A stretch of DNA of 64,000 nt from Macrostomum lignano (GCA_002269645.1 NIVC01002618.1:62001-126000), one strand, 5' to 3'; numbered from the stretch's first letter, positions 1 through 64,000 are shown. Notes: generated by a model not told the origin, from the letters alone. Made by a program: numbers and translations.

Positions 1-758
1 GATTATGTACTCGTAGGTAAGAGAGTAGATCTAGAGATGATGTAGGTAAGAGAGTAGATCTAGAGATGATGTACTCGTAGGTAAGAGAGTAGATCTAGAG
101 ATGATGTAGGTAAGAGAGTAGATCTAGAGATGATGTAGGTAAGAGAGTAGATCTAGAGATGATGTAGGTAAGAGAGTAGATCTAGAGATGATGTAGGTAA
201 GAGAGTAGATCAAGAAATGATGTAGGTAAGAGAGTAGATCTAGAGATGATGTAGGTAAGAGAGTAGATCAAGAGATGATGTAGGTAAGAGAGTAGATCAA
301 GAAATGATGTAGGTAAGAGAGTAGATCTATAGATGATGTAGGTAAGAGAGTAGATCAAGAAATGATGTAGGTAAGAGAGTAGATCAAGAGATGATGTAGG
401 TAAGAGAGTAGATCTAGAGATGATGTAGGTAAGAGAGTAGATCAAGAAATGATGTAGGTAAGAGAGTAGATCTAGAGATGATGTAGGTAAGAGAGTAGAT
501 CTAGAGATGATGTAGGTAAGAGAGTAGATCTTGAGATAATGTAGGTAAGAGAGTAGATCTAGAGATGATGTAGGTAAGAGAGTAGATCTAGAAGATGATG
601 TAGGTAAGATAGTAGATCTAGAGATGATGTAGGTAAGAGAGTAGATCTAGAGATGATGTAGGTAAGAGAGTAGATCTAGAGATGATGTAGGTAAGAGAGT
701 AGATCAAGAGATGATGTAGGTAAGAGAGTAGATCTAGAGATGATGTAGGTAAGAGAGT
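1..758. repeat. 29-bp minisatellite GATGATGTAGGTAAGAGAGTAGATCTAGA
   Basis: Direct period of 29 visible. Confidence 0.95.
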
Positions 759-973
759 TTTAGGTGGTGAAAAGGTGAAGTAGATACAAAAGCATTTTAG
801 GGTTCAGTTCAGTGATGACTAAACTAGTAAAGGCTAAATTTGTTGCAATTATGGATCGAATATTTATTAATTCGAAATTTCAGGCGTGCAGCTCAGCATA
901 ATCTAATTAATAATCAAAGCCGAAGCTGGCGGTTATTATTGCCGTAATATAAATAACCAAGTCTGGCTCACAG

Positions 974-3900
974 TAAAGGAACCCGAGGCAGCGGAGGCGG
1001 CGGCAGCAGCAGCGGGGGAGGCGGCAGCTGGGAGCACGATTTCGCTTACTGCGGCGTTGACCGAGATGTGGCCGAATACTACAGACCGTCTGCGCACCCG
1101 TCCACTCTGCAGGCCGCCGATCTGCGGCTGCACCTGGAGCACCGGGTTGCCATGCTGCCCGGCGGCCGGGACAGGCGAGGCGGGCCCATCATGTGCTTCC
1201 CCGGCCGTGCGGACACGGAGAAAATCCCTGTTGACGAACTCATGCGGCTTGTGAAGTACCTGAGCTATGTGCCAGATGCCAGAGTTCGATCCCTGCGGTT
1301 CACCGTGGTTATTGATATGCGGCATGCGGCTTGGAGCTCCATTAAGCCTATTTTGAAGGTGCGATTTCTATTGTTGAAATGGCCGGACCCTGCGGGGGAT
1401 GCGTTTTTTAGGGGGCGGATCCTGCGGGGGATGGGTTTTTTAGGGGGGCGGATCCTGCGGGGGATGCGTTTTTTAGGGGGGCGGATCCTGCGGGGGTTGG
1501 ATTTTTTAGGGGGCGGATCCTGCGGGGGTTGGATTTTTTAGGGGGCGGATCCTGCGGGGGTTGGATTTTTAGGGGGGCGGATCCTGCGGGGGGTTGGATT
1601 TTTTAGGGGGCGGATCCTGCGGGGGTTGGATTTTTTAGGGGGGCGGATCCTGCGGGGGTTGGATTTTTAGGGGGGGCGGATCCTGCGGGGGTTGGATTTT
1701 TAGGGGGGCGGATCCTGCGGGGGTTGGATTTTTAGGGGGGGCGGATCCTGCGGGGGTTGGATTTTTAGGGGGGCGGATCCTGAGGGGGTTGGATTTTTAG
1801 GGGGCGGATCCTGCGGGAATTGGATTTTTTAGGGGGGCGGATCCTGCGGGGGTTGGATTTTTAGGGGGGGGGGGCGGATCCTGCGGGGGTTGGATTTTTA
1901 GGGGGGCGGATCCTGAGGGGGTTGGATTTTTTAGGGGGGCGGATCCTGCGGGGGTTAGATTTTTAGGGGGGGGATCCTGCGGGGGTTGGATTTTTAGGGG
2001 GGCGGATCCTGAGGGGGTTGGATTTTTAGGGGGCGAATCCTGCGGGAGTTGGATTTTTTAGGGGGGGGCGGATCCTGCAGGGGTTGGATTTTTTAGGGGG
2101 GGGGATCTTGCGGGGGTTAAATTTTTAGGGAGGCGGATCCTGCGGGGGTAGGATGTTTTAGGGGGGGGGCGGATCCTGCGGGGGTTAGATTTTTTAGGGG
2201 GGGGCGGATCCTGCGGGGATGGATTTTTAGGGGGGGCGGATCCTGCGGGGGTTGGATTTTTAGGGGGGCGGATCCTGCGGGGGTTGGATTTTTAGGGGGC
2301 GGATCCTGCGGGGGATGGGTTTTTTAGGGGGGCGGATCCTGCGGGGGTTGGATTTTTTAGGGGGCGGATCCTGCGGGGGTTGGATTTTTAGGGGGGCGGA
2401 TCCTGCGGGGTTGGATTTTTTAGGGGGCGGATCTTGCGGGGGTTGGATTTTTTAGGGGGCGGATCTTGCGGGGGTTGGATTTTTTAGGGGGCGGATCCTG
2501 CGGGGGTTGGATTTTGGAAGGGGGCGGATTGTGCAGCGATTGGTTTATTTATGGGGCGGATTGTGTTGAGTTGAAGTTTTAGAAATTATTATGATGCCAG
2601 GTTTTCATCAGAATAAACTATCATAACTGTTTCATTCCCAGATCCTAGACGAGACCCTGTCGGACTCATTAGACATCACCTACGTCATCAAGCCGGAGAG
2701 TTTTATAGAAAAGCAGCGAGTCCAGATGGCCATTGGCAAGTACTCATTCGACATCAAGCTGGTCAGCATTGAGGGCCTGTTCGCCGACATTGACCCCGCC
2801 CAGCTCACTACGGAATTTGATGGCAGCCTGCCATTCGATTCTAAAGAATTCGTGGAACTCCGCTGTCGATTAGAGAGCTTCTTTTTCCGTTCGCACGACA
2901 TGTCGGAGAAGCTCACGAAGCTGTACCATGCGCTGGATCACCGGGTGACACCGGCCACTCTGCAGCAGGCTGTTCAAATGGTTGAGATGCACAGGGCTCA
3001 GAAAAATAAGGTTTGTGTTTGGCTTTTATCTGCAACTAAATCTTTCAGAGTTATTCGGTGACCAATAGAAGCAGAAATCAGGCTTTAACCTTTGCCGATA
3101 TGTTTTGCTGTTTTACTGTTGATCCACTGTGTTTTATACTGTTTTCCGTTGTATTGGACACTCGCGCACTTCAATGTCTGTCTCTCCCTCCTCCCTGCCC
3201 TTCCCTTTTTTCTCTCCTCACCCTCTCCTCCTCTGTCACCTTTTTACTCATCCTGTCTCCTCACCCTCTCCTCCTCTGTCACCTTTTTACTCATCCTGTC
3301 TCCTCACCCTCTCCTCCTCTGTCACCTTTTTACTCATCCTGTCTCCTCACCCTCTCTCCTCCTCTGTCACCTTTTTACTCATCCTGTCTCCTCACCCTCT
3401 CTCCTCCTCTGTCACCTTTTTACTCATCCTGTCTCCTCACCCTCTCTCCTCCTCTGTCACCTTTTTACTCATCCTGTCTCCTCACCCTCTCCTCCTCTGT
3501 CACCTTTTTACTCATCCTGTCTCCTCACCCTCTCCTCCTCTGTCACCTTTTTACTCATCCTGTCTCCTCACCCTCTCTCCTCCTCTGTCACCTTTTTACT
3601 CATCCTGTCTCCTCACCCTCTCTCCTCCTCTGTCACCTTTTTACTCATCCTGTCTCCTCACCCTCTCTCCTCCTCTGTCACCTTTTTACTCATCCTGTCT
3701 CCTCACCCTCTCCTCCTCTGTCACCTTTTTACTCATCCTGTCTCCTCACCCTCTCTCCTCCTCTGTCACCTTTTTACTCATCCTGTCTCCTCACCCTCTC
3801 TCCTCCTCTGTCACCTTTTTACTCATCCTGTCTCCTCACCCTCTCTCCTCCTCTGTCACCTTTTTACTCATCCTGTCTCCTCACCCTCTCTCCTCCTCTG

Positions 3901-5672
3901 TCACCTTTTTACTCATCCTGTCTCCTCACCCTCTCCTCCTCTGTCACCTTTTTACTCATCCTGTCTCCTCACCCTCTCTCCTCACCGTCTCTCTTTTCCC
4001 TTTCTCTTAAACCTCTCTTCGCCCTCTCTCCTCACCATCTCATCACCCTCCCTCATCACCCTCTCCTCACCCTCCCTCGTCACCCTCTCCTCAACCTCTG
4101 CTCACCCTCTCTTTACCCTCTCCTCACCCTCTCTCACCCTCTCATCACCCTCCCTCATCACCCTCTCCTCACCTTCCCTCATCACCCTCTCCTCACCCTC
4201 CCTCATCACCCTCTCATCACCCTCTCTCACCCTCTCATCACCCTCCCTCATCAGCCTCTCCTCACCTTCCCTCATCACCCTCACCTCACCTTCCCTCATC
4301 ACCCTCTCCTCACCCTCCCTCATCACCCTCTCATCACCCTCTCTCACCCTCTCATCACCCTCCCTCATCACCCTCTCCTCACCTTCCCTCATCACCCTCT
4401 CATCACCCTCTCATCACCCTCTCTCACCCTCTCATCACCCTCCCTCATCAGCCTCTCCTCACCTTCCCTCATCACCCTCACCTCACCTTCCCTCATCACC
4501 CTCTCCTCAACCTCTGCTCACCCTCTCTTCACCATCTCCTCACCCCCTCTCACCCTCTCCTCACCCTCACCTCACCTTCTCTCATCACCCTCTCCTCACC
4601 CTCACCTCACCTTCTCTCATCACCCTCTCCTCACCCTCACCTCACCTTCTCTCATCACCCTCTCCTAACCTTCCCTCATCACCCTCACCTCACCTTCCCT
4701 CATCACCCTCTCCTCAACCTCTGCTCACCCTCTCTTCACCCTCTCCTCACCCTCTCCTAACCTTCCCTCATCACCCTCTCCTCACCTTCCCTCATCACCC
4801 TCTCCTCACCCTCCCTCGTCACCCTCTCCTCAACCTCTGCTCACCCTCTCTTCACCCTCTCCTCAACCTCTGCTCACCCTCTCTTCACCCTCACCTCACC
4901 TTCTCTCATCACCCTCTCCTCACCCTCACCTCACCTTCTCTCATCACCCTCTCCTAACCTTCCCTCATCACCCTCACCTCACCTTCCCTCATCACCCTCT
5001 CCTCAACCTCTGCTCACCCTCTCTTCACCCTCTCCTCACCCTCTCTCATCACCCTCTCCTCACCCTCCCTCATCACCCTTTCTCTCACCCTCTCACCATC
5101 CACTCTTCTATATATCTCCCATATTTCCCTCCAAAACTCTCCCCTTCCATCCATCGATTTCATTCACTTCTCAGAGTACATATAGAATACGTAGAGCTAC
5201 ATATCGGGATTGGGGATGCTTCTCAGAACCCTTTTTTTGACAACCCTACTCACAGTAGTCTGTTTGCAATCGTATTTACGTATGCAAATCCGACAGGTTG
5301 TCCAAGCCCCGGTGCACTCGCTGGAGGCCGAGGCGGCCCGTCTGGCCCAGTGGCTCCGCTGCGGCTCCAAGGGCGAATCGGTCAGCAGCAGCTGGGTCAG
5401 CATGAACACCGACTTCCAGCAGCTGGCCCCTGCTGTCACAGATGCTATTCAACACCTGTACGAGCTGCGCAGTCTCCTGGTTGACAAATGGGAGTCCACC
5501 AGGGTGGCCCTGGAGCAGGCCTACCAGCTGCGCCTGTTCGAAGAGGACGTCGGTCGGATGGCCAATTGGATGCAACAGCAGCGCACCTTCCTGCTGGACT
5601 GCTTCGGCGATATTGGGCAGAGCGCTCAGCAGGTTTGTGATTGGGGCGGGCGAGCGGCAGACAGAGGCTGAC

Positions 5673-5703
<31 letters not shown>

Positions 5704-6010
5704 AACAGATATACACTAATACACTAAGACAGGCAGGCAGAGAGATACTAATACACTAAGACAGGCAGACAGACAGACAGACAGACAGTCAGACAGACAG
5801 TCAGAAACCAAGACAGGCAGACAGACAGACAGACAGACAGACAGACAGTCAGAAACCAAGACAGGCAGACAGACAGACAGACAGAAACCAAGACAGACAG
5901 ACAGACAGACAGAAACCAAGACAGGCAGACAGACAGACAGACAGACAGACAGTCAGACAGACAGTCAGAAACCAAGACAGGCAGACAGACAGACAGACAG
6001 TCAGAAACCA

Positions 6011-6057
<47 letters not shown>

Positions 6058-6094
6058 AACCAAGACAGGCAGACAGACAGACAGACAGAAACTA

Positions 6095-6153
<59 letters not shown>

Positions 6154-9100
6154 AACCAAGACAGGCAGGCAGGCAGCAGGCAGGCAGACAGACAGACAGA
6201 CAAACAAACAGACAGACAGACAGAAACCAAGACAGACAGGCAGGCAGACAGACAGACAGAAACCAAGACAGACAGGCAGACAGACAGATACATTGCTAAT
6301 TAAATGTTAATTGCCAACATGTCCGCCAGGTGATCTCCCTGATTGACAGTCACAAGACCTACCTGGCCAATTGCGACAACGCCAAAGACCAGATGCGCCA
6401 ATTAGAAATCGTGGCCGAGCAGCTGTTCGAAGCCGGTCACTACGCTGGCAAAGAGATGACAATGCGGTCCAGGGAGCTCACCCTGGACTGGCAGGCGGTG
6501 CTCACGGTGCTGGCTGACAGGTCCAAAGTGCTGGACTTGAGCTACTGCTTCCATCACAGGACTGAGGACTACCTGAGCAGGGTGGACCACTGGACCTATC
6601 AGCTGGACAGGCTGCAATTGGCCGACAGGTGCCGATCAATAGAAGAAGTTGAAGGCCACCTGGCAACAGCGCAGACAGTGTGGGAACAGGAGCAAGCCGC
6701 TTATAATGAGGCCTGCTTCGCTGGCAAAGCAATAATTACTCACCTGCAGACTCCGGCTCCTAATGCTCTTGTTGCAGAAATTAACTTTGAAGTCAGCCGC
6801 CAGCACTGCTTGAGCCTGATCCATCGCCTGCTGCACTCGCATCGCTGCCTGGACTCCGCTAGCAGCGAACGGAAGAAGCACCTGTACCACCGGCTGTCCT
6901 CCTTGCACTTTAAACAGGACTGCGCCCAGGTGCTGGCCTGGCTAAGCGAGCACGGCGACCCGTTCTTAGCCAAACAGGTGTACGTTGGCAAATCCATGGC
7001 CAGAGCTGAGACTCTGTACAATGCTCATATGCAGTTTGAGCAGGTGGCTAATAACACCATAGTGAATGCCGATAAGCTGATTAGGGCGGTTGACGATCTG
7101 GTGCCGTCGGCTGAGATGGATACCGACGGTCTGTTAACTGACGCCGAAAACCTTAAGCGACGAATTGACAGTTTCACCAGAGCGATGGCCAACCGGCGAG
7201 AGGCGCTGGATGTGGCGGCCGGCTTCTATCATCGGACTAGAGAGCTGCTGGAGTTCGTCAGCCGGTTGAAGACGGCCAGTTCTCAGGTTGGTTGTTGGGG
7301 GGAATGTCCTTGATATTGATTGGGCATGAATTCAATGGCTAATCCATACCTTGGAATTGCTAATCCTTACCTTGATAATCGCTAATCTCTTACCTTGATA
7401 ATTGTTAATACTCACCTTGAGAATTGATAATCCTTACCTTGAGAGTCGCTAATCCTTACCTTGATAATCGCTAATCCTTTATCCTGAGAGTCGCTAATCT
7501 CTTACCTTGAAAATCGCTAATCCTTACCTTGAGATTTGATAATCCTTACCTTGAGAATCGCTAATCCTTTTTCCTGAGAGTCGCTAGTCCTTACCTTGAG
7601 AATTGATAATCCTTACCTTGATAATCGCTAATCCTTTATCCTGAGAGTCGCTAATTTTTTACCTTGAAAATCGCTAATCCTTACCTTGAAAATCGCTAAT
7701 CCTTACCTTGAGAATTGATAATCTTTACCTTGAGAGTCGCTAACACTTACCTTGATAATCGCTAATCGTTAATCCTCAGAGTCGCTAATCCTTACCTTGA
7801 GAATTGATAATCCTTACCTTGAGAATCGCTAATCCTTACCTTGAGAGTCGCTAATCCTTACCTTGAGAATTGATACTCCTTACCTTGATAATCGTTATCG
7901 TTTATCCTGAGAATCGCTAATCTCTTACCTTGAAAATCGCTAATCCTTACCTTGAGAATTGATAATCCTTACCTTGATAATCGCTAATCCTTACCTTGAT
8001 AATTGCTAATCGTTTATCCTGAGAATCGCTAATCTCTTACCTTGAAAATCGCTAATCCTTACCTTGAGAATTGATAATCCTTACCTTGAGAATTGATAAT
8101 CCTTACCTTGAGAATTGCTAATCCTTACCTTGAGAATCGCTAATCCTTACCTTGAGAATCGCTAATCGTTTATCCTGAGAATCGCTAATCCTTATCTTGA
8201 TAATTGATAATCCTTACCTTGAGAATCGCTAATCCTTACCTTGAGAATCGCTAATCCTTTATCCTGAGAGTCGCTAGTCCTTACCTTGAGAATTGATAAT
8301 CCTTACCTTGATAATCGCTAATCGTTTATCCTGAGAATCGCCTTCCAACACTGTTATTGCGAAATGCCACACTGAGAGTGGCCTGAGAGCCTTACTCAAG
8401 CCCCCATGCATGCGATTCGCAGGAGAAATGCCCCCAAATGGAGCCGTCAGAGCTTGAGAAGGCCATCGCAGCTCACGCAGACAGCATTCAAATGGCCAAC
8501 ACCAGCTACTCTCAGCTAAGCGACGAAGGCACCTACCTGCTCAATCTGTCGCTAGACCCAGACGAAGATGCCTATATTAGGAATGTGCTCAGCCAGGTGA
8601 GAGCCGAAGTTGCCACCGCGCTAGAAGTGGCCGATCATCATCGACTCCGATTGGACCTGTGCCAACAGCTGCACCTATTCGAAGAGGACTGGGAAAATGC
8701 TCAATCTGTGCTGTCTAGATTGCCCGCCCAGCTTCCAACTCAGCCGACCGAGATGAGGCTAGAAGAGCTCGAGCAGAGCATCGAAGAGCACATTCAAGCG
8801 GTGAAACGTGCCGAAGAAGTTCTGCTGAAAGGTGGTGAATTGATTAACGTGTTCGAGTCTGTCGGCATGGATTTTCACATCACGGACGAGGAGGACGCGT
8901 TGGGCCGGCTGCAGCGGCTGCTGACTGAGCTGGACGGCCAGGCTCAGGATGTTGAAGAGCGCCGGACTGGGCTCAATGCTGAGCTGGAGTGGCGCCAGCT
9001 GGAGGCTGAAGGTATTGCTTGACTATTGAATTACTGTCCCTCAATGTACACTTTCGACCACCCCCACCCCACATGAAACTTCTACCCCTCAATGTGCACT

Positions 9101-12100
9101 CTCCCCGACCACCCGCCACCCCGCATGAACTCCTACCCCTCAACGTACGCTCTCCCCGACCACCCCCACCCCATATGAACTCCTGCTCCTCAACGTACAC
9201 TCTCCCCGACCACGCCCATCCCACATGAACTGCCCCTCAACGTACACTCTCCCCGACCACCCCCACCCCATATGAACTCCTGCCCCTCAACGTACACTCT
9301 CCCCAACCAGCCCCCCACCCCACATGAACTCCTACCCCTCAACGTACACTCTCCCTAACCACCCCTGACCCCACATGAACTCCTGCCCTCAATGTACGAG
9401 GGATACTCTAAAAGTTTTGCAATTCAACTATTTAAAGTTAATTTTGCCAAACTTTTCTATTACAATCCTTCAAAGTAGGCTCCCCGGAACTGCAAACACT
9501 TGTGCGTCGTCCGAGCCACTTGTTCATCAAGCCCTGGAAGTCTTCAATTGGGATGCCGTCAATCGCCTCCTTCGCCGCCTGCTCCAGCTCCTCGTCGGAC
9601 TGAAACCTGTGCCCCCTAAGCGACTTTTTGATTTCTGGAAAGAGCCAGAAGTCGCAGGGGGCGAGGTCTGGTGAGTAGGGCGGGTGTGGTAGTGTTGAAA
9701 TGCCCTCTTGGTCCAGGAACGCTCGAGTTGCAGCAGCCGTGTGGGCGGGGCGTTGTCATGGTGAAGTTTCTGCCCTCGCATTCCCGTCCTTGGCGCCCTC
9801 TGGGTCACGCTGTCGATCACGACTGGCAAGCACTCTTCAGTGTACCATCGAGCAGTGACTGTAGCTTGACCCTCCAGCTTCACCATCGCCACCACGCCTT
9901 GTGAGTCGAAGAAGATGGCAAACATCCGCTTGCCCTGGGACCGGGACCGCCTTGCTTTCAGGGGTCGTTGACCACCTTTCGGCACCCACTCTGCACTGCT
10001 GCGCTTTGTCTCGACGTCAAAATGATAGAGAAACGTCTCATCACCAGTGATGACCTCAGAGCGGCGCTGATGGCTCCCGTGCTCATATCGATCGATGAGA
10101 AACTGACAGAACTCCCTGCGGGCCTGTTTCTGAGCATCTGTCAGGATGTGGGGTATCCATCGGGCACAAAGCTTCCTGACTCTCAGGTGATCGTGTAGAA
10201 TCGTATCGACCGCTGCCGATCCAATGCCGACATTCATAGCTAGCATGTCCGTGGTGATTCGCGGATCCTGATGAATCGGCTCCTGCACTGCAGCGATGTT
10301 TTCCTCCGTCGCTGCTGTCGGAGGTCTCCCGGGCCGGGGGTCGTCAGAAAAGCTGGTCCTGCCGGCCTGGAACTCGCGGTACCAGCGTGTAACCGTAGCA
10401 TATGACGGCGCTTGAGCCTCCAATGTTGCTAGTAGCTCGGCATGAGTCTCAAGCGCCGTGAGCTTTCGCTTGTGGCAGTACCAAATTAGTAGCCGATTCT
10501 GCTCACGATTCAATTCCATGGCTGCAGCTGTACAGTTAAGGAGTCTCTGACTTTGACTGGGGGCTGAGCAGGCGTATATGTATGAATTCACTTGAAAATT
10601 GAGGTGGGGACTATGTACATGTTTATTGTACAGAGAGTTGGTTTTGAAGATTGTGCGACTTGCGCAAGTGGTTGAATTGCAAAACTTTTGGAGTATCCCT
10701 CGTACGCATATTTCCAACCAACCTTCTCCAAGATGTAAATTGAACTCCGCCACCCCATCCTAAACCAGGCCACCAAATAATCCAGTGGATCAGCAACGGC
10801 GATGCCATGCTGGCAGCCTCGGCCACCAAGCTGCCACACAATCACTCCGAGGCGGAGCAGCTAAAACGCGATCACGACAAATTTCGCGACGCCCTGGAAC
10901 GAACTTTCACATCTGCCTACGTGTTAGTTACTAAACTGGAACAGGTGAAATCCGATCATCCAAGGTGCGCCGATGTGCGCGATTTTGAGCAGAGTCTGCA
11001 GCTTCGTTGGAACAAACTTCTCAGCGCTGCAGAGGAAAGATCGAAATTGATTAATGCCGCATTGAACTGGTTCATCTCGGTTGATCAGGTAGGTATTTTG
11101 CCATGCTTGCTTTAAAAAATCATATAATATGCTTACTGTGCTACTCAACAGTAGGGTAGAAGACTGCATCCTCAATCCACTCCAAATGTAGACATTAAAA
11201 AGTATTTTTTAATTTAACTGTCTTGTCTAGAGTCTAGACAGTTTTATAGACGTAATTGTCCCAGAAGTAATGAACTGACGACTCTACAGTGAAGCTACAG
11301 CGCTTCATGTGCGACTTTTCAGTTTGACTGACGGACACCAAAAGTGCGATACTAATTCATTAAGTGATGCTGATGCCCTCTAGACGCAAATCTGTGACTC
11401 TAGCATGCCTCAGACACGACTCCACAGTCCCAGACTCACTAGAGTCACCCCCAGACTCACTTCAGTCACCCCCAGACTCACTTGAGTCACCCCCAGACTC
11501 ACTGGAGTCACTCCATACTCACTAGAGTCACCTCCATACTCACTAGAGTCACCTCCATACTCACTAGAGTCACCCCAGACTCACTAGAGTCACCCCAGAC
11601 TCACTTCAGTCGCCCCAGACTCACTAGAGTCACCCCCAGACTCACTAGAGTCACCCCAGACTCACTAGAGTCACCCCCAGACTCACTTCAGTCACCCCCA
11701 GACTCACTTGAGTCACCCCCAGACTCACTGGAGTCACTCCATACTCACTAGAGTCACCTCCATACTCACTAGAGTCACCCCAGACTCACTAGAGTCACCC
11801 CAGACTCACTTCAGTCGCCCCAGACTCACTAGAGTCACCCCCAGACTCACTAGAGTCACCCCCAGACTCACTAGAGTCACCTCCATACTCACTAGAGTCA
11901 CTCCAGACTAACTAGAGTCACCTCCATACTCACTAGAGTCACCCCCAGACTCACTAGAGTCACACCAGACTCACTTGAGTCACTTCAGACTCACTAGAGT
12001 CACACCAGACTCACTAGAGTCACCCCATACTGACTAGAGTCACACCAGACTCACTAGAGTCACCCCATAAAAACTAGAGTCACACCAGACTCACTTGAGT

Positions 12101-15100
12101 CACTTCAGACTCACTAGAGTCACACCAGACTCACTAGAGTCACCCCATACTGACTAGAGTCACACCAGACTCACTAGAGTCACCCCATACTGACTAGAGT
12201 CACACCAGACTCACTAGAGTCACCCCATACTGACTAGAGTCACACCAGACTCACTTGAGTAGCCCCAGACTCACTAGAGTCACCCCAGAGTCGTTTCAGA
12301 GTCGCAGACAATAAAACGCCTCAAATCGACTCTTAAAGTGACTCTTTGGCGACTTTTAATCACAGACATCTCGTCATTTTAATGTCGTCCAGAATCACTT
12401 CTTTCCTATTTTACCTGTATTACCTGCAACGGCTATGGAGCGACGTAACTGACTCTGGGACGCTTCTTGGCCTGGGTACCGTTTTCATCGGGATCTAGAC
12501 CTTGACTTGAGTATCAGCATCTAATCAAGCTCTGGGAACGGGCATGAGTCTCTAACCTAATCCCATGAATAAGTTTCTCCCTAGTACAGTCCTGTGAATA
12601 GATTTCAGGCTTCAAATGATTTCCTGTGAACCTGTTCCCTAAACCGCATACCTCAATAACACTCGCTTCCATCCCACCTATCCAGGTGTCGCAGGTGCTG
12701 AAGGATCTGCAAAAGGACTACAGCCGTTCGGAGGACGCGTGCTCGAATCTGCCCGGCCCAGATCGAGTGCAGCAGATCACGGAACGGGCCCAGAAGCACA
12801 ACATACAGAAGGACGCGTTCCTGCGCGGCTGCCGGTTCGCCAGGCGCACCTCGGAGGCCTTCATGAAGTACCTGCACCGCAGCGGAGGTCAGCACGCCGG
12901 CTCTGTTGAAGCTCTTGTAGTCAGCGATCAGGACCAGCTGACCCAAGCCGAGAGTCAGGTGTTGGAGTCTTGGACTCAGCGTAAACGAGTCATCGATCTC
13001 TGTCAACAATACGTCACGTTTGAGTCGTCAGCTCAGCAGCTGTTGAGCTTGCTGACGCCCTGCTCAAGCTCGTCAGCCGTGCCGCCCGACACCGCGCAGA
13101 AGGTGGAGATTCTGTACGGCATCGCGACCAGCTTCGCTAGAAACGGCCACTCCCACTGCGCACAGATCCGCCAGCTGGTTGCTCAGTTCGATCGCTACGT
13201 GCCTATTGATAAGGCCAAGCGACAGTTGCTAGGCTTAGAGACCCCCGCTGAGCAGAAGCAGCCGCAGCAGCAGGACTCCAGCACCAGAGCTTCATCCGGT
13301 CTGGGTTCCGTTAGTAGCGTCACTTCCGGCGCTTCCGGTTCCGCTAGCAGCGGCATCAGCTCGTTAGATTCCAAAGCCGAGCAGAGGCAGCTGGCCGGCG
13401 ATAAGAAGCGGCGGTACATATTGAACGAGTTGATTAACACTGAGCGGGTCTACGTGAAAGATTTGCACACCTGCATTACACAGTATAAGGAGGCCATGTT
13501 CTCGCCGCCTTCTGGCTTGCAGGTGAGTATTGTGATGGAGTTGCAGTGTTTATATAACTATTGAGATTTCCGGTTCAGGTTTCGAAACTTCCGGTTCGGG
13601 TTTTCAGGTTTCCGGTTTGAGTTTTGAGACTTCCGGTTGGGGGTTTAAGATTTCCGGTTCAGGTTTCGAAATTTCCGGTTCGGGTTTTCAGATTTCCAGT
13701 TTGAGTTTTGAGACTTCCGGTTGGGGGTTTAAGATTTCCGGTTCGAATTTTGAGACTTCCGGTTGGGGGTTTAAGATTTCCGGTTGGAGTTTTGGGACTT
13801 CCGGTTGGGGGTTTAAGATTTCCGGTTCGAATTTTGAGACTTCCGGTTGGGGGTTTAAGATTTCCAGTTTGAGTTTTGAGACTTCCGGTTGGGGGTTTGA
13901 GATTTCCGGTTGGAGTTTTGGGACTTCCGGTTGGGGGTTTAAGATTTCCGGTTCGAATTTTGAGACTTCCGGTTGGGGGTTTAAGATTTCCGGTTCGAGT
14001 TTTGAGACTTCCGGTTGGGGTTTTGAGATTTCCGGTTCGAGTTTTGAGATTTCCGTTAGGAGATCTAGGATTTCCGTTAGGAGATCTAGGATTCCGTTAG
14101 GAGATCTAGGATTTCCGTTAGGAGATCTAGGATTTCCGTTAGGAGATCTAGGATTTCCGTTAGGAGATCTAGGATTTCCGTTAGGAGATCTAGGATTTCC
14201 GTTAGGAGATCTAGGATTTCCGTTAGGAGATCTAGGATTTCCGTTAGGAGATCTAGGATTTCCGTTAGGAGATCTAGGATTTCCGTTAGGAGATCTAGGA
14301 TTTCCGTTAGGAGATCTAGGATTTCCGTTAGGAGATCTAGGATTTCCGTTAGGAGATCTAGGATTTCCGTTAGGAGATCTAGGATTTCCGTTAGGAGATC
14401 TAGGATTTCCGTTAGGAGATCTAGGATTTCCGTTAGGAGATCTAGGATTTCCGTTAGGAGATCTAGGATTTCCGTTAGGAGATCTAGGATTTCCGTTAGG
14501 AGATCTAGGATTTCCGTTAGGAGATCTAGGATTTCCGTTAGGAGATCTAGGATTTCCGTTAGGAGATCTAGGATTTCCGTTAGGAGATCTAGGATTTCCG
14601 TTAGGAGATCTAGGATTTCCGTTAGGCAAGATTAAGTGCCGAAAATAATTTTCCCGAAGGGATTTTTCAATTTTTTCGACCCATCGGCTTTAGCCAATAA
14701 GAATCAGCGCAGCCTTGGCCTGTTTCCCGGTCTGTCTATAAAGCCCCTGGATTCCTTGTTGACTGTTTACGCGAATTGCCTCAGTCTGCTGTGTTCTCTG
14801 AAGCTACAGTTTGACAATATTTGCTATCCTTCACTATGCTGCCACCTACACTTCAGACACCGCCCGGCATTGTTGGCAAGGAGCGAATCATATTCGGTAA
14901 TATTGAAGCGATATACGAGTTTCATAACGGCACCTTTCTTGGCGAATTGGAGAAATACGCCAGCAGCTTCCTGCCTGAGGACACCGGGCACTGCTTTGTC
15001 AGCTTTGGCAAGCAGCTGGCTGCGCTCTATGTTGAGTACTGCGTTAATAAGACCGACTCTGCTGAGCTGCTCATCTCGCAGGTGAGTGTGCGATTGGTGC

Positions 15101-16790
15101 TATGGTTGTTGGAGCCGGTGACCATTGAGAGATGGGACTGTTTGTGGACTGGGAGATCGGACTGTTTGGGGACTTGGAGATGGGACTGTTTGGGGACTTG
15201 GAGATGGGACTGTTTGGGGACTTGGAGATGGGACTGTTTGGGGACTGGGAGATGGGACTGTTTGTGGACTGGGAGATCGGACTGTTTGTGGACTGGGAGA
15301 TGGGACTGTTTGTGGACTGGGAGATGGGACTGTTTGGGGCCTGGGAGATGGGACTGTTTGTGGACTGGGAGATGGGACTGTTTGGGGACTGGGAGATGGG
15401 ACTGTTTGGGGACTTGGAGATGGGACTGTTTGGGGACTTGGAGATCGGACTGTTTAAGGACTGGGAGATGGGACTGTTTGGGGACTTGGAGATCGGACTG
15501 TTTAAGGACTGGGAGATGGGACTATTTGGGGACTGGGAGATCGGATTGTTTGGAGACCTCAGTTAGGACTTACAGAAGGGTCTGTGACCATTAAATGGTT
15601 TCAGTCTTGACCAATCCAGTGACTTAAACATAAACAATGGATGGATTTGGCTTAGTGAAGACACATTACTTTGAGTTATACGTGCCCAAAGCTCCAGTTC
15701 CTCAATCCGCACAATTCTCCCCCCCCCCTGGCAACAGGCGGGCAGCTTTTTCGAAGAGGTGCAGGCTCGTCTGAGCATCAACGGGCCGCTGCAGAGCTAC
15801 CTGATCAAGCCAGTCCAGCGCATCACCAAATACCAGCTGCTGCTGAAGGAGCTGCTAGACAACTGCGAGCTGGCTTCTACTAGCGAAATTCAAGAAGGCC
15901 TGGACGCAATGATTGCCGTGCCGAAGAAGGCGAACGACGCCCTACACCTCAGCATGCTGGACGGCCTTCCCGACGGTGACCGTCTGGCCAGATTCGGCGA
16001 TGTACTTCTGCACGACTCATTCGTGGTCTGGGAGCCGCGGCAGCTGATTCGGAAGGGTCGCGACCGCCACGTGTTCCTATTTGACTTGTTCATTGTCTTC
16101 GCCAAGGAGGTCGCGGTTAGCGAGTCGGACAGCGGCGGCGGCGGCGGCGGAGGCGGCGGCTACGTCAGCGGTACAAAGACTCGCTACCAGTTCAAGCAGA
16201 AGTTCGCCCTGTCGAACTGCTCAATCACCGAACAGGTGGACAGCGACCCGTGCAAATTCGGCATGTGGCCAGCCGGGGCGCCAATCAGAGACGAGTACCG
16301 GCTGATTCTCAAGGCCAACTGCCTGGAGACCAAGCAGCAGTGGGTGAATCTGATGCGCGAGAATATCCAAGATAAATTCTGCTGCATGCCGAGTCTTTAT
16401 CCGCGCAACTCGTTGTCAACCGGTAGTAAGTCTTCGGACAGCAGCATGGGCGCGGCGGTGGAGTGCTCGGTTCAGGAGGACTACCAGGCTTCCAAGCCCG
16501 GCGAGCTCACAGTGTCGGCTGGTCAGCTGTGCGAGCTTATCGAACTCCTGCCGGGCGAGATCGCCTCCGTTAGGCTGCTCAGCGATAACAGCGAAGGTCA
16601 ATTGCCGGCCGCAATTCTGCGCAAGACGCCGCAACAGCAGCAGCCGCCGCCGCCGCAGCAGCAGCCGCGCACCTCCTTCCGCAAGTGGCTTCCCAAGACT
16701 AAGAAGCCGTTCCGCCGTTCGTCCAAATCTGAATTATTGGAGACCGCCGCCGCTCTGCCAAAGAAGCTGGCAGCTGCCCAGCTCAAGTCT

Positions 16791-16821
<31 letters not shown>

Positions 16822-19800
16822 CCCAACAGCAGCCGCAGCAGATATCGGGCACTCAGCAGCCAGCGCCGGCTATCAAAGACGCCCTGCTGGACAATGTCAG
16901 CGAAGAATCAGTGGAGCTGGAGCTGCCGCCGCCTATGGAGGCCCTGCAGGACCTGCCAGCTCTGGACAACGAAGGCGACGAGACCGAGACGGATCTCGGC
17001 CAGGCCATCGTTGAGGGCCGCTGCTACCAGGACGATCTAATCGAAGAGGACGAAGAGGATCAAGGAGACGAGGAAGCTGAGGATGACGAAGGCGAAACTG
17101 AGTGCGACGATTCCGAATGCGAAGCCCGCCGGAGAGGCGGCGGCGGCGGCGGCGGCGACGGACCCGGAGGTGCCGGCGGCGGCAGCGGCGGTGGAGCGGA
17201 CAACAATAACGGCGACTGTTCGTCTTGCTCGCCATCTCCGTCGCCACCTCCGGGCGAGTCGAACGGCAGCGGCGGCGGCAACGGCGGAGCCGCAGCTGCT
17301 GAGCCAGCGGACGGAGACTCGGCCAGCGCCAGCGGCAGCAGCGCAAGTCCCGCCGTCCCAGCCGATTCGTTGTCGGTGGGTTCGAATCCGAATCATCAGC
17401 ATAATCTGGCGTCCTCTGCTGATCACGGCGGCAACGGCGGAGGCGGCAATGGCGACGATGCGGGCTCCGTGTCGACTAGCAGCGCAGAGAGCTCCCAGCG
17501 ACGCCAGCACGCGATCTACGAACTGATGGAGTCGGAGGAGAGCTACGTCAACAAGCTGCAGTTTGTTGCCAGGCACTATATACCGTTAAAGGATGAAGCG
17601 GCAACGCTTGATCAGCTGCCGAGCCCGCCGGCTGATCTGAAGGAGAAATGGCGATTGGTGTGGGGCAACTGGCTCCGGCTGCTGGATGGTCACAGGGAGC
17701 TGCTGGCCAGGGCCCGGCAGGCTGTGGAGACCAGCGGCCTGGACAGCGTGGCGGATGTGTTCATAGCCAAGGAGCGCCACCTCACCAGCTGGTACTCCAA
17801 GTACTGCGAGAACCATCGCAAGGCTCAGCACATCGCCTGCGAACAGCACAAAGACTATTTTGAGCAGGTCAGGCTGGCGCTGAGAGACAAGGAGGACATG
17901 AACTCGCACCTGATGAACCCGGTGCAGCGCTGCATGCGGTACAGCCTCCTAGTTGGCGTCATCGTTGAGAAGGCGCGCAAAGACGGCCTCGGCGGCCCGG
18001 CCCTGGCAGCCTGGGAGCGGGTGCACCGCCTGATGCGCGAGCTGCCATGCAAAACTGAGAGCATTATGGAGGCATCGAGAATCGATCATCTGGAGCCGGG
18101 TATTCGCGTAACCGCCCTGGGCCAGATGCGCTGCAAAGCTGTGCTCAACGTGTGCCACCTGCCCGGACACCTGTACAATCCGGCTGTTAATCCCGCTGTT
18201 AGCCAGCTGAAATTCGAGCAGCGCAAGGTGTTTCTGTTCGACCAGATGATGCTGGTCACGGAGCCGAAGGCCACTGGCAACAATGGCACCCCGCTTCTGC
18301 AGCAGCGAGCCAGCCGGCACAGTATCATGCAACTGGCCGACACCTCCGCAGCCGCCCTGCAGACAGTCTACCTGTACAGAGGCAAAGTCAAGGTTAATAA
18401 TATGCGATTCAATTCCAATTATCATTCGGCCGCAGAGTCTGGCGAGTCGGCCCTTCTATTCGCTGTCACGGATGTCACGCCAGGCGATGTGGCAACGTTT
18501 GTGTTCGAGGCCGGGTCGGCCCCGGTCAGGCAGCAGCTGGTGGCTGAGCTGACGGCTATGCAGCAGCAGCAGGCCGACTTTCTCAAGCTGCTGCAGAATC
18601 CGGTTAGCAGCGGCTGCGGCGGAGTCGGAGCTGGCGGTATTGACGGTTTCGACTTTACTGCCATGACTGCTGCTGCCGCTGCGCCTCGGGTGGGACTCGA
18701 AGATGGAGAGCCCGCGCTTGCTGCTGGCAAAGGCAAAAATAAGAAGTGAGAATTATAACTGCTCTCTTGGTAGCGCTTCTAGGGAGGGTTGTGTAGCTGT
18801 AGTGCCACGGTATAGTATCACAGCAGTGTCACTCCAGTGTTACCCCATTGTTTGTCAATTGTCGCAGTATTGTCACTCCAGTGTCACTCCATCGTTAGTC
18901 AATTGTCGCAGTATTGTCACTCCAGTGTCACTTCATTGTTAGTCAATTGTCACAGTATTGTCACTCCAGTGTCACAGTATTGTCACTCCAGTGTTACAGT
19001 ATTGTCACTCCAGTGTCACAGTATTGTCACTCCAGTGTCACAGTATTGTCACTCCAGTGTCACAGTATTGTCACTCCAGTGTCACAGTATTGTCACTCCA
19101 GTGTTACAGTATTGTCACTCCAGTGTCACAGTATTGTCACTCCAGTGTCACAGTATTGTCACTCCAGTGTTACAGTATTGTCACTCCAGTGTTACAGTAT
19201 TGTCACTCCAGTGTCACATAGATTCAAATTCGCAACTGTTCATCAGTCGCAGCCCAATCCACCAACTGAACACTCTGTTTCCATCAAATTGAATTTCTAC
19301 TAGTTCCGTGTGGCAACCATTTTGTTCTTGCAACTTCAATTGGGAAGCCTGTTCTATTTATGCAGCTGCAAGGGTTAATGGCACATCGCCTGCGCCTGGC
19401 CTTAATTGACTGGGAGGAGAGGAAGATAGGAGATGATGAAGGAGCGCATGGGGTTTCCATGCGGGCGAGGAAAGAGTGAAGAGCAGAATTCCCATCGGCA
19501 GCTGCATGGCAGCCAATTTTCACTTTCTATATATATTTAAATATATTAAATAATATGCCTGACCCGCCCTGAGGGACTTTGCGTGCTGTCAGTATGGTTT
19601 TTATATGCATTATGCATCACTTTTGTATTAAATTCTCGATTAGGCTTCTAGGTGTTGGGCTCTGTATGCATGGACTTCTGTGTGTGTGTTTATCTCACCC
19701 TCACATGTCTCAGTGTGTTTATCTCACCCTCACATGTCTCAGTGTTTATCTCACCCTCACATGTCTCAGTGTGTTTATCTCACCCTCACATGTCTCAGTG

Positions 19801-22800
19801 TTTATCTCACCCTCACATGTCTCAGTGTGTTTATCTCACCCTCACATGTCTCAGTGTTTATCTCACCCTCACATGTCTCAGTATGTTTATCTCACCCTCA
19901 CATGTCTCAGTGTGTTTATCTCACCCTCATGTCTCAGTGTGTTTATCTCACCCTCACATGTCTCAGTGTTTATCTCACCCTCACATGTCTCAGTGTGTTT
20001 ATCTCACCCTCACATGTCTCAGTGTTTATCTCACCCTCACATGTCTCAGTGTGTTTATCTCACCCTCACATGTCTCAGTGTTTATCTCACCCTCACATGT
20101 CTCAGTGTGTTTATCTCACCCTCACATGTCTCAGTGTTTATCTCACCCTCACATGTCTCAGTATGTTTATCTCACCCTCACATGTCTCAGTGTGTTTATC
20201 TCACCCTCATGTCTCAGTGTGTTTATCTCACCCTCATGTCTCAGTGTGTTTATCTCACCCTCATCATGTCTCAGTGTGTTTATCTCACCCTCATGTCTCA
20301 GTGTGTTTATCTCACCCTCTCATGTCTCAGTGTGTTTATCTCACCCTCACATGTCTCAGTGTTTATCTCACCCTCACATGTCTCAGTATGTTTATCTCAC
20401 CCTCATGTCTCAGTGTGTTTATCTCACCCTCATGTCTCAGTGTGTTTAGCTCACCCTCACATTGTCTCAGTGTGTTTATCTCACCCTCATGTCTCAGTGT
20501 GTTTATCTCACCCTCATGTCTCAGTGTGTTTATCTCACCCTCTCATGTCTCAGTGTGTTTATCTCACCATCTCATGTCTCAGTGTGTTTATCTCACCCTC
20601 ATGTCTTAGTGTGTTTATCTCACCCTCATGTCTCAGTGTGTTTATCTCACCCTCACATGTCTCAGTCTGTTTATCTCACCCTCACATTGTCTCAGTGTGT
20701 TTATCTCACCCTCATGTCTCAGTGTGTTTATCTCACCCTCATGTCTCAGTGTGTTTATCTCACCCTCATGTCTCAGTGTGTTTATCTCACCCTCATGTCT
20801 CAGTGTGTTTATCTCACCCTCATCTCTTAGTGTGTTTATCTCACCCTCATGTCTCAGTGTGTTTATCTCACCCTCATGTCTCAGTGTGTTTATCTCACCC
20901 TCATGTCTCAGTGTGTTTATCTCACCCTCTCATGTCTCAGTGTGTTTATCTCACCCTCTCATGTCTCAGTGTGTTTATCTCACCCTCATGTCTCAGTGTG
21001 TTTATCTCACCCTCATGTCTCAGTGTGTTTATCTCACCCTCTTATGTCTCAGTGTGTTTATCTCACCCTCACATGTATCAGTGTGTTTATCTCACCCTCA
21101 CATGTCTCAGTGTGTTTATCTCACCCTCACATGTCTCAGTGTGTTTATCTCACCCTCACATGTCTCAGTGTTTATCTCACCCTCACATGTCTCAGTATGT
21201 TTATCTCACCCTCTCATGTCTCAGTGTGTTTATCTCACCCTCATGTCTCAGTGTGTTTATCTCACCCTCTCATGTCTCAGTGTGTTTATCTCACCCTCAC
21301 ATGTCTCAGTGTGTTTATCTCACCCTCACATGTCTCAGTGTGTTTATCTCACCCTCACATGTCTCAGTGTGTTTATCTCACCCTCACATGTCTCAGTGTT
21401 TATCTCACCCTCACATGTCTCAGTATGTTTATCTCACCCTCTCATGTCTCAGTGTGTTTATCTCACCCTCATGTCTCAGTGTGTTTATCTCACCCTCATG
21501 TCTCAGTGTGTTTATCTCACCCTCTCATGTCTCAGTGTGTTTATCTCACCCTCTTATGTCTCAGTGTGTTTATCTCACCCTCTCATGTCTCAGTGTGTTC
21601 ATCTCACCATCTCATGTCTCAGTGTGTTTATCTCACCCTCACATGTCTCAGTGTGTTTATCTCACCCTCACATGTCTCAGTGTGTTTATCTCACCCTCAC
21701 ATGTCTCAGTGTGTTTATCTCACCCTCTCATGTCTCAGTGTGTTTATCTCACCCTCATGTCTCAGTGTGTTTATCTCACCCTCATGTCTCAGTGTGTTTA
21801 TCTCACCCTCATGTCTCAGTGTGTTTATCTCACCCTCTTATGTCTCAGTGTGTTTATCTCACCCTCTCATGTCTCAGTGTGTTTATCTCACCCTCTCATG
21901 TCTCAGTGTGTTTATCTCACCATCTCATGTCTCAGTGTGTTTATCTCACCCTCACATGTCTCAGTGTGTTTATCTCACCCTCACATGTCTCAGTGTGTTT
22001 ATCTCACCCTCACATGTCTCAGTGTGTTTATCTCACCCTCACATGTCTCAGTATGTTTATCTCACCCTCTCATGTCTCAGTGTGTTTATCTCACCCTCAT
22101 GTCTCAGTGTGTTTATCTCACCCTCATGTCTCAGTGTGTTTATCTCACCCTCATGTCTCAGTGTGTTTATCTCACCCTCTCATGTCTCAGTGTGTTTATC
22201 TCACCCTCTTATGTCTCAGTGTGTTTATCTCACCCTCTCATGTCTCAGTGTGTTTATCTCACCATCTCATGTCTCAGTGTGTTTATCTCACCATCTCATG
22301 TCTCAGTGTGTTTATCTCACCCTCACATGTCTCAGTGTGTTTATCTCACCCTCACATGTCTCAGTGTGTTTATCTCACCCTCATGTCTCAGTGTGTTTAT
22401 CTCACCCTCATGTCTCAGTGTGTTTATCTCACCCTCACATGTCTCAGTGTGTTTATCTCACCCTCATGTCTCAGTGTTTTTATCTCACCCTCATGTCTCA
22501 GTGTGTTTATCTCACCCTCATGTCTCAGTGTGTTTATCTCACCCTCATGTCTCAGTGTGTTTATCTCACCCTCTCATGTCTCAGTGTGTTCATCTCACCA
22601 TCTCATGTCTCAGTGTGTTTATCTCACCCTCACATGTCTCTGTGTGTTTATCTCACCCTCATGTCTCAGTGTGTTTATCTCACCGTCTGTCTGATTCTTA
22701 TCTTTTTATGTAGCCCTCTTCCTGCTTTGGTCAATGGAATATCTCTCGCTCAAAATTCAATTCCGATTTTATGGCTTTCCTGAAATTGCAACTCTCAAAA

Positions 22801-24710
22801 GTGAACTTCCAAGTTCAAAGTAAGTTATATGATTTTGCAAGTTTATTCGTTAGGCTTTAAATGAAAATAAAATTTTTAACCGGAAATAATTACCTCAGGA
22901 AACTTTTCTCCTCTTAAATAGCAATAAAATTTATCCTTTCACCACAATTTTTTATGGAAATTTTGAATCAGTTGTAAAATGATGGACCACTAATAAAATT
23001 TTATTCAATTTTGGCATATCCAGTTTTTTGTTTAAATGCATTTTCTCTCTGCTTAACTTCTAAGCAAATGGATCAAACTCAACAATTTATACTCCAGTAT
23101 CCGAATATAGTCTGCTTCTGTCTGTAGATAATAATTATCTGTCTTAAAAAATCGTTCTTAATACTTGATTTTTAGTCATTCTGGGATTCCCCCAGATTGG
23201 AATTCCGCACCCTCCAGGATTCACACAGTTTAAAATTCATTTAGTTTGGAATTCCTAAGTTTCGGATTCTCACAGTTAGGTCTGTACCGATTTCAAATTT
23301 CCCTTTTTGAATTTCCTTCAATATGAAATTCCCCCCCCCAGTTTGAGATACCCCATGAAATCGGGATTCCCCAGTTTAGGGTTTCTTAGATTAGATTCCC
23401 TGTTTTTTATTTCCCTATTTGGGATTCCCCAGTTTTGGATTCCCCAGTTCGGGATTCCCCAGTTTTTTATTTTCCTATTTGGGATTCCCCAGTTTGGGAT
23501 TCCCCAGTTCGGGATTCCCCAGTTCGGGATTCCCCTGTTTTTTATTTCCCTATTTGGGATTCCCCAGTTCGGGATTCACCTGTTTTTATTTCCCTATTTG
23601 GGATTCACCAGTTGGGATTCCCCAATTGGGGATTCCCAGTTTTTTTTACTTCCTACGCTCGTAGTTTGGAATTCCCCAGTTCGGGATTCCCCCTGTTGTT
23701 TATTTCCCAGTTTGGGATTCCCCAGTTTTTGATTTCCAGTTTAGGATTCCTAGGGACAGCCTAGGGACTAGACAGCTAGTTCGCATTCTATTTATAATCC
23801 GAAAGAAGTAGACTCGCCCAACTACGGTGTGTACAGCAGCCTCGCCCTCTCTCCATCCAGGACCTCCAATTCAAAGCTGGCGCTCGCTTCAAAGCAGAAG
23901 CAGCAACTCAGCAACGGCCAGCAGCAGCGGAACGCCTCTTTCAACCCCGGGGACAGCAGTTCGACTCTGACCAACAATGTCGGTCTTTATAACAATTCCC
24001 TACCGGCCGCCGCTGCCCCACCGACGCCGCCGCCGCCGCCTCCGCAACCGCAGCTGAACGACTATCAGCTGGATGGCCGGATGACCCAGGCTGTTCAAAA
24101 GGTAGCGCGCTAAAGATTTTGGCGCCACAATTCTCTAATTAATGGGGTTTTGGCGCCACAATTATCTAATTAATATGGTTTTGGCGCCACAATTCTCTAA
24201 TTAATGGGGTTTTGGCGCCACAATTATCTAATTAATGGGGTTTTGGCGCCACAATTATCTAATTAATGGGGCTTTGGCGCCACAATTATCTAATTAATGG
24301 GGTTTTGGCGCCACAATTATCTAATTAATGGGGTTTTGGCGCCACAATTCTCTAATTAATGGGGTTTTGGCGCCTCATTTCTCCAATTGTTGCTACAATG
24401 AGTCAATTCCGAAAGATATTGTCGATGCAAAAGGATGTGGAAAGTCATATTTAATCCAAATTGTTGAGACAACTGTCATGACCTGAAATGCTTCCACATT
24501 GTAAACAGTGTATTGGGCCTAGCTTAGATCACTGCATGAATGAATCAAAGCCCTCCCTTCATCCCCCAGGACCTGCTCGAACGGTTGCCAGGCGACCCGC
24601 CGGCCGGTTTAACCAAGAAGAAATCTGGCATAAACTTCCCCGGCTTGCAGAGTTTCTTTACTAATAAGAAGAGCAAAAGCAAATCCGAGTCGAAGCTGCA
24701 TCCAAATTGA
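974..24710 (+). CDS. trio: Trio/Kalirin/UNC-73-like RhoGEF (Sec14/CRAL-TRIO, spectrin repeats, DH1-PH1, SH3, acidic/Gly-rich linker, DH2-PH2; no Ig/kinase). 5' end unresolved; at least ~2,470 aa
   Basis: Exons: ~974-1358, 2642-3010, 5297-5632, 6330-7286, 8423-9011, 10769-11088, 12686-13522, 14857-15081, 15738-18745, 23837-24101, 24570-24710. All are GT-AG and phase-compatible. Motifs: [19 protein letters not shown] (Sec14 start), [18 protein letters not shown] (spectrin), [19 protein letters not shown] and [15 protein letters not shown] (DH1), GRDRHVFLF (PH1), [14 protein letters not shown] (DH2), DFLKLLQNP (PH2 extension). Confidence 0.93.
1385..2520. repeat. ~32-34-bp G-rich minisatellite TTTTAGGGGGGCGGATCCTGCGGGGGTTGGA (Trio intron 1)
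   Basis: Tandem units with variable G/T runs. Confidence 0.95.
3190..5100. repeat. CT-rich compound array: 42/44-bp unit, then TCACCC-rich low complexity (Trio intron 2)
   Basis: CCTCCTCTGTCACCTTTTTACTCATCCTGTCTCCTCACCCTCT repeats. Confidence 0.93.
5670..6290. repeat. (GACA)n microsatellite with AAACCAA interruptions
   Basis: Direct reading. Confidence 0.95.
7340..8340. repeat. ~22-bp minisatellite AATCCTTACCTTGAGAATCGCT
   Basis: Tandem units. Confidence 0.93.
9035..9394. repeat. ~50-bp C-rich minisatellite, bounded at its 3' end by the mariner
   Basis: CCCCACATGAACTCCT(A/G)CCCCTCAACGTACACTCTCCCCGACCA units. Confidence 0.88.
9397..10702 (-). mobile_element. Full-length mariner (DD34D) DNA transposon, 1306 bp, in Trio intron 5
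   Basis: 32-bp TIRs CGAGGGATACTC(T/C)AAAAGTTTTGCAATTCAAC at 9397-9428 and 10671-10702 (1 mismatch); TA duplication at 9395-96 and 10703-04. Confidence 0.96.
9460..10519 (-). pseudogene. Mariner transposase (~353 aa when repaired) with two apparent 1-bp deletions
   Basis: ATG at 10519 (MELNREQNR). Motifs WIPHIL, VITGDET and HHDNAP; after a frameshift near 9746, [16 protein letters not shown]; after a second frameshift near 9505, [13 protein letters not shown]-stop (TAA 9462-9460). Confidence 0.92.
11420..12290. repeat. 20-21-bp minisatellite CAGACTCACTAGAGTCACCCC
   Basis: Tandem units with an internal GACTC/GAGTC inverted repeat. Confidence 0.93.
13565..14045. repeat. 42-bp (2x21) minisatellite containing ACTTCCGG
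   Basis: GAGACTTCCGGTTGGGGGTTTAAGATTTCCGGTT... units. Confidence 0.9.
14046..14625. repeat. Highly homogeneous 21-bp minisatellite GGATTTCCGTTAGGAGATCTA
   Basis: Nearly identical units. Confidence 0.96.
15125..15555. repeat. 21-bp minisatellite GGGAGATGGGACTGTTTG(G/T)GGA
   Basis: Tandem units. Confidence 0.93.
18850..19215. repeat. 22-bp minisatellite CAGTATTGTCACTCCAGTGTCA
   Basis: Tandem units. Confidence 0.93.
19690..22685. repeat. 27/29-bp minisatellite ATGTCTCAGTGTGTTTATCTCACCCTC(AC), ~3 kb
   Basis: Tandem units. Confidence 0.96.
23350..23750. repeat. Degenerate GGGATTCCCCAGTT-based minisatellite
   Basis: Tandem units. Confidence 0.85.
24117..24375. repeat. 31-bp minisatellite TTTTGGCGCCACAATTATCTAATTAATGGGG
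   Basis: About 9 units in the last Trio intron. Confidence 0.93.
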
Positions 24711-26049
24711 ACTTTTCGTTGCAACTGATTTGCACTTTTATTCCCGTGCGTGGAATAATTGCCGATCTCTGTCAATTGAATAATTAATCATTATAAATGT
24801 TCAGTTTTTGTTCCTGGTGATTAAAAAAATTATATACGAAAACTGAAAAGCTGCAATTTCATTGGATTACTTACCGTGTTTGTTTGTTTAAATGATGCGT
24901 CAAATATAATATGAGTCTCAGTTTTTTTGTCTGACTTTAATCAAGATTGCTTTTTGCGTCTTTATTTATTTATTTTACTGTTTAACTCACTGCATGCTCG
25001 AGTGTCTTTGTGTGTTCCTGATTTATCTTTATTGCATGTTTTGACCGTTAACTAAGAAAAACGAAACTATTGGCGCGAATTTGAATTGCTTAAATTCAGC
25101 GAAATCTGTTTATAATATATTCTTTATTTTTGAATGTTAGTTTGCGCGTTTTGTTTTACTAACATGGAGATTTTTGGTGGCCGGACAATCCGCTTGCTCT
25201 CACAAACTATCACGAATCACGATGCTCTCTCAAATGTCTGGTTTCACAATCCGACTATTTAATAAGAAACTACTATTAGTAGTGCAAAATTATTTTTGAT
25301 ACACTTCGTATTTTTACTTCCTCTCTTGTTATTAAACTAAGAAGGCAGTTTCTTTGTGCAATTTTTGTTATTAATATCTGTAAATTATGACTGTCTGTCT
25401 GTCAAGCTTTATTTAGATATTGTTCTTGCCTAGAACTTGAAAACATAGCTGATTAGCTTGGAAAATAGTATAACAAAATAGATTTCAATGTCTAAAATCG
25501 CTAGCAGCGCTAATTTTATGTAATAATCATGCATTAATTATCACAATCCTGCTAGTTTTGGTTCACTTTTCATTCACTTGTTAATCCTGTTGCACGCGCT
25601 CCTTTTTCTTACGTTGATAAGAAAAAATATGTGGCTATGTATACTAAGCTTTGATATGGTTATAACTTTGTTATAATTTAACTTGTATACTACTGAACTA
25701 TTTGCATATAAATATATTATATCTATTATCATGCTTCTCATTTCAAGCATTGAAAACCTTTTAACTTTTGTTGATATTTGTTGTGCGGATTTGAGTTGTG
25801 TGATATTTATAAATGAAATCCTCTGGAGATCCTCTGGTTCAAATTACTTCAAGAGTCAAGATGAAGACTCAGGAAATTCTTTACCTGAGTGCGGCATCAC
25901 ACTATCTTAGCTCCACCCCGGCCTTTTTCCTAGACTTAGTGCTGGGGCCTCGCCGTGGATTTTGTAGTGGAGGGACAAGGCCAAGAATTCAACGTGTACA
26001 TGACTGAATTCCTACATGTTCATTAGTTTGAGAATCGGTGTTGTCAGCG

Positions 26050-26325
26050 CTCATTTTGGCTCCGCAGGAACTCTTTTTGGCGCCGCAGGCACTCTTTTTG
26101 GCGCCAAAGGCGCGATATTTTGGCACCGCAGGCACTCATTTTGGCGCCGCAGCCACTCTTTTTTGGCGCTAAAGGCGCTATATTTTGGCACCGCAGGCAC
26201 TCAATTTGGCGCCAAAGGCACTCTTTTTGGCGCCAAAGGCGCTATATTTTGGCACCACAGGCACTCATTTTGGCGCCGCAGGCACTCGTTTTGGCGCCGA
26301 AGGTGCTATATTTTGGCACCCGAAA
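26050..26325. repeat. 21-22-bp minisatellite TTTTGGC(G/A)CC(GC/AA)AGGC(A/G)CT
   Basis: About 13 units, intergenic. Confidence 0.88.
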
Positions 26326-28862
26326 GAAAAAATTTGCCACAACGGGTCACAATTGGTGGGGTGGGGGACACAAAGCGTTGGCATGTCCCCCAATAGCTTT
26401 TACTTAAGCGCTTGCTTAAGTGTCTGCATAAGGCTTTCGTGCTAATAATTAAGTACACGCGATGAAAAAAAATTAAAGCCGAAATGAGATGCATTGATAC
26501 ATTGACAGTAACAATATACTTTTTTGATTGTATATATTTTGAGTTCATAAATTGTGTATAGCTGTGGCCGATTCACCTACATGTACATGTTAAAACGAAT
26601 CTTACTGCGAAAACTTAATTTACGATTTATGTTCTTATTTTAATTAGATTTTAGTTTAAAGTAGACTTGGGTGAATAGGTTAATGATCCATTTGCAAATC
26701 CTATATACTACAAACGATCTGTTGGTAGGTAGGTAAGATCTATGTAATCGATTAGAGGAAAAATGGCTTACATAATTAAAAATGTTAGTTGACCACTTTG
26801 TTGATAACATCAAATTGCATATGGCTATATGATGGCTATATGGCTATATTGCTAAATGTATTTTCAATGTGCCAAAGAAACTTATTAAGCCTAATAATTT
26901 AACATAAAAAGCTATTCTAATGTACTTAATCTTATATTATTCACAGATTTATATTTATGTACATGGATAAAGACTAAACTTTAGTTTGTTTTGTTGTAAC
27001 TAAAACCTGATCTCGCTTAAATCACCGCACTTTTTTAAATTTCACTTTTTCGTCGAATTATTCAACGAATGAGCCAAAGTTACTACTACTACTTATTCTT
27101 AGGTAAAGTCAATTACGCTCGTAATTAATCCTAAAGTGTCATGGGCTCAGTAAATGGACCAGATAATTACGTACTATTACATTAACCTAAGGTCTGGGTT
27201 ATAGGTAATAAAAGTATGGTAGGTCTAATGTTAAAATATTGGTAATTAGAACTTTGATTTTCTATTCTAAATAAATAATGTATAGGGCCTAGCTAGGCCT
27301 TTTGATCTTTTGAAGGAGTTTTAGAAGTACACAAACATAAATGTTAACAAAATGACTACAGAGTGATATTTATAAAGCACCTACTATCACTGAAGTGACA
27401 ACTTACAAAATCTCTCATTTACCAAAAGGCAGTATATTTGTCAGAGAAGCAACTTGTCCTAAAACAACTTGCACTTGTCCAAGGATAGGCCTAGTCAATA
27501 TAGTCTAGTAAAGTTTTAAAATGAGCATCTGTACTCTGTACAGAATGGAATAAAAAGAGTGAGAAAGAGACTAGAGTAGGGCCTAAACCTAGGTTTATTT
27601 TTTATGCAAATATGCAATAGGAATGCGTCTTGACTTTTTAATTTTCATCCTTAAATTGAACCTTGGATGTAATTTTGCATCTTAGTACTAGTAACTAGCA
27701 AAAAACCCAATATAGCTCATATAGTATAGTCATATTCAATTATTTTTCTAGTTAGTTGCATATTCAAACTGGGTTTGTCTATTCTAATATTTGAATCTTC
27801 AATAATCTTAAAGCTTATGGTCAAATTTGCATGTCTTGGTATGTGGCGGTCTTGGTCATGCGCCGGAAACTGCGTGCGCACGTTTTTGGAGCCACAATAT
27901 TAAGTTATTAGAATGTAGCTTGTCTAATTAATAAATAATAAGAAAATAGAAGCTAAATTAGCAAAAATCTGCAATTAATGATTTGATTTTCTGTTAGTTT
28001 GTAAAGTATTGTAATAATGACCTGATTTAGTTTATTGTTAAAGGCGCATGACCAAGACCGCCACATACCAAGACCGCCACAGCTCTTACTGACTATTGGA
28101 ATTGAGGGGAAGCTACCAATCTTCCAGCATTGCTATTGGTTATGATGGGTTGTGGAGTTAGATGAGGAGGAAGTGTCCCAAGATTGGTCACTAATAAGAT
28201 GAATAAGTGGCCTAAAATGATTGCAAGTCAACCAGGGCAATTTTAACAATTCAAATTAAATGAAAAAAACAAGGAGCCTGGCTCACCACCTACCTGGCCA
28301 GGCTGGCCTGCTCACCAATTCCTCATTCGTGGCTTTGTCTTGCTGGCTCTCCCCATCTCACCCCTCCTCAGCACCATCCAATAACATGGCGAGCCAAATT
28401 CCTCCCTCCTAGCTCCCCCAAGTGTGGCGGTCTTGGTGTGTGGTGGTCTTGGTCCTATACCCAGTTTCCTACCCCCAAGCAAGAATTCCATCCTGGGAAA
28501 ACTGATTAATTATGCACTAAAATGTTGAAGAATATATGAATAAAACAATAAAAAAATAGTGAATAGAAAAAGACAAAACATGTTTTAAAAAGATTTTCTA
28601 TATCTTTTTGAATTTTTATATTCAAAAAGACACAAAAATATATTGTAAAGTTTGTATATACAAAATATACAAAAATGTATACTGCATTTTTTGTAGAAAA
28701 AAACTATGAGTATAAATAGGTAAACTTAGTAAATATCAATATATGTCTATAATATATTAATCATAAGTTTCATTAATAATTTTAGCTTTATATATAAATC
28801 ATTATATTTTTATAAAAATTTCTATTATTATTTAATCAATTTTTTAAAAATATGATTTGTAG

Positions 28863-31800
28863 TATCAAGTTCTAGCAGTTGTACTGCTGCTGTGCCATCT
28901 GTTGAGGCCAGTGATATCAGATGGCAATCCAAATAATGGCCAAGAAGACAGACAAGTGGGCCTGGCACTTATACAGGCTATTGCCACTAGTGAGCCTGCT
29001 TATACCCCCACTGACCATGTGGCTTGTCAGTCTGGGAATCCTCGCTGTCAGCTTGACCAAAGAGCTTTTGAGGTAAAGTTTGGGAATAAAAACAATTTTT
29101 GTTGAACAATGCTGATTTGTAGCTTAAGGCTTAAAATTCTAGGAAGAGCCCAGTAATAAATAGTTAGATCATTAGGAAGGGATTAGGGTAGTTCAATGTT
29201 ATTTGAATAGGCTTGGGGTAGTTCAAGGTAATTATAATAGTATCAAAGTAGTTCAAGGTCATTAGGATAGGATTAGGATCGTTCAATGTCATTAAGATAG
29301 GATTAGGGTAGTTCAAGGTCATTAGGATAGGATTAGGATCGTTCAATGTCATTGAGATAGGATTAGGGTAGTTCAAGGTCATTAAGATAGGATTAGGGTA
29401 GTTCAAGGTCATTAGGATAGGATTAGGATCGTTCAATGTCATTGAGATAGGATTAGGGTAGTTCAAGGTCATTAGGATAGGATTAGGGTAGTTCAAGGTC
29501 ATTAGGATAGGATTAGGATCGTTCAATGTCATTAGGATAGGATTAGGATCGTTCAATGTCATTAAGATAGGATTAGGGTAGTTCAAGGTCATTAGGATAG
29601 GATTAGGATCGTTCAATGTCATTGAGATAGGATTAGGGTAGTTTAGTGTCATTAGGATATGATTAGGGTAGTTCAAGGTCATTAGGATAGGATTAGGGTA
29701 GTTCAAGGTCATTAGGATAGGATTAGGGTAGTTCAAAGTCATTAGGATAGGATTAGGGTAGTTCAAGGTCATTAGGATAGGATTAGGGTAGTTCAAGGTC
29801 ATTAGGATAGGATTAGGGTAGTTCAAAGTCATTAGGATAGGATTAGGGTAGTTCAAGGTCATTAGGATAGGATTAGGGTAGTTCAAGGTCATTAGGATAG
29901 GATTAGGATAGTTCAAGGTCATTAGGATAGGATTAGGATAGTCTCAGGGTAGTTCAAGGTCATTAGAATAGGATTAGGATAGTTCAAGGTCATATGGATG
30001 AGTATGATATTGCAAGGTCACTGATGCGTGTGTGGCAGTGGTTCGCAGTGAAAATAGGTCACTAACTGGTGAAATTGATTCCACCAATATCAGGCCATAA
30101 CGCGGCTTCATTCGCTTCTTGACGACGACAAAAATGGCGCCGTAGACGCCGCGGAAGCTGAGGGGTTCGCTCGCGAGGAGCTGGCTTACGCTACGGACTT
30201 TGAGCGGGCCAGCGCCATCAATCGCGAGGATCCCGGCGTGTCAACGCGCGAACTCTGGAGCCTGTGGCGCGCCTCAGACACCTACAACTGGACTGCCGAT
30301 GAGGTTCACTTGTTTCTATATTTATATTATATCGATTTTTACAATCGCCATATTCGATATCAACATCCTATTATCGATTTTCAAGATCCCAATTATCGAT
30401 TTTCAAGATTCCAATTATCGATTTTCAAGATCCTAATTATCGATTTTCAAGATCCCAATTATCGATTTTCAAGATCCTAATTATCGATTTTCAAGATCCC
30501 TTTAATGATCGATTTTCAGGATCTCTTTAATTATCGATTTTCAAGATCCCAATTTTTGATTTTCACGATCCCAATTATCTATTTTCAAGATCCCAATTAT
30601 CTATTTTCAAGATCCCAATTATCTATTTTCAAGGTCCCAATTATCTATTTTCAAGATCCCAATTATCTATTTTCAAGATCCCAATTATCTATTTTCAAGG
30701 TCCCAATTATCTATTTTCAAAATCTCAATTATCGATTTTCAAGATCCCAATTATCTATTTTCAAGATCCCAATTATCGATTTTCAAGATCCTAATTATCG
30801 ATTTTCAAGATCCCAATTATCGATTTTCAAGATCCTAATTATCGATTTTCAAGATCCCTTTAATGATCGATTTTCAGGATCCCTTTAATTATCGATTTTC
30901 AAGATCCCAATTTTCGATTTTCAAGATCCCAATTATCTATTTTCAAGATCCCAATTATCGATTTTCAGGATCCCAATTATCTATTTTCAAGATCCCAATT
31001 ATCGATTTTCAAGATCCCAATTTTTGATTTTCACGATCCCAATTATCTATTTTCAAGATCCCAATTATCTATTTTCAAGATCCCAATTATCGATTTTCAA
31101 GATCCCAATTATCGATTTTCAAGATCCTAATTATCGATTTTCAAGATCCCTTTAATGATGGATTTTCAAGATCCAAATTATCTATTTTCAAGATCCTAAT
31201 TATCGATTTTCAAGATCCTAATTATCGATTTTCAAGATCCCTTTAATGATGGATTTTCAAGATCCAAATTATCTATTTTCAAGATCCCCATTATCTCTTT
31301 TCAAGATCCCAATTATCGATTTTCAAGATCCCAATTATCGATTTTCAAGATCCCAATTATCGATTTTCAAGATCCCAATTATCGATTTTCAAGATCCTAA
31401 TTATCGATTTTCAAGATCCCTTTAATTATCGATTTTCAAGATCCCTTTAATTATCGATTTTCAAGATCCCTTTAATTATCGATTTTCAAGATCCCTTTAA
31501 TTATTGATTTTAAGATCCTAATATTCGACATCGCTATCCTGTCTTAACTCTCAGAGCCAATATTAGAACATTTTGGATAAGTTTTAATTATACTAATCAC
31601 AAGCCGCTCAATAATATTTCAGGTGAGTGCCTGGACGGAGCAGCAGGTCGGCCTCCCAGAACTGGCTGTTACAATGCGTCACCTGGGCATTGACGGTCCT
31701 CACCTACCGTTGCTGACGGAACCGGGATCGCATCACCATCAGGCTCAGAGTCTGGCTCTGTCAGCCCTTCTGCGAGCTCTGACACCTGCGCAGCGGCGTA

Positions 31801-34800
31801 GGCTGGCGATCAAAGCCATGGACCTCGTTCTGTTCGGCCCGCCCAAGAGTGAGTGCGATTTTGGAGACTGTCGTTTTCGTTCGAGTTGTTCTTCTGCAAA
31901 TATTGGTGCTGGGTTTTGAGGGGTCACTGGTGGTTGTAGGAGGTTAGGGTTGTGATTTTAGGGGGGGGTCGGGTAGTGATTGTAGGTGGGGTCAGGATGG
32001 TGATTGTAGGAGGTCAGGGTGGTGATTGTAGGGGGGTCAGGATGGTGATTGTAGGGGGTCAGGATAGTGATTGTAGGGAGGTCAGGATAGTGATTGTAGG
32101 GAGGTCAGGATAGTGATTGTAGGGAGGTCAGGATGGTGATTGTAGGGGGTCAGGATGGTGATTGTAGGAGGTCAGGGTGGTGATGTTAGGGGGGGTCGGG
32201 TTGTGATTGTAGGTGGGGTCAGGATGGTGATTGTAGGAGGTCAGGGTGGTGATTGTAGGTGGGTCAGGATGGTGATTGTAGGGGGTCAGGATAGTGATTG
32301 TAGGGAGGTCAGGATAGTGATTGTAAGGAGGTCAGGATAGTGATTGTAGGGAGGTCAGGATGGTGATTGTAGGGGGTCAGGATGGTGATTGTAGGAGGTC
32401 AGGGTGGTGATGTTAGGGGGGGGGGTCGGGTAGTGATTGTAGGTGGGGTCAGGATGGTGATTGTAGGGGGGTCAGGATGGTGATTGTAGGGGGGTCAGGA
32501 TGGTGATTGTAGGGGGGTCTTGACTTAGCTGCAGGGCTGTCCCGGAGGGGACACAGCGGGAAGGCGCGGGCGCCCATTCCGCTAGTCCCTGAACGGCCGA
32601 CGCGTCGCTATGGACGGAGGGTTGGCGCCGCCCAGGGAGGTCCCCCAGTGTCGCCAGCAGCTATGGTGCTCTCTGGAAAGGAGAGTTCAGCCCTGCGGGT
32701 GGCCCGAAGGTAGCGCATGAGCTGATTAAAGTTTTCGGGTTTGCACGCTTCAGTAATAGATGTGTGTGGCCCGAGGTAAGTGAGTCTGGCCCGCGTGAAG
32801 GCGGGACAGATGCTGACGAAATGCTCAGCGGTTTCGTCACCTGAGTTGCAGAAACTACAGGTGGCGTTGGTGGCGTTGCCCTGCAGGTACTGGTGCCTGG
32901 AGAAGCAGCCGTGACCAGAGAGGGTCATGGTGGCAGCCCGGATGTCTCTGCGCGAGAGGCGCAAGAGGAGCTTCCGGAGCTGGTGAGAGGGCTGAGGGAC
33001 AGCGCCTCTGGATTGCCTGCAGTTCGTGCGGTTCGCCCAAGTCGAGCGGTGCTGAGTCCTGATCCACGCTTTGATGCGCGAGTCGATGACACAGCCAGGA
33101 ATCGGGACAAGAGGTTCGGGGCCGAGAGAGGAGCCGGAGGCACCAACTTTTGCAAGGGTGTCAGCCAACTCATTTCCTCGGATCCCCACATGCCCCGGAA
33201 CCCACTTAAGGGTAATTTTGTTGGCGGAACCCAACACATTGAGGAGTTTGATACAGTCAAGGACTGTAGCAGAGTTGGTGCTGCAGCCACTGATGGCGTG
33301 CAAGGCAGCTTGGCTGTCCGAATGGAAAATGATGTTCTTACCAGTAACGCCAGTGGCGAGAAGCTCTGCAGTGCAGGAGCTGATGGCCAGAACTTCATTT
33401 TGGAAAACACTGGAGTTGACCCCAGTGTATTGAGCGTGGGTAGCGATGACCCTCCCGTTCAGAAAGATTCCAACACCAAAGCCGGTGTTGGCTGACTGCT
33501 TAGAACCGTCGGTGTAGCAATGAAGCTCACCAGGGTTCCAATGGTCATTGATGTTATCGCGCGAGTCGATAGCTACGGAGTAGCGCTGTCTCAGGTTGAG
33601 CGTTGAGGCAATGCCATCGGTGAAGACGCGATTGGCCTGACACTCGTTGAGAAAGTTGAGGCACAGATCGCTATGCGGGACAAGGTTCCGCTTAGCAGGT
33701 GCTCTCATGTAAATGAATTTGACGCCGGCATCAATTAGACGCCGCGTCGTTCTAGCCGCCTCACCCCTGATGAAGAGGTCAAGAGGCGGAAGATTAAGAA
33801 AGGCCCCCATGCCAGCAAAGGGCGTGGACCTGGTGGCGTTGCAGATGAGCCTACACGCTCTGCCTTGGATCGTGTTGAGCAGGTCTGCATGGCTTTTGAC
33901 CTGGGTAGCGCTAACCCAGACAACAGAGGCGTACGTAATGGCAGGTCTAACTACGGAAGTATAGATCCACCAAAGCCGCTTTGGGGATAGACCCCAAGAA
34001 GTGCCAAGTGCTCGTCGGAGCTGGGCCAGGATGGCTGAGGCACGCTTAGCTTTTGCTTTCACGTGGAAGGACCAGTTGAGCCGGTGGTCAAGTGTGACCC
34101 CGAGACATCTGGTCTGGTGCGCGAAGGCAATATCTCTGCCGTAGAGCTGCAGAGGACGTATGTTCCAGCGTAGTCTGCTGGTAAACATAATGGCAACGGT
34201 TTTGGGCTCAGAGAGTTCCAAACCATTGTCATTGGCCCAGGATTCTGCTTTGCGGATAAAGCTCTGCATCAGATCCCTGAGCGTGCTGGGAGACGGTCCT
34301 GCCACAATGGCCGTGACGTCATCAGCATACCCGACTTTGAAGACGGGGTCAGGTCGGGAGTCACTCAGAAGAGCGTCCATGACCAGGTTCCAGAGCGTCG
34401 GGGTGAGGACTCCGCCTTGGGGTCCACCCTTACAGACTCTGGTGGAGGCAGTTTGCCCAAGAAGTTGGGCAGTGACCGTACGGTTGGAGATCATGTACAT
34501 GATCCACCGTATGAGGGTAGCATGAGCTTTGCGATTTTGAAGGGCCCTCTGAAACGCTTCAAAGATAACGTTGTCGAAGGCGCCAACAATGTCAAGAAAG
34601 AGAGCCAGGGCGTAACCGTCACCCAGTACCGCCCGTTCAATCTTTTCGACAATCGCATGCAGGGCGCTGTCAGTCGACCTCCCGGTACGGAAGGCGTGCT
34701 GATTATTGCTGAGGGGCATCGCTGTCAGCTCGCAGGAGAGCAGCCGCCAGAGAATAAGCCTCTCAGTGAGCTTAAGCATTGCTGACGTTAAGCTAATTGG

Positions 34801-37800
34801 CCGGAAGGCCTTGACGCTTTGGTAGTCACCCTTCCCAGGTTTGGGAATAAAGACTACTCGAGCTTCAGTCCAGCTTTTGGGAACGTATCCCAGCTGGATA
34901 GAGGCCCGCATAAGATTGCGGGTGAGTCTCAGGAACGAGGGTATCTTGGCTGCTTCACGAAGGAGAACAGGGTAGATACCATCAGGTCCAGGAGATTTGA
35001 AGGGTTTGAAGGTTCTGACCGCACGAGCGATTAGGTCTTCAGTGACAATGCCCGCCGCTAGGGTGGCTCCATCCATCGAATGGTTGGGCTCCGGTCTAGC
35101 AGTAGGTACCCTCGGGAAGAATGTGCTAAGCATATGCTGAAGCACTTCTTCAGGGTCTTTAGTAAGAGAGCCATCATCTTTTTTCATCATGGCTAATTTG
35201 GACATTTTGTCCATTGTAAGGGCCTTGACAAGCCTAGAAGTAGGTCTGTCTTGATCCAATTCATTGCAGAATTGGCGCCACTTACATTCCTTGGCCTTGC
35301 GCACTTCAGATTTGAAATTGCGGGAGGCTTGCCGGAAAAGCTCCATGTCCTCCGGGTTTCCGGTCTTCATGGCACGGCGATGAAGGCTTTTGGCCTTCCG
35401 CCTGAGTTTCCCCAGCTCCGGGTTCCACCACGGCGCCGAGGTCTTGCCTCTGTAGGCGCGAGCAGGACAAGCCGCTTCGTAGGCTGCAATAATGCAACCT
35501 GTCAGCGTCTCAGCCATATGATCCACATCCTCGCAGGTCTCAATCGGACGTAAGTCCGTGAGTTCCTGCAGGTGCAGATCAAGGGCAGCCTTGTAGGCCG
35601 CCCAATCAGTGTTGCGGATATTGCGTCTCCAAGTGATCGGAGACTGGGTTTTAGTGTCCGCGATATTAAAGGCATAAAGCAGTGGTCAGACAGGGAGGGC
35701 TCCTCAGACCAGACTCTCCACTCCTTGACTCTGTCAAAGAGTCTTGGGGTAACGAGTGTGGCGTCGAGGACCTCGGTCCATCTGCCATTATTAAAGGTAG
35801 GAGTGCTGCCGCGGTTGCAGAGCATGAGGTTTGTGTTAGAGATGAGGGCCAGAAGCTCCTCTCCTCTAGTGTTGGTATCTTTGCTGCCCCAGTGCTTGTG
35901 GTGCGCGTTGAGGTCGCCCCCTAAGCACAGCTCAGCGTTCTGGGACTCGCAGTACTGCGCAAGGCGCAGTAAACTCTCGGGAGCAGGGTCTCTGTCGCCT
36001 GGGATATAAACCGAGGCAACAAGACACGTACGCGGAGAGAAATGATTAGATTGGATGACGCAAAGGTCTCCATCAGAGAGATCAGTCCTCAGCCAAGCCT
36101 GGAGATGGCTAGCAGCGAGGATAGCCGCTCTAGGGCGGCTGTTCCCCGGGCCACACACATAAAAATCAGAGTAGCCAGAGGGAATGTTGGGCAACTTACC
36201 GTTGCGCATCCAGGGTTCCTGGATCAGGATGAGGCCTGGCCTGTACAGCTCAGCAATCTTCATCAGATTTACTGACGCAGATACGCAATGCTGTAAATTT
36301 ATTTGCAGACAGAATGTCGCTCCTTTGGCAGCGTGGAGCTTAGTCATACTGTATTAAATGCAATATCTGGCTAGAGCCCAGGGCATCAAGGAGACTTGGA
36401 CAACAGATCGTCCTCGTCCCAGGCCGCTGGGGCTTGACTGGGAGATGGGAGTTGGTCGACGTCCATGGCCTCCTCACCCCCACCGGCCCCCCCAGCAGAG
36501 TCCTCAGGCTCCGATGACAGGATGGAGGAAGCTTCCTCACCTGCATCTTTACCTTCAGACCCCACCAAGGTGGCCGAGGAGAGCTCGGATTCCGAAGACC
36601 CGGCCTCGTCCTCAACTCCTTCTCCGACTGGCAGGTTTGGTTCCCGGGGCTCGGCCGGAGCCGTTACCGCGGTCGCCGAACTGCTGCTAGCAGAGGGGCG
36701 AGATGCAGCTTTGGCTTTGGGATCGGCTTGCGCCTTTCCTTGGGCCTTAGACTGCGCCCCGCTCTTGCCGGAGATGCCGGGGTTGGCAGTAGCCTTCCCT
36801 TTGGCAGACTTTCCTCGGCGCAACTTGAGCTTGAGGGCACCCAGCTGGAAAGAGGATCCATTAGGGTACCGACTCGCCCAAGTGCTGGAAAGGCCGAGGA
36901 CAATTGAGTTGCCCGTCTCCCCCCTGCGGACTTTACGGTGATACACCAGTCCACTAGCAGGGAGGTCGGGGTTCAGACGCAGTAGGACCCGGCGAATAAC
37001 GTCTGGTCCAGCTGCGGTGCTCTTAGCAGGGACGAAAACCACATAGGGTATCGTCTTTGGACGCTGGCCCTCGCGAAGAAAAAGAGCTCCGCCAAGGTCA
37101 GCATCCAAGGAGACCGTCGGTAGCCGCTGGAGCAGCCGCCGAGCGTCCTCCTCGCTGCTAGGAGCAATAAGAACGAATGTGCTTCGCAGCACCATCCGCT
37201 CAACGCCGATGGAGATTCCCTCCTCGACAGTCAGCTCAATCAGATAGGAGTCAACAGCACTCCACACTTTTTGAAGCTGATCAGTGGTCCAGTCCTGGTC
37301 GCGACCTTGGATGATCACTCCCGGGATTTTGGCCTTGGCCTTCGCCGCAAAGGTAGCTCCCGAAGGAACCTCCTTGTTGGCAGTGGCCATTTGTTGCGCC
37401 GTGGTTTCGGCCTCAGCAGCCGCGGCAGCAGCTCCAGGGAGCGCCGCCGCTGAACTACTGGAGCTTCCACCGGCCGGCCCGCCTGGTTGCCTTGGGACTC
37501 CAGTCGCTTCAGCATCCATGGTGGACGCCGCCGCTTTGGCCCCCGCAGCTCCCTTCTTGGCCTGCCTTTTGGCGCGTTGTTTAGCGCGTTTGCGCTCAAG
37601 CCGAGCCCGCTGAGCTTCATCGGATCTGCCAGATTTGGCCGGTCCTTTAGGCTCAGAGCTCGCGGTTCCCTTAGATCCACCAGCGGAGCTGGCAGGTCTT
37701 AGGGTATTTTGAGTTTGGTAGCTCTGGTCGGATCTGCCAGCAGAGCCAGCCGGTCCTTCCTTTGCCACAGTTGAATCAGTCGGTTGGGATCTGCCAGCAG

Positions 37801-40800
37801 GGCCGGCCGGTCCTTCGGACTGAGGTTGGGGTTTAGAAGGGTCCCCATCCCTAGAAATAGCTTGTTTATCCATAGTCGGCTCGAAGGCCATGATAGAAGG
37901 TTGGTGGGCTACCCTCAAAGGGGCGCGGTACCCACCCGGCCGCTCCACCTGACCGGGCAGTAGGCCAATAGCACCCTCAAGGCTGGCCCGACACCAGGAG
38001 GGGGACCGCTTGCGACCGGACTACTCCCCGGCCTTCCAGCCCATCGGCACGGTCAACACCTTAGGCATTAGAGAGTACGTTGAGCAGTACCACGGCCTGC
38101 AGGTTGGCGAGCCAGACCCGCATACCCAAATTCGGCCGAAGCCACTGGATAGGGTCGCCAGCGCCGGAGCCCAGTCTGTCCAGCAGCCCTAGGGACTGCC
38201 TTGAACACACGCGGGGACGAGTACCCTGGGTCGACTTGCGAGACAGCGTGGGGGGGGGTCTGCGGCTGCCAGAGGCAAATAGAGGGTGCAGACCTCCCAC
38301 CAGCCTTGACCTGCTGAAGATAGGGGCAGGCGTGAAGCATCGCAGACCTTAGCCCATGGGCCTAGTCTGTCTCATACTTCACTGGCATGCTGAATACGCC
38401 TTCGCGTGAGGTTAGGGTTGTGATTTTAGGGGGGGGGTCGGGTAGTGATTGTAGGTGGGGTCAGGATGGTGATTGTAGGAGGTCAGGGTGGTGATTGTAG
38501 GGGGGTCAGGATGGTGATTGTAGGGGGTCAGGATAGTGATTGTAGGGAGGTCAGGATAGTGATTGTAGGGAGGTCAGGATAGTGATTGTAGGGAGGTCAG
38601 GATGGTGATTGTAGGGGGTCAGGATGGTGATTGTAGGAGGTCAGGGTGGTGATGTTAGGGGGGGTCGGGTTGTGATTGTAGGTGGGGTCAGGATGGTGAT
38701 TGTAGGAGGTCAGGGTGGTGATTGTAGGTGGGTCAGGATGGTGATTGTAGGGGGTCAGGATAGTGATTGTAGGGAGGTCAGGATAGTGATTGTAAGGAGG
38801 TCAGGATAGTGATTGTAGGGAGGTCAGGATGGTGATTGTAGGGGGTCAGGATGGTGATTGTAGGAGGTCAGGGTGGTGATGTTAGGGGGGGGGGTCGGGT
38901 AGTGATTGTAGGTGGGGTCAGGATGGTGATTGTAGGGGGGTCAGGATGGTGATTGTAGGGGGTCAGGATGGTGATTGTAGGGGGGTCAGGATGGTGATTG
39001 TAGGGGGTCAGGATGGTGATTGTAGGGGGGTCAGGATGGTGATTGTAGGGAGGTCAGGATGGTGATTGTTGGGGGCGTCATTATGGTGATTGTAGGTGGG
39101 GTCAGGATGGTGATTGTAGGGGGGTCAGGATGGTGATTGTAGGGGGTCAGGATGGTGATTGTAGGGGGGTCAGGATGGTGATTGTAGGGGGGGTCAGAAT
39201 GGTGATTGTAGGGGGGTCAGGATGGTGATTGTAGGGGGGTCAGGATGGTGATTGTAGGGGGGTCAAGATGGTGATTGTAGGGGGTCAGGATGGTGATTGT
39301 AGGTGGGGTCAAAGTGATGATTGTATGGAGAGTCAGGATGGTAATTGTAGGGGGTCAGGACTCTAGGGTTCAGGACAATGGCAGAAAAGTGGGGTCAGGA
39401 TGCAGTCACAGGGGAGGTCAGTGAATGCCCACCCCTGTCCCGCAGAGGCGCACAGCATAGTGAAGGATGGACTGCTGGCCCTGCTGCTGGTGATCATCCT
39501 GGCAGGCAGCTGGCTGGTGCTGGTTCAGCGACAGTTCTTCGAAGATCACCGCCTGAAAGTGGTGGACAACTTGAAGATTGCGGAACAGTCGCTGACTGAT
39601 TTGCAGCTCAAGTGAGAGCGAAATTTATTGCTTGACTGTGATCGCGAATTATAAACTTGTCAATCAGTCAATCGTTGCGAATCTTGCCAACCAATCGCAG
39701 GTTGAACACCGCAGAGAAGCGCAGCGAAAAAGTTCGAGCCGAGAAAGTGCAGCTTGAAGAGCTGTACAAGAGAGAGATCTGCGGCCTGAAGGTTGGTCTG
39801 AATTTCTTCCGGTCTCCGCTGGTGCCTTTCTCTGCCCTCTGCTTCCGCCCCTCTTCTGCCCCCTCCTCTTCCCCCCTCTTCTTCCGCCCTTCTTCCCCCT
39901 CTGCTTCCGCCCCTCTTCTGCCCCCTCCTCTTCCCCCTCTTCTTCCGCCCCTCTTCTGCCCCTCTTCTTCCACCCTTTTTCTGCCCCTCCTCTTCCCCCT
40001 CTTCTTCCCCCTCCTCTTCCCCCTCTTCTTCCCGCTTTTCTTCCCCCTCTTCTTCCGCCCCTATTCTTCCGACACTTCTGTCTCTTTTCCTCCTATCCAT
40101 CCGCCCCTCTTCCCACCGTTCTCTTTCCGTCCCCACTTTATTTCATCCGCTGTTTTCCTCCCTCTGTTTTCGCATTTTTCTCACCCATCCCGCACCGCAC
40201 AGCAGGAACAAGCCAGCCACTGGAGCCGTTCTCGCTGGCTGCCTGGTAGCCAATCAGATTCCACCGGCCAATCAGCTCAGGGTCACGTGACCGTACCGGC
40301 TGACCAATCGGAGCCAGCCGGGCTGCAAGAAAAACTGGAGCAGGCGGAGCAGGAGGTCAGCCGGTTGCGAGTGCTATTGGATCAAACCGCTCGATTGCAG
40401 CAGCCGGTTGGCTTCTGCGGCGCTGGCGGAGCGGAGCTGCAACATCTGCTGCAGATGAGCTACGAGACTGAGCTGCGCTACTGCAATGCCAACCGGTTGA
40501 AGGCCGAGGAACAGCTGCTGAAGGCTTCCGAAGGGGTGAGTCTCGGTTTGTAGCTTTGCTCTGCTCTTCTATGCTGACTTTGGTGCTGCAATGTGGATTC
40601 TGTCCTTTTTGGGGTTGGGATTTGGGATTCGTGTTTTTAGGGATTTGGGGTGTTGGGATTTGGGATTCGTGTTTTTAGGGATTCGGGGTGTTGGGATTTG
40701 GGATTCGTGTTTTTAGGGATTTGGGGTGTCGGGATTTGGGATTCGTGTTTTTTTTAGGGATTTGGGGTGTTGGGATTTGGGATTCGTGTTTTTAGGGATT

Positions 40801-43800
40801 CGGGATGTTGGGATTTGGGATTCGTGTTTTTAGGGATTTGGGGTGTTGGGATTTGGGATTCGTGTTTTTAGGGATTTGGGGTGTTGGGATTTGGGATTCG
40901 TGTTTTTAGGGATTCGGGGTGTTGGGATTTGGGATTCGTGTTTTTAGGGATTCGGGGTGTTGGGATTTGGGATTCGTGTTTTTAGGGATTCGGGGTGTTG
41001 GGATTTGGGATTCGTGTTTTAGGGATTCGGGTGTTGGGATTTGGGATTCGTGTTTTTTGGGATTCGGGGTGTTGGGATTTTGGATTCGGGGTGTTGGGAT
41101 TTGGGATTCGTGTTTTTAGGGATTCGGGGTGTTGGGATTTGGGATTCGTGTTTTTAGGGATTCGGGGTGTTGGGATTTGGGATTCGTGTTTTTAGGGATT
41201 TGAAGTGTTGGGATTTGGGATTCGTGTTTTTAGGGATTCGGGGTGTTGGGATTTTTAATTCGGGGTGTTGAGATTTGGGATAAGGGTGTTGGGATTTGGG
41301 ATTCGTGTTTTTAGGGATTCGGGGTGTTGGGATTTGGGATTCGTGTTTTTAGGGATTCGGGATGTTGGGATTTGGGATTCGTGTTTTTAGGGATTCGGGG
41401 TGTTGGGATTTGGGATTCGTGTTTTTAGGGATTCGGGGTGTTGGGATTTGGGATTCGTGTTTTTAGGGATTCGGGATGTTGGGATTCGTGTTTTTAGTGA
41501 TTCGGGATGTTGGGATTTGTGTTTTTAGGGATTCGGGGTGTTGGGATTTGGGATAAGGGTGTTGGGATTTAGAATTCTGGGTGTTGGGATTCTCGGTTTT
41601 GGGATTTAGTCATTGGGATTTGGGATTTAATTTTAGGGATTTGGGATTCTAGGTGTTGGGATTTGGGATTCTAGGTGTTGGGATTTAAAATACAAGTTGT
41701 TGGGATTGTGGGTGTTGGGATTTGGAATTCTGGGTGTTGGGATTTGGGATTCAAATTGTTGGGATTTGAAATACAAATTGTTTGGATTTGGGAAGGTTTA
41801 TTCTGACGGCACTGTGTAATCAGGTATATTTATTCTGCGAGCTGAGCGCACCCCAGTTTTAAAAAATCCCCACTGCATAAATTTGCTTCCCCAACAAAAG
41901 CTGAACCGCCTCACCAAGAAGCGCACGGGCCTTCTTGCCGGATTCCGCCTGAGCCACTGCGGCTCGTTCGACCAGCTGGAGACCAGCATAGCCTTGGCTA
42001 GGTACACTTGAAGGTCACCAATCTGTCTCGCTCCCCTCCTCACTTAGTTAATATTTATAAATTGTTGTCTTCTATTATTTGTACCCTGTTTAGCATTTTA
42101 GTACAAAATGTTTAGCAAATCTGCATTTATTTGTTCATAGTTTTGTTGCTATTTTATACAATTGATTCCGATCAATATGTTGTATTCTTTTTAGAATTAA
42201 TTTTAGTTTATTATTAAATTGCCAAATTGCATGTTTATTCGGAGAAAATCAATTTTTAGCCTAGGTGTCTACTTACAGTAGGCAGACTAGCTCAGTAGCA
42301 CTATAATTCACAGAATTTGAACTGTCTGATTCCAGTTGGATAGGCTGAAACGCAAGCAATACTCTGTCATTGGCTTGTTTCGCAATGCTTTCGACTCGGC
42401 TGAGATGGTGGACATTGTTGAGCAGGACATTGTTAGGGCTAAGTAAGAGAGCTCGAGTGAGCGCTCAATTGAGCTGCTCCGCTTTGGCTTAACATTATTT
42501 TTTACTTTGTGCTACAAGTTTCTTATTACTGAGGTGTCATGGTTTTATCGCTTAGCATTTGTGGCTGAAGTGGCGCTTTTTACTTATTGAAATCGTGTGA
42601 AGCACCCAAGTACCGAATATAATGCCTCTTGTGTGTCTGAAACCTGAAACTCAGCCTCTGATGTCTATAGCCTGAACCTTCCGATAGCCTGAACCCTCAG
42701 ATAGCCTGAAACCTCAGATAGCTTGAACCCTCATATAGCCTGAACCCTCCGGTAACCTGAACCCTCCGGTAACCTGAACCATCCGGCAACCTGAACCCTC
42801 AGATAGCCTGAACCGTCCGGTAACCTGAACCCTCAGATAAACTGAACTCTCAGACAACCTGAACCCTCAGATAACCTGAACCCTCAGATAACCTGAACCC
42901 TCAGATAACCTGAACCCTCAGATAACCTGAACCCTCAGATAACCTGAACCCTCAGATAACCTGAACCCTTAGATAACCTGAACCCTCAGATAACCTGAAC
43001 CCTCAGATAACCTGAACCCTCAGATAACCTGAACCCTCAGATAACCTGAACCCTCAGATAACCTGAACCCTCAGATAACCTGAACCCTCAGATAACCTGA
43101 ACCCTCAGATAACCTGAACCTGCCTCCTTCATCAACATAGCTGGTCGCAAGGCATTGAGCTCAGTAACCGCAATAAGCACTCACTAACACTAACACTAAA
43201 ACACTAACTTTCGCTGGCTACAATAATTTTCTATAATTTCATAACCAACATTAACCTGGAATTAAGCTCAGCTAAGCTTTGAAAACAATAAAATTTGAGT
43301 TTCTCATTTCAAATTTTATTCAATGCCCGCAGAGAATTCGCCGACAAAGTGAAGCTGGACATTCAGGAGCGACTTCAGCGCTGGTCAAGAATTGAACAGT
43401 TGATAGGATTCAGCATCATCCTGCCCGAGCCTGAGCAGGGCAGAGGTCTGTGCTCACCCGGTTGTCGTGCAGGATTGTGTGCTTGTGTGCTTTTTAAATC
43501 CTTTTGGGTGGTTTTGGATTGGTTGGCTACAATATTTAGAATTCTCATTCATATTGGCAATGTGACTGTGTACTAGGTCATAGAGGCTAATGAGTCATAG
43601 AGGCTAATGAGTCATAGAGGCTAATGAGTCATAGAGGCTAATGAGTCATAGAGGCTAATGAGTCATAGAGGCCAATGAGTCATAGAGGCTAATGAGTCAT
43701 CGGGTCATAGAGGGTAATGAGTCATCGGGTCATAGAGGGTAATGAGTCATCGGGTCATAGAGAGGATAATGAGTCATAGAGGCTAATGAGCCATCGGGTC

Positions 43801-45664
43801 ATAGAGGGTAATGAGTCATTGGGTCATAGAGGGTAATGAGTCATTGGGTCATGGAGAGTAATTAATCATCGGGTCATAAAGGGTAATGAGACATCGGATC
43901 ATAAAGGGTAATGAGACATCGGGTCATAAAGGGTAATGAGACATCGGATCATAAAGGGTAATGAGACATCGGGTCATAAAGGGTAATGAGACATCGGGTC
44001 ATAAAGGGTAATGAGACATCGGGTCATAAAGGGTAATGAGACATCGGGTCAATAAAGGGTAATGAGACATCGGGTCATAAAGGGTAATGAGACATCAGGT
44101 CATAAAGGGTAATGAGACATCGGGTCATAAAGGGTAATGAGACATCGGGTCATAAAGGGTAATGAGACATCGGGTCATAAAGGGTAATGAGACTTACGGA
44201 TCGTACAGGGTAAAGAGTCATGGGGCTATAGAATGTGATTTATTGTGTCACAGAGAGGATATCAGTCATCTGCTTATAAAAAAAGAAATAGTGCTGTGGT
44301 CACAGAAGGCATCGGTGTCATGTGGGCAGCAGTCACCAAGCTGGCAATTGGCCAATTGCAGGACTCAACATCCGGCCTTACGCCAACCTGTGGCGCAGGA
44401 AAACTGCCGAGAAATTCAAGCGTTCGGCAACTCACGCCAGCTGTGAGTATGAAAATAAACTTTTGCTGCATATTTACTGATTGGTTAGTAGTATAGTTAG
44501 TTCATTTGGTTTGCCGTGAGTTGGCCTTTTGTACGAGCTATAAAAACGTACTAAGCTTAATTACCTGCCTTCTTACTAATCACTCGCATCTGCTCAGCTT
44601 TGTTCGCCAAGCACGCCAGCTCGTCTTCGATGCACGAATTGATGCTGCGGGAGGGCCGCCACCACCAGTTGAACATCAACAGCTGCGATGGAGGCAGTCA
44701 TCACTGTGCTGCTGCGGTGTGCTCAGATGCTCAAAACCTGCCTGCTCTTGTGGCTAAACGTGAGTTCACTTTGATTGACAGGTTTTGATTCCTTTTACTG
44801 AATTTAAGTTTACTCTGAGTGTCTTTCAAGCTCACTCTGGGTGTCTTTATAGTTCACACTGGATGTCTTTCGAGTTCACTCCGGGTGTCTTTCGAGTTCA
44901 CTCTGTGTGTCTTTGTTAGAGTTCACTCTGTGTGTCTGTTAGAGTTCACTTTGTGTGTCTTTGTTAGAGTTCACTCTGTGTGTCTTTGTTAGAGTTCACT
45001 TTGTGTGTCTGTTAGAGTTCACTTTGTGTGTCTTTGTTAGAGTTCACTCTGTGTGTCTTTGTTAGAGTTCACTCTGTGTGTCTTTGTTAGAGTTCACTCT
45101 GTGTGTCTTTGTTAGAGTTCACTCTGTGTGTCTTTGTTAGAGTTCACTCTGTGTGTCTTTGTTAGAGTTCACTTTGTGTGTCTTTGTTAGAGTTCACTTT
45201 GTGTGTCTTTGTTAGAGTTCACTCTAGGTGAACTCTGGGTGGCTTTGTTAGAGTCCTCTCTAAGTATCTTAAAGGTATTCTATATAATATTATTGGAACT
45301 GTTTCGTGTAGGATGCAGCGAACTTGAGCTTCAGTGTTGGAAGGGTGAGAACTCCCCGCAATACAAGGTTAAGCATGCGGTCGGGTGTGCAGCTTAGCGC
45401 TCGATTACGATCGTGGCTTTTGCGGTGTTTGTAACTAAGCTGTAGTTGGCACTTGACCCCTGCATTCAAGTATTTTCAGTACTGCCTATAAAGTTTATAA
45501 TAGGGTATGAGCATACTTAGCTTGCTCTACTCATCTTAGTAGTGACTAGAAGGCATAAATGCATCTTGTTTATGCTGCACGGTGCACGACCTGTAACGAA
45601 CTTAAACACAAACTGTACTTAATAGTGGCAGATTGAAGGCACTTTTATTGGCCTTCTGTCTGCG

Positions 45665-45697
<33 letters not shown>

Positions 45698-45772
45698 GTC
45701 TGTGTCTGTCTGTCTGTCTGTCTGCATGTCTGTCTGTCTCTCTGTCTGTCTGTCTGTTTGTTTGTCTGTCTG

Positions 45773-45838
<66 letters not shown>

Positions 45839-45870
45839 CATGTCTGTCTGGCTGGCTGTCTGTCTCTGTT

Positions 45871-45911
<41 letters not shown>

Positions 45912-45914
45912 GGC

Positions 45915-45956
<42 letters not shown>

Positions 45957-46068
45957 CCTGTCTGTGTCTGTCTGTCTGTCTGTCTGTCTGTCTGCCTGCC
46001 TGTCTGGCTGTCTGTCTGTCTGCCTGTCTGTCTGTCTGTCTGTCTGCCTGTCTGGCTGTCTGTCTGCA

Positions 46069-46101
<33 letters not shown>

Positions 46102-46124
46102 GCCTGTCTGGCTGTCTGTCTGCA

Positions 46125-46167
<43 letters not shown>

Positions 46168-46569
46168 GTCTGTCTGTCTGTCTGTCTGCCTGCCTGTCTG
46201 GCTGTCTGGCTGTCTGTCTGGCTGTCTTTAATATTATCTGCGAGTTTGCTACCAGCTTGTCGTACGTATCGTAACTAAACCGGCAGTTCAACTGAAGCAG
46301 CGCCAACCATCCCTCGTCTCCCCGCCCGCAGCCGCAGCCCAGAGCTCCGCCGGCGGCCCCGTTGCGGTTAAAAACGGCGCCCAATCGGGCTGCGGAACTG
46401 CGACAGCTGTCTCTTTCTCGCTGCCTGCCGAGTAAGGCATGACGGATGCTGCATTGATTGCTCAGGATATGAGCGCGGACAGACAGACAGACAGACAGGA
46501 GACACAAACACACAGACAGGCAGGCAGACAGACAGGCAGGCAGACAGACAGACAGGCAGACAGACAGAC

Positions 46570-46623
<54 letters not shown>

Positions 46624-46643
46624 CAACAGACAGACCAACAGAC

Positions 46644-46713
<70 letters not shown>

Positions 46714-47105
46714 GCTGGCACCACCCTCCCCGCTGCAGTGCTGTAGATGACTGCTATCCTGCTGAAGTCGCCCAGTTGCCCGCCCAGCAGCCGCACGCCC
46801 CGCCGCGCATGGGCACCCACAGCCTGTCCGGTCGCCACCCGTTGGCCTCCAAGAATGCGCCGAGGAATGCGGCAGCGCCGCCGCACGCCCAGCAGCACCA
46901 GGCGGAGTCGCCGACTATCGAATCGGTGCTTCTGGAAGAAGCAGAAGAGGACAGAGAAGAGCAGCACTCGCGGGCAACAGCCGAAGATGCGCGCAGCCAG
47001 GACTCGACCAGCTCGAAGCGGGACTCGAGCTCGGGCCCGATTCGGAAATGGCTAAACGGCATCAGGGAGCGAAGGAAAATGAAAGCCAAGAGGCCAGCGA
47101 AATGA
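28863..47105 (+). CDS. STIM: Stromal interaction molecule (STIM): signal peptide, EF-hand, SAM, TM, CC1, SOAR/CAD, polybasic tail. Start-codon exon not located
   Basis: Exons: 28863-29072, 30094-30303, 31623-31848, 39446-39611, 39701-39791, 40203-40535, [41901-42001 or 42336-42442], 43333-43445, then less certain 44362-44442, 44598-44759, (45312-45344), 46287-46431, 46739-47105. Motifs: CQSGNPRC, DDDKNGAVDAAE (EF-hand), YNWTADEVSAW...KAMDLVLFGPP (SAM), KDGLLALLLVIILAGSW (TM), ERLQRWSRIEQLIGF (CAD), RERRKMKAKRPAK-stop. Confidence 0.93.
29165..29990. repeat. 30-bp minisatellite GTAGTTCAAGGTCATTAGGATAGGATTAGG
   Basis: Tandem units. Confidence 0.95.
30365..31520. repeat. 22-bp minisatellite AATTATCGATTTTCAAGATCCC
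   Basis: Tandem units. Confidence 0.95.
31940..32519. repeat. 22-23-bp G-rich minisatellite TCAGGATGGTGATTGTAGGGGG, left copy of the 580-bp duplication
   Basis: Same order of variant units as 38408-38987. Confidence 0.93.
32608..36347 (-). CDS. Retrotransposon ORF2: AP endonuclease + reverse transcriptase + RNase H; one 1-bp frameshift at ~35674 splits it into the two listed ORFs
   Basis: APE: LQINLQH, LIQEPW, GGDLNAHH, LDATL, LSDH. RT: KSPGPDGI, FRPISL, GGPQGGVLTPTLWNL, GYADD. RNase H: CYTDGSK, FQNEVLAI, HSDSQAAL, WVPGHVGIRGNELAD. C-term CSFC...EHFVSIC. Adding one base after TTT-AT gives IAFNIADTKTQSPITWRRNIRNTDWAAY in frame with RT. Confidence 0.93.
36386..37891 (-). CDS. Retrotransposon ORF1 (gag-like, basic/low-complexity ends, central region resembling the DUF4780-type ORF1 of LOA elements; no CCHC knuckle seen)
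   Basis: Open frame immediately upstream of ORF2; first ATG at 37891 (MAFEPTMDK); central VVFVP...IRRVLLRLNPDL motif. Confidence 0.8.
   Translation of the reverse strand: MAFEPTMDKQAISRDGDPSKPQPQSEGPAGPAGRSQPTDSTVAKEGPAGSAGRSDQSYQTQNTLRPASSAGGSKGTASSEPKGPAKSGRSDEAQRARLERKRAKQRAKRQAKKGAAGAKAAASTMDAEATGVPRQPGGPAGGSSSSSAAALPGAAAAAAEAETTAQQMATANKEVPSGATFAAKAKAKIPGVIIQGRDQDWTTDQLQKVWSAVDSYLIELTVEEGISIGVERMVLRSTFVLIAPSSEEDARRLLQRLPTVSLDADLGGALFLREGQRPKTIPYVVFVPAKSTAAGPDVIRRVLLRLNPDLPASGLVYHRKVRRGETGNSIVLGLSSTWASRYPNGSSFQLGALKLKLRRGKSAKGKATANPGISGKSGAQSKAQGKAQADPKAKAASRPSASSSSATAVTAPAEPREPNLPVGEGVEDEAGSSESELSSATLVGSEGKDAGEEASSILSSEPEDSAGGAGGGEEAMDVDQLPSPSQAPAAWDEDDLLSKSP
38170..38409 (-). ncRNA. 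Predicted HDV-like self-cleaving ribozyme at the retrotransposon 5' end
   Basis: Minus-strand RNA: P1 (U)CACGCG 38409-38403 / CGCGUGU 38213-38207; P2 ACCCA 38231-38227; P3 GGG/CCC; L3 UACUCGU; P1.1 AC/GU; P4 hairpin 38204-38179; J4/2 CAGA(C) from 38178; P2' UGGG 38173-38170. Folded by eye. Confidence 0.72.
38408..39350. repeat. Same G-rich minisatellite: right copy of the duplication (38408-38987) plus remainder of the array
   Basis: Direct comparison. Confidence 0.93.
39835..40090. repeat. CT-rich low complexity (CCCTCTTCTTCCG)
   Basis: Direct reading. Confidence 0.85.
40615..41790. repeat. ~38-bp minisatellite GGGATTCGTGTTTTTAGGGATTCGGGGTGTTGGGATTT, degenerating 3'
   Basis: Tandem units. 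Confidence 0.93.
41901..42001 (+). CDS. STIM: STIM SOAR/CAD exon, variant A (LNRLTKKRTGLLAGFRLSHCGSFDQLETSIALAR)
   Basis: AAG acceptor, AG|GTACAC donor, 101 nt, phase 0 to 2; aligns without gaps to STIM1 A380-K413 as recalled. Confidence 0.85.
42336..42442 (+). CDS. STIM: STIM SOAR/CAD exon, variant B (LDRLKRKQYSVIGLFRNAFDSAEMVDIVEQDIVRAK), paralogous to variant A
   Basis: CTGATTCCAG acceptor, AA|GTAAGA donor, 107 nt, phase 0 to 2, open frame homologous to exon A. Confidence 0.82.
42665..43120. repeat. 17-bp minisatellite TCAGATAACCTGAACCC
   Basis: Tandem units. Confidence 0.93.
43577..44190. repeat. 17-bp unit GAGTCATAGAGGCTAAT grading into 25-bp unit GGGTCATAAAGGGTAATGAGACATC
   Basis: Tandem units. 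Confidence 0.93.
44810..45230. repeat. 25-bp minisatellite GTTAGAGTTCACTCTGTGTGTCTTT
   Basis: Tandem units. Confidence 0.92.
45655..46225. repeat. (TCTG)n microsatellite
   Basis: Direct reading. Confidence 0.95.
46478..46712. repeat. (GACA)n microsatellite
   Basis: Direct reading. Confidence 0.95.
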
Positions 47106-47544
47106 GTCTGGCGCAGTTCGATGCGGCCGTATGGATTCAGAAATTGGGTTTTTAATTGTGTCAATATGGACTGTTTTTAGCACCTGCATTGGCTGAATAA
47201 GTCTGTGATTCTCATGCTAGTCCCTCAGCTGGTGTCTGCAACTGTCGCTTTCCTAATCTCGTTCTTTTATAATGAACAAACGCCGACAGTACTACTCTCA
47301 CTAGCTTGTCGTTTTATGCTATGAAATTTTTCTATTGCGCATTTTCTTAATTTAAATTTTGATCTCGGAGATTTGCCCACTCTTCGTGCGGCAGTCTGTT
47401 TCAACCGGATTTCCTGTCAGCTTACCAGTTAGTATTTCATGCCGGCTGCTGCTACCTTGCCTTTTCGGTTGCAAAAATGTTTTGCGATTTCTGAATCAGA
47501 ATGTCTGATGTTTTAAAACTGGTGGCATTCTCACTCTCTCCACC

Positions 47545-48155
47545 TCTATCCGTGTCTGTCCACCTGCCTGTTCACCTGTATCCGTGTCTGTCCACCTGCC
47601 TGTTCACCTGTATCCGTGTCTGTCCACCTACCTGTCCACCTCTATCCGTGTCTGTCCACCCACCTGTCCATCTCTATCCGTGTCTGTCCACCTGCCTGTT
47701 CACCTGTATCCGTGTCTGTCCACCTCTATCTGTGTCTGTCCACCTATCTGTCCATGTCTATCCGTATCTGTCCACCTCTATCCGTGTCTGTCCACCTACC
47801 TGTCCATCTCTATCCGTGTCTGTCCACCTGCCTGTTCACCTGTATCTGTGTCTGTCCACCTCTATCTGTGTCTGTCCACCTATCTGTCCATGTCTATCCG
47901 TATCTGTCCACCTCTATCCGTGTCTGTCCACCTACCTGTCCATCTCTATCCGTGTCTGTCCACCTACCTGTCCATGTCTGTCCGTATCTGTCCACCTCTA
48001 TCCGTGTCTGTCCACCTGCCTGTCCACCTCTATCCGTGTCTGTCCACCTACCTGTCCACCTGCCTGTCCACCTCTATCCGTGTCTGTCCACCTACCTGTC
48101 CACCTGCCTGTCTACCTCTATCCGTGTCTGGCCACCTCTGTCCGTGTCTGTCTAT
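47545..48155. repeat. TCCACCTCTATCCGTGTCTG-based minisatellite
   Basis: Tandem units. Confidence 0.9.
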
Positions 48156-48984
48156 CTGCCTGTCACTACTTCAGTATGCCTCTATGTTCTCCATCGCAGC
48201 AACGCCGCACACTCCCCAATGTTATACTTGTGTTATTCGTATCGCATTAAAACAAGCAGTGCAATTTGTGTTCGCCAAACGACTGACTGTTGTTAAAACA
48301 CAGAATCATTAAAAATGAATAACCAGTCAACTAATCTAGGCATGCACCGCAATATCTAACAGCTTTGCTTGTGATAACCTGCAATATTTGCAACCGTTTA
48401 CTGAACAGGCTGGAAGTCCTGCGAGAGTTTTTTGTTCTACAAAATTGATTATTCTAAATCTATTGATTATTAATAGTGTATAATTATTAATATTCATTGC
48501 AAATACAATGCTTATGATTTTATTTACTATTTAGATTACTATTTAGATTTTAAGTACAGAAATCCAATGCAAAGCCGTAAAGTACATTGAAATGTTGAAC
48601 TCCTGGACTCGTGTGATTTGACAAATTTATTTATGAATGTATAGAATATATTCAACTCGCGATCTGGTGCTCAAAAATGAAACCAAAACAATTCCAGCAA
48701 GTCGCATTGGGAAGCTCGCATTTCGAAGGAGAAAAGAACAATTTTTAATAAATAATTTTCGTAACAAGGATTTACGCTTCTCATAAATGAACCATTGCTA
48801 AACCAAACAGCTTTAATAATGATGGGAGTTAGCGACAGGTTTGCGTTAGTAATGCTCTCACACCGTGGTGAATGTTTAGCATGGGATACAATGTGGAATT
48901 CAAACTTGCTATTTCAGCAACAGCTTTGTCTACCTGAGAAGGGACGCGTAACTACAGTTGATTTCGCTGTTGGGTGGGGCTTCT

Positions 48985-49615
48985 TGGTCGGCTGCGACAC
49001 GTAGGCAGACAGACAGATAGACAAGACACTAAGATAGGTAGACACACAAGATACTAAGACAGGCAGACAGACACTAAGACAGGCAGACAGACAAGACACT
49101 AAGACAGACGGACAGACAGACAGACACTAAGACAGACGGACAGACAGACACCAAGACAGACAGACAGACAAGATACTAAGACAGGCAGACAGACAAGATA
49201 CTAAGACAGACAGACAGACAGATACTAAGACAGGCAGACAGACAAGACACTAAGACAGACGGACAGACAGACAGACACTAAGACAGACGGACAGACAGAC
49301 AGACACTAAGACAGACAGACAGACACTAAGACAGACAGACAGACAAGATACTAAGACAGACAGACAGACAGATACTAAGACAGACAGACAGACAGACAGA
49401 CAGACACTAAGACAGACGGACAGACAGACAGACACTAAGACAGACAGACAGACAGGCAGACAGACAGACAGACAGACAAGACACTAAGGCAGACAGGCAG
49501 ACAGACAGACAGACAGACAAGACACTAAGGCAGACAGGCAGACAGACAGACAGACAAGACACTAAGGCAGACAGACAGGCGGACAGACAGACAGACAGAC
49601 AAGACAGACAGACGG
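48985..49615. repeat. (GACA)n with ACTAA interruptions
   Basis: Direct reading. Confidence 0.92.
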
Positions 49616-50786
49616 AGACAAACTCAGAGGCAGCTCCTCGGGCCACACCGCAAGTCCGAATGAGTTGCATTGTATGGAAGGAAGCGGGGAGCGCGACGCA
49701 AACAAGCCTCACCAATCGCGGTCGGTTTAGCGGCAGGAAAGGCACACGCGAAGATTCCGGGTGCAAATTGCGCGGAATACAAAATAGTACGCATATACTT
49801 TAACGCAAAACTACCTGTACTCTACATGTTTAGTCTCGCAGTTGAAATAAATATAATAAGTCGGCAATGACGAGTCAAGTCGAGAGCCGTGTCAAGCACT
49901 GGTGTTCGTTCAGAACCTTCGGTCAGGAAATTACATGTAGTGAGCGAATGAACCATACATGCGCAACAGTCAGCCGAGCCGGCCGATCCGGCCGACCGAT
50001 TTGGCGGCCAACCAAGGAAGTCGCAAAAATGCCCACCCGAAAAAACACCCTAAGTAGTAGTACTAAGTAGCTGACGAGGCATTTTGGCTAAATAATACAG
50101 TAATAGTTCCTCCTGCTGTTTACCCAAAGTTGCTTTTGCTTTAGGGTTTTTTTACATGTAAGTTGCGCATGTATGGAATGAACAGTAGCGTACATGTACA
50201 TTTGGCGGTAACTAAGGGCAGTAACTTAATTGTGGAGGGGGAGGGCTCGCAATGGTTGCCTTGGTAAAACGCGCATGACATAATCTGCCTGAACCATAGA
50301 CTATAGCTTCTGCTGCTGTCAAGACATTAGCAGTTGGTGTCTGTGGCCCTAACCCCTGGATTTTCGGGGCCTCGGAGACGGGCGCTAAATACATCTAGCG
50401 AATTCTGGAGTAACATCTAGGTAATATAGAATCTGATTTTAGCTGTCAACGTTGTGTTGTGAGGGTAGTTATTTGTGGCTGTGTTCATGTCATACGCGTT
50501 TTATTCGGGCAGTTTGGATTTCAAGTGAGGAAGAATGGGATTCATATAAATGTATACTTACTGATTTACAAAGTCTTACCGCATCTATACATCTGCAAGT
50601 TGGCATTCTTCAGAATATTTAGACAAGATTTCAACTAAAAATTCTGGATTTCGATGTCTAGGGAGGTGTCGCAGATGAGAGTACATTACGAGTACATCAA
50701 TTCGCTGGGCTGGCGGTGTGAAGGGAAACTCCTGTTCTAAGGGTGAAGAGTGAAGTCAAAGTTTGGCTGGTGGCAATTTTCCCGCC

Positions 50787-53700
50787 TCACATGGAGTTGA
50801 CCACAGTGCACAGGAAGGCGTGCCTTTGGCAGACCTCCATGAAGTTCTTCTTCAAGAATGACACCACCTCGGGGTGGAACATGTTGAACCTGTAGTGCAG
50901 CTTGGGGTACTCGGTGGCCTTCTGGATCAAGCCGTTCTTGTCGTCTGTGTAGTACTGGCGGATGCTGCGACTCATCTTTTCGTAGCTCATGTTCATGTTG
51001 CCCTTGGTCATGCCCCACGACCGGGCCGCGCCGCTGCTGTCAACGAATCGGAACAGGCCCTCCTGGATGTTCAGCCACTCCACTGTGGGATCCTCATTCA
51101 TCAGCAGCCGGAGGATGTGCTCCCACAGGTGATCGCCGCCAACTTTCTCCGGCGACGCGGCTGAGTTCAATTAATGTAATTGGCGGTTCAGGCTGTGCAT
51201 GAACTTCTTGCGAAAATTATTTGCCCACAATGTCACACTTACAATTACCTTCAGGAAGAATTGCACTTTTAACATTGACCTTTGTAGCCTTCAGGAATAG
51301 CAAAAAAATGAGATTAATCTTTGGGCTACAAAATAATCTCAACGTTCGACTTTGACCTTTGACCTTTAGGCTGTCGGATCGGAGTTTTCGGGGTTTTGCG
51401 GTTTTTTCTTAAATTCCCTTTGTGCCTAAAATCGAAAATTTTAGCATTTGGGGATCTCTATGGGGAGAAATGGGATAAATGGGGATTTCATGTGAACCAA
51501 AGGCTCTAAAATGGAGCCTCGAGCCTGAAGCATTGGGTCCCGGTTTCTCTACGCCAATCCCTTCAATTGGAGCTTTAAATGCTTTAATGCTTTTTATGAA
51601 TTTTCGAACTGCTCAATGTTGACCTTCATTTGACCTCAGATAAACAAATCATGCAAGTTAACAACAAATTTTATTTGTTTAAATCGCTTACCCAGGTAGC
51701 TGGCGTTGGTCATTTTCATTGGAATGCTGTCGCAGACTGCAATTCAGATATGATGCGGGGTTAAGAATGCATAAAACTTCAATTCTAAGAAACCAAAGCC
51801 GGAAATTTCCTATTAATTAACAATTAGCACCTTGCTTCCAGGCATCAAGCTCGTATTGCAACTTCAAAGCGATTCGCTTGTCAAAGATTTCGCCAAATAT
51901 GTTTATATAGCTCTCTAGCGGCGTGTTCGGCTGAGCCCTGATGCAGGTCTCCACCATGCGCAGCTTCTGTACTCGCTCTGCCAGCTCAGCCGGATTCGGC
52001 TGGTGCAGGTGCTTGGTGAGCATGCACTTCAGCCAGAACATCCGCTGCTTCGGATCCCAACCTGCGGGGTGCGAGATTTGTACAGTGTTGCACAGTTTGT
52101 ACGAATGTTTGCAGTCTGTCTACCGATATGTAGTCTGTATCTACCGATATGTAGCTTGTACCACCAATATGTACAGTCTGTATCTACCGATATGTACGGT
52201 CTGTATCTACCGATATGTAGCTTGTACCACCAATATGTACAGTCTGTATCTACCGATATGTACGGTCTGTATCTACCGATATGTAGCTTGTACCACCAAT
52301 ATGTACAGTCTGTATCTACCGATATGTACGGTCTGTATCTACCGATATGTAGCTTGTACCACCAATATGTACAGTCTGTATCTACCGATATGTACGGTCT
52401 GTATCTCCGATATGTAGCTTGTACCACCAATATGTACAGTCTGTATCTACCGATATGTACGGTCTGTATCTACCGATATGTAGCTTGTACCACCAATATG
52501 TACAGTCTGTATCTACCGATATGTAGTCTGTATCTACCGATATGTAGCTTGTACCACCAATATGTACAGTCTGTATCTACCGATATGTAGTCTGTATCTA
52601 CCGATATGTAGCTTGTACCACCAATATGTACAGTCTGTATCTACCGATATGTAGTCTGTATCTACCGATATGTAGCTTGTACCACCAATATGTACAGTCT
52701 GTATCTACCGATATGTAGTCTGTATCTACCGATATGTAGCTTGTACCACCAATATGTACAGTCTGTATCTACCGATATGTAGTCTGTATCTACCGATATG
52801 TAGCTTGTACCACCAATATGTACAGTCTGTATCTACCGATATGTAGTCTGTATCTACCGATATGTAGCTTGTACCACCAATATGTACAGTCTGTATCTAC
52901 CGATATGTAGTCTGTATCTACCGATATGTAGCTTGTACCACCAATATGTACAGTCTGTATCTACCGATATGTAGTCTGTATCTACCGATATGTAGCTTGT
53001 ACCACCAATATGTACAGTCTGTATCTACCGATATGTAGTCTGTATCTACCGATATGTAGCTTGTACCACCAATATGTACAGTCTGTATCTACCGATATGT
53101 AGTCTGTATCTACCGATATGTAGCTTGTACCACCAATATGTACAGTCTGTATTTACCGATATGTACAGTCTGTATTTACCGATATGTACGGTCTGTATCT
53201 ACTAATATATACAGTTTGTACCTACCAATATATACAGAACAGAATTTATCTACCGATATGTACAGTTTGTATCTACCGATATGTAGCTTGTACCACCAAT
53301 ATGTACAGTCTGTATCTACCGATATGTACGGTCTGTATCTACTAATATATACAGTTTGTACCTACCAATATATACAGAACAGAATTTATCTACCGATATG
53401 TACAGTTTGTATCTACTAATGTGTTCAGTCAGTATCTACCTATATGTTGAACTGTCTTTATCTACTGTTAGTACAGTCTGTATCTACCTATATGTTGAAC
53501 TGTCTTTACCTACTGTTGGTACAGTCTGTATCTACTGTCTGTACAGTCTGTATCTACTGTTGGTACAGTCTGTATCTACTGTCTGTACAGTCTGTATCTA
53601 CTGTCTGTACAGTCTGTATCTACTGTCTGTACAGTCTGTATCTACTGTTGGTACAGTCTGTATCTACTGTCTGTACAGTCTGTATCTACTGTTGGTACAG

Positions 53701-54779
53701 TCTGTATCTACTGTCTGTACAGTCTGTATCTACTGTCTGTACAGTCTGTATCTACTGTCTGTACAGTCTGTATCTACTGTTTGTACAGTCTGTATCTACT
53801 GTTGGTACAGTCTGTATCTACTGTCTGTACAGTCTGTATCTACTGTTGGTACAGTCTGTATCTACTGTCTGTACAGTCTGTATCTACTGTCTGTACAGTC
53901 TGTATCTACTGTCTGTACAGTCTGTATCTACTGTTGGTACAGTCTGTATCTACTGTCTGTACAGTCTGTATCTACTGTCTGTACAGTCTGTATCTACTGT
54001 CTGTACAGTCTGTATCTACTGTCTGTACAGTCTGTATCTACTGTTGGTACAGTCTGTATCTACTGTCTGTACAGTCTGTATCTACTGTCTGTACAGTCTG
54101 TATCTACTGTCTGTACAGTCTGTATCTACTGTCTGTACAGCGACTCACTCTCCATAGCCGGCAGAGGCAGCTGTCCCAGCTCAGCCAGCATGAGCACCTC
54201 CTGCTGCTTGGACTGTTTCGGATTCTGCAGACTGGGCTCGCCAGACTCAATGGTTGGCGGCACCATGATGGCGCCGCCGTTCTGGAAGCTGGCTGGCCCG
54301 TACAGCTCTGAGTCCTGGCCGGGGCACAGCGGCGGGGAGGCTCGAGCGAATGGACTGCGATAGAACGACGGCTGCTGCTGCTGCTGAGACGGCGGCGGCA
54401 TCGGCGGCGGCGGCGGCGGCATCGGAGACGGCAGGGTCAGGGTCGGTGCCGCTTGCGGCGGTGGCATCGACTTCTGCAGCAGCAGCTGGGACTGGAACAG
54501 GCTCGGCAGTTGCGAAGGCGGCGGCGGCGGCGGCAAGGACTTCATGCTGTCGAATAGAAGCGACGAATTGGTCGCCGCGGGTCGAGGGAAGTCGTGGAAC
54601 ATCTCGCTGTCGGCTGCCGCCACGGGCCGGTGCTGCGGGAACATGCTGGCGCCGCCACCGGCGCTGAAGAAGCGCGTACCGGATGTGAGAGAAATCCCCG
54701 ACGCTCCGGTTGAGATGGGAGGCGGCGGGCCGGACATGGGCTCCACCGTTGGCGGGGTGCTGGAGTGGGACAGCTCCAT
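50787..54779 (-). CDS. ETS-family transcription factor, SPDEF/PDEF-like (Pro/Ser-rich N-term, divergent Pointed domain, C-terminal ETS domain), ~411 aa
   Basis: Exons (minus): 54779-54149, 52061-51831, 51160-50787, phases 1/1. ETS: HLWEHILRLL, EWLNIQEGLFRFVDS, MSYEKMSRSIRQYY (SRSIRQYY recalled as SPDEF-like). PNT-like SWDPKQRMFWL...LQYELDAWK. The start may lie in an upstream exon. Confidence 0.88.
52120..54140. repeat. Compound minisatellite (CTACCGATATGTAGCTTGTACCACCAATATGTACAGTCTGTAT, then 22-bp TGTATCTACTGTCTGTACAGTC) filling the first mapped ETS-gene intron
   Basis: Tandem units. Confidence 0.94.
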
Positions 54780-54818
54780 GAGCAACTCAGCAGCTGATGT
54801 TGTTGACGCTGTGCGATT

Positions 54819-55344
54819 TGAGTCAGCTCTGTCGGTGGCATGGAGTGTGTTTGAGTCATGAGGATATCATTGGGTGTTGATAACTTGAATGGCGAGCTCT
54901 GTGAGTTATAGTCACGTGTTATGGGGATATATTTGAGTCATGCATGCGCAACCTCCTGATTTACCTTCTTCAAAAAAGCCTTTGCAAACTTAACGTAATT
55001 TTGGGTAAACGGCTGGAGTAACCTTAACTGTATTGTTAAGGCTAAATGCCTCGTCATCTAGTCAGTACTATAGGCCCGTATTTTTGGGTGGGCATTTTGT
55101 GGATTGGCTGTTGCACATGTATGATTTGAGTCATAATTCTTAAGCTCAGAGTTCGGTCAAACGACTCAAGGGCGATGCTTTATTGATATGAGCACATTGC
55201 GTTTGAGTCATGAGATTTTAACATCATTATTTATATCACCAGAATTGGTAGGTCACGGGAATCTTGAATTTCAGTAATGAGCTCTCTATCTAAGCGCAAG
55301 GCGAGTAGTCATAGGACTCATAAGGTCAGGATGAGCTTGAGTCA
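54819..55344. promoter_or_regulatory. Homotypic cluster of six TGAGTCA (AP-1/TRE) motifs upstream of the ETS gene
   Basis: TGAGTCA at 54819, 54852, 54934, 55127, 55204 and 55338, irregularly spaced in unique sequence. Confidence 0.5.
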
Positions 55345-56664
55345 TGGGCTCTTGAGTCCTATATGATTAAGCTTAATTTAAGCTACCGGTATATGCATAA
55401 GCAGATCTTTTTTTAGAATGACAATCACTGCACAATGCGTCACTAGGTTTAGTCTGGCGCACTCGGAAGGGGCAGCGTAGGAGACGGACAAAGAAGGACG
55501 AGTGTATGAAGCGCTCACTCCAACTCGAGCTGGCATTATCTAAAACTGCCTGACCCTCCCCAGCTTCAACCTTCCATCAAGCACAATAGCAGCATTTAGC
55601 ATCCAAAATATCTAGTGCAGCCGCAATATATGAAAATAATATTTTATTAAGAAACAGGGTACGAGTTGAGGTTAGGTAATGCTCAGGGACTGGGTCAGGG
55701 ACTGCGTTTTGTTCCGGCATAATAATATGCAACCTGTTTTTTTAGATTTTTAGCACTACTATAAATTGCCATAATTAATAATTTGAGCACTAATTAAGCC
55801 TTGATAACTGGTTACTCTCTCATATTCGGCAACATAATCTCACAGACAAGTGCTGGAGCAATTCTGCCCATTTCGCTGAGAGACTGTCTATGGTAAAAAG
55901 TCATTTACTGCCATGCTTTTTATACCTAACAGCAATGGGGGGGGGGTTGTCTGGAAGTGAGAATTCGTGGTAATGGCCATAGACACGAGCGGGGACAGCT
56001 AACTTCATTGGTAAATTTGTCCATCAGGATCTGAGTGGGAAGGGGGAATGGAGGTGTGGAGGCGACGTCCCCACTTACAACCATAGACTATTTTATTTTA
56101 CGCTCATAGACTCGTTCGTTTTCTAAAATGATATCCCGGTTCCCGGTAAATTGATATATTGTCAAATTCAAACAATGACCATAGACATTTTGAAGAATGT
56201 GAAATCGTGGATTATTTTTCTCACGTTCAATAAAAATAAATTCATTTTTCGCCTGCTACCCAGTATTCCGGATTTTAGCCATAAAAATGTTAATAAACAA
56301 CTTCAAGTAAATATTGTCACTATGAAGTAAAGTGTTGGGCAGAATTTCAACCTGCTGTGTGTTTAGCAGTTTGTTAGGAACTGCGGTGCGGTGCAAGTTT
56401 ATAATATAAAGCAATGACTCACAACCATGATGTTAATTGCTAAAAGCTCGTTTGTTTATTAAAAATCCGAGTGACAATTTTTATGCTCCATGATGTAAAT
56501 GGAGCCGCGTGCACCATCTAATATTAGCTGCATCTGCCAATGGCCCAGTGAGCGGTGCTTGACAATAATAAACAGTAAAACTCGTGACTTGAAGCAGAAA
56601 CTAATAGAAGAGAGAGCAGAAAATTAGTTTGCTAAAATAATTTATTACCTTTTAGCCTCTGGTT

Positions 56665-56760
56665 CAGCTGACAGGTGACCCCTAATTAGGGGGACAGGTG
56701 ACCCTTAATCCATCCCTTAATCCCTGGTGTTACAAAACCAACCGGTGATCCCCTAATCCC
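56665..56760. promoter_or_regulatory. Compact candidate enhancer: E-boxes, TAATTA palindrome, three TAATCC sites
   Basis: CAGCTG 56665, CAGGTG 56672 and 56695, CCCCTAATTAGGGG 56679-92, TAATCC 56706, 56718 and 56754. Confidence 0.4.
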
Positions 56761-57295
56761 GCTGTAAATTCTCGACTTCCAATAAGATGACAGCTGACTC
56801 CAGTTCAACTTACCGAATAGTAAGTAGGTAATTATAGTACCGATTAAGAGTCATAAGAATATAGATTGTTACACAATTTCAGTATCTGTAATGGAATGCA
56901 CCATTACACTCCGCGCTGCACATGGTTAAAAAACAGCTACTTGAACGACTAACTGAATGAATTATAGAAAACAGAGCACAAACTTATACACTACACAATA
57001 CTCCATGAATTCCGAACTAGGATATCTGCTATCTGTCTCTTATCTCTGTTCCATAATGATATACTCGAGTATTGGAGACATTTCCTTCATTCCTGTGCGC
57101 ATTGATATCTGCGTAAGACAGACGTATTAGCGTCGGTTGTGGATAATATTAAATTGCTTGTGCATGCAAGCCAGTTTGTCTTGGAACTGGTACATCCGGT
57201 CACCTATTCCAGGATTAGGTGAGCTGCCTTCTGATTACGTGAGACAGCTAGAAGAAATATTTAATCAATTACGAGCTTTGGGGTTCATAAGACAG

Positions 57296-59488
57296 GGCAC
57301 CAAATCTATAGACATTACAGCAGATGGAGGCACCAAACCTACAGATACTACAGCAGCTGGAGATGCCAAATCTATAGATACTACAGCAGCTGGAGATGCC
57401 AAATCTATAGATACTACAGCAGATGGAGATGCCAAATCTATAGATACTATGGGAGATGGGGGCACCAAATCTATAGATACTATGGGAGATGGGGGCAACA
57501 AATCTATAGATACTATGGGAGATGGGGGCACCAAATCTATAGATACTATGGGAGATGGGGGCACCAAATCTATAGATACTATGGGAGATGGGGGCACCAA
57601 ATCTATAGATACTATGGGAGATGGGGGCACCAAATCTATAGATACTACAGCAGCTGGAGATGCCAAATCTATAGATACTACAGTAGATGGAGACACCAAA
57701 TCTATAGATACTACAGCAGCTGGAGATGCCAAATCTATAGATACTACAGTAGATGGAGACACCAAATCTATAGATACTACAGTAGATGGAGACACCAAAT
57801 CTATAGATACTGCAGTAGATGGAGACACCAAATCTATAGATACTACGGTAGATGGAGACACCAAATCTATAGATACTACAGTAGATGGAGGCACCAAATC
57901 TATAGATACTGCAGTAGATGGAGACACCAAATCTATAGATACTATGGGAGATGGGGGCAACAAATCTATAGATACTATGGGAGATGGGGGCAACAAATCT
58001 ATAGATACTGCAGTAGATGGAGGCACCAAATCTATAGATACTATGGGAGATGGGGGCACCAAATCTATAGATACTACAGTAGATGGAGGCACCAAATCTA
58101 TAGATACTATGGGAGATGGGGGCACCAAATCTATAGATACTTCAGTAGATGGAGACACCAAATCTATAGATACTATGAGAGATGGGGGCACCAAATCTAT
58201 AGATACTGCAGTAGATGGAGACACCAAATCTATAGATACTATGGGAGATGGAGGCAACAAATCTATAGATACTGCAGTAGATGGAGGCACCAAATCTATA
58301 GATACTATGGGAGATGGGGGCACCAAATCTATAGATACTACAGTAGATGGAGGCACCAAATCTATAGATACTATGGGAGATGGGGGCACCAAATCTATAG
58401 ATACTGCAGTAGATGGAGGCACCAAATCTATAGATACTATGGGAGATGGGGGCACCAAATCTATAGATACTACAGTAGATGGAGACACCAAATCTATAGA
58501 TACTATGAGAGATGGGGGCACCAAATCTATAGATACTACAGCAGATGGAGATGCCAAATCTATAGATACTATGGGAGATGGGGGCACCAAATCTATAGAT
58601 ACTTCAGTAGATGGAGACACCAAATCTATAGATACTATGGGAGATGGGGGCAACAAATCTATAGATACTACAGTAGATGGAGGCACCAAATCTATAGATA
58701 CTGCAGTAGATGGAGACACCAAATCTATAGATACTATGGGAGATGGGGGCACCAAATCTATAGATACTGCAGTAGATGGAGGCACCAAATCTATAGATAC
58801 TATGGGAGATGGGGGCACCAAATCTATAGATACTACAGCAGATGGAGATGCCAAATCTATAGATACTATGGGAGATGGGGGCACCAAATCTATAGATACT
58901 TCAGTAGATGGAGACACCAAATCTATAGATACTATGGGAGATGGGGGCAACAAATCTATAGATACTGCAGTAGATGGAGACACCAAATCTATAGATACTA
59001 CGGGAGATGGAGGCACCAAATCTATAGATACTACAGTAGATGGAGGCACCAAATCTATAGATACTACAGCAGATGAAGATGCCAAATCTATAGATACTAC
59101 GGTAGATTGAAGCACCAAATCTATAGATACTATGGTAGATTGAAGCACCAAATCTATAGATACTACGGTAGATTGAAGCACCAAATCTATAGATACTACG
59201 GGAGATTTAGGCACCAAATCTATAGATACTACGGGAGATTTAGGCACCAAATCTATAGATACTACGGGAGATTTAGGCACCAAATCTATAGATACTACGG
59301 GAGATTGAAGCACCAAATCTATAGATACTACGGGAGATTGAAGCACCAAATCTATAGATACTACGGGAGATGGAGGCACCAAATCTATAGATACTACGGT
59401 AGATTGAAGCACCAAATCTATAGATACTACGGTAGATTGAAGCACCAAATCTATAGATACTACGGTAGATTGAAGCACCAAATCTATA
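57296..59488. repeat. 33-bp minisatellite ACCAAATCTATAGATACTACAGTAGATGGAGAC (~66 units; frame open on both strands over most of it)
   Basis: Period 33 with ATCTATAGAT palindrome per unit. Confidence 0.95.
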
Positions 59489-60862
59489 GTTCTTTCAGCT
59501 ATAAACACAATGTCATGTAACAGTTAAACAAACATAAATTTCCCGGGCAATCAGAGCTAAGAATTAAAATACTATTAATTCTAAACTGGGAAGACACGAA
59601 CTGCGGAAGGAACAGCTCAAGAGATACGACTGGAGCCCAGAGAGGCCTGGGCATCTGCACTCAGCCTCAGCCTTCAAACTAAAATTAAGAAAACGGTGGA
59701 ACCTCCAATCTAATAGTATGGTGGCATTAAACTGTAGTATTACAATTAGATATAAGCAAGCCAGGAGACATGGAAAGTGCACTAAAAGAACGAAATCTAT
59801 TTATTTTAACATCGAACTGCATATCTTTAATTAGGTCAACAGAATTTTAAACTTACATTTTGTCACAGTTTACTGGTCTCCGGGTCTCGAAATTTTGATT
59901 TAATTGGGCTCAAGGATGCATGCAGGGTGTGCAGCAACGGTTCTTGCTAATATAAAATTTCTTTACTAGCCCTGGATGTCCAGACGTCTCAAGTTGATGC
60001 AGAATAACAAAAAACAGCACAGAGAGGAGTTCAGTTGTGCAGCTTGAGTACTACGGTACGGATGCAGAGCACAGCTACAACTGTACGCTGTTGTAGTTGT
60101 TGGTGGATGCTGGCTATTCTTCAATATGAGAATCCGAGAGGTAAACCAACCGAAGCAAAAGCGTGTTTCAACTTTCGCCTTACTATCCGAACCTCGAGCT
60201 ATTTTACTTAAAGAAGCGCCTACTCTATTCAACTGGTTGCACTCGCGCTGTACACCAAAAACTTAAGCAGTTAGAACTGAAGCGATAGATAAAAACTGCG
60301 CACTCTGCATTCGGCTCACTGTTTTCAAGAGAGTAGCTGGCTATACTCGCTAAGAACGCGCCCTTTTTTGCCTTCCTCTCGTTTAGCCTGCTTTGGTGTA
60401 TAATAAAAGGCCAGGTCAAAACGGTTCGGGGGGGGGGGGTTGCGGGGCTGCGGGCTGGACAGAGAGGCGCAAATCTGTGGCTTGGATAGTGGGGTGTCGT
60501 AAACTGCCGGGACATTGGGTTTTCAAGATTAAGACACTGCGCTTTTGGTGCAGTGTACAATTTAATGCGGCCCAATGTACATTGCCTGGCTGCGACTGAG
60601 AGCTGTTGCTGCAAGGTGGATAGAAATGGCGCGTGGCGGCTTGGGCGTGGTTCAGTTTTAGCAATTAAAAACCGGCGTCGGAGCGGGGAAGAGATTCAAT
60701 GTACATTTCAGCCCCTCCTTGAGGCACAAATCCAACCCCAACCCCACCAGAGAGCGCAGTTCGCTCACAATGCAATGCGCGCGCTAGAGAAAACAAACCA
60801 TTCTCGGGCCGTTTAGCTGGGCCTTCCGTTTCGTTTCGCCTGAGTTTGCTGACCTAACTATC

Positions 60863-60870
60863 TATATAAA
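60863..60870 (+). promoter_or_regulatory. Possible TATA box (TATATAAA) for the downstream GPCR gene
   Basis: Motif in a GC-richer promoter-like stretch ~2.4 kb upstream of the ATG; no TSS evidence. Confidence 0.25.
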
Positions 60871-61709
60871 GCTTTTCTATCCAACCCAAACCCACCCCCT
60901 CACGGGCCACGCCACGCATCGCGGGCGCGGGCGAAGTAAAACCAGTTTCTCGCTGTGAATAATGAACTTGGAGCAAAGGCCCCTCAGGGTTGGGTGTTGT
61001 TTGTTTGAAATGAGAGGCAGGCAACGGATGATGTGTGAGTGGAGTGTGAGAGTGTGCTAGCTGTGCGTACGTGGTCGTGTGCCCTGGCGGACCTCTTGCT
61101 GCGTTTGCCTCGTGGCCACTTTTATATTTCGATCATAGTCTTTCTGCTTTAGCTAGTGTAAAACTGAGGCTGAGCACATATTGCTTCGATACAATGGGCA
61201 GTGCGTATTTAGGGTAGTTTTAAATAAAATCTCTCAACAGAGTGAGGTAAAGACTATATATGGACAAAAACTATTGCTATGCTCATCTCTTGAGCGTGTA
61301 TAACGATTCTATTGTATCTTATAAGCCACAAGCTTTGTCTTGCGGTCAATTTTTCATTACATTTTCGGCTTGGACTTGGACGGGCCTGAGCATGATGCAG
61401 CAGCAAAAGAGAACTTCCTATTTTTAGCATGCTTTGCTTACGAATAGAAAGGATAAGATTCACGTCCGTTCAAGCAATTTACGCCCGTAGGCGTCACTGT
61501 TTTCATTTATGAATCGTGCCTAATCAAGATGACGCTCTCCTTCATTGCGCCCAGTCCGGGAGTCTGAATAATGTAATGCATATTATGTTAAAATAAGTGA
61601 TGCGTCATCGCAACGGCGACGGGCAATTTTTCCAAAATTTTACATTTTTGTTTCGGGAGACGCCAAAGATATCAGAGAGTTGGCTTAAGTTCCTTGGGTG
61701 GACTTTAGT

Positions 61710-62285
61710 TTAGCGGCCAGAGATTTTAGCGGCCAGAGATTTTAGCGGCCAGGGACTTTAGCGGCCAGGGACTTTAGCGGCCAGGGACTTTAGCGCCCAG
61801 GGACTTTAGCGGCCAGGGGCGCCAGCACCAGGGACTTTAGCGGCCAGAGGCGCCAGCACCAGAGGCGCTAGCACCAGAGGCGCCAGCACCAGAGGCGCCA
61901 GCACCAGAGGCGCCAGCACCAGAGGCGCCAGCACCAGAGGCGCCAGCACCAGAGGCGCCAGCACCAGAGGCGCCAGCACCAGAGGCGCCAGCACCAGAGG
62001 CGCCAGCACCAGGGGCGCCAGCACCAGGGGCGCCAGCACCAGGGGCGCCAGCACCAGGGGCGCCAGCACCAGGGGCGCCAGCACCAGGGGCGCCAGCACC
62101 AGGGGCGCCAGCACCAGGGGCGCCAGCACCAGGGGCGCCAGCACCAGGGGCGCCAGCACCAGGGGCGCCAGCACCAGGGGCGCCAGCACCAGGGGCGCCA
62201 GCACCAGGGGCGCCAGCACCAGGGGCGCCAGCACCAGGGGCGCCAGCACCAGGGGCGCCAGCACCAGGGGCGCCAGCACCAGGGG
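61710..62285. repeat. 16-bp CAGGGACTTTAGCGGC then 15-bp GGCGCCAGCACCAG(A/G) arrays
   Basis: Tandem units. Confidence 0.95.
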
Positions 62286-63241
62286 TGGTCTCTAAAGAGA
62301 AATCCTGGCCCCTGATTTTTCAAGGCGATGCCCCCTTGATCACGACTATTTGACCTCTTTGGGGCGCCCATGGTGTGCACTATAAATTCTAATTATCTGG
62401 TAACCCTATCAGTCATTCAATGCAATCTGATGCTTCTCAGTCAGCAACATTATCCTGTGCCCCGAGCTACCTTCAAAGGCTCTTTAGCTGTGATACATTT
62501 TTGTACCTTCTTCTGAGGCCATTCCAGCGCAGCTGAGGTTGCATGAGTATTGCTTGCTGCAGTAAATCAGGGTGGCAATAGCTTAGGTACATAAATATAA
62601 ATTGGCAAAACGCTTGAATAAACAATCACTACGAGATTTGCATCATCCTCTCGTGCTTGTTGATACATATGCTGTAACATGTCCTGTACGTACGCTTTCA
62701 CAGAAAGCATACGAAAAACCGGTGCTTCGTCAGATTGGCCGAGTGACTGTCACTGACTGAGCTAATTTAAAACATGCAACAATGTGCCTACCTATGCGTG
62801 TATCCGGTGCTATCACACTACGTCCTTCGTGGGGGGTAACGTTGATGCCCTTATTTTAAACAAACTGTTTTACGTCATTAAAATCATACGGCATAAGTTG
62901 AAACTTGAATGGCTGCCAAACTTCAAAGTCGGCAAATCGGAAAGACAACATGCAAAGTTTAACTACCGACTCCTTTAAGGTGCAAAATTATAAAATCGTG
63001 TGTGCTGGTATTTTATTCGCATGGAACTACTTTTTAGTAGGCACGTACGCGTCAATCACTTGCTACAGGTAGAAAAATCGTATCTACTCAGAAAATGGAG
63101 GAACTCGTCTCTCTTGGAGCCAATTAGTAAAGAGCTGCCCGAATACTCGCTGCTTGAGCAGGATGGCTGATAAATAGGCTCGCATGAAGAAGCTTAGAGG
63201 AAATAAGCTATCTTTTGTCTTGCTTCGTAACAGACTTAGAC

Positions 63242-64000
63242 ATGTGGCACTCTAGAGACATTATACCTCATCTTCTTCTTGTGTTACTCTCAATTACGTC
63301 ATCGCCAGGTCAGCCAGCTGCTGACAATCGCACCGAAGTTGCTCTGCTGAACCTGTGCACTTCGGGCAGTCCTCCGTGGGCGCAGCACCAGTTCGCTTTG
63401 ACCGCACTGGAGCCTCTTCTCAACGAGCGAGTCGACATGTTTCCGGATTTCCGGCTGAAGATTTACTATCGGTGCGCCAATGACGTGAGTTTCTTAGGGT
63501 TAGCATTTATTCATTGTTAATCTGTAATAATATTGTTCAATTATATGGCCTCTGTAACTGTAATTTGATTGCAACAATCGCAAGGATGACACTGGCAGTG
63601 CTATCAAGGCATTCATTGACGGCTACTTCAAGCCGCCAACCAAAGTCGCCATACTGGGCATGGCTTATTCGCCGCAGTCCCAGGTGGTTTCGTCCATCGC
63701 TCGATACTACGACGTGCCAGTAGTAAGTTCTTGCTAGAATTTTTCATTGCTTCTAGAAGAATCACTAGCCAATAAAGAAGAAAAAACACAAAGTACTTAG
63801 AAGAAAAGCACGCGAATTAGATGATAAATTGTAAATAGCACTATATTGTTGTAATTGACACACTAATGCTAAGTACGGATTTTAAGGTATTGAAAAATTT
63901 CCTTATCGAACTTTAATTCCTACCAATGCAATTCTCACTCTCTAATAACCTTTCCTATTGCAGCTGTCATACACAAATGCTTCACCGCTACTCTCCGACA
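63242..64000 (+). CDS. Class C GPCR / ANF-receptor Venus-flytrap domain protein, GABA-B receptor-like (5' part; runs off window)
   Basis: Exons 63242-63484, 63585-63722, 63964-64000+, all phase 0. Signal peptide IIPHLLLVLLSITSSPG; LNERVDMFPDFRLKI; GSAIKAFIDGYFKPPTKVAILG...SSIARYYDVPVLSYTNASPLLSD, matching the GABA-B lobe I pattern. Confidence 0.82.

Follow-up and report, generated by a model that had tools for sequence, protein, structure and literature searches.

In human STIM1, residue F394 is needed for Orai1 binding, and H398, one helical turn from F394, is needed to turn binding into gating; H398F and the other tested H398 substitutions, apart from Trp with its partial effect, bind without opening the channel, and the spacing between F394 and H398 matters (PMC10616141). 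The apex residue contrasts between human STIM1 (F394) and STIM2 (L485) (PMC10616141). Mammalian STIM proteins are also varied by splicing. In STIM2.1 (STIM2-beta), an insert encoded by exon 9 changes coupling to Orai and converts an activator into an inhibitor (PMC4411291), and exons 13 L and 13 B of STIM1, which give STIM1L and STIM1B, have been described as mutually exclusive (PMC8892257). The STIM splice variants known to date carry inserted or appended sequence, and none swaps the apex. Exclusive exons that arise by tandem duplication and are policed by reading frame and nonsense-mediated decay are, as a mechanism, a well-known class.

Here, we examine a 64-kb stretch of DNA (the window), for which a preliminary description had proposed that a single STIM gene carries two paralogous, mutually exclusive exons, termed A and B, encoding alternative versions of the Orai-activating SOAR/CAD segment. 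The relevant features are listed below with positions counted from the first letter of the window; a slash within a splice-site sequence marks the exon border.

30088 to 30309 (borders approximate), plus strand: STIM EF-hand exon, LDDDKNGAVDAAEAEGF, located by tblastn with Tubulanus, Lingula and other STIMs
31623 to 31848, plus strand: STIM SAM-domain exon, …KAMDLVLFGPPK, donor A/gtgagt, located by tblastn and splice sites
39446 to 39611, plus strand: exon for the transmembrane segment and the start of coiled-coil 1 (CC1), from a 100% match to residues 1-55 of protein model P0001 and splice sites
39701 to 39791, plus strand: CC1 exon, LNTAEKRSEKV…ICGLK, from a protein-model match and splice sites
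40206 to 40535, plus strand: exon that completes CC1 and encodes the first SOAR helix, to …LLKASEG, from direct reading and translation
40607 to 41554, plus strand: G/T-rich satellite with a 38-bp repeat, taking up the greater part of the intron that precedes exon A
41901 to 42001, plus strand: exon A (101 nt), SOAR apex exon of the canonical type, entered in phase 0 and left in phase 2
42002 to 42335, plus strand: intron between A and B, 334 nt, 31% GC, with a single ATTAAA at 42213
42336 to 42442, plus strand: exon B (107 nt), SOAR apex exon of the Macrostomum type, entered in phase 0 and left in phase 2
42667 to 43120, plus strand: C/A-rich satellite with a 17-bp repeat, in the intron downstream of exon B
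43333 to 43445, plus strand: common downstream exon with the last SOAR helix, (R/K)EFADKVKLDIQERLQRWSRIEQLIGFSIILPEPEQGR, from translation and splice sites
44362 to 44444, plus strand: next STIM exon, (G)LNIRPYANLWRRKTAEKFKRSATHAS, whose junctions lie beyond the stops created by including or skipping both A and B

The exons follow the order of a STIM protein, i.e., EF-hand, SAM, a single transmembrane helix, coiled-coil 1, and then SOAR. Colinear tblastn matches to nemertean, brachiopod and other STIMs fall at 30088-30309 (EF-hand, DDDKNGAVD), 31623-31847 (SAM), 39439-39621 (transmembrane) and 40305-40535. All examined exons are open and bounded by U2-type GT-AG splice sites. The exon that precedes the pair has a tandem cagcag acceptor, which places its start at 40203 or 40206, and a phase 0 donor at 40535 (GAAGGG/gtgagt). 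When the SOAR region is spliced with either exon, it exceeds the curated 25-bit cut-off of the Pfam SOAR family PF16533 (92.6 bits and E=1.7e-26 with A; 89.5 bits and E=1.5e-25 with B), and both versions align end to end with the SOAR structures of human (3TEQ) and C. elegans (3TER), the best PDB sequence matches for this region. The window carries an intact STIM gene, and the gene is that of a flatworm of the genus Macrostomum. The proteins closest to it are five fragmentary Macrostomum lignano UniRef models, which are 93-100% identical per exon and from all of which the window departs at an identical few positions. By this comparison, the DNA derives from M. lignano, or from a very close relative or subgenome copy. 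Base composition varies along the gene, with a GC3 of 0.60-0.76 in the coding exons other than A and 31-44% GC in the introns.

The whole copy could be silent or nearly so, redundant in a polyploid genome, in which case neither isoform would be physiologically relevant. In keeping with this idea, the searches returned only older UniRef models and no transcript-based NCBI (PAA) protein of the gene type, and the introns hold several satellites as well as a 5.3-kb non-LTR retrotransposon, which sits in the long intron separating the SAM exon from the transmembrane exon. We nevertheless regard silence of the entire copy as improbable, as every examined exon is open and well conserved, the splice sites are intact and the GC3 of the coding exons is 0.60-0.85. 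The gene also keeps its canonical EF-hand, which the annotated paralogue P0006 has lost.

Direct reading and translation agree with the coordinates, translations, splice dinucleotides and phases that had been given for the pair. Both exons lie between the STIM exons that end at 40535 and start at 43333. Exon A follows ...ccccaacaaaag and has the borders aaaag/CTG...TAG/gtacac, with gtacac directly downstream; it encodes LNRLTKKRTGLLAGFRLSHCGSFDQLETSIALA plus the two bases AG, which yield an R from the split codon. Exon B has the borders ...ctgattccag/TTG...TAA/gtaaga and encodes LDRLKRKQYSVIGLFRNAFDSAEMVDIVEQDIVRA plus the two bases AA, which yield a K; its product is two residues longer (36 vs 34). 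The downstream exon is entered through the acceptor ...cccgcag/AGAATTC, where the first base completes the split codon and is followed by EFADKVKLDIQERLQRWSRIEQLIGF. Its start at 43333 was placed correctly in the preliminary description, but the reading REFAD counted the R of the split codon twice, and the exon itself encodes EFADKV. To search for further copies, an exon profile of 137 non-Macrostomum STIMs was run over all six frames of the 64-kb window. It matched exon A (27.1 bits, E=2.8e-7) and exon B (21.0 bits, E=2.2e-5) and found no third copy in the window, the next match having an E of 1.6. The two exons are homologous to each other and to the single SOAR-apex exon found in the brachiopod Lingula and the fluke Dicrocoelium, which bears out their proposed paralogy. 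The window therefore contains two adjacent copies of the SOAR apex exon that share strand and phase, far beyond chance expectation.

Both copies have the equal phases and AG…GT borders of an exclusive pair, with the sites of A being weak. Since the lengths of 101 and 107 nt are both 3n+2, the frame is intact with A alone or B alone, and only mRNAs containing exactly one of the two would remain in frame. As had been claimed, the frame breaks when both or neither are used. Joining A to B leads to a stop after ...ASWIG, at a TGA in positions 42346-42348 and five codons into B, and skipping both leads to a stop 21 codons into the downstream exon. The exon junctions at 43445/44362 and 44444 are located downstream of both premature stops. 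Nonsense-mediated decay usually requires a stop that precedes an exon junction, and mRNAs with both exons or with neither would accordingly be predicted to be degraded.

This arrangement resembles the frame-policed class in having adjacent homologous exons of equal phase and non-3n length that share flanking sites and pair a default with a weaker exon. It differs in that the Macrostomum copies, known from genome sequence, are very old (about 29% identity) and 6 nt apart in length. The likeness to STIM2.1 lies in alternative splicing within SOAR/CAD. The preliminary description had placed the STIM2.1 insert in the same domain, and it indeed enters at the junction equivalent to 40535 (…AKDE/AEKIKK; PMC4411291). 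That insert, however, is an 8-residue cassette unrelated to its neighbors, whereas Macrostomum would exchange a whole paralogous exon of 34-36 residues. The STIM1 exons 13 L and 13 B are alternative exons of a STIM gene that exclude each other, as proposed here, but they are C-terminal, lie outside SOAR, are not homologous copies and make no contact with the Orai-binding apex.

To place A and B among other STIMs, we used an exhaustive profile search that found 218 STIM clusters. The apex exon encodes 34 residues in 137 of 144 non-Macrostomum segments, with the consensus CEKLRKKRSxFMGSFRIAHGSSIDDVDNRILxAK. Exon A has this length and retains KKR together with the equivalents of K385/K386/R387, F394 and H398; for the His at the H398 column, conservation across the STIM alignment is 90% or higher. 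In tblastn searches with nemertean and brachiopod STIMs, exon A was matched and exon B was not. Against the 144 outgroup segments, the mean BLOSUM score is 52 for A and 43 for B, compared with about 10 ± 3 for shuffled sequences, and A outscores B in 119 of the 144 comparisons. In Lingula and Dicrocoelium, the segment is a single discrete exon of 101 nt, the length of A, with the same phases and borders. Given this shared length, its higher outgroup score and the preserved Phe-x-x-x-His, exon A is the ancestral, canonical exon.

Exon B departs from this pattern. Among the proteins compared, the 36-residue type occurs only in Macrostomum, and the nematode exon has equal length. B-type segments also occur in two more families of M. 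lignano STIM paralogues (P0006/P0152 and P0089/P0062), and a 107-nt B-type exon is found at the P0006 and P0152 genomic loci. On this distribution, B is a lineage-specific type common to two other STIM paralogues of the species. The three B-types are identical to one another at 16-21 of 36 positions, whereas only 10 of 34 residues are common to A and B. So low a figure shows that the pair is not a recent duplication, and its contrast with the B-type values points to a split between A and B older than the paralogues. The flanking introns of the two paralogous M. lignano loci (P0006 and P0152) contain no A-like sequence, and the Dicrocoelium and Lingula loci contain no second copy of the exon; as judged from these four loci, the A/B arrangement is without conservation support outside this gene. 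A search for homeologous DNA by way of the adjacent ETS-domain gene gave no candidate. The simplest history would be an old tandem duplication that gave rise to A and B before the STIM paralogues arose, after which the P0006/P0152 family kept only B and the gene in the window kept both.

As far as annotation goes, exon B is used. Four of the five matched M. lignano models (P0001, P0003, P0004 and P0005) carry B in frame, the paralogues have B-type exons, and the splice sites of B are good (ttccag/ and TAA/gtaaga). Exon A presents a more ambiguous picture, with the weakest acceptor (purine-rich aacaaaag/) and the weakest donor (TAG/gtacac) in the gene. The fifth model, P0002, includes both exons and reads A in the +1 frame, where it is identical to the window at 33 of 33 residues. 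We treat this A+B model as a probable artefact of an indel-prone assembly. P0002 was also considered as a conservation test for A and set aside, as two 1-nt shifts and an alternative acceptor are needed for it to stay open. No protein with exon A in frame was found in the collections searched through an index that is lossy, missed the clear paralogue P0006 and seems to be devoid of Macrostomum RNA assemblies for this gene; with exon A and short flanks as protein query, the same index gave two candidates, neither of them significant.

These data raise the question of whether exon A is a silent relic, lying in the intron without productive splicing and functionally replaced by B. None of the five matched models has an in-frame A (B is used in four, and the remaining one reads A out of frame), both of its splice sites are weak, and A has been wholly lost from the paralogous genes examined, all as a relic would predict. 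The exon sequence itself speaks against decay: A is still open, its length and phase are precisely the ancestral ones, it has kept both splice dinucleotides, the near-invariant His and the KKR motif, and its outgroup scores are above those of the used exon B. The split from B predates paralogues whose B exons are now only 44-58% identical, a time over which a neutral relic should have eroded. In addition, the GC3 of A is 0.85 within AT-rich flanking introns of 42% and 31% GC, which argues against long neutral decay. The weak splice sites would fit a regulated minor exon, but also a dying one. Taken together, frame, phase, splice dinucleotides, length, residues, GC3 and outgroup likeness favor a functional exon A, and we judge the relic reading to be unlikely while granting it appreciable weight.

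The weak donor of A would also be compatible with use as an alternative terminal exon, with polyadenylation at the ATTAAA in the A-B intron and a STIM truncated inside SOAR. The open reading frame at 41883-42011 ends in …ALARYT-stop, two codons past the exon, and the ATTAAA at 42213 lies further downstream. A terminal exon would leave two features without a reason, namely a C-terminal half (the start of S-alpha-4) that is as conserved as the remainder and a phase that exactly fits the downstream exon; moreover, one ATTAAA in an intron of 31% GC is expected by chance. We consider truncation at A very improbable.

On balance, we lean towards A and B being a genuine alternative, frame-exclusive pair in which B is the default and A the ancestral, regulated exon. 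In such a splice switch, B would be chosen by default owing to its stronger splice sites, as its presence in four of the five matched models suggests, and A would be included only if helped or if B is repressed. Competition between the weak and the strong exon would set the A:B ratio, and decay would remove the mRNAs that carry both or neither. The outcome would be two STIM proteins that differ only in 34 or 36 Orai-touching residues. We infer from these features that A is spliced in, that frame and decay together keep the two exons exclusive, and that coupling to Orai differs between the two proteins.

Other routes to exclusivity were also considered. An inverted-repeat search of 41780-43332 revealed no RNA pairing of the docking/selector type, only short AT-rich matches. 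The G/T-rich and C/A-rich satellites could in principle pair with each other, and their predicted duplex reaches -86 kcal/mol per 120 nt; shuffled sequences pair more strongly (-97 ± 6), so that satellite pairing reflects composition only and was rejected. Steric exclusion was discarded because the A-B intron measures 334 nt, while an intron of about 80 nt is spliced in a paralogue. Incompatibility between U12 and U2 spliceosomes does not apply, since all sites are U2-type GT-AG.

The swapped exon corresponds to human STIM1 380-413, which comprises the last part of S-alpha-1, where the basic patch lies, the apical S-alpha-2/S-alpha-3 turns and the first part of S-alpha-4. With either exon, AlphaFold models SOAR as a confident helical hairpin (mean pLDDT 83.3 and 86.9) with lower confidence at the apex, in the swapped turns. 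The best structural match of both models is 3TEQ, with a TM-score of 0.76-0.81. Both exons are therefore compatible with the SOAR fold. The apex of exon A reads G-F-R-L-S-H and contains the canonical F394/H398 pair at canonical spacing. In exon B, it reads L-F-R-N-A-F, a Phe-x-x-x-Phe followed by a two-residue insertion. The previously suggested alignment to STIM1 A380-K413 holds: A and B both have Phe at the F394 column, and B has a further Phe at the H398 column. Of the contrasts drawn between A and B, the change at H398 and the two additional residues of B stand. Four basic residues are kept in the patch of each exon, and in functional terms His versus Phe at the H398 column is a sharper distinction than the basic patch. 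In the five UniRef M. lignano models, the B exon has Leu where the first Phe would be, at the F394 column.

In the light of the human data, A could be a classical activating apex, and B could be either a differently coupling apex or one that has co-evolved with the Macrostomum Orai; both assignments are by analogy only. A more specific version of this analogy, which we offer tentatively, is a switched apex, in which the Phe-x-x-x-His of A would be competent for gating and the Phe-x-x-x-Phe of B would correspond to a form that, in human STIM1, binds Orai without opening it. Phe at the H398 column, as in human H398F, likewise invites comparison of exon B with an inhibitory isoform of the STIM2.1 type, but this is only an analogy. 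In C. elegans STIM both of these residues (F394 and H398) are missing, which cautions against carrying the human rule over unexamined. The locus also recalls the difference between human STIM1 and STIM2, in that A has Phe…His like STIM1 and other M. lignano B exons have Leu like STIM2. In vertebrates, however, that difference is fixed between two genes, whereas in Macrostomum it would be generated within one gene by splicing, with a B that lacks the His.

The preliminary description had not recognized the SOAR exon pair as previously described, and we likewise found none in the searchable literature, which held no report of a STIM exon swap in SOAR and no relevant report on Macrostomum STIM, tandem exons in STIM or invertebrate STIM variants. 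A 2026 preprint on Schistosoma STIM and Orai mentions no STIM isoforms. While frame-policed tandem exons are known as a mechanism, exchange of the STIM apex would be new if exon A is expressed.

The 34-36 exchanged residues are the part of STIM that binds and gates Orai, including the basic patch and the F394/H398 equivalents. If both exons are used, the gene would supply a pair of apex variants on an identical backbone with which binding features can be tested against gating features, and it would reveal the way in which a regenerating animal adjusts store-operated calcium entry from one cell type to another. On the more tentative reading of a switched apex, the strength or the target of this calcium entry would be naturally switched according to cell type, and the pair would provide a natural experiment on the co-evolution of the apex with Orai. 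Whatever the fate of exon A, the annotated Macrostomum STIMs have a non-canonical apex without the near-invariant His, which poses a question for the gating model.

The two homologous copies of the STIM SOAR-apex exon, exon A (41901-42001) and exon B (42336-42442), are framed by two satellites of opposite composition:

40607-41554: G/T-rich satellite, 38-bp unit, upstream of exon A
42667-43120: C/A-rich satellite, 17-bp unit, downstream of exon B

Long duplexes between the G/T-rich and C/A-rich arrays are possible, at -86 kcal/mol per 120 nt, yet dinucleotide shuffles reach equal or better energies, so the pairing shows no specificity. The GGG runs could nevertheless serve as intronic splicing signals. 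A perfect A/U-rich hairpin of 12 bp (43288-43320) precedes the common downstream exon, 12 nt ahead of its acceptor. The hairpin's folding energy of -12.6 kcal/mol (z=-2.8) was equalled in 2 of 200 shuffles, and such a structure may mask the region of the branch point or polypyrimidine tract. The exon upstream of A starts at a tandem cagcag (NAGNAG) acceptor (40203-40208), the second AG of which is used in P0001, a UniRef protein model of this gene, and inclusion or omission of a single Gln is therefore possible.

Repetitive DNA also occupies another STIM intron, which harbors a non-LTR retrotransposon:

32608-37948, minus strand: entire non-LTR retrotransposon
36386-37948, minus strand: ORF1-like protein, 520 aa
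35502-36347, minus strand: endonuclease part
32608-35526, minus strand: reverse transcriptase/RNase H ORF, 972 aa

Because one and the same 23-bp satellite (GGGGGGTCAGGATGGTGATTGTA) is present on either flank (31952-32340 and 38432-39360), this satellite was apparently the insertion target of the element. Further features of the window are:

45655-46227, 46478-46713 and 57137-59508: long (TCTG)n and (GACA)n microsatellites near the STIM 3' region, and a tandem repeat
50787-51170, minus strand: ORF for an ETS DNA-binding domain (…LWEHILRLLMNEDPTVEWLN…MSYEKMSRSIRQYY…), convergent with STIM

Both strands of the tandem repeat, which spans about 2.3 kb, are open (…KSIDTMGDGGT… units). A search of the protein index with the ETS-domain ORF returned no match.

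Within exon B, the position aligned with F394 of human STIM1, a residue of Orai binding, is Phe in the window (GLFRNAF; codon TTT, 42378-42380) but Leu in each of the five UniRef copies from M. lignano (GLLRNAF). The same contrast distinguishes human STIM1 from STIM2.

In the mite Medioppia subpectinata, the STIM model P0007 (CAG2101287.1) contains the N-terminal half of SOAR plus the A/B-equivalent exon twice in series. This repetition resembles a duplication introduced during assembly or annotation more than a pair of alternative exons. The paralogous M. lignano STIM family P0006/P0152, encoded at loci L001 (10001-16323, NIVC01000623.1) and L003, has a B-type exon only. Its EF-hand region is degenerate, with LEDVRSAWADDDL in place of DDDKNGxVD, and this sequence change suggests that the paralogue may have lost the usual luminal Ca2+ sensing.
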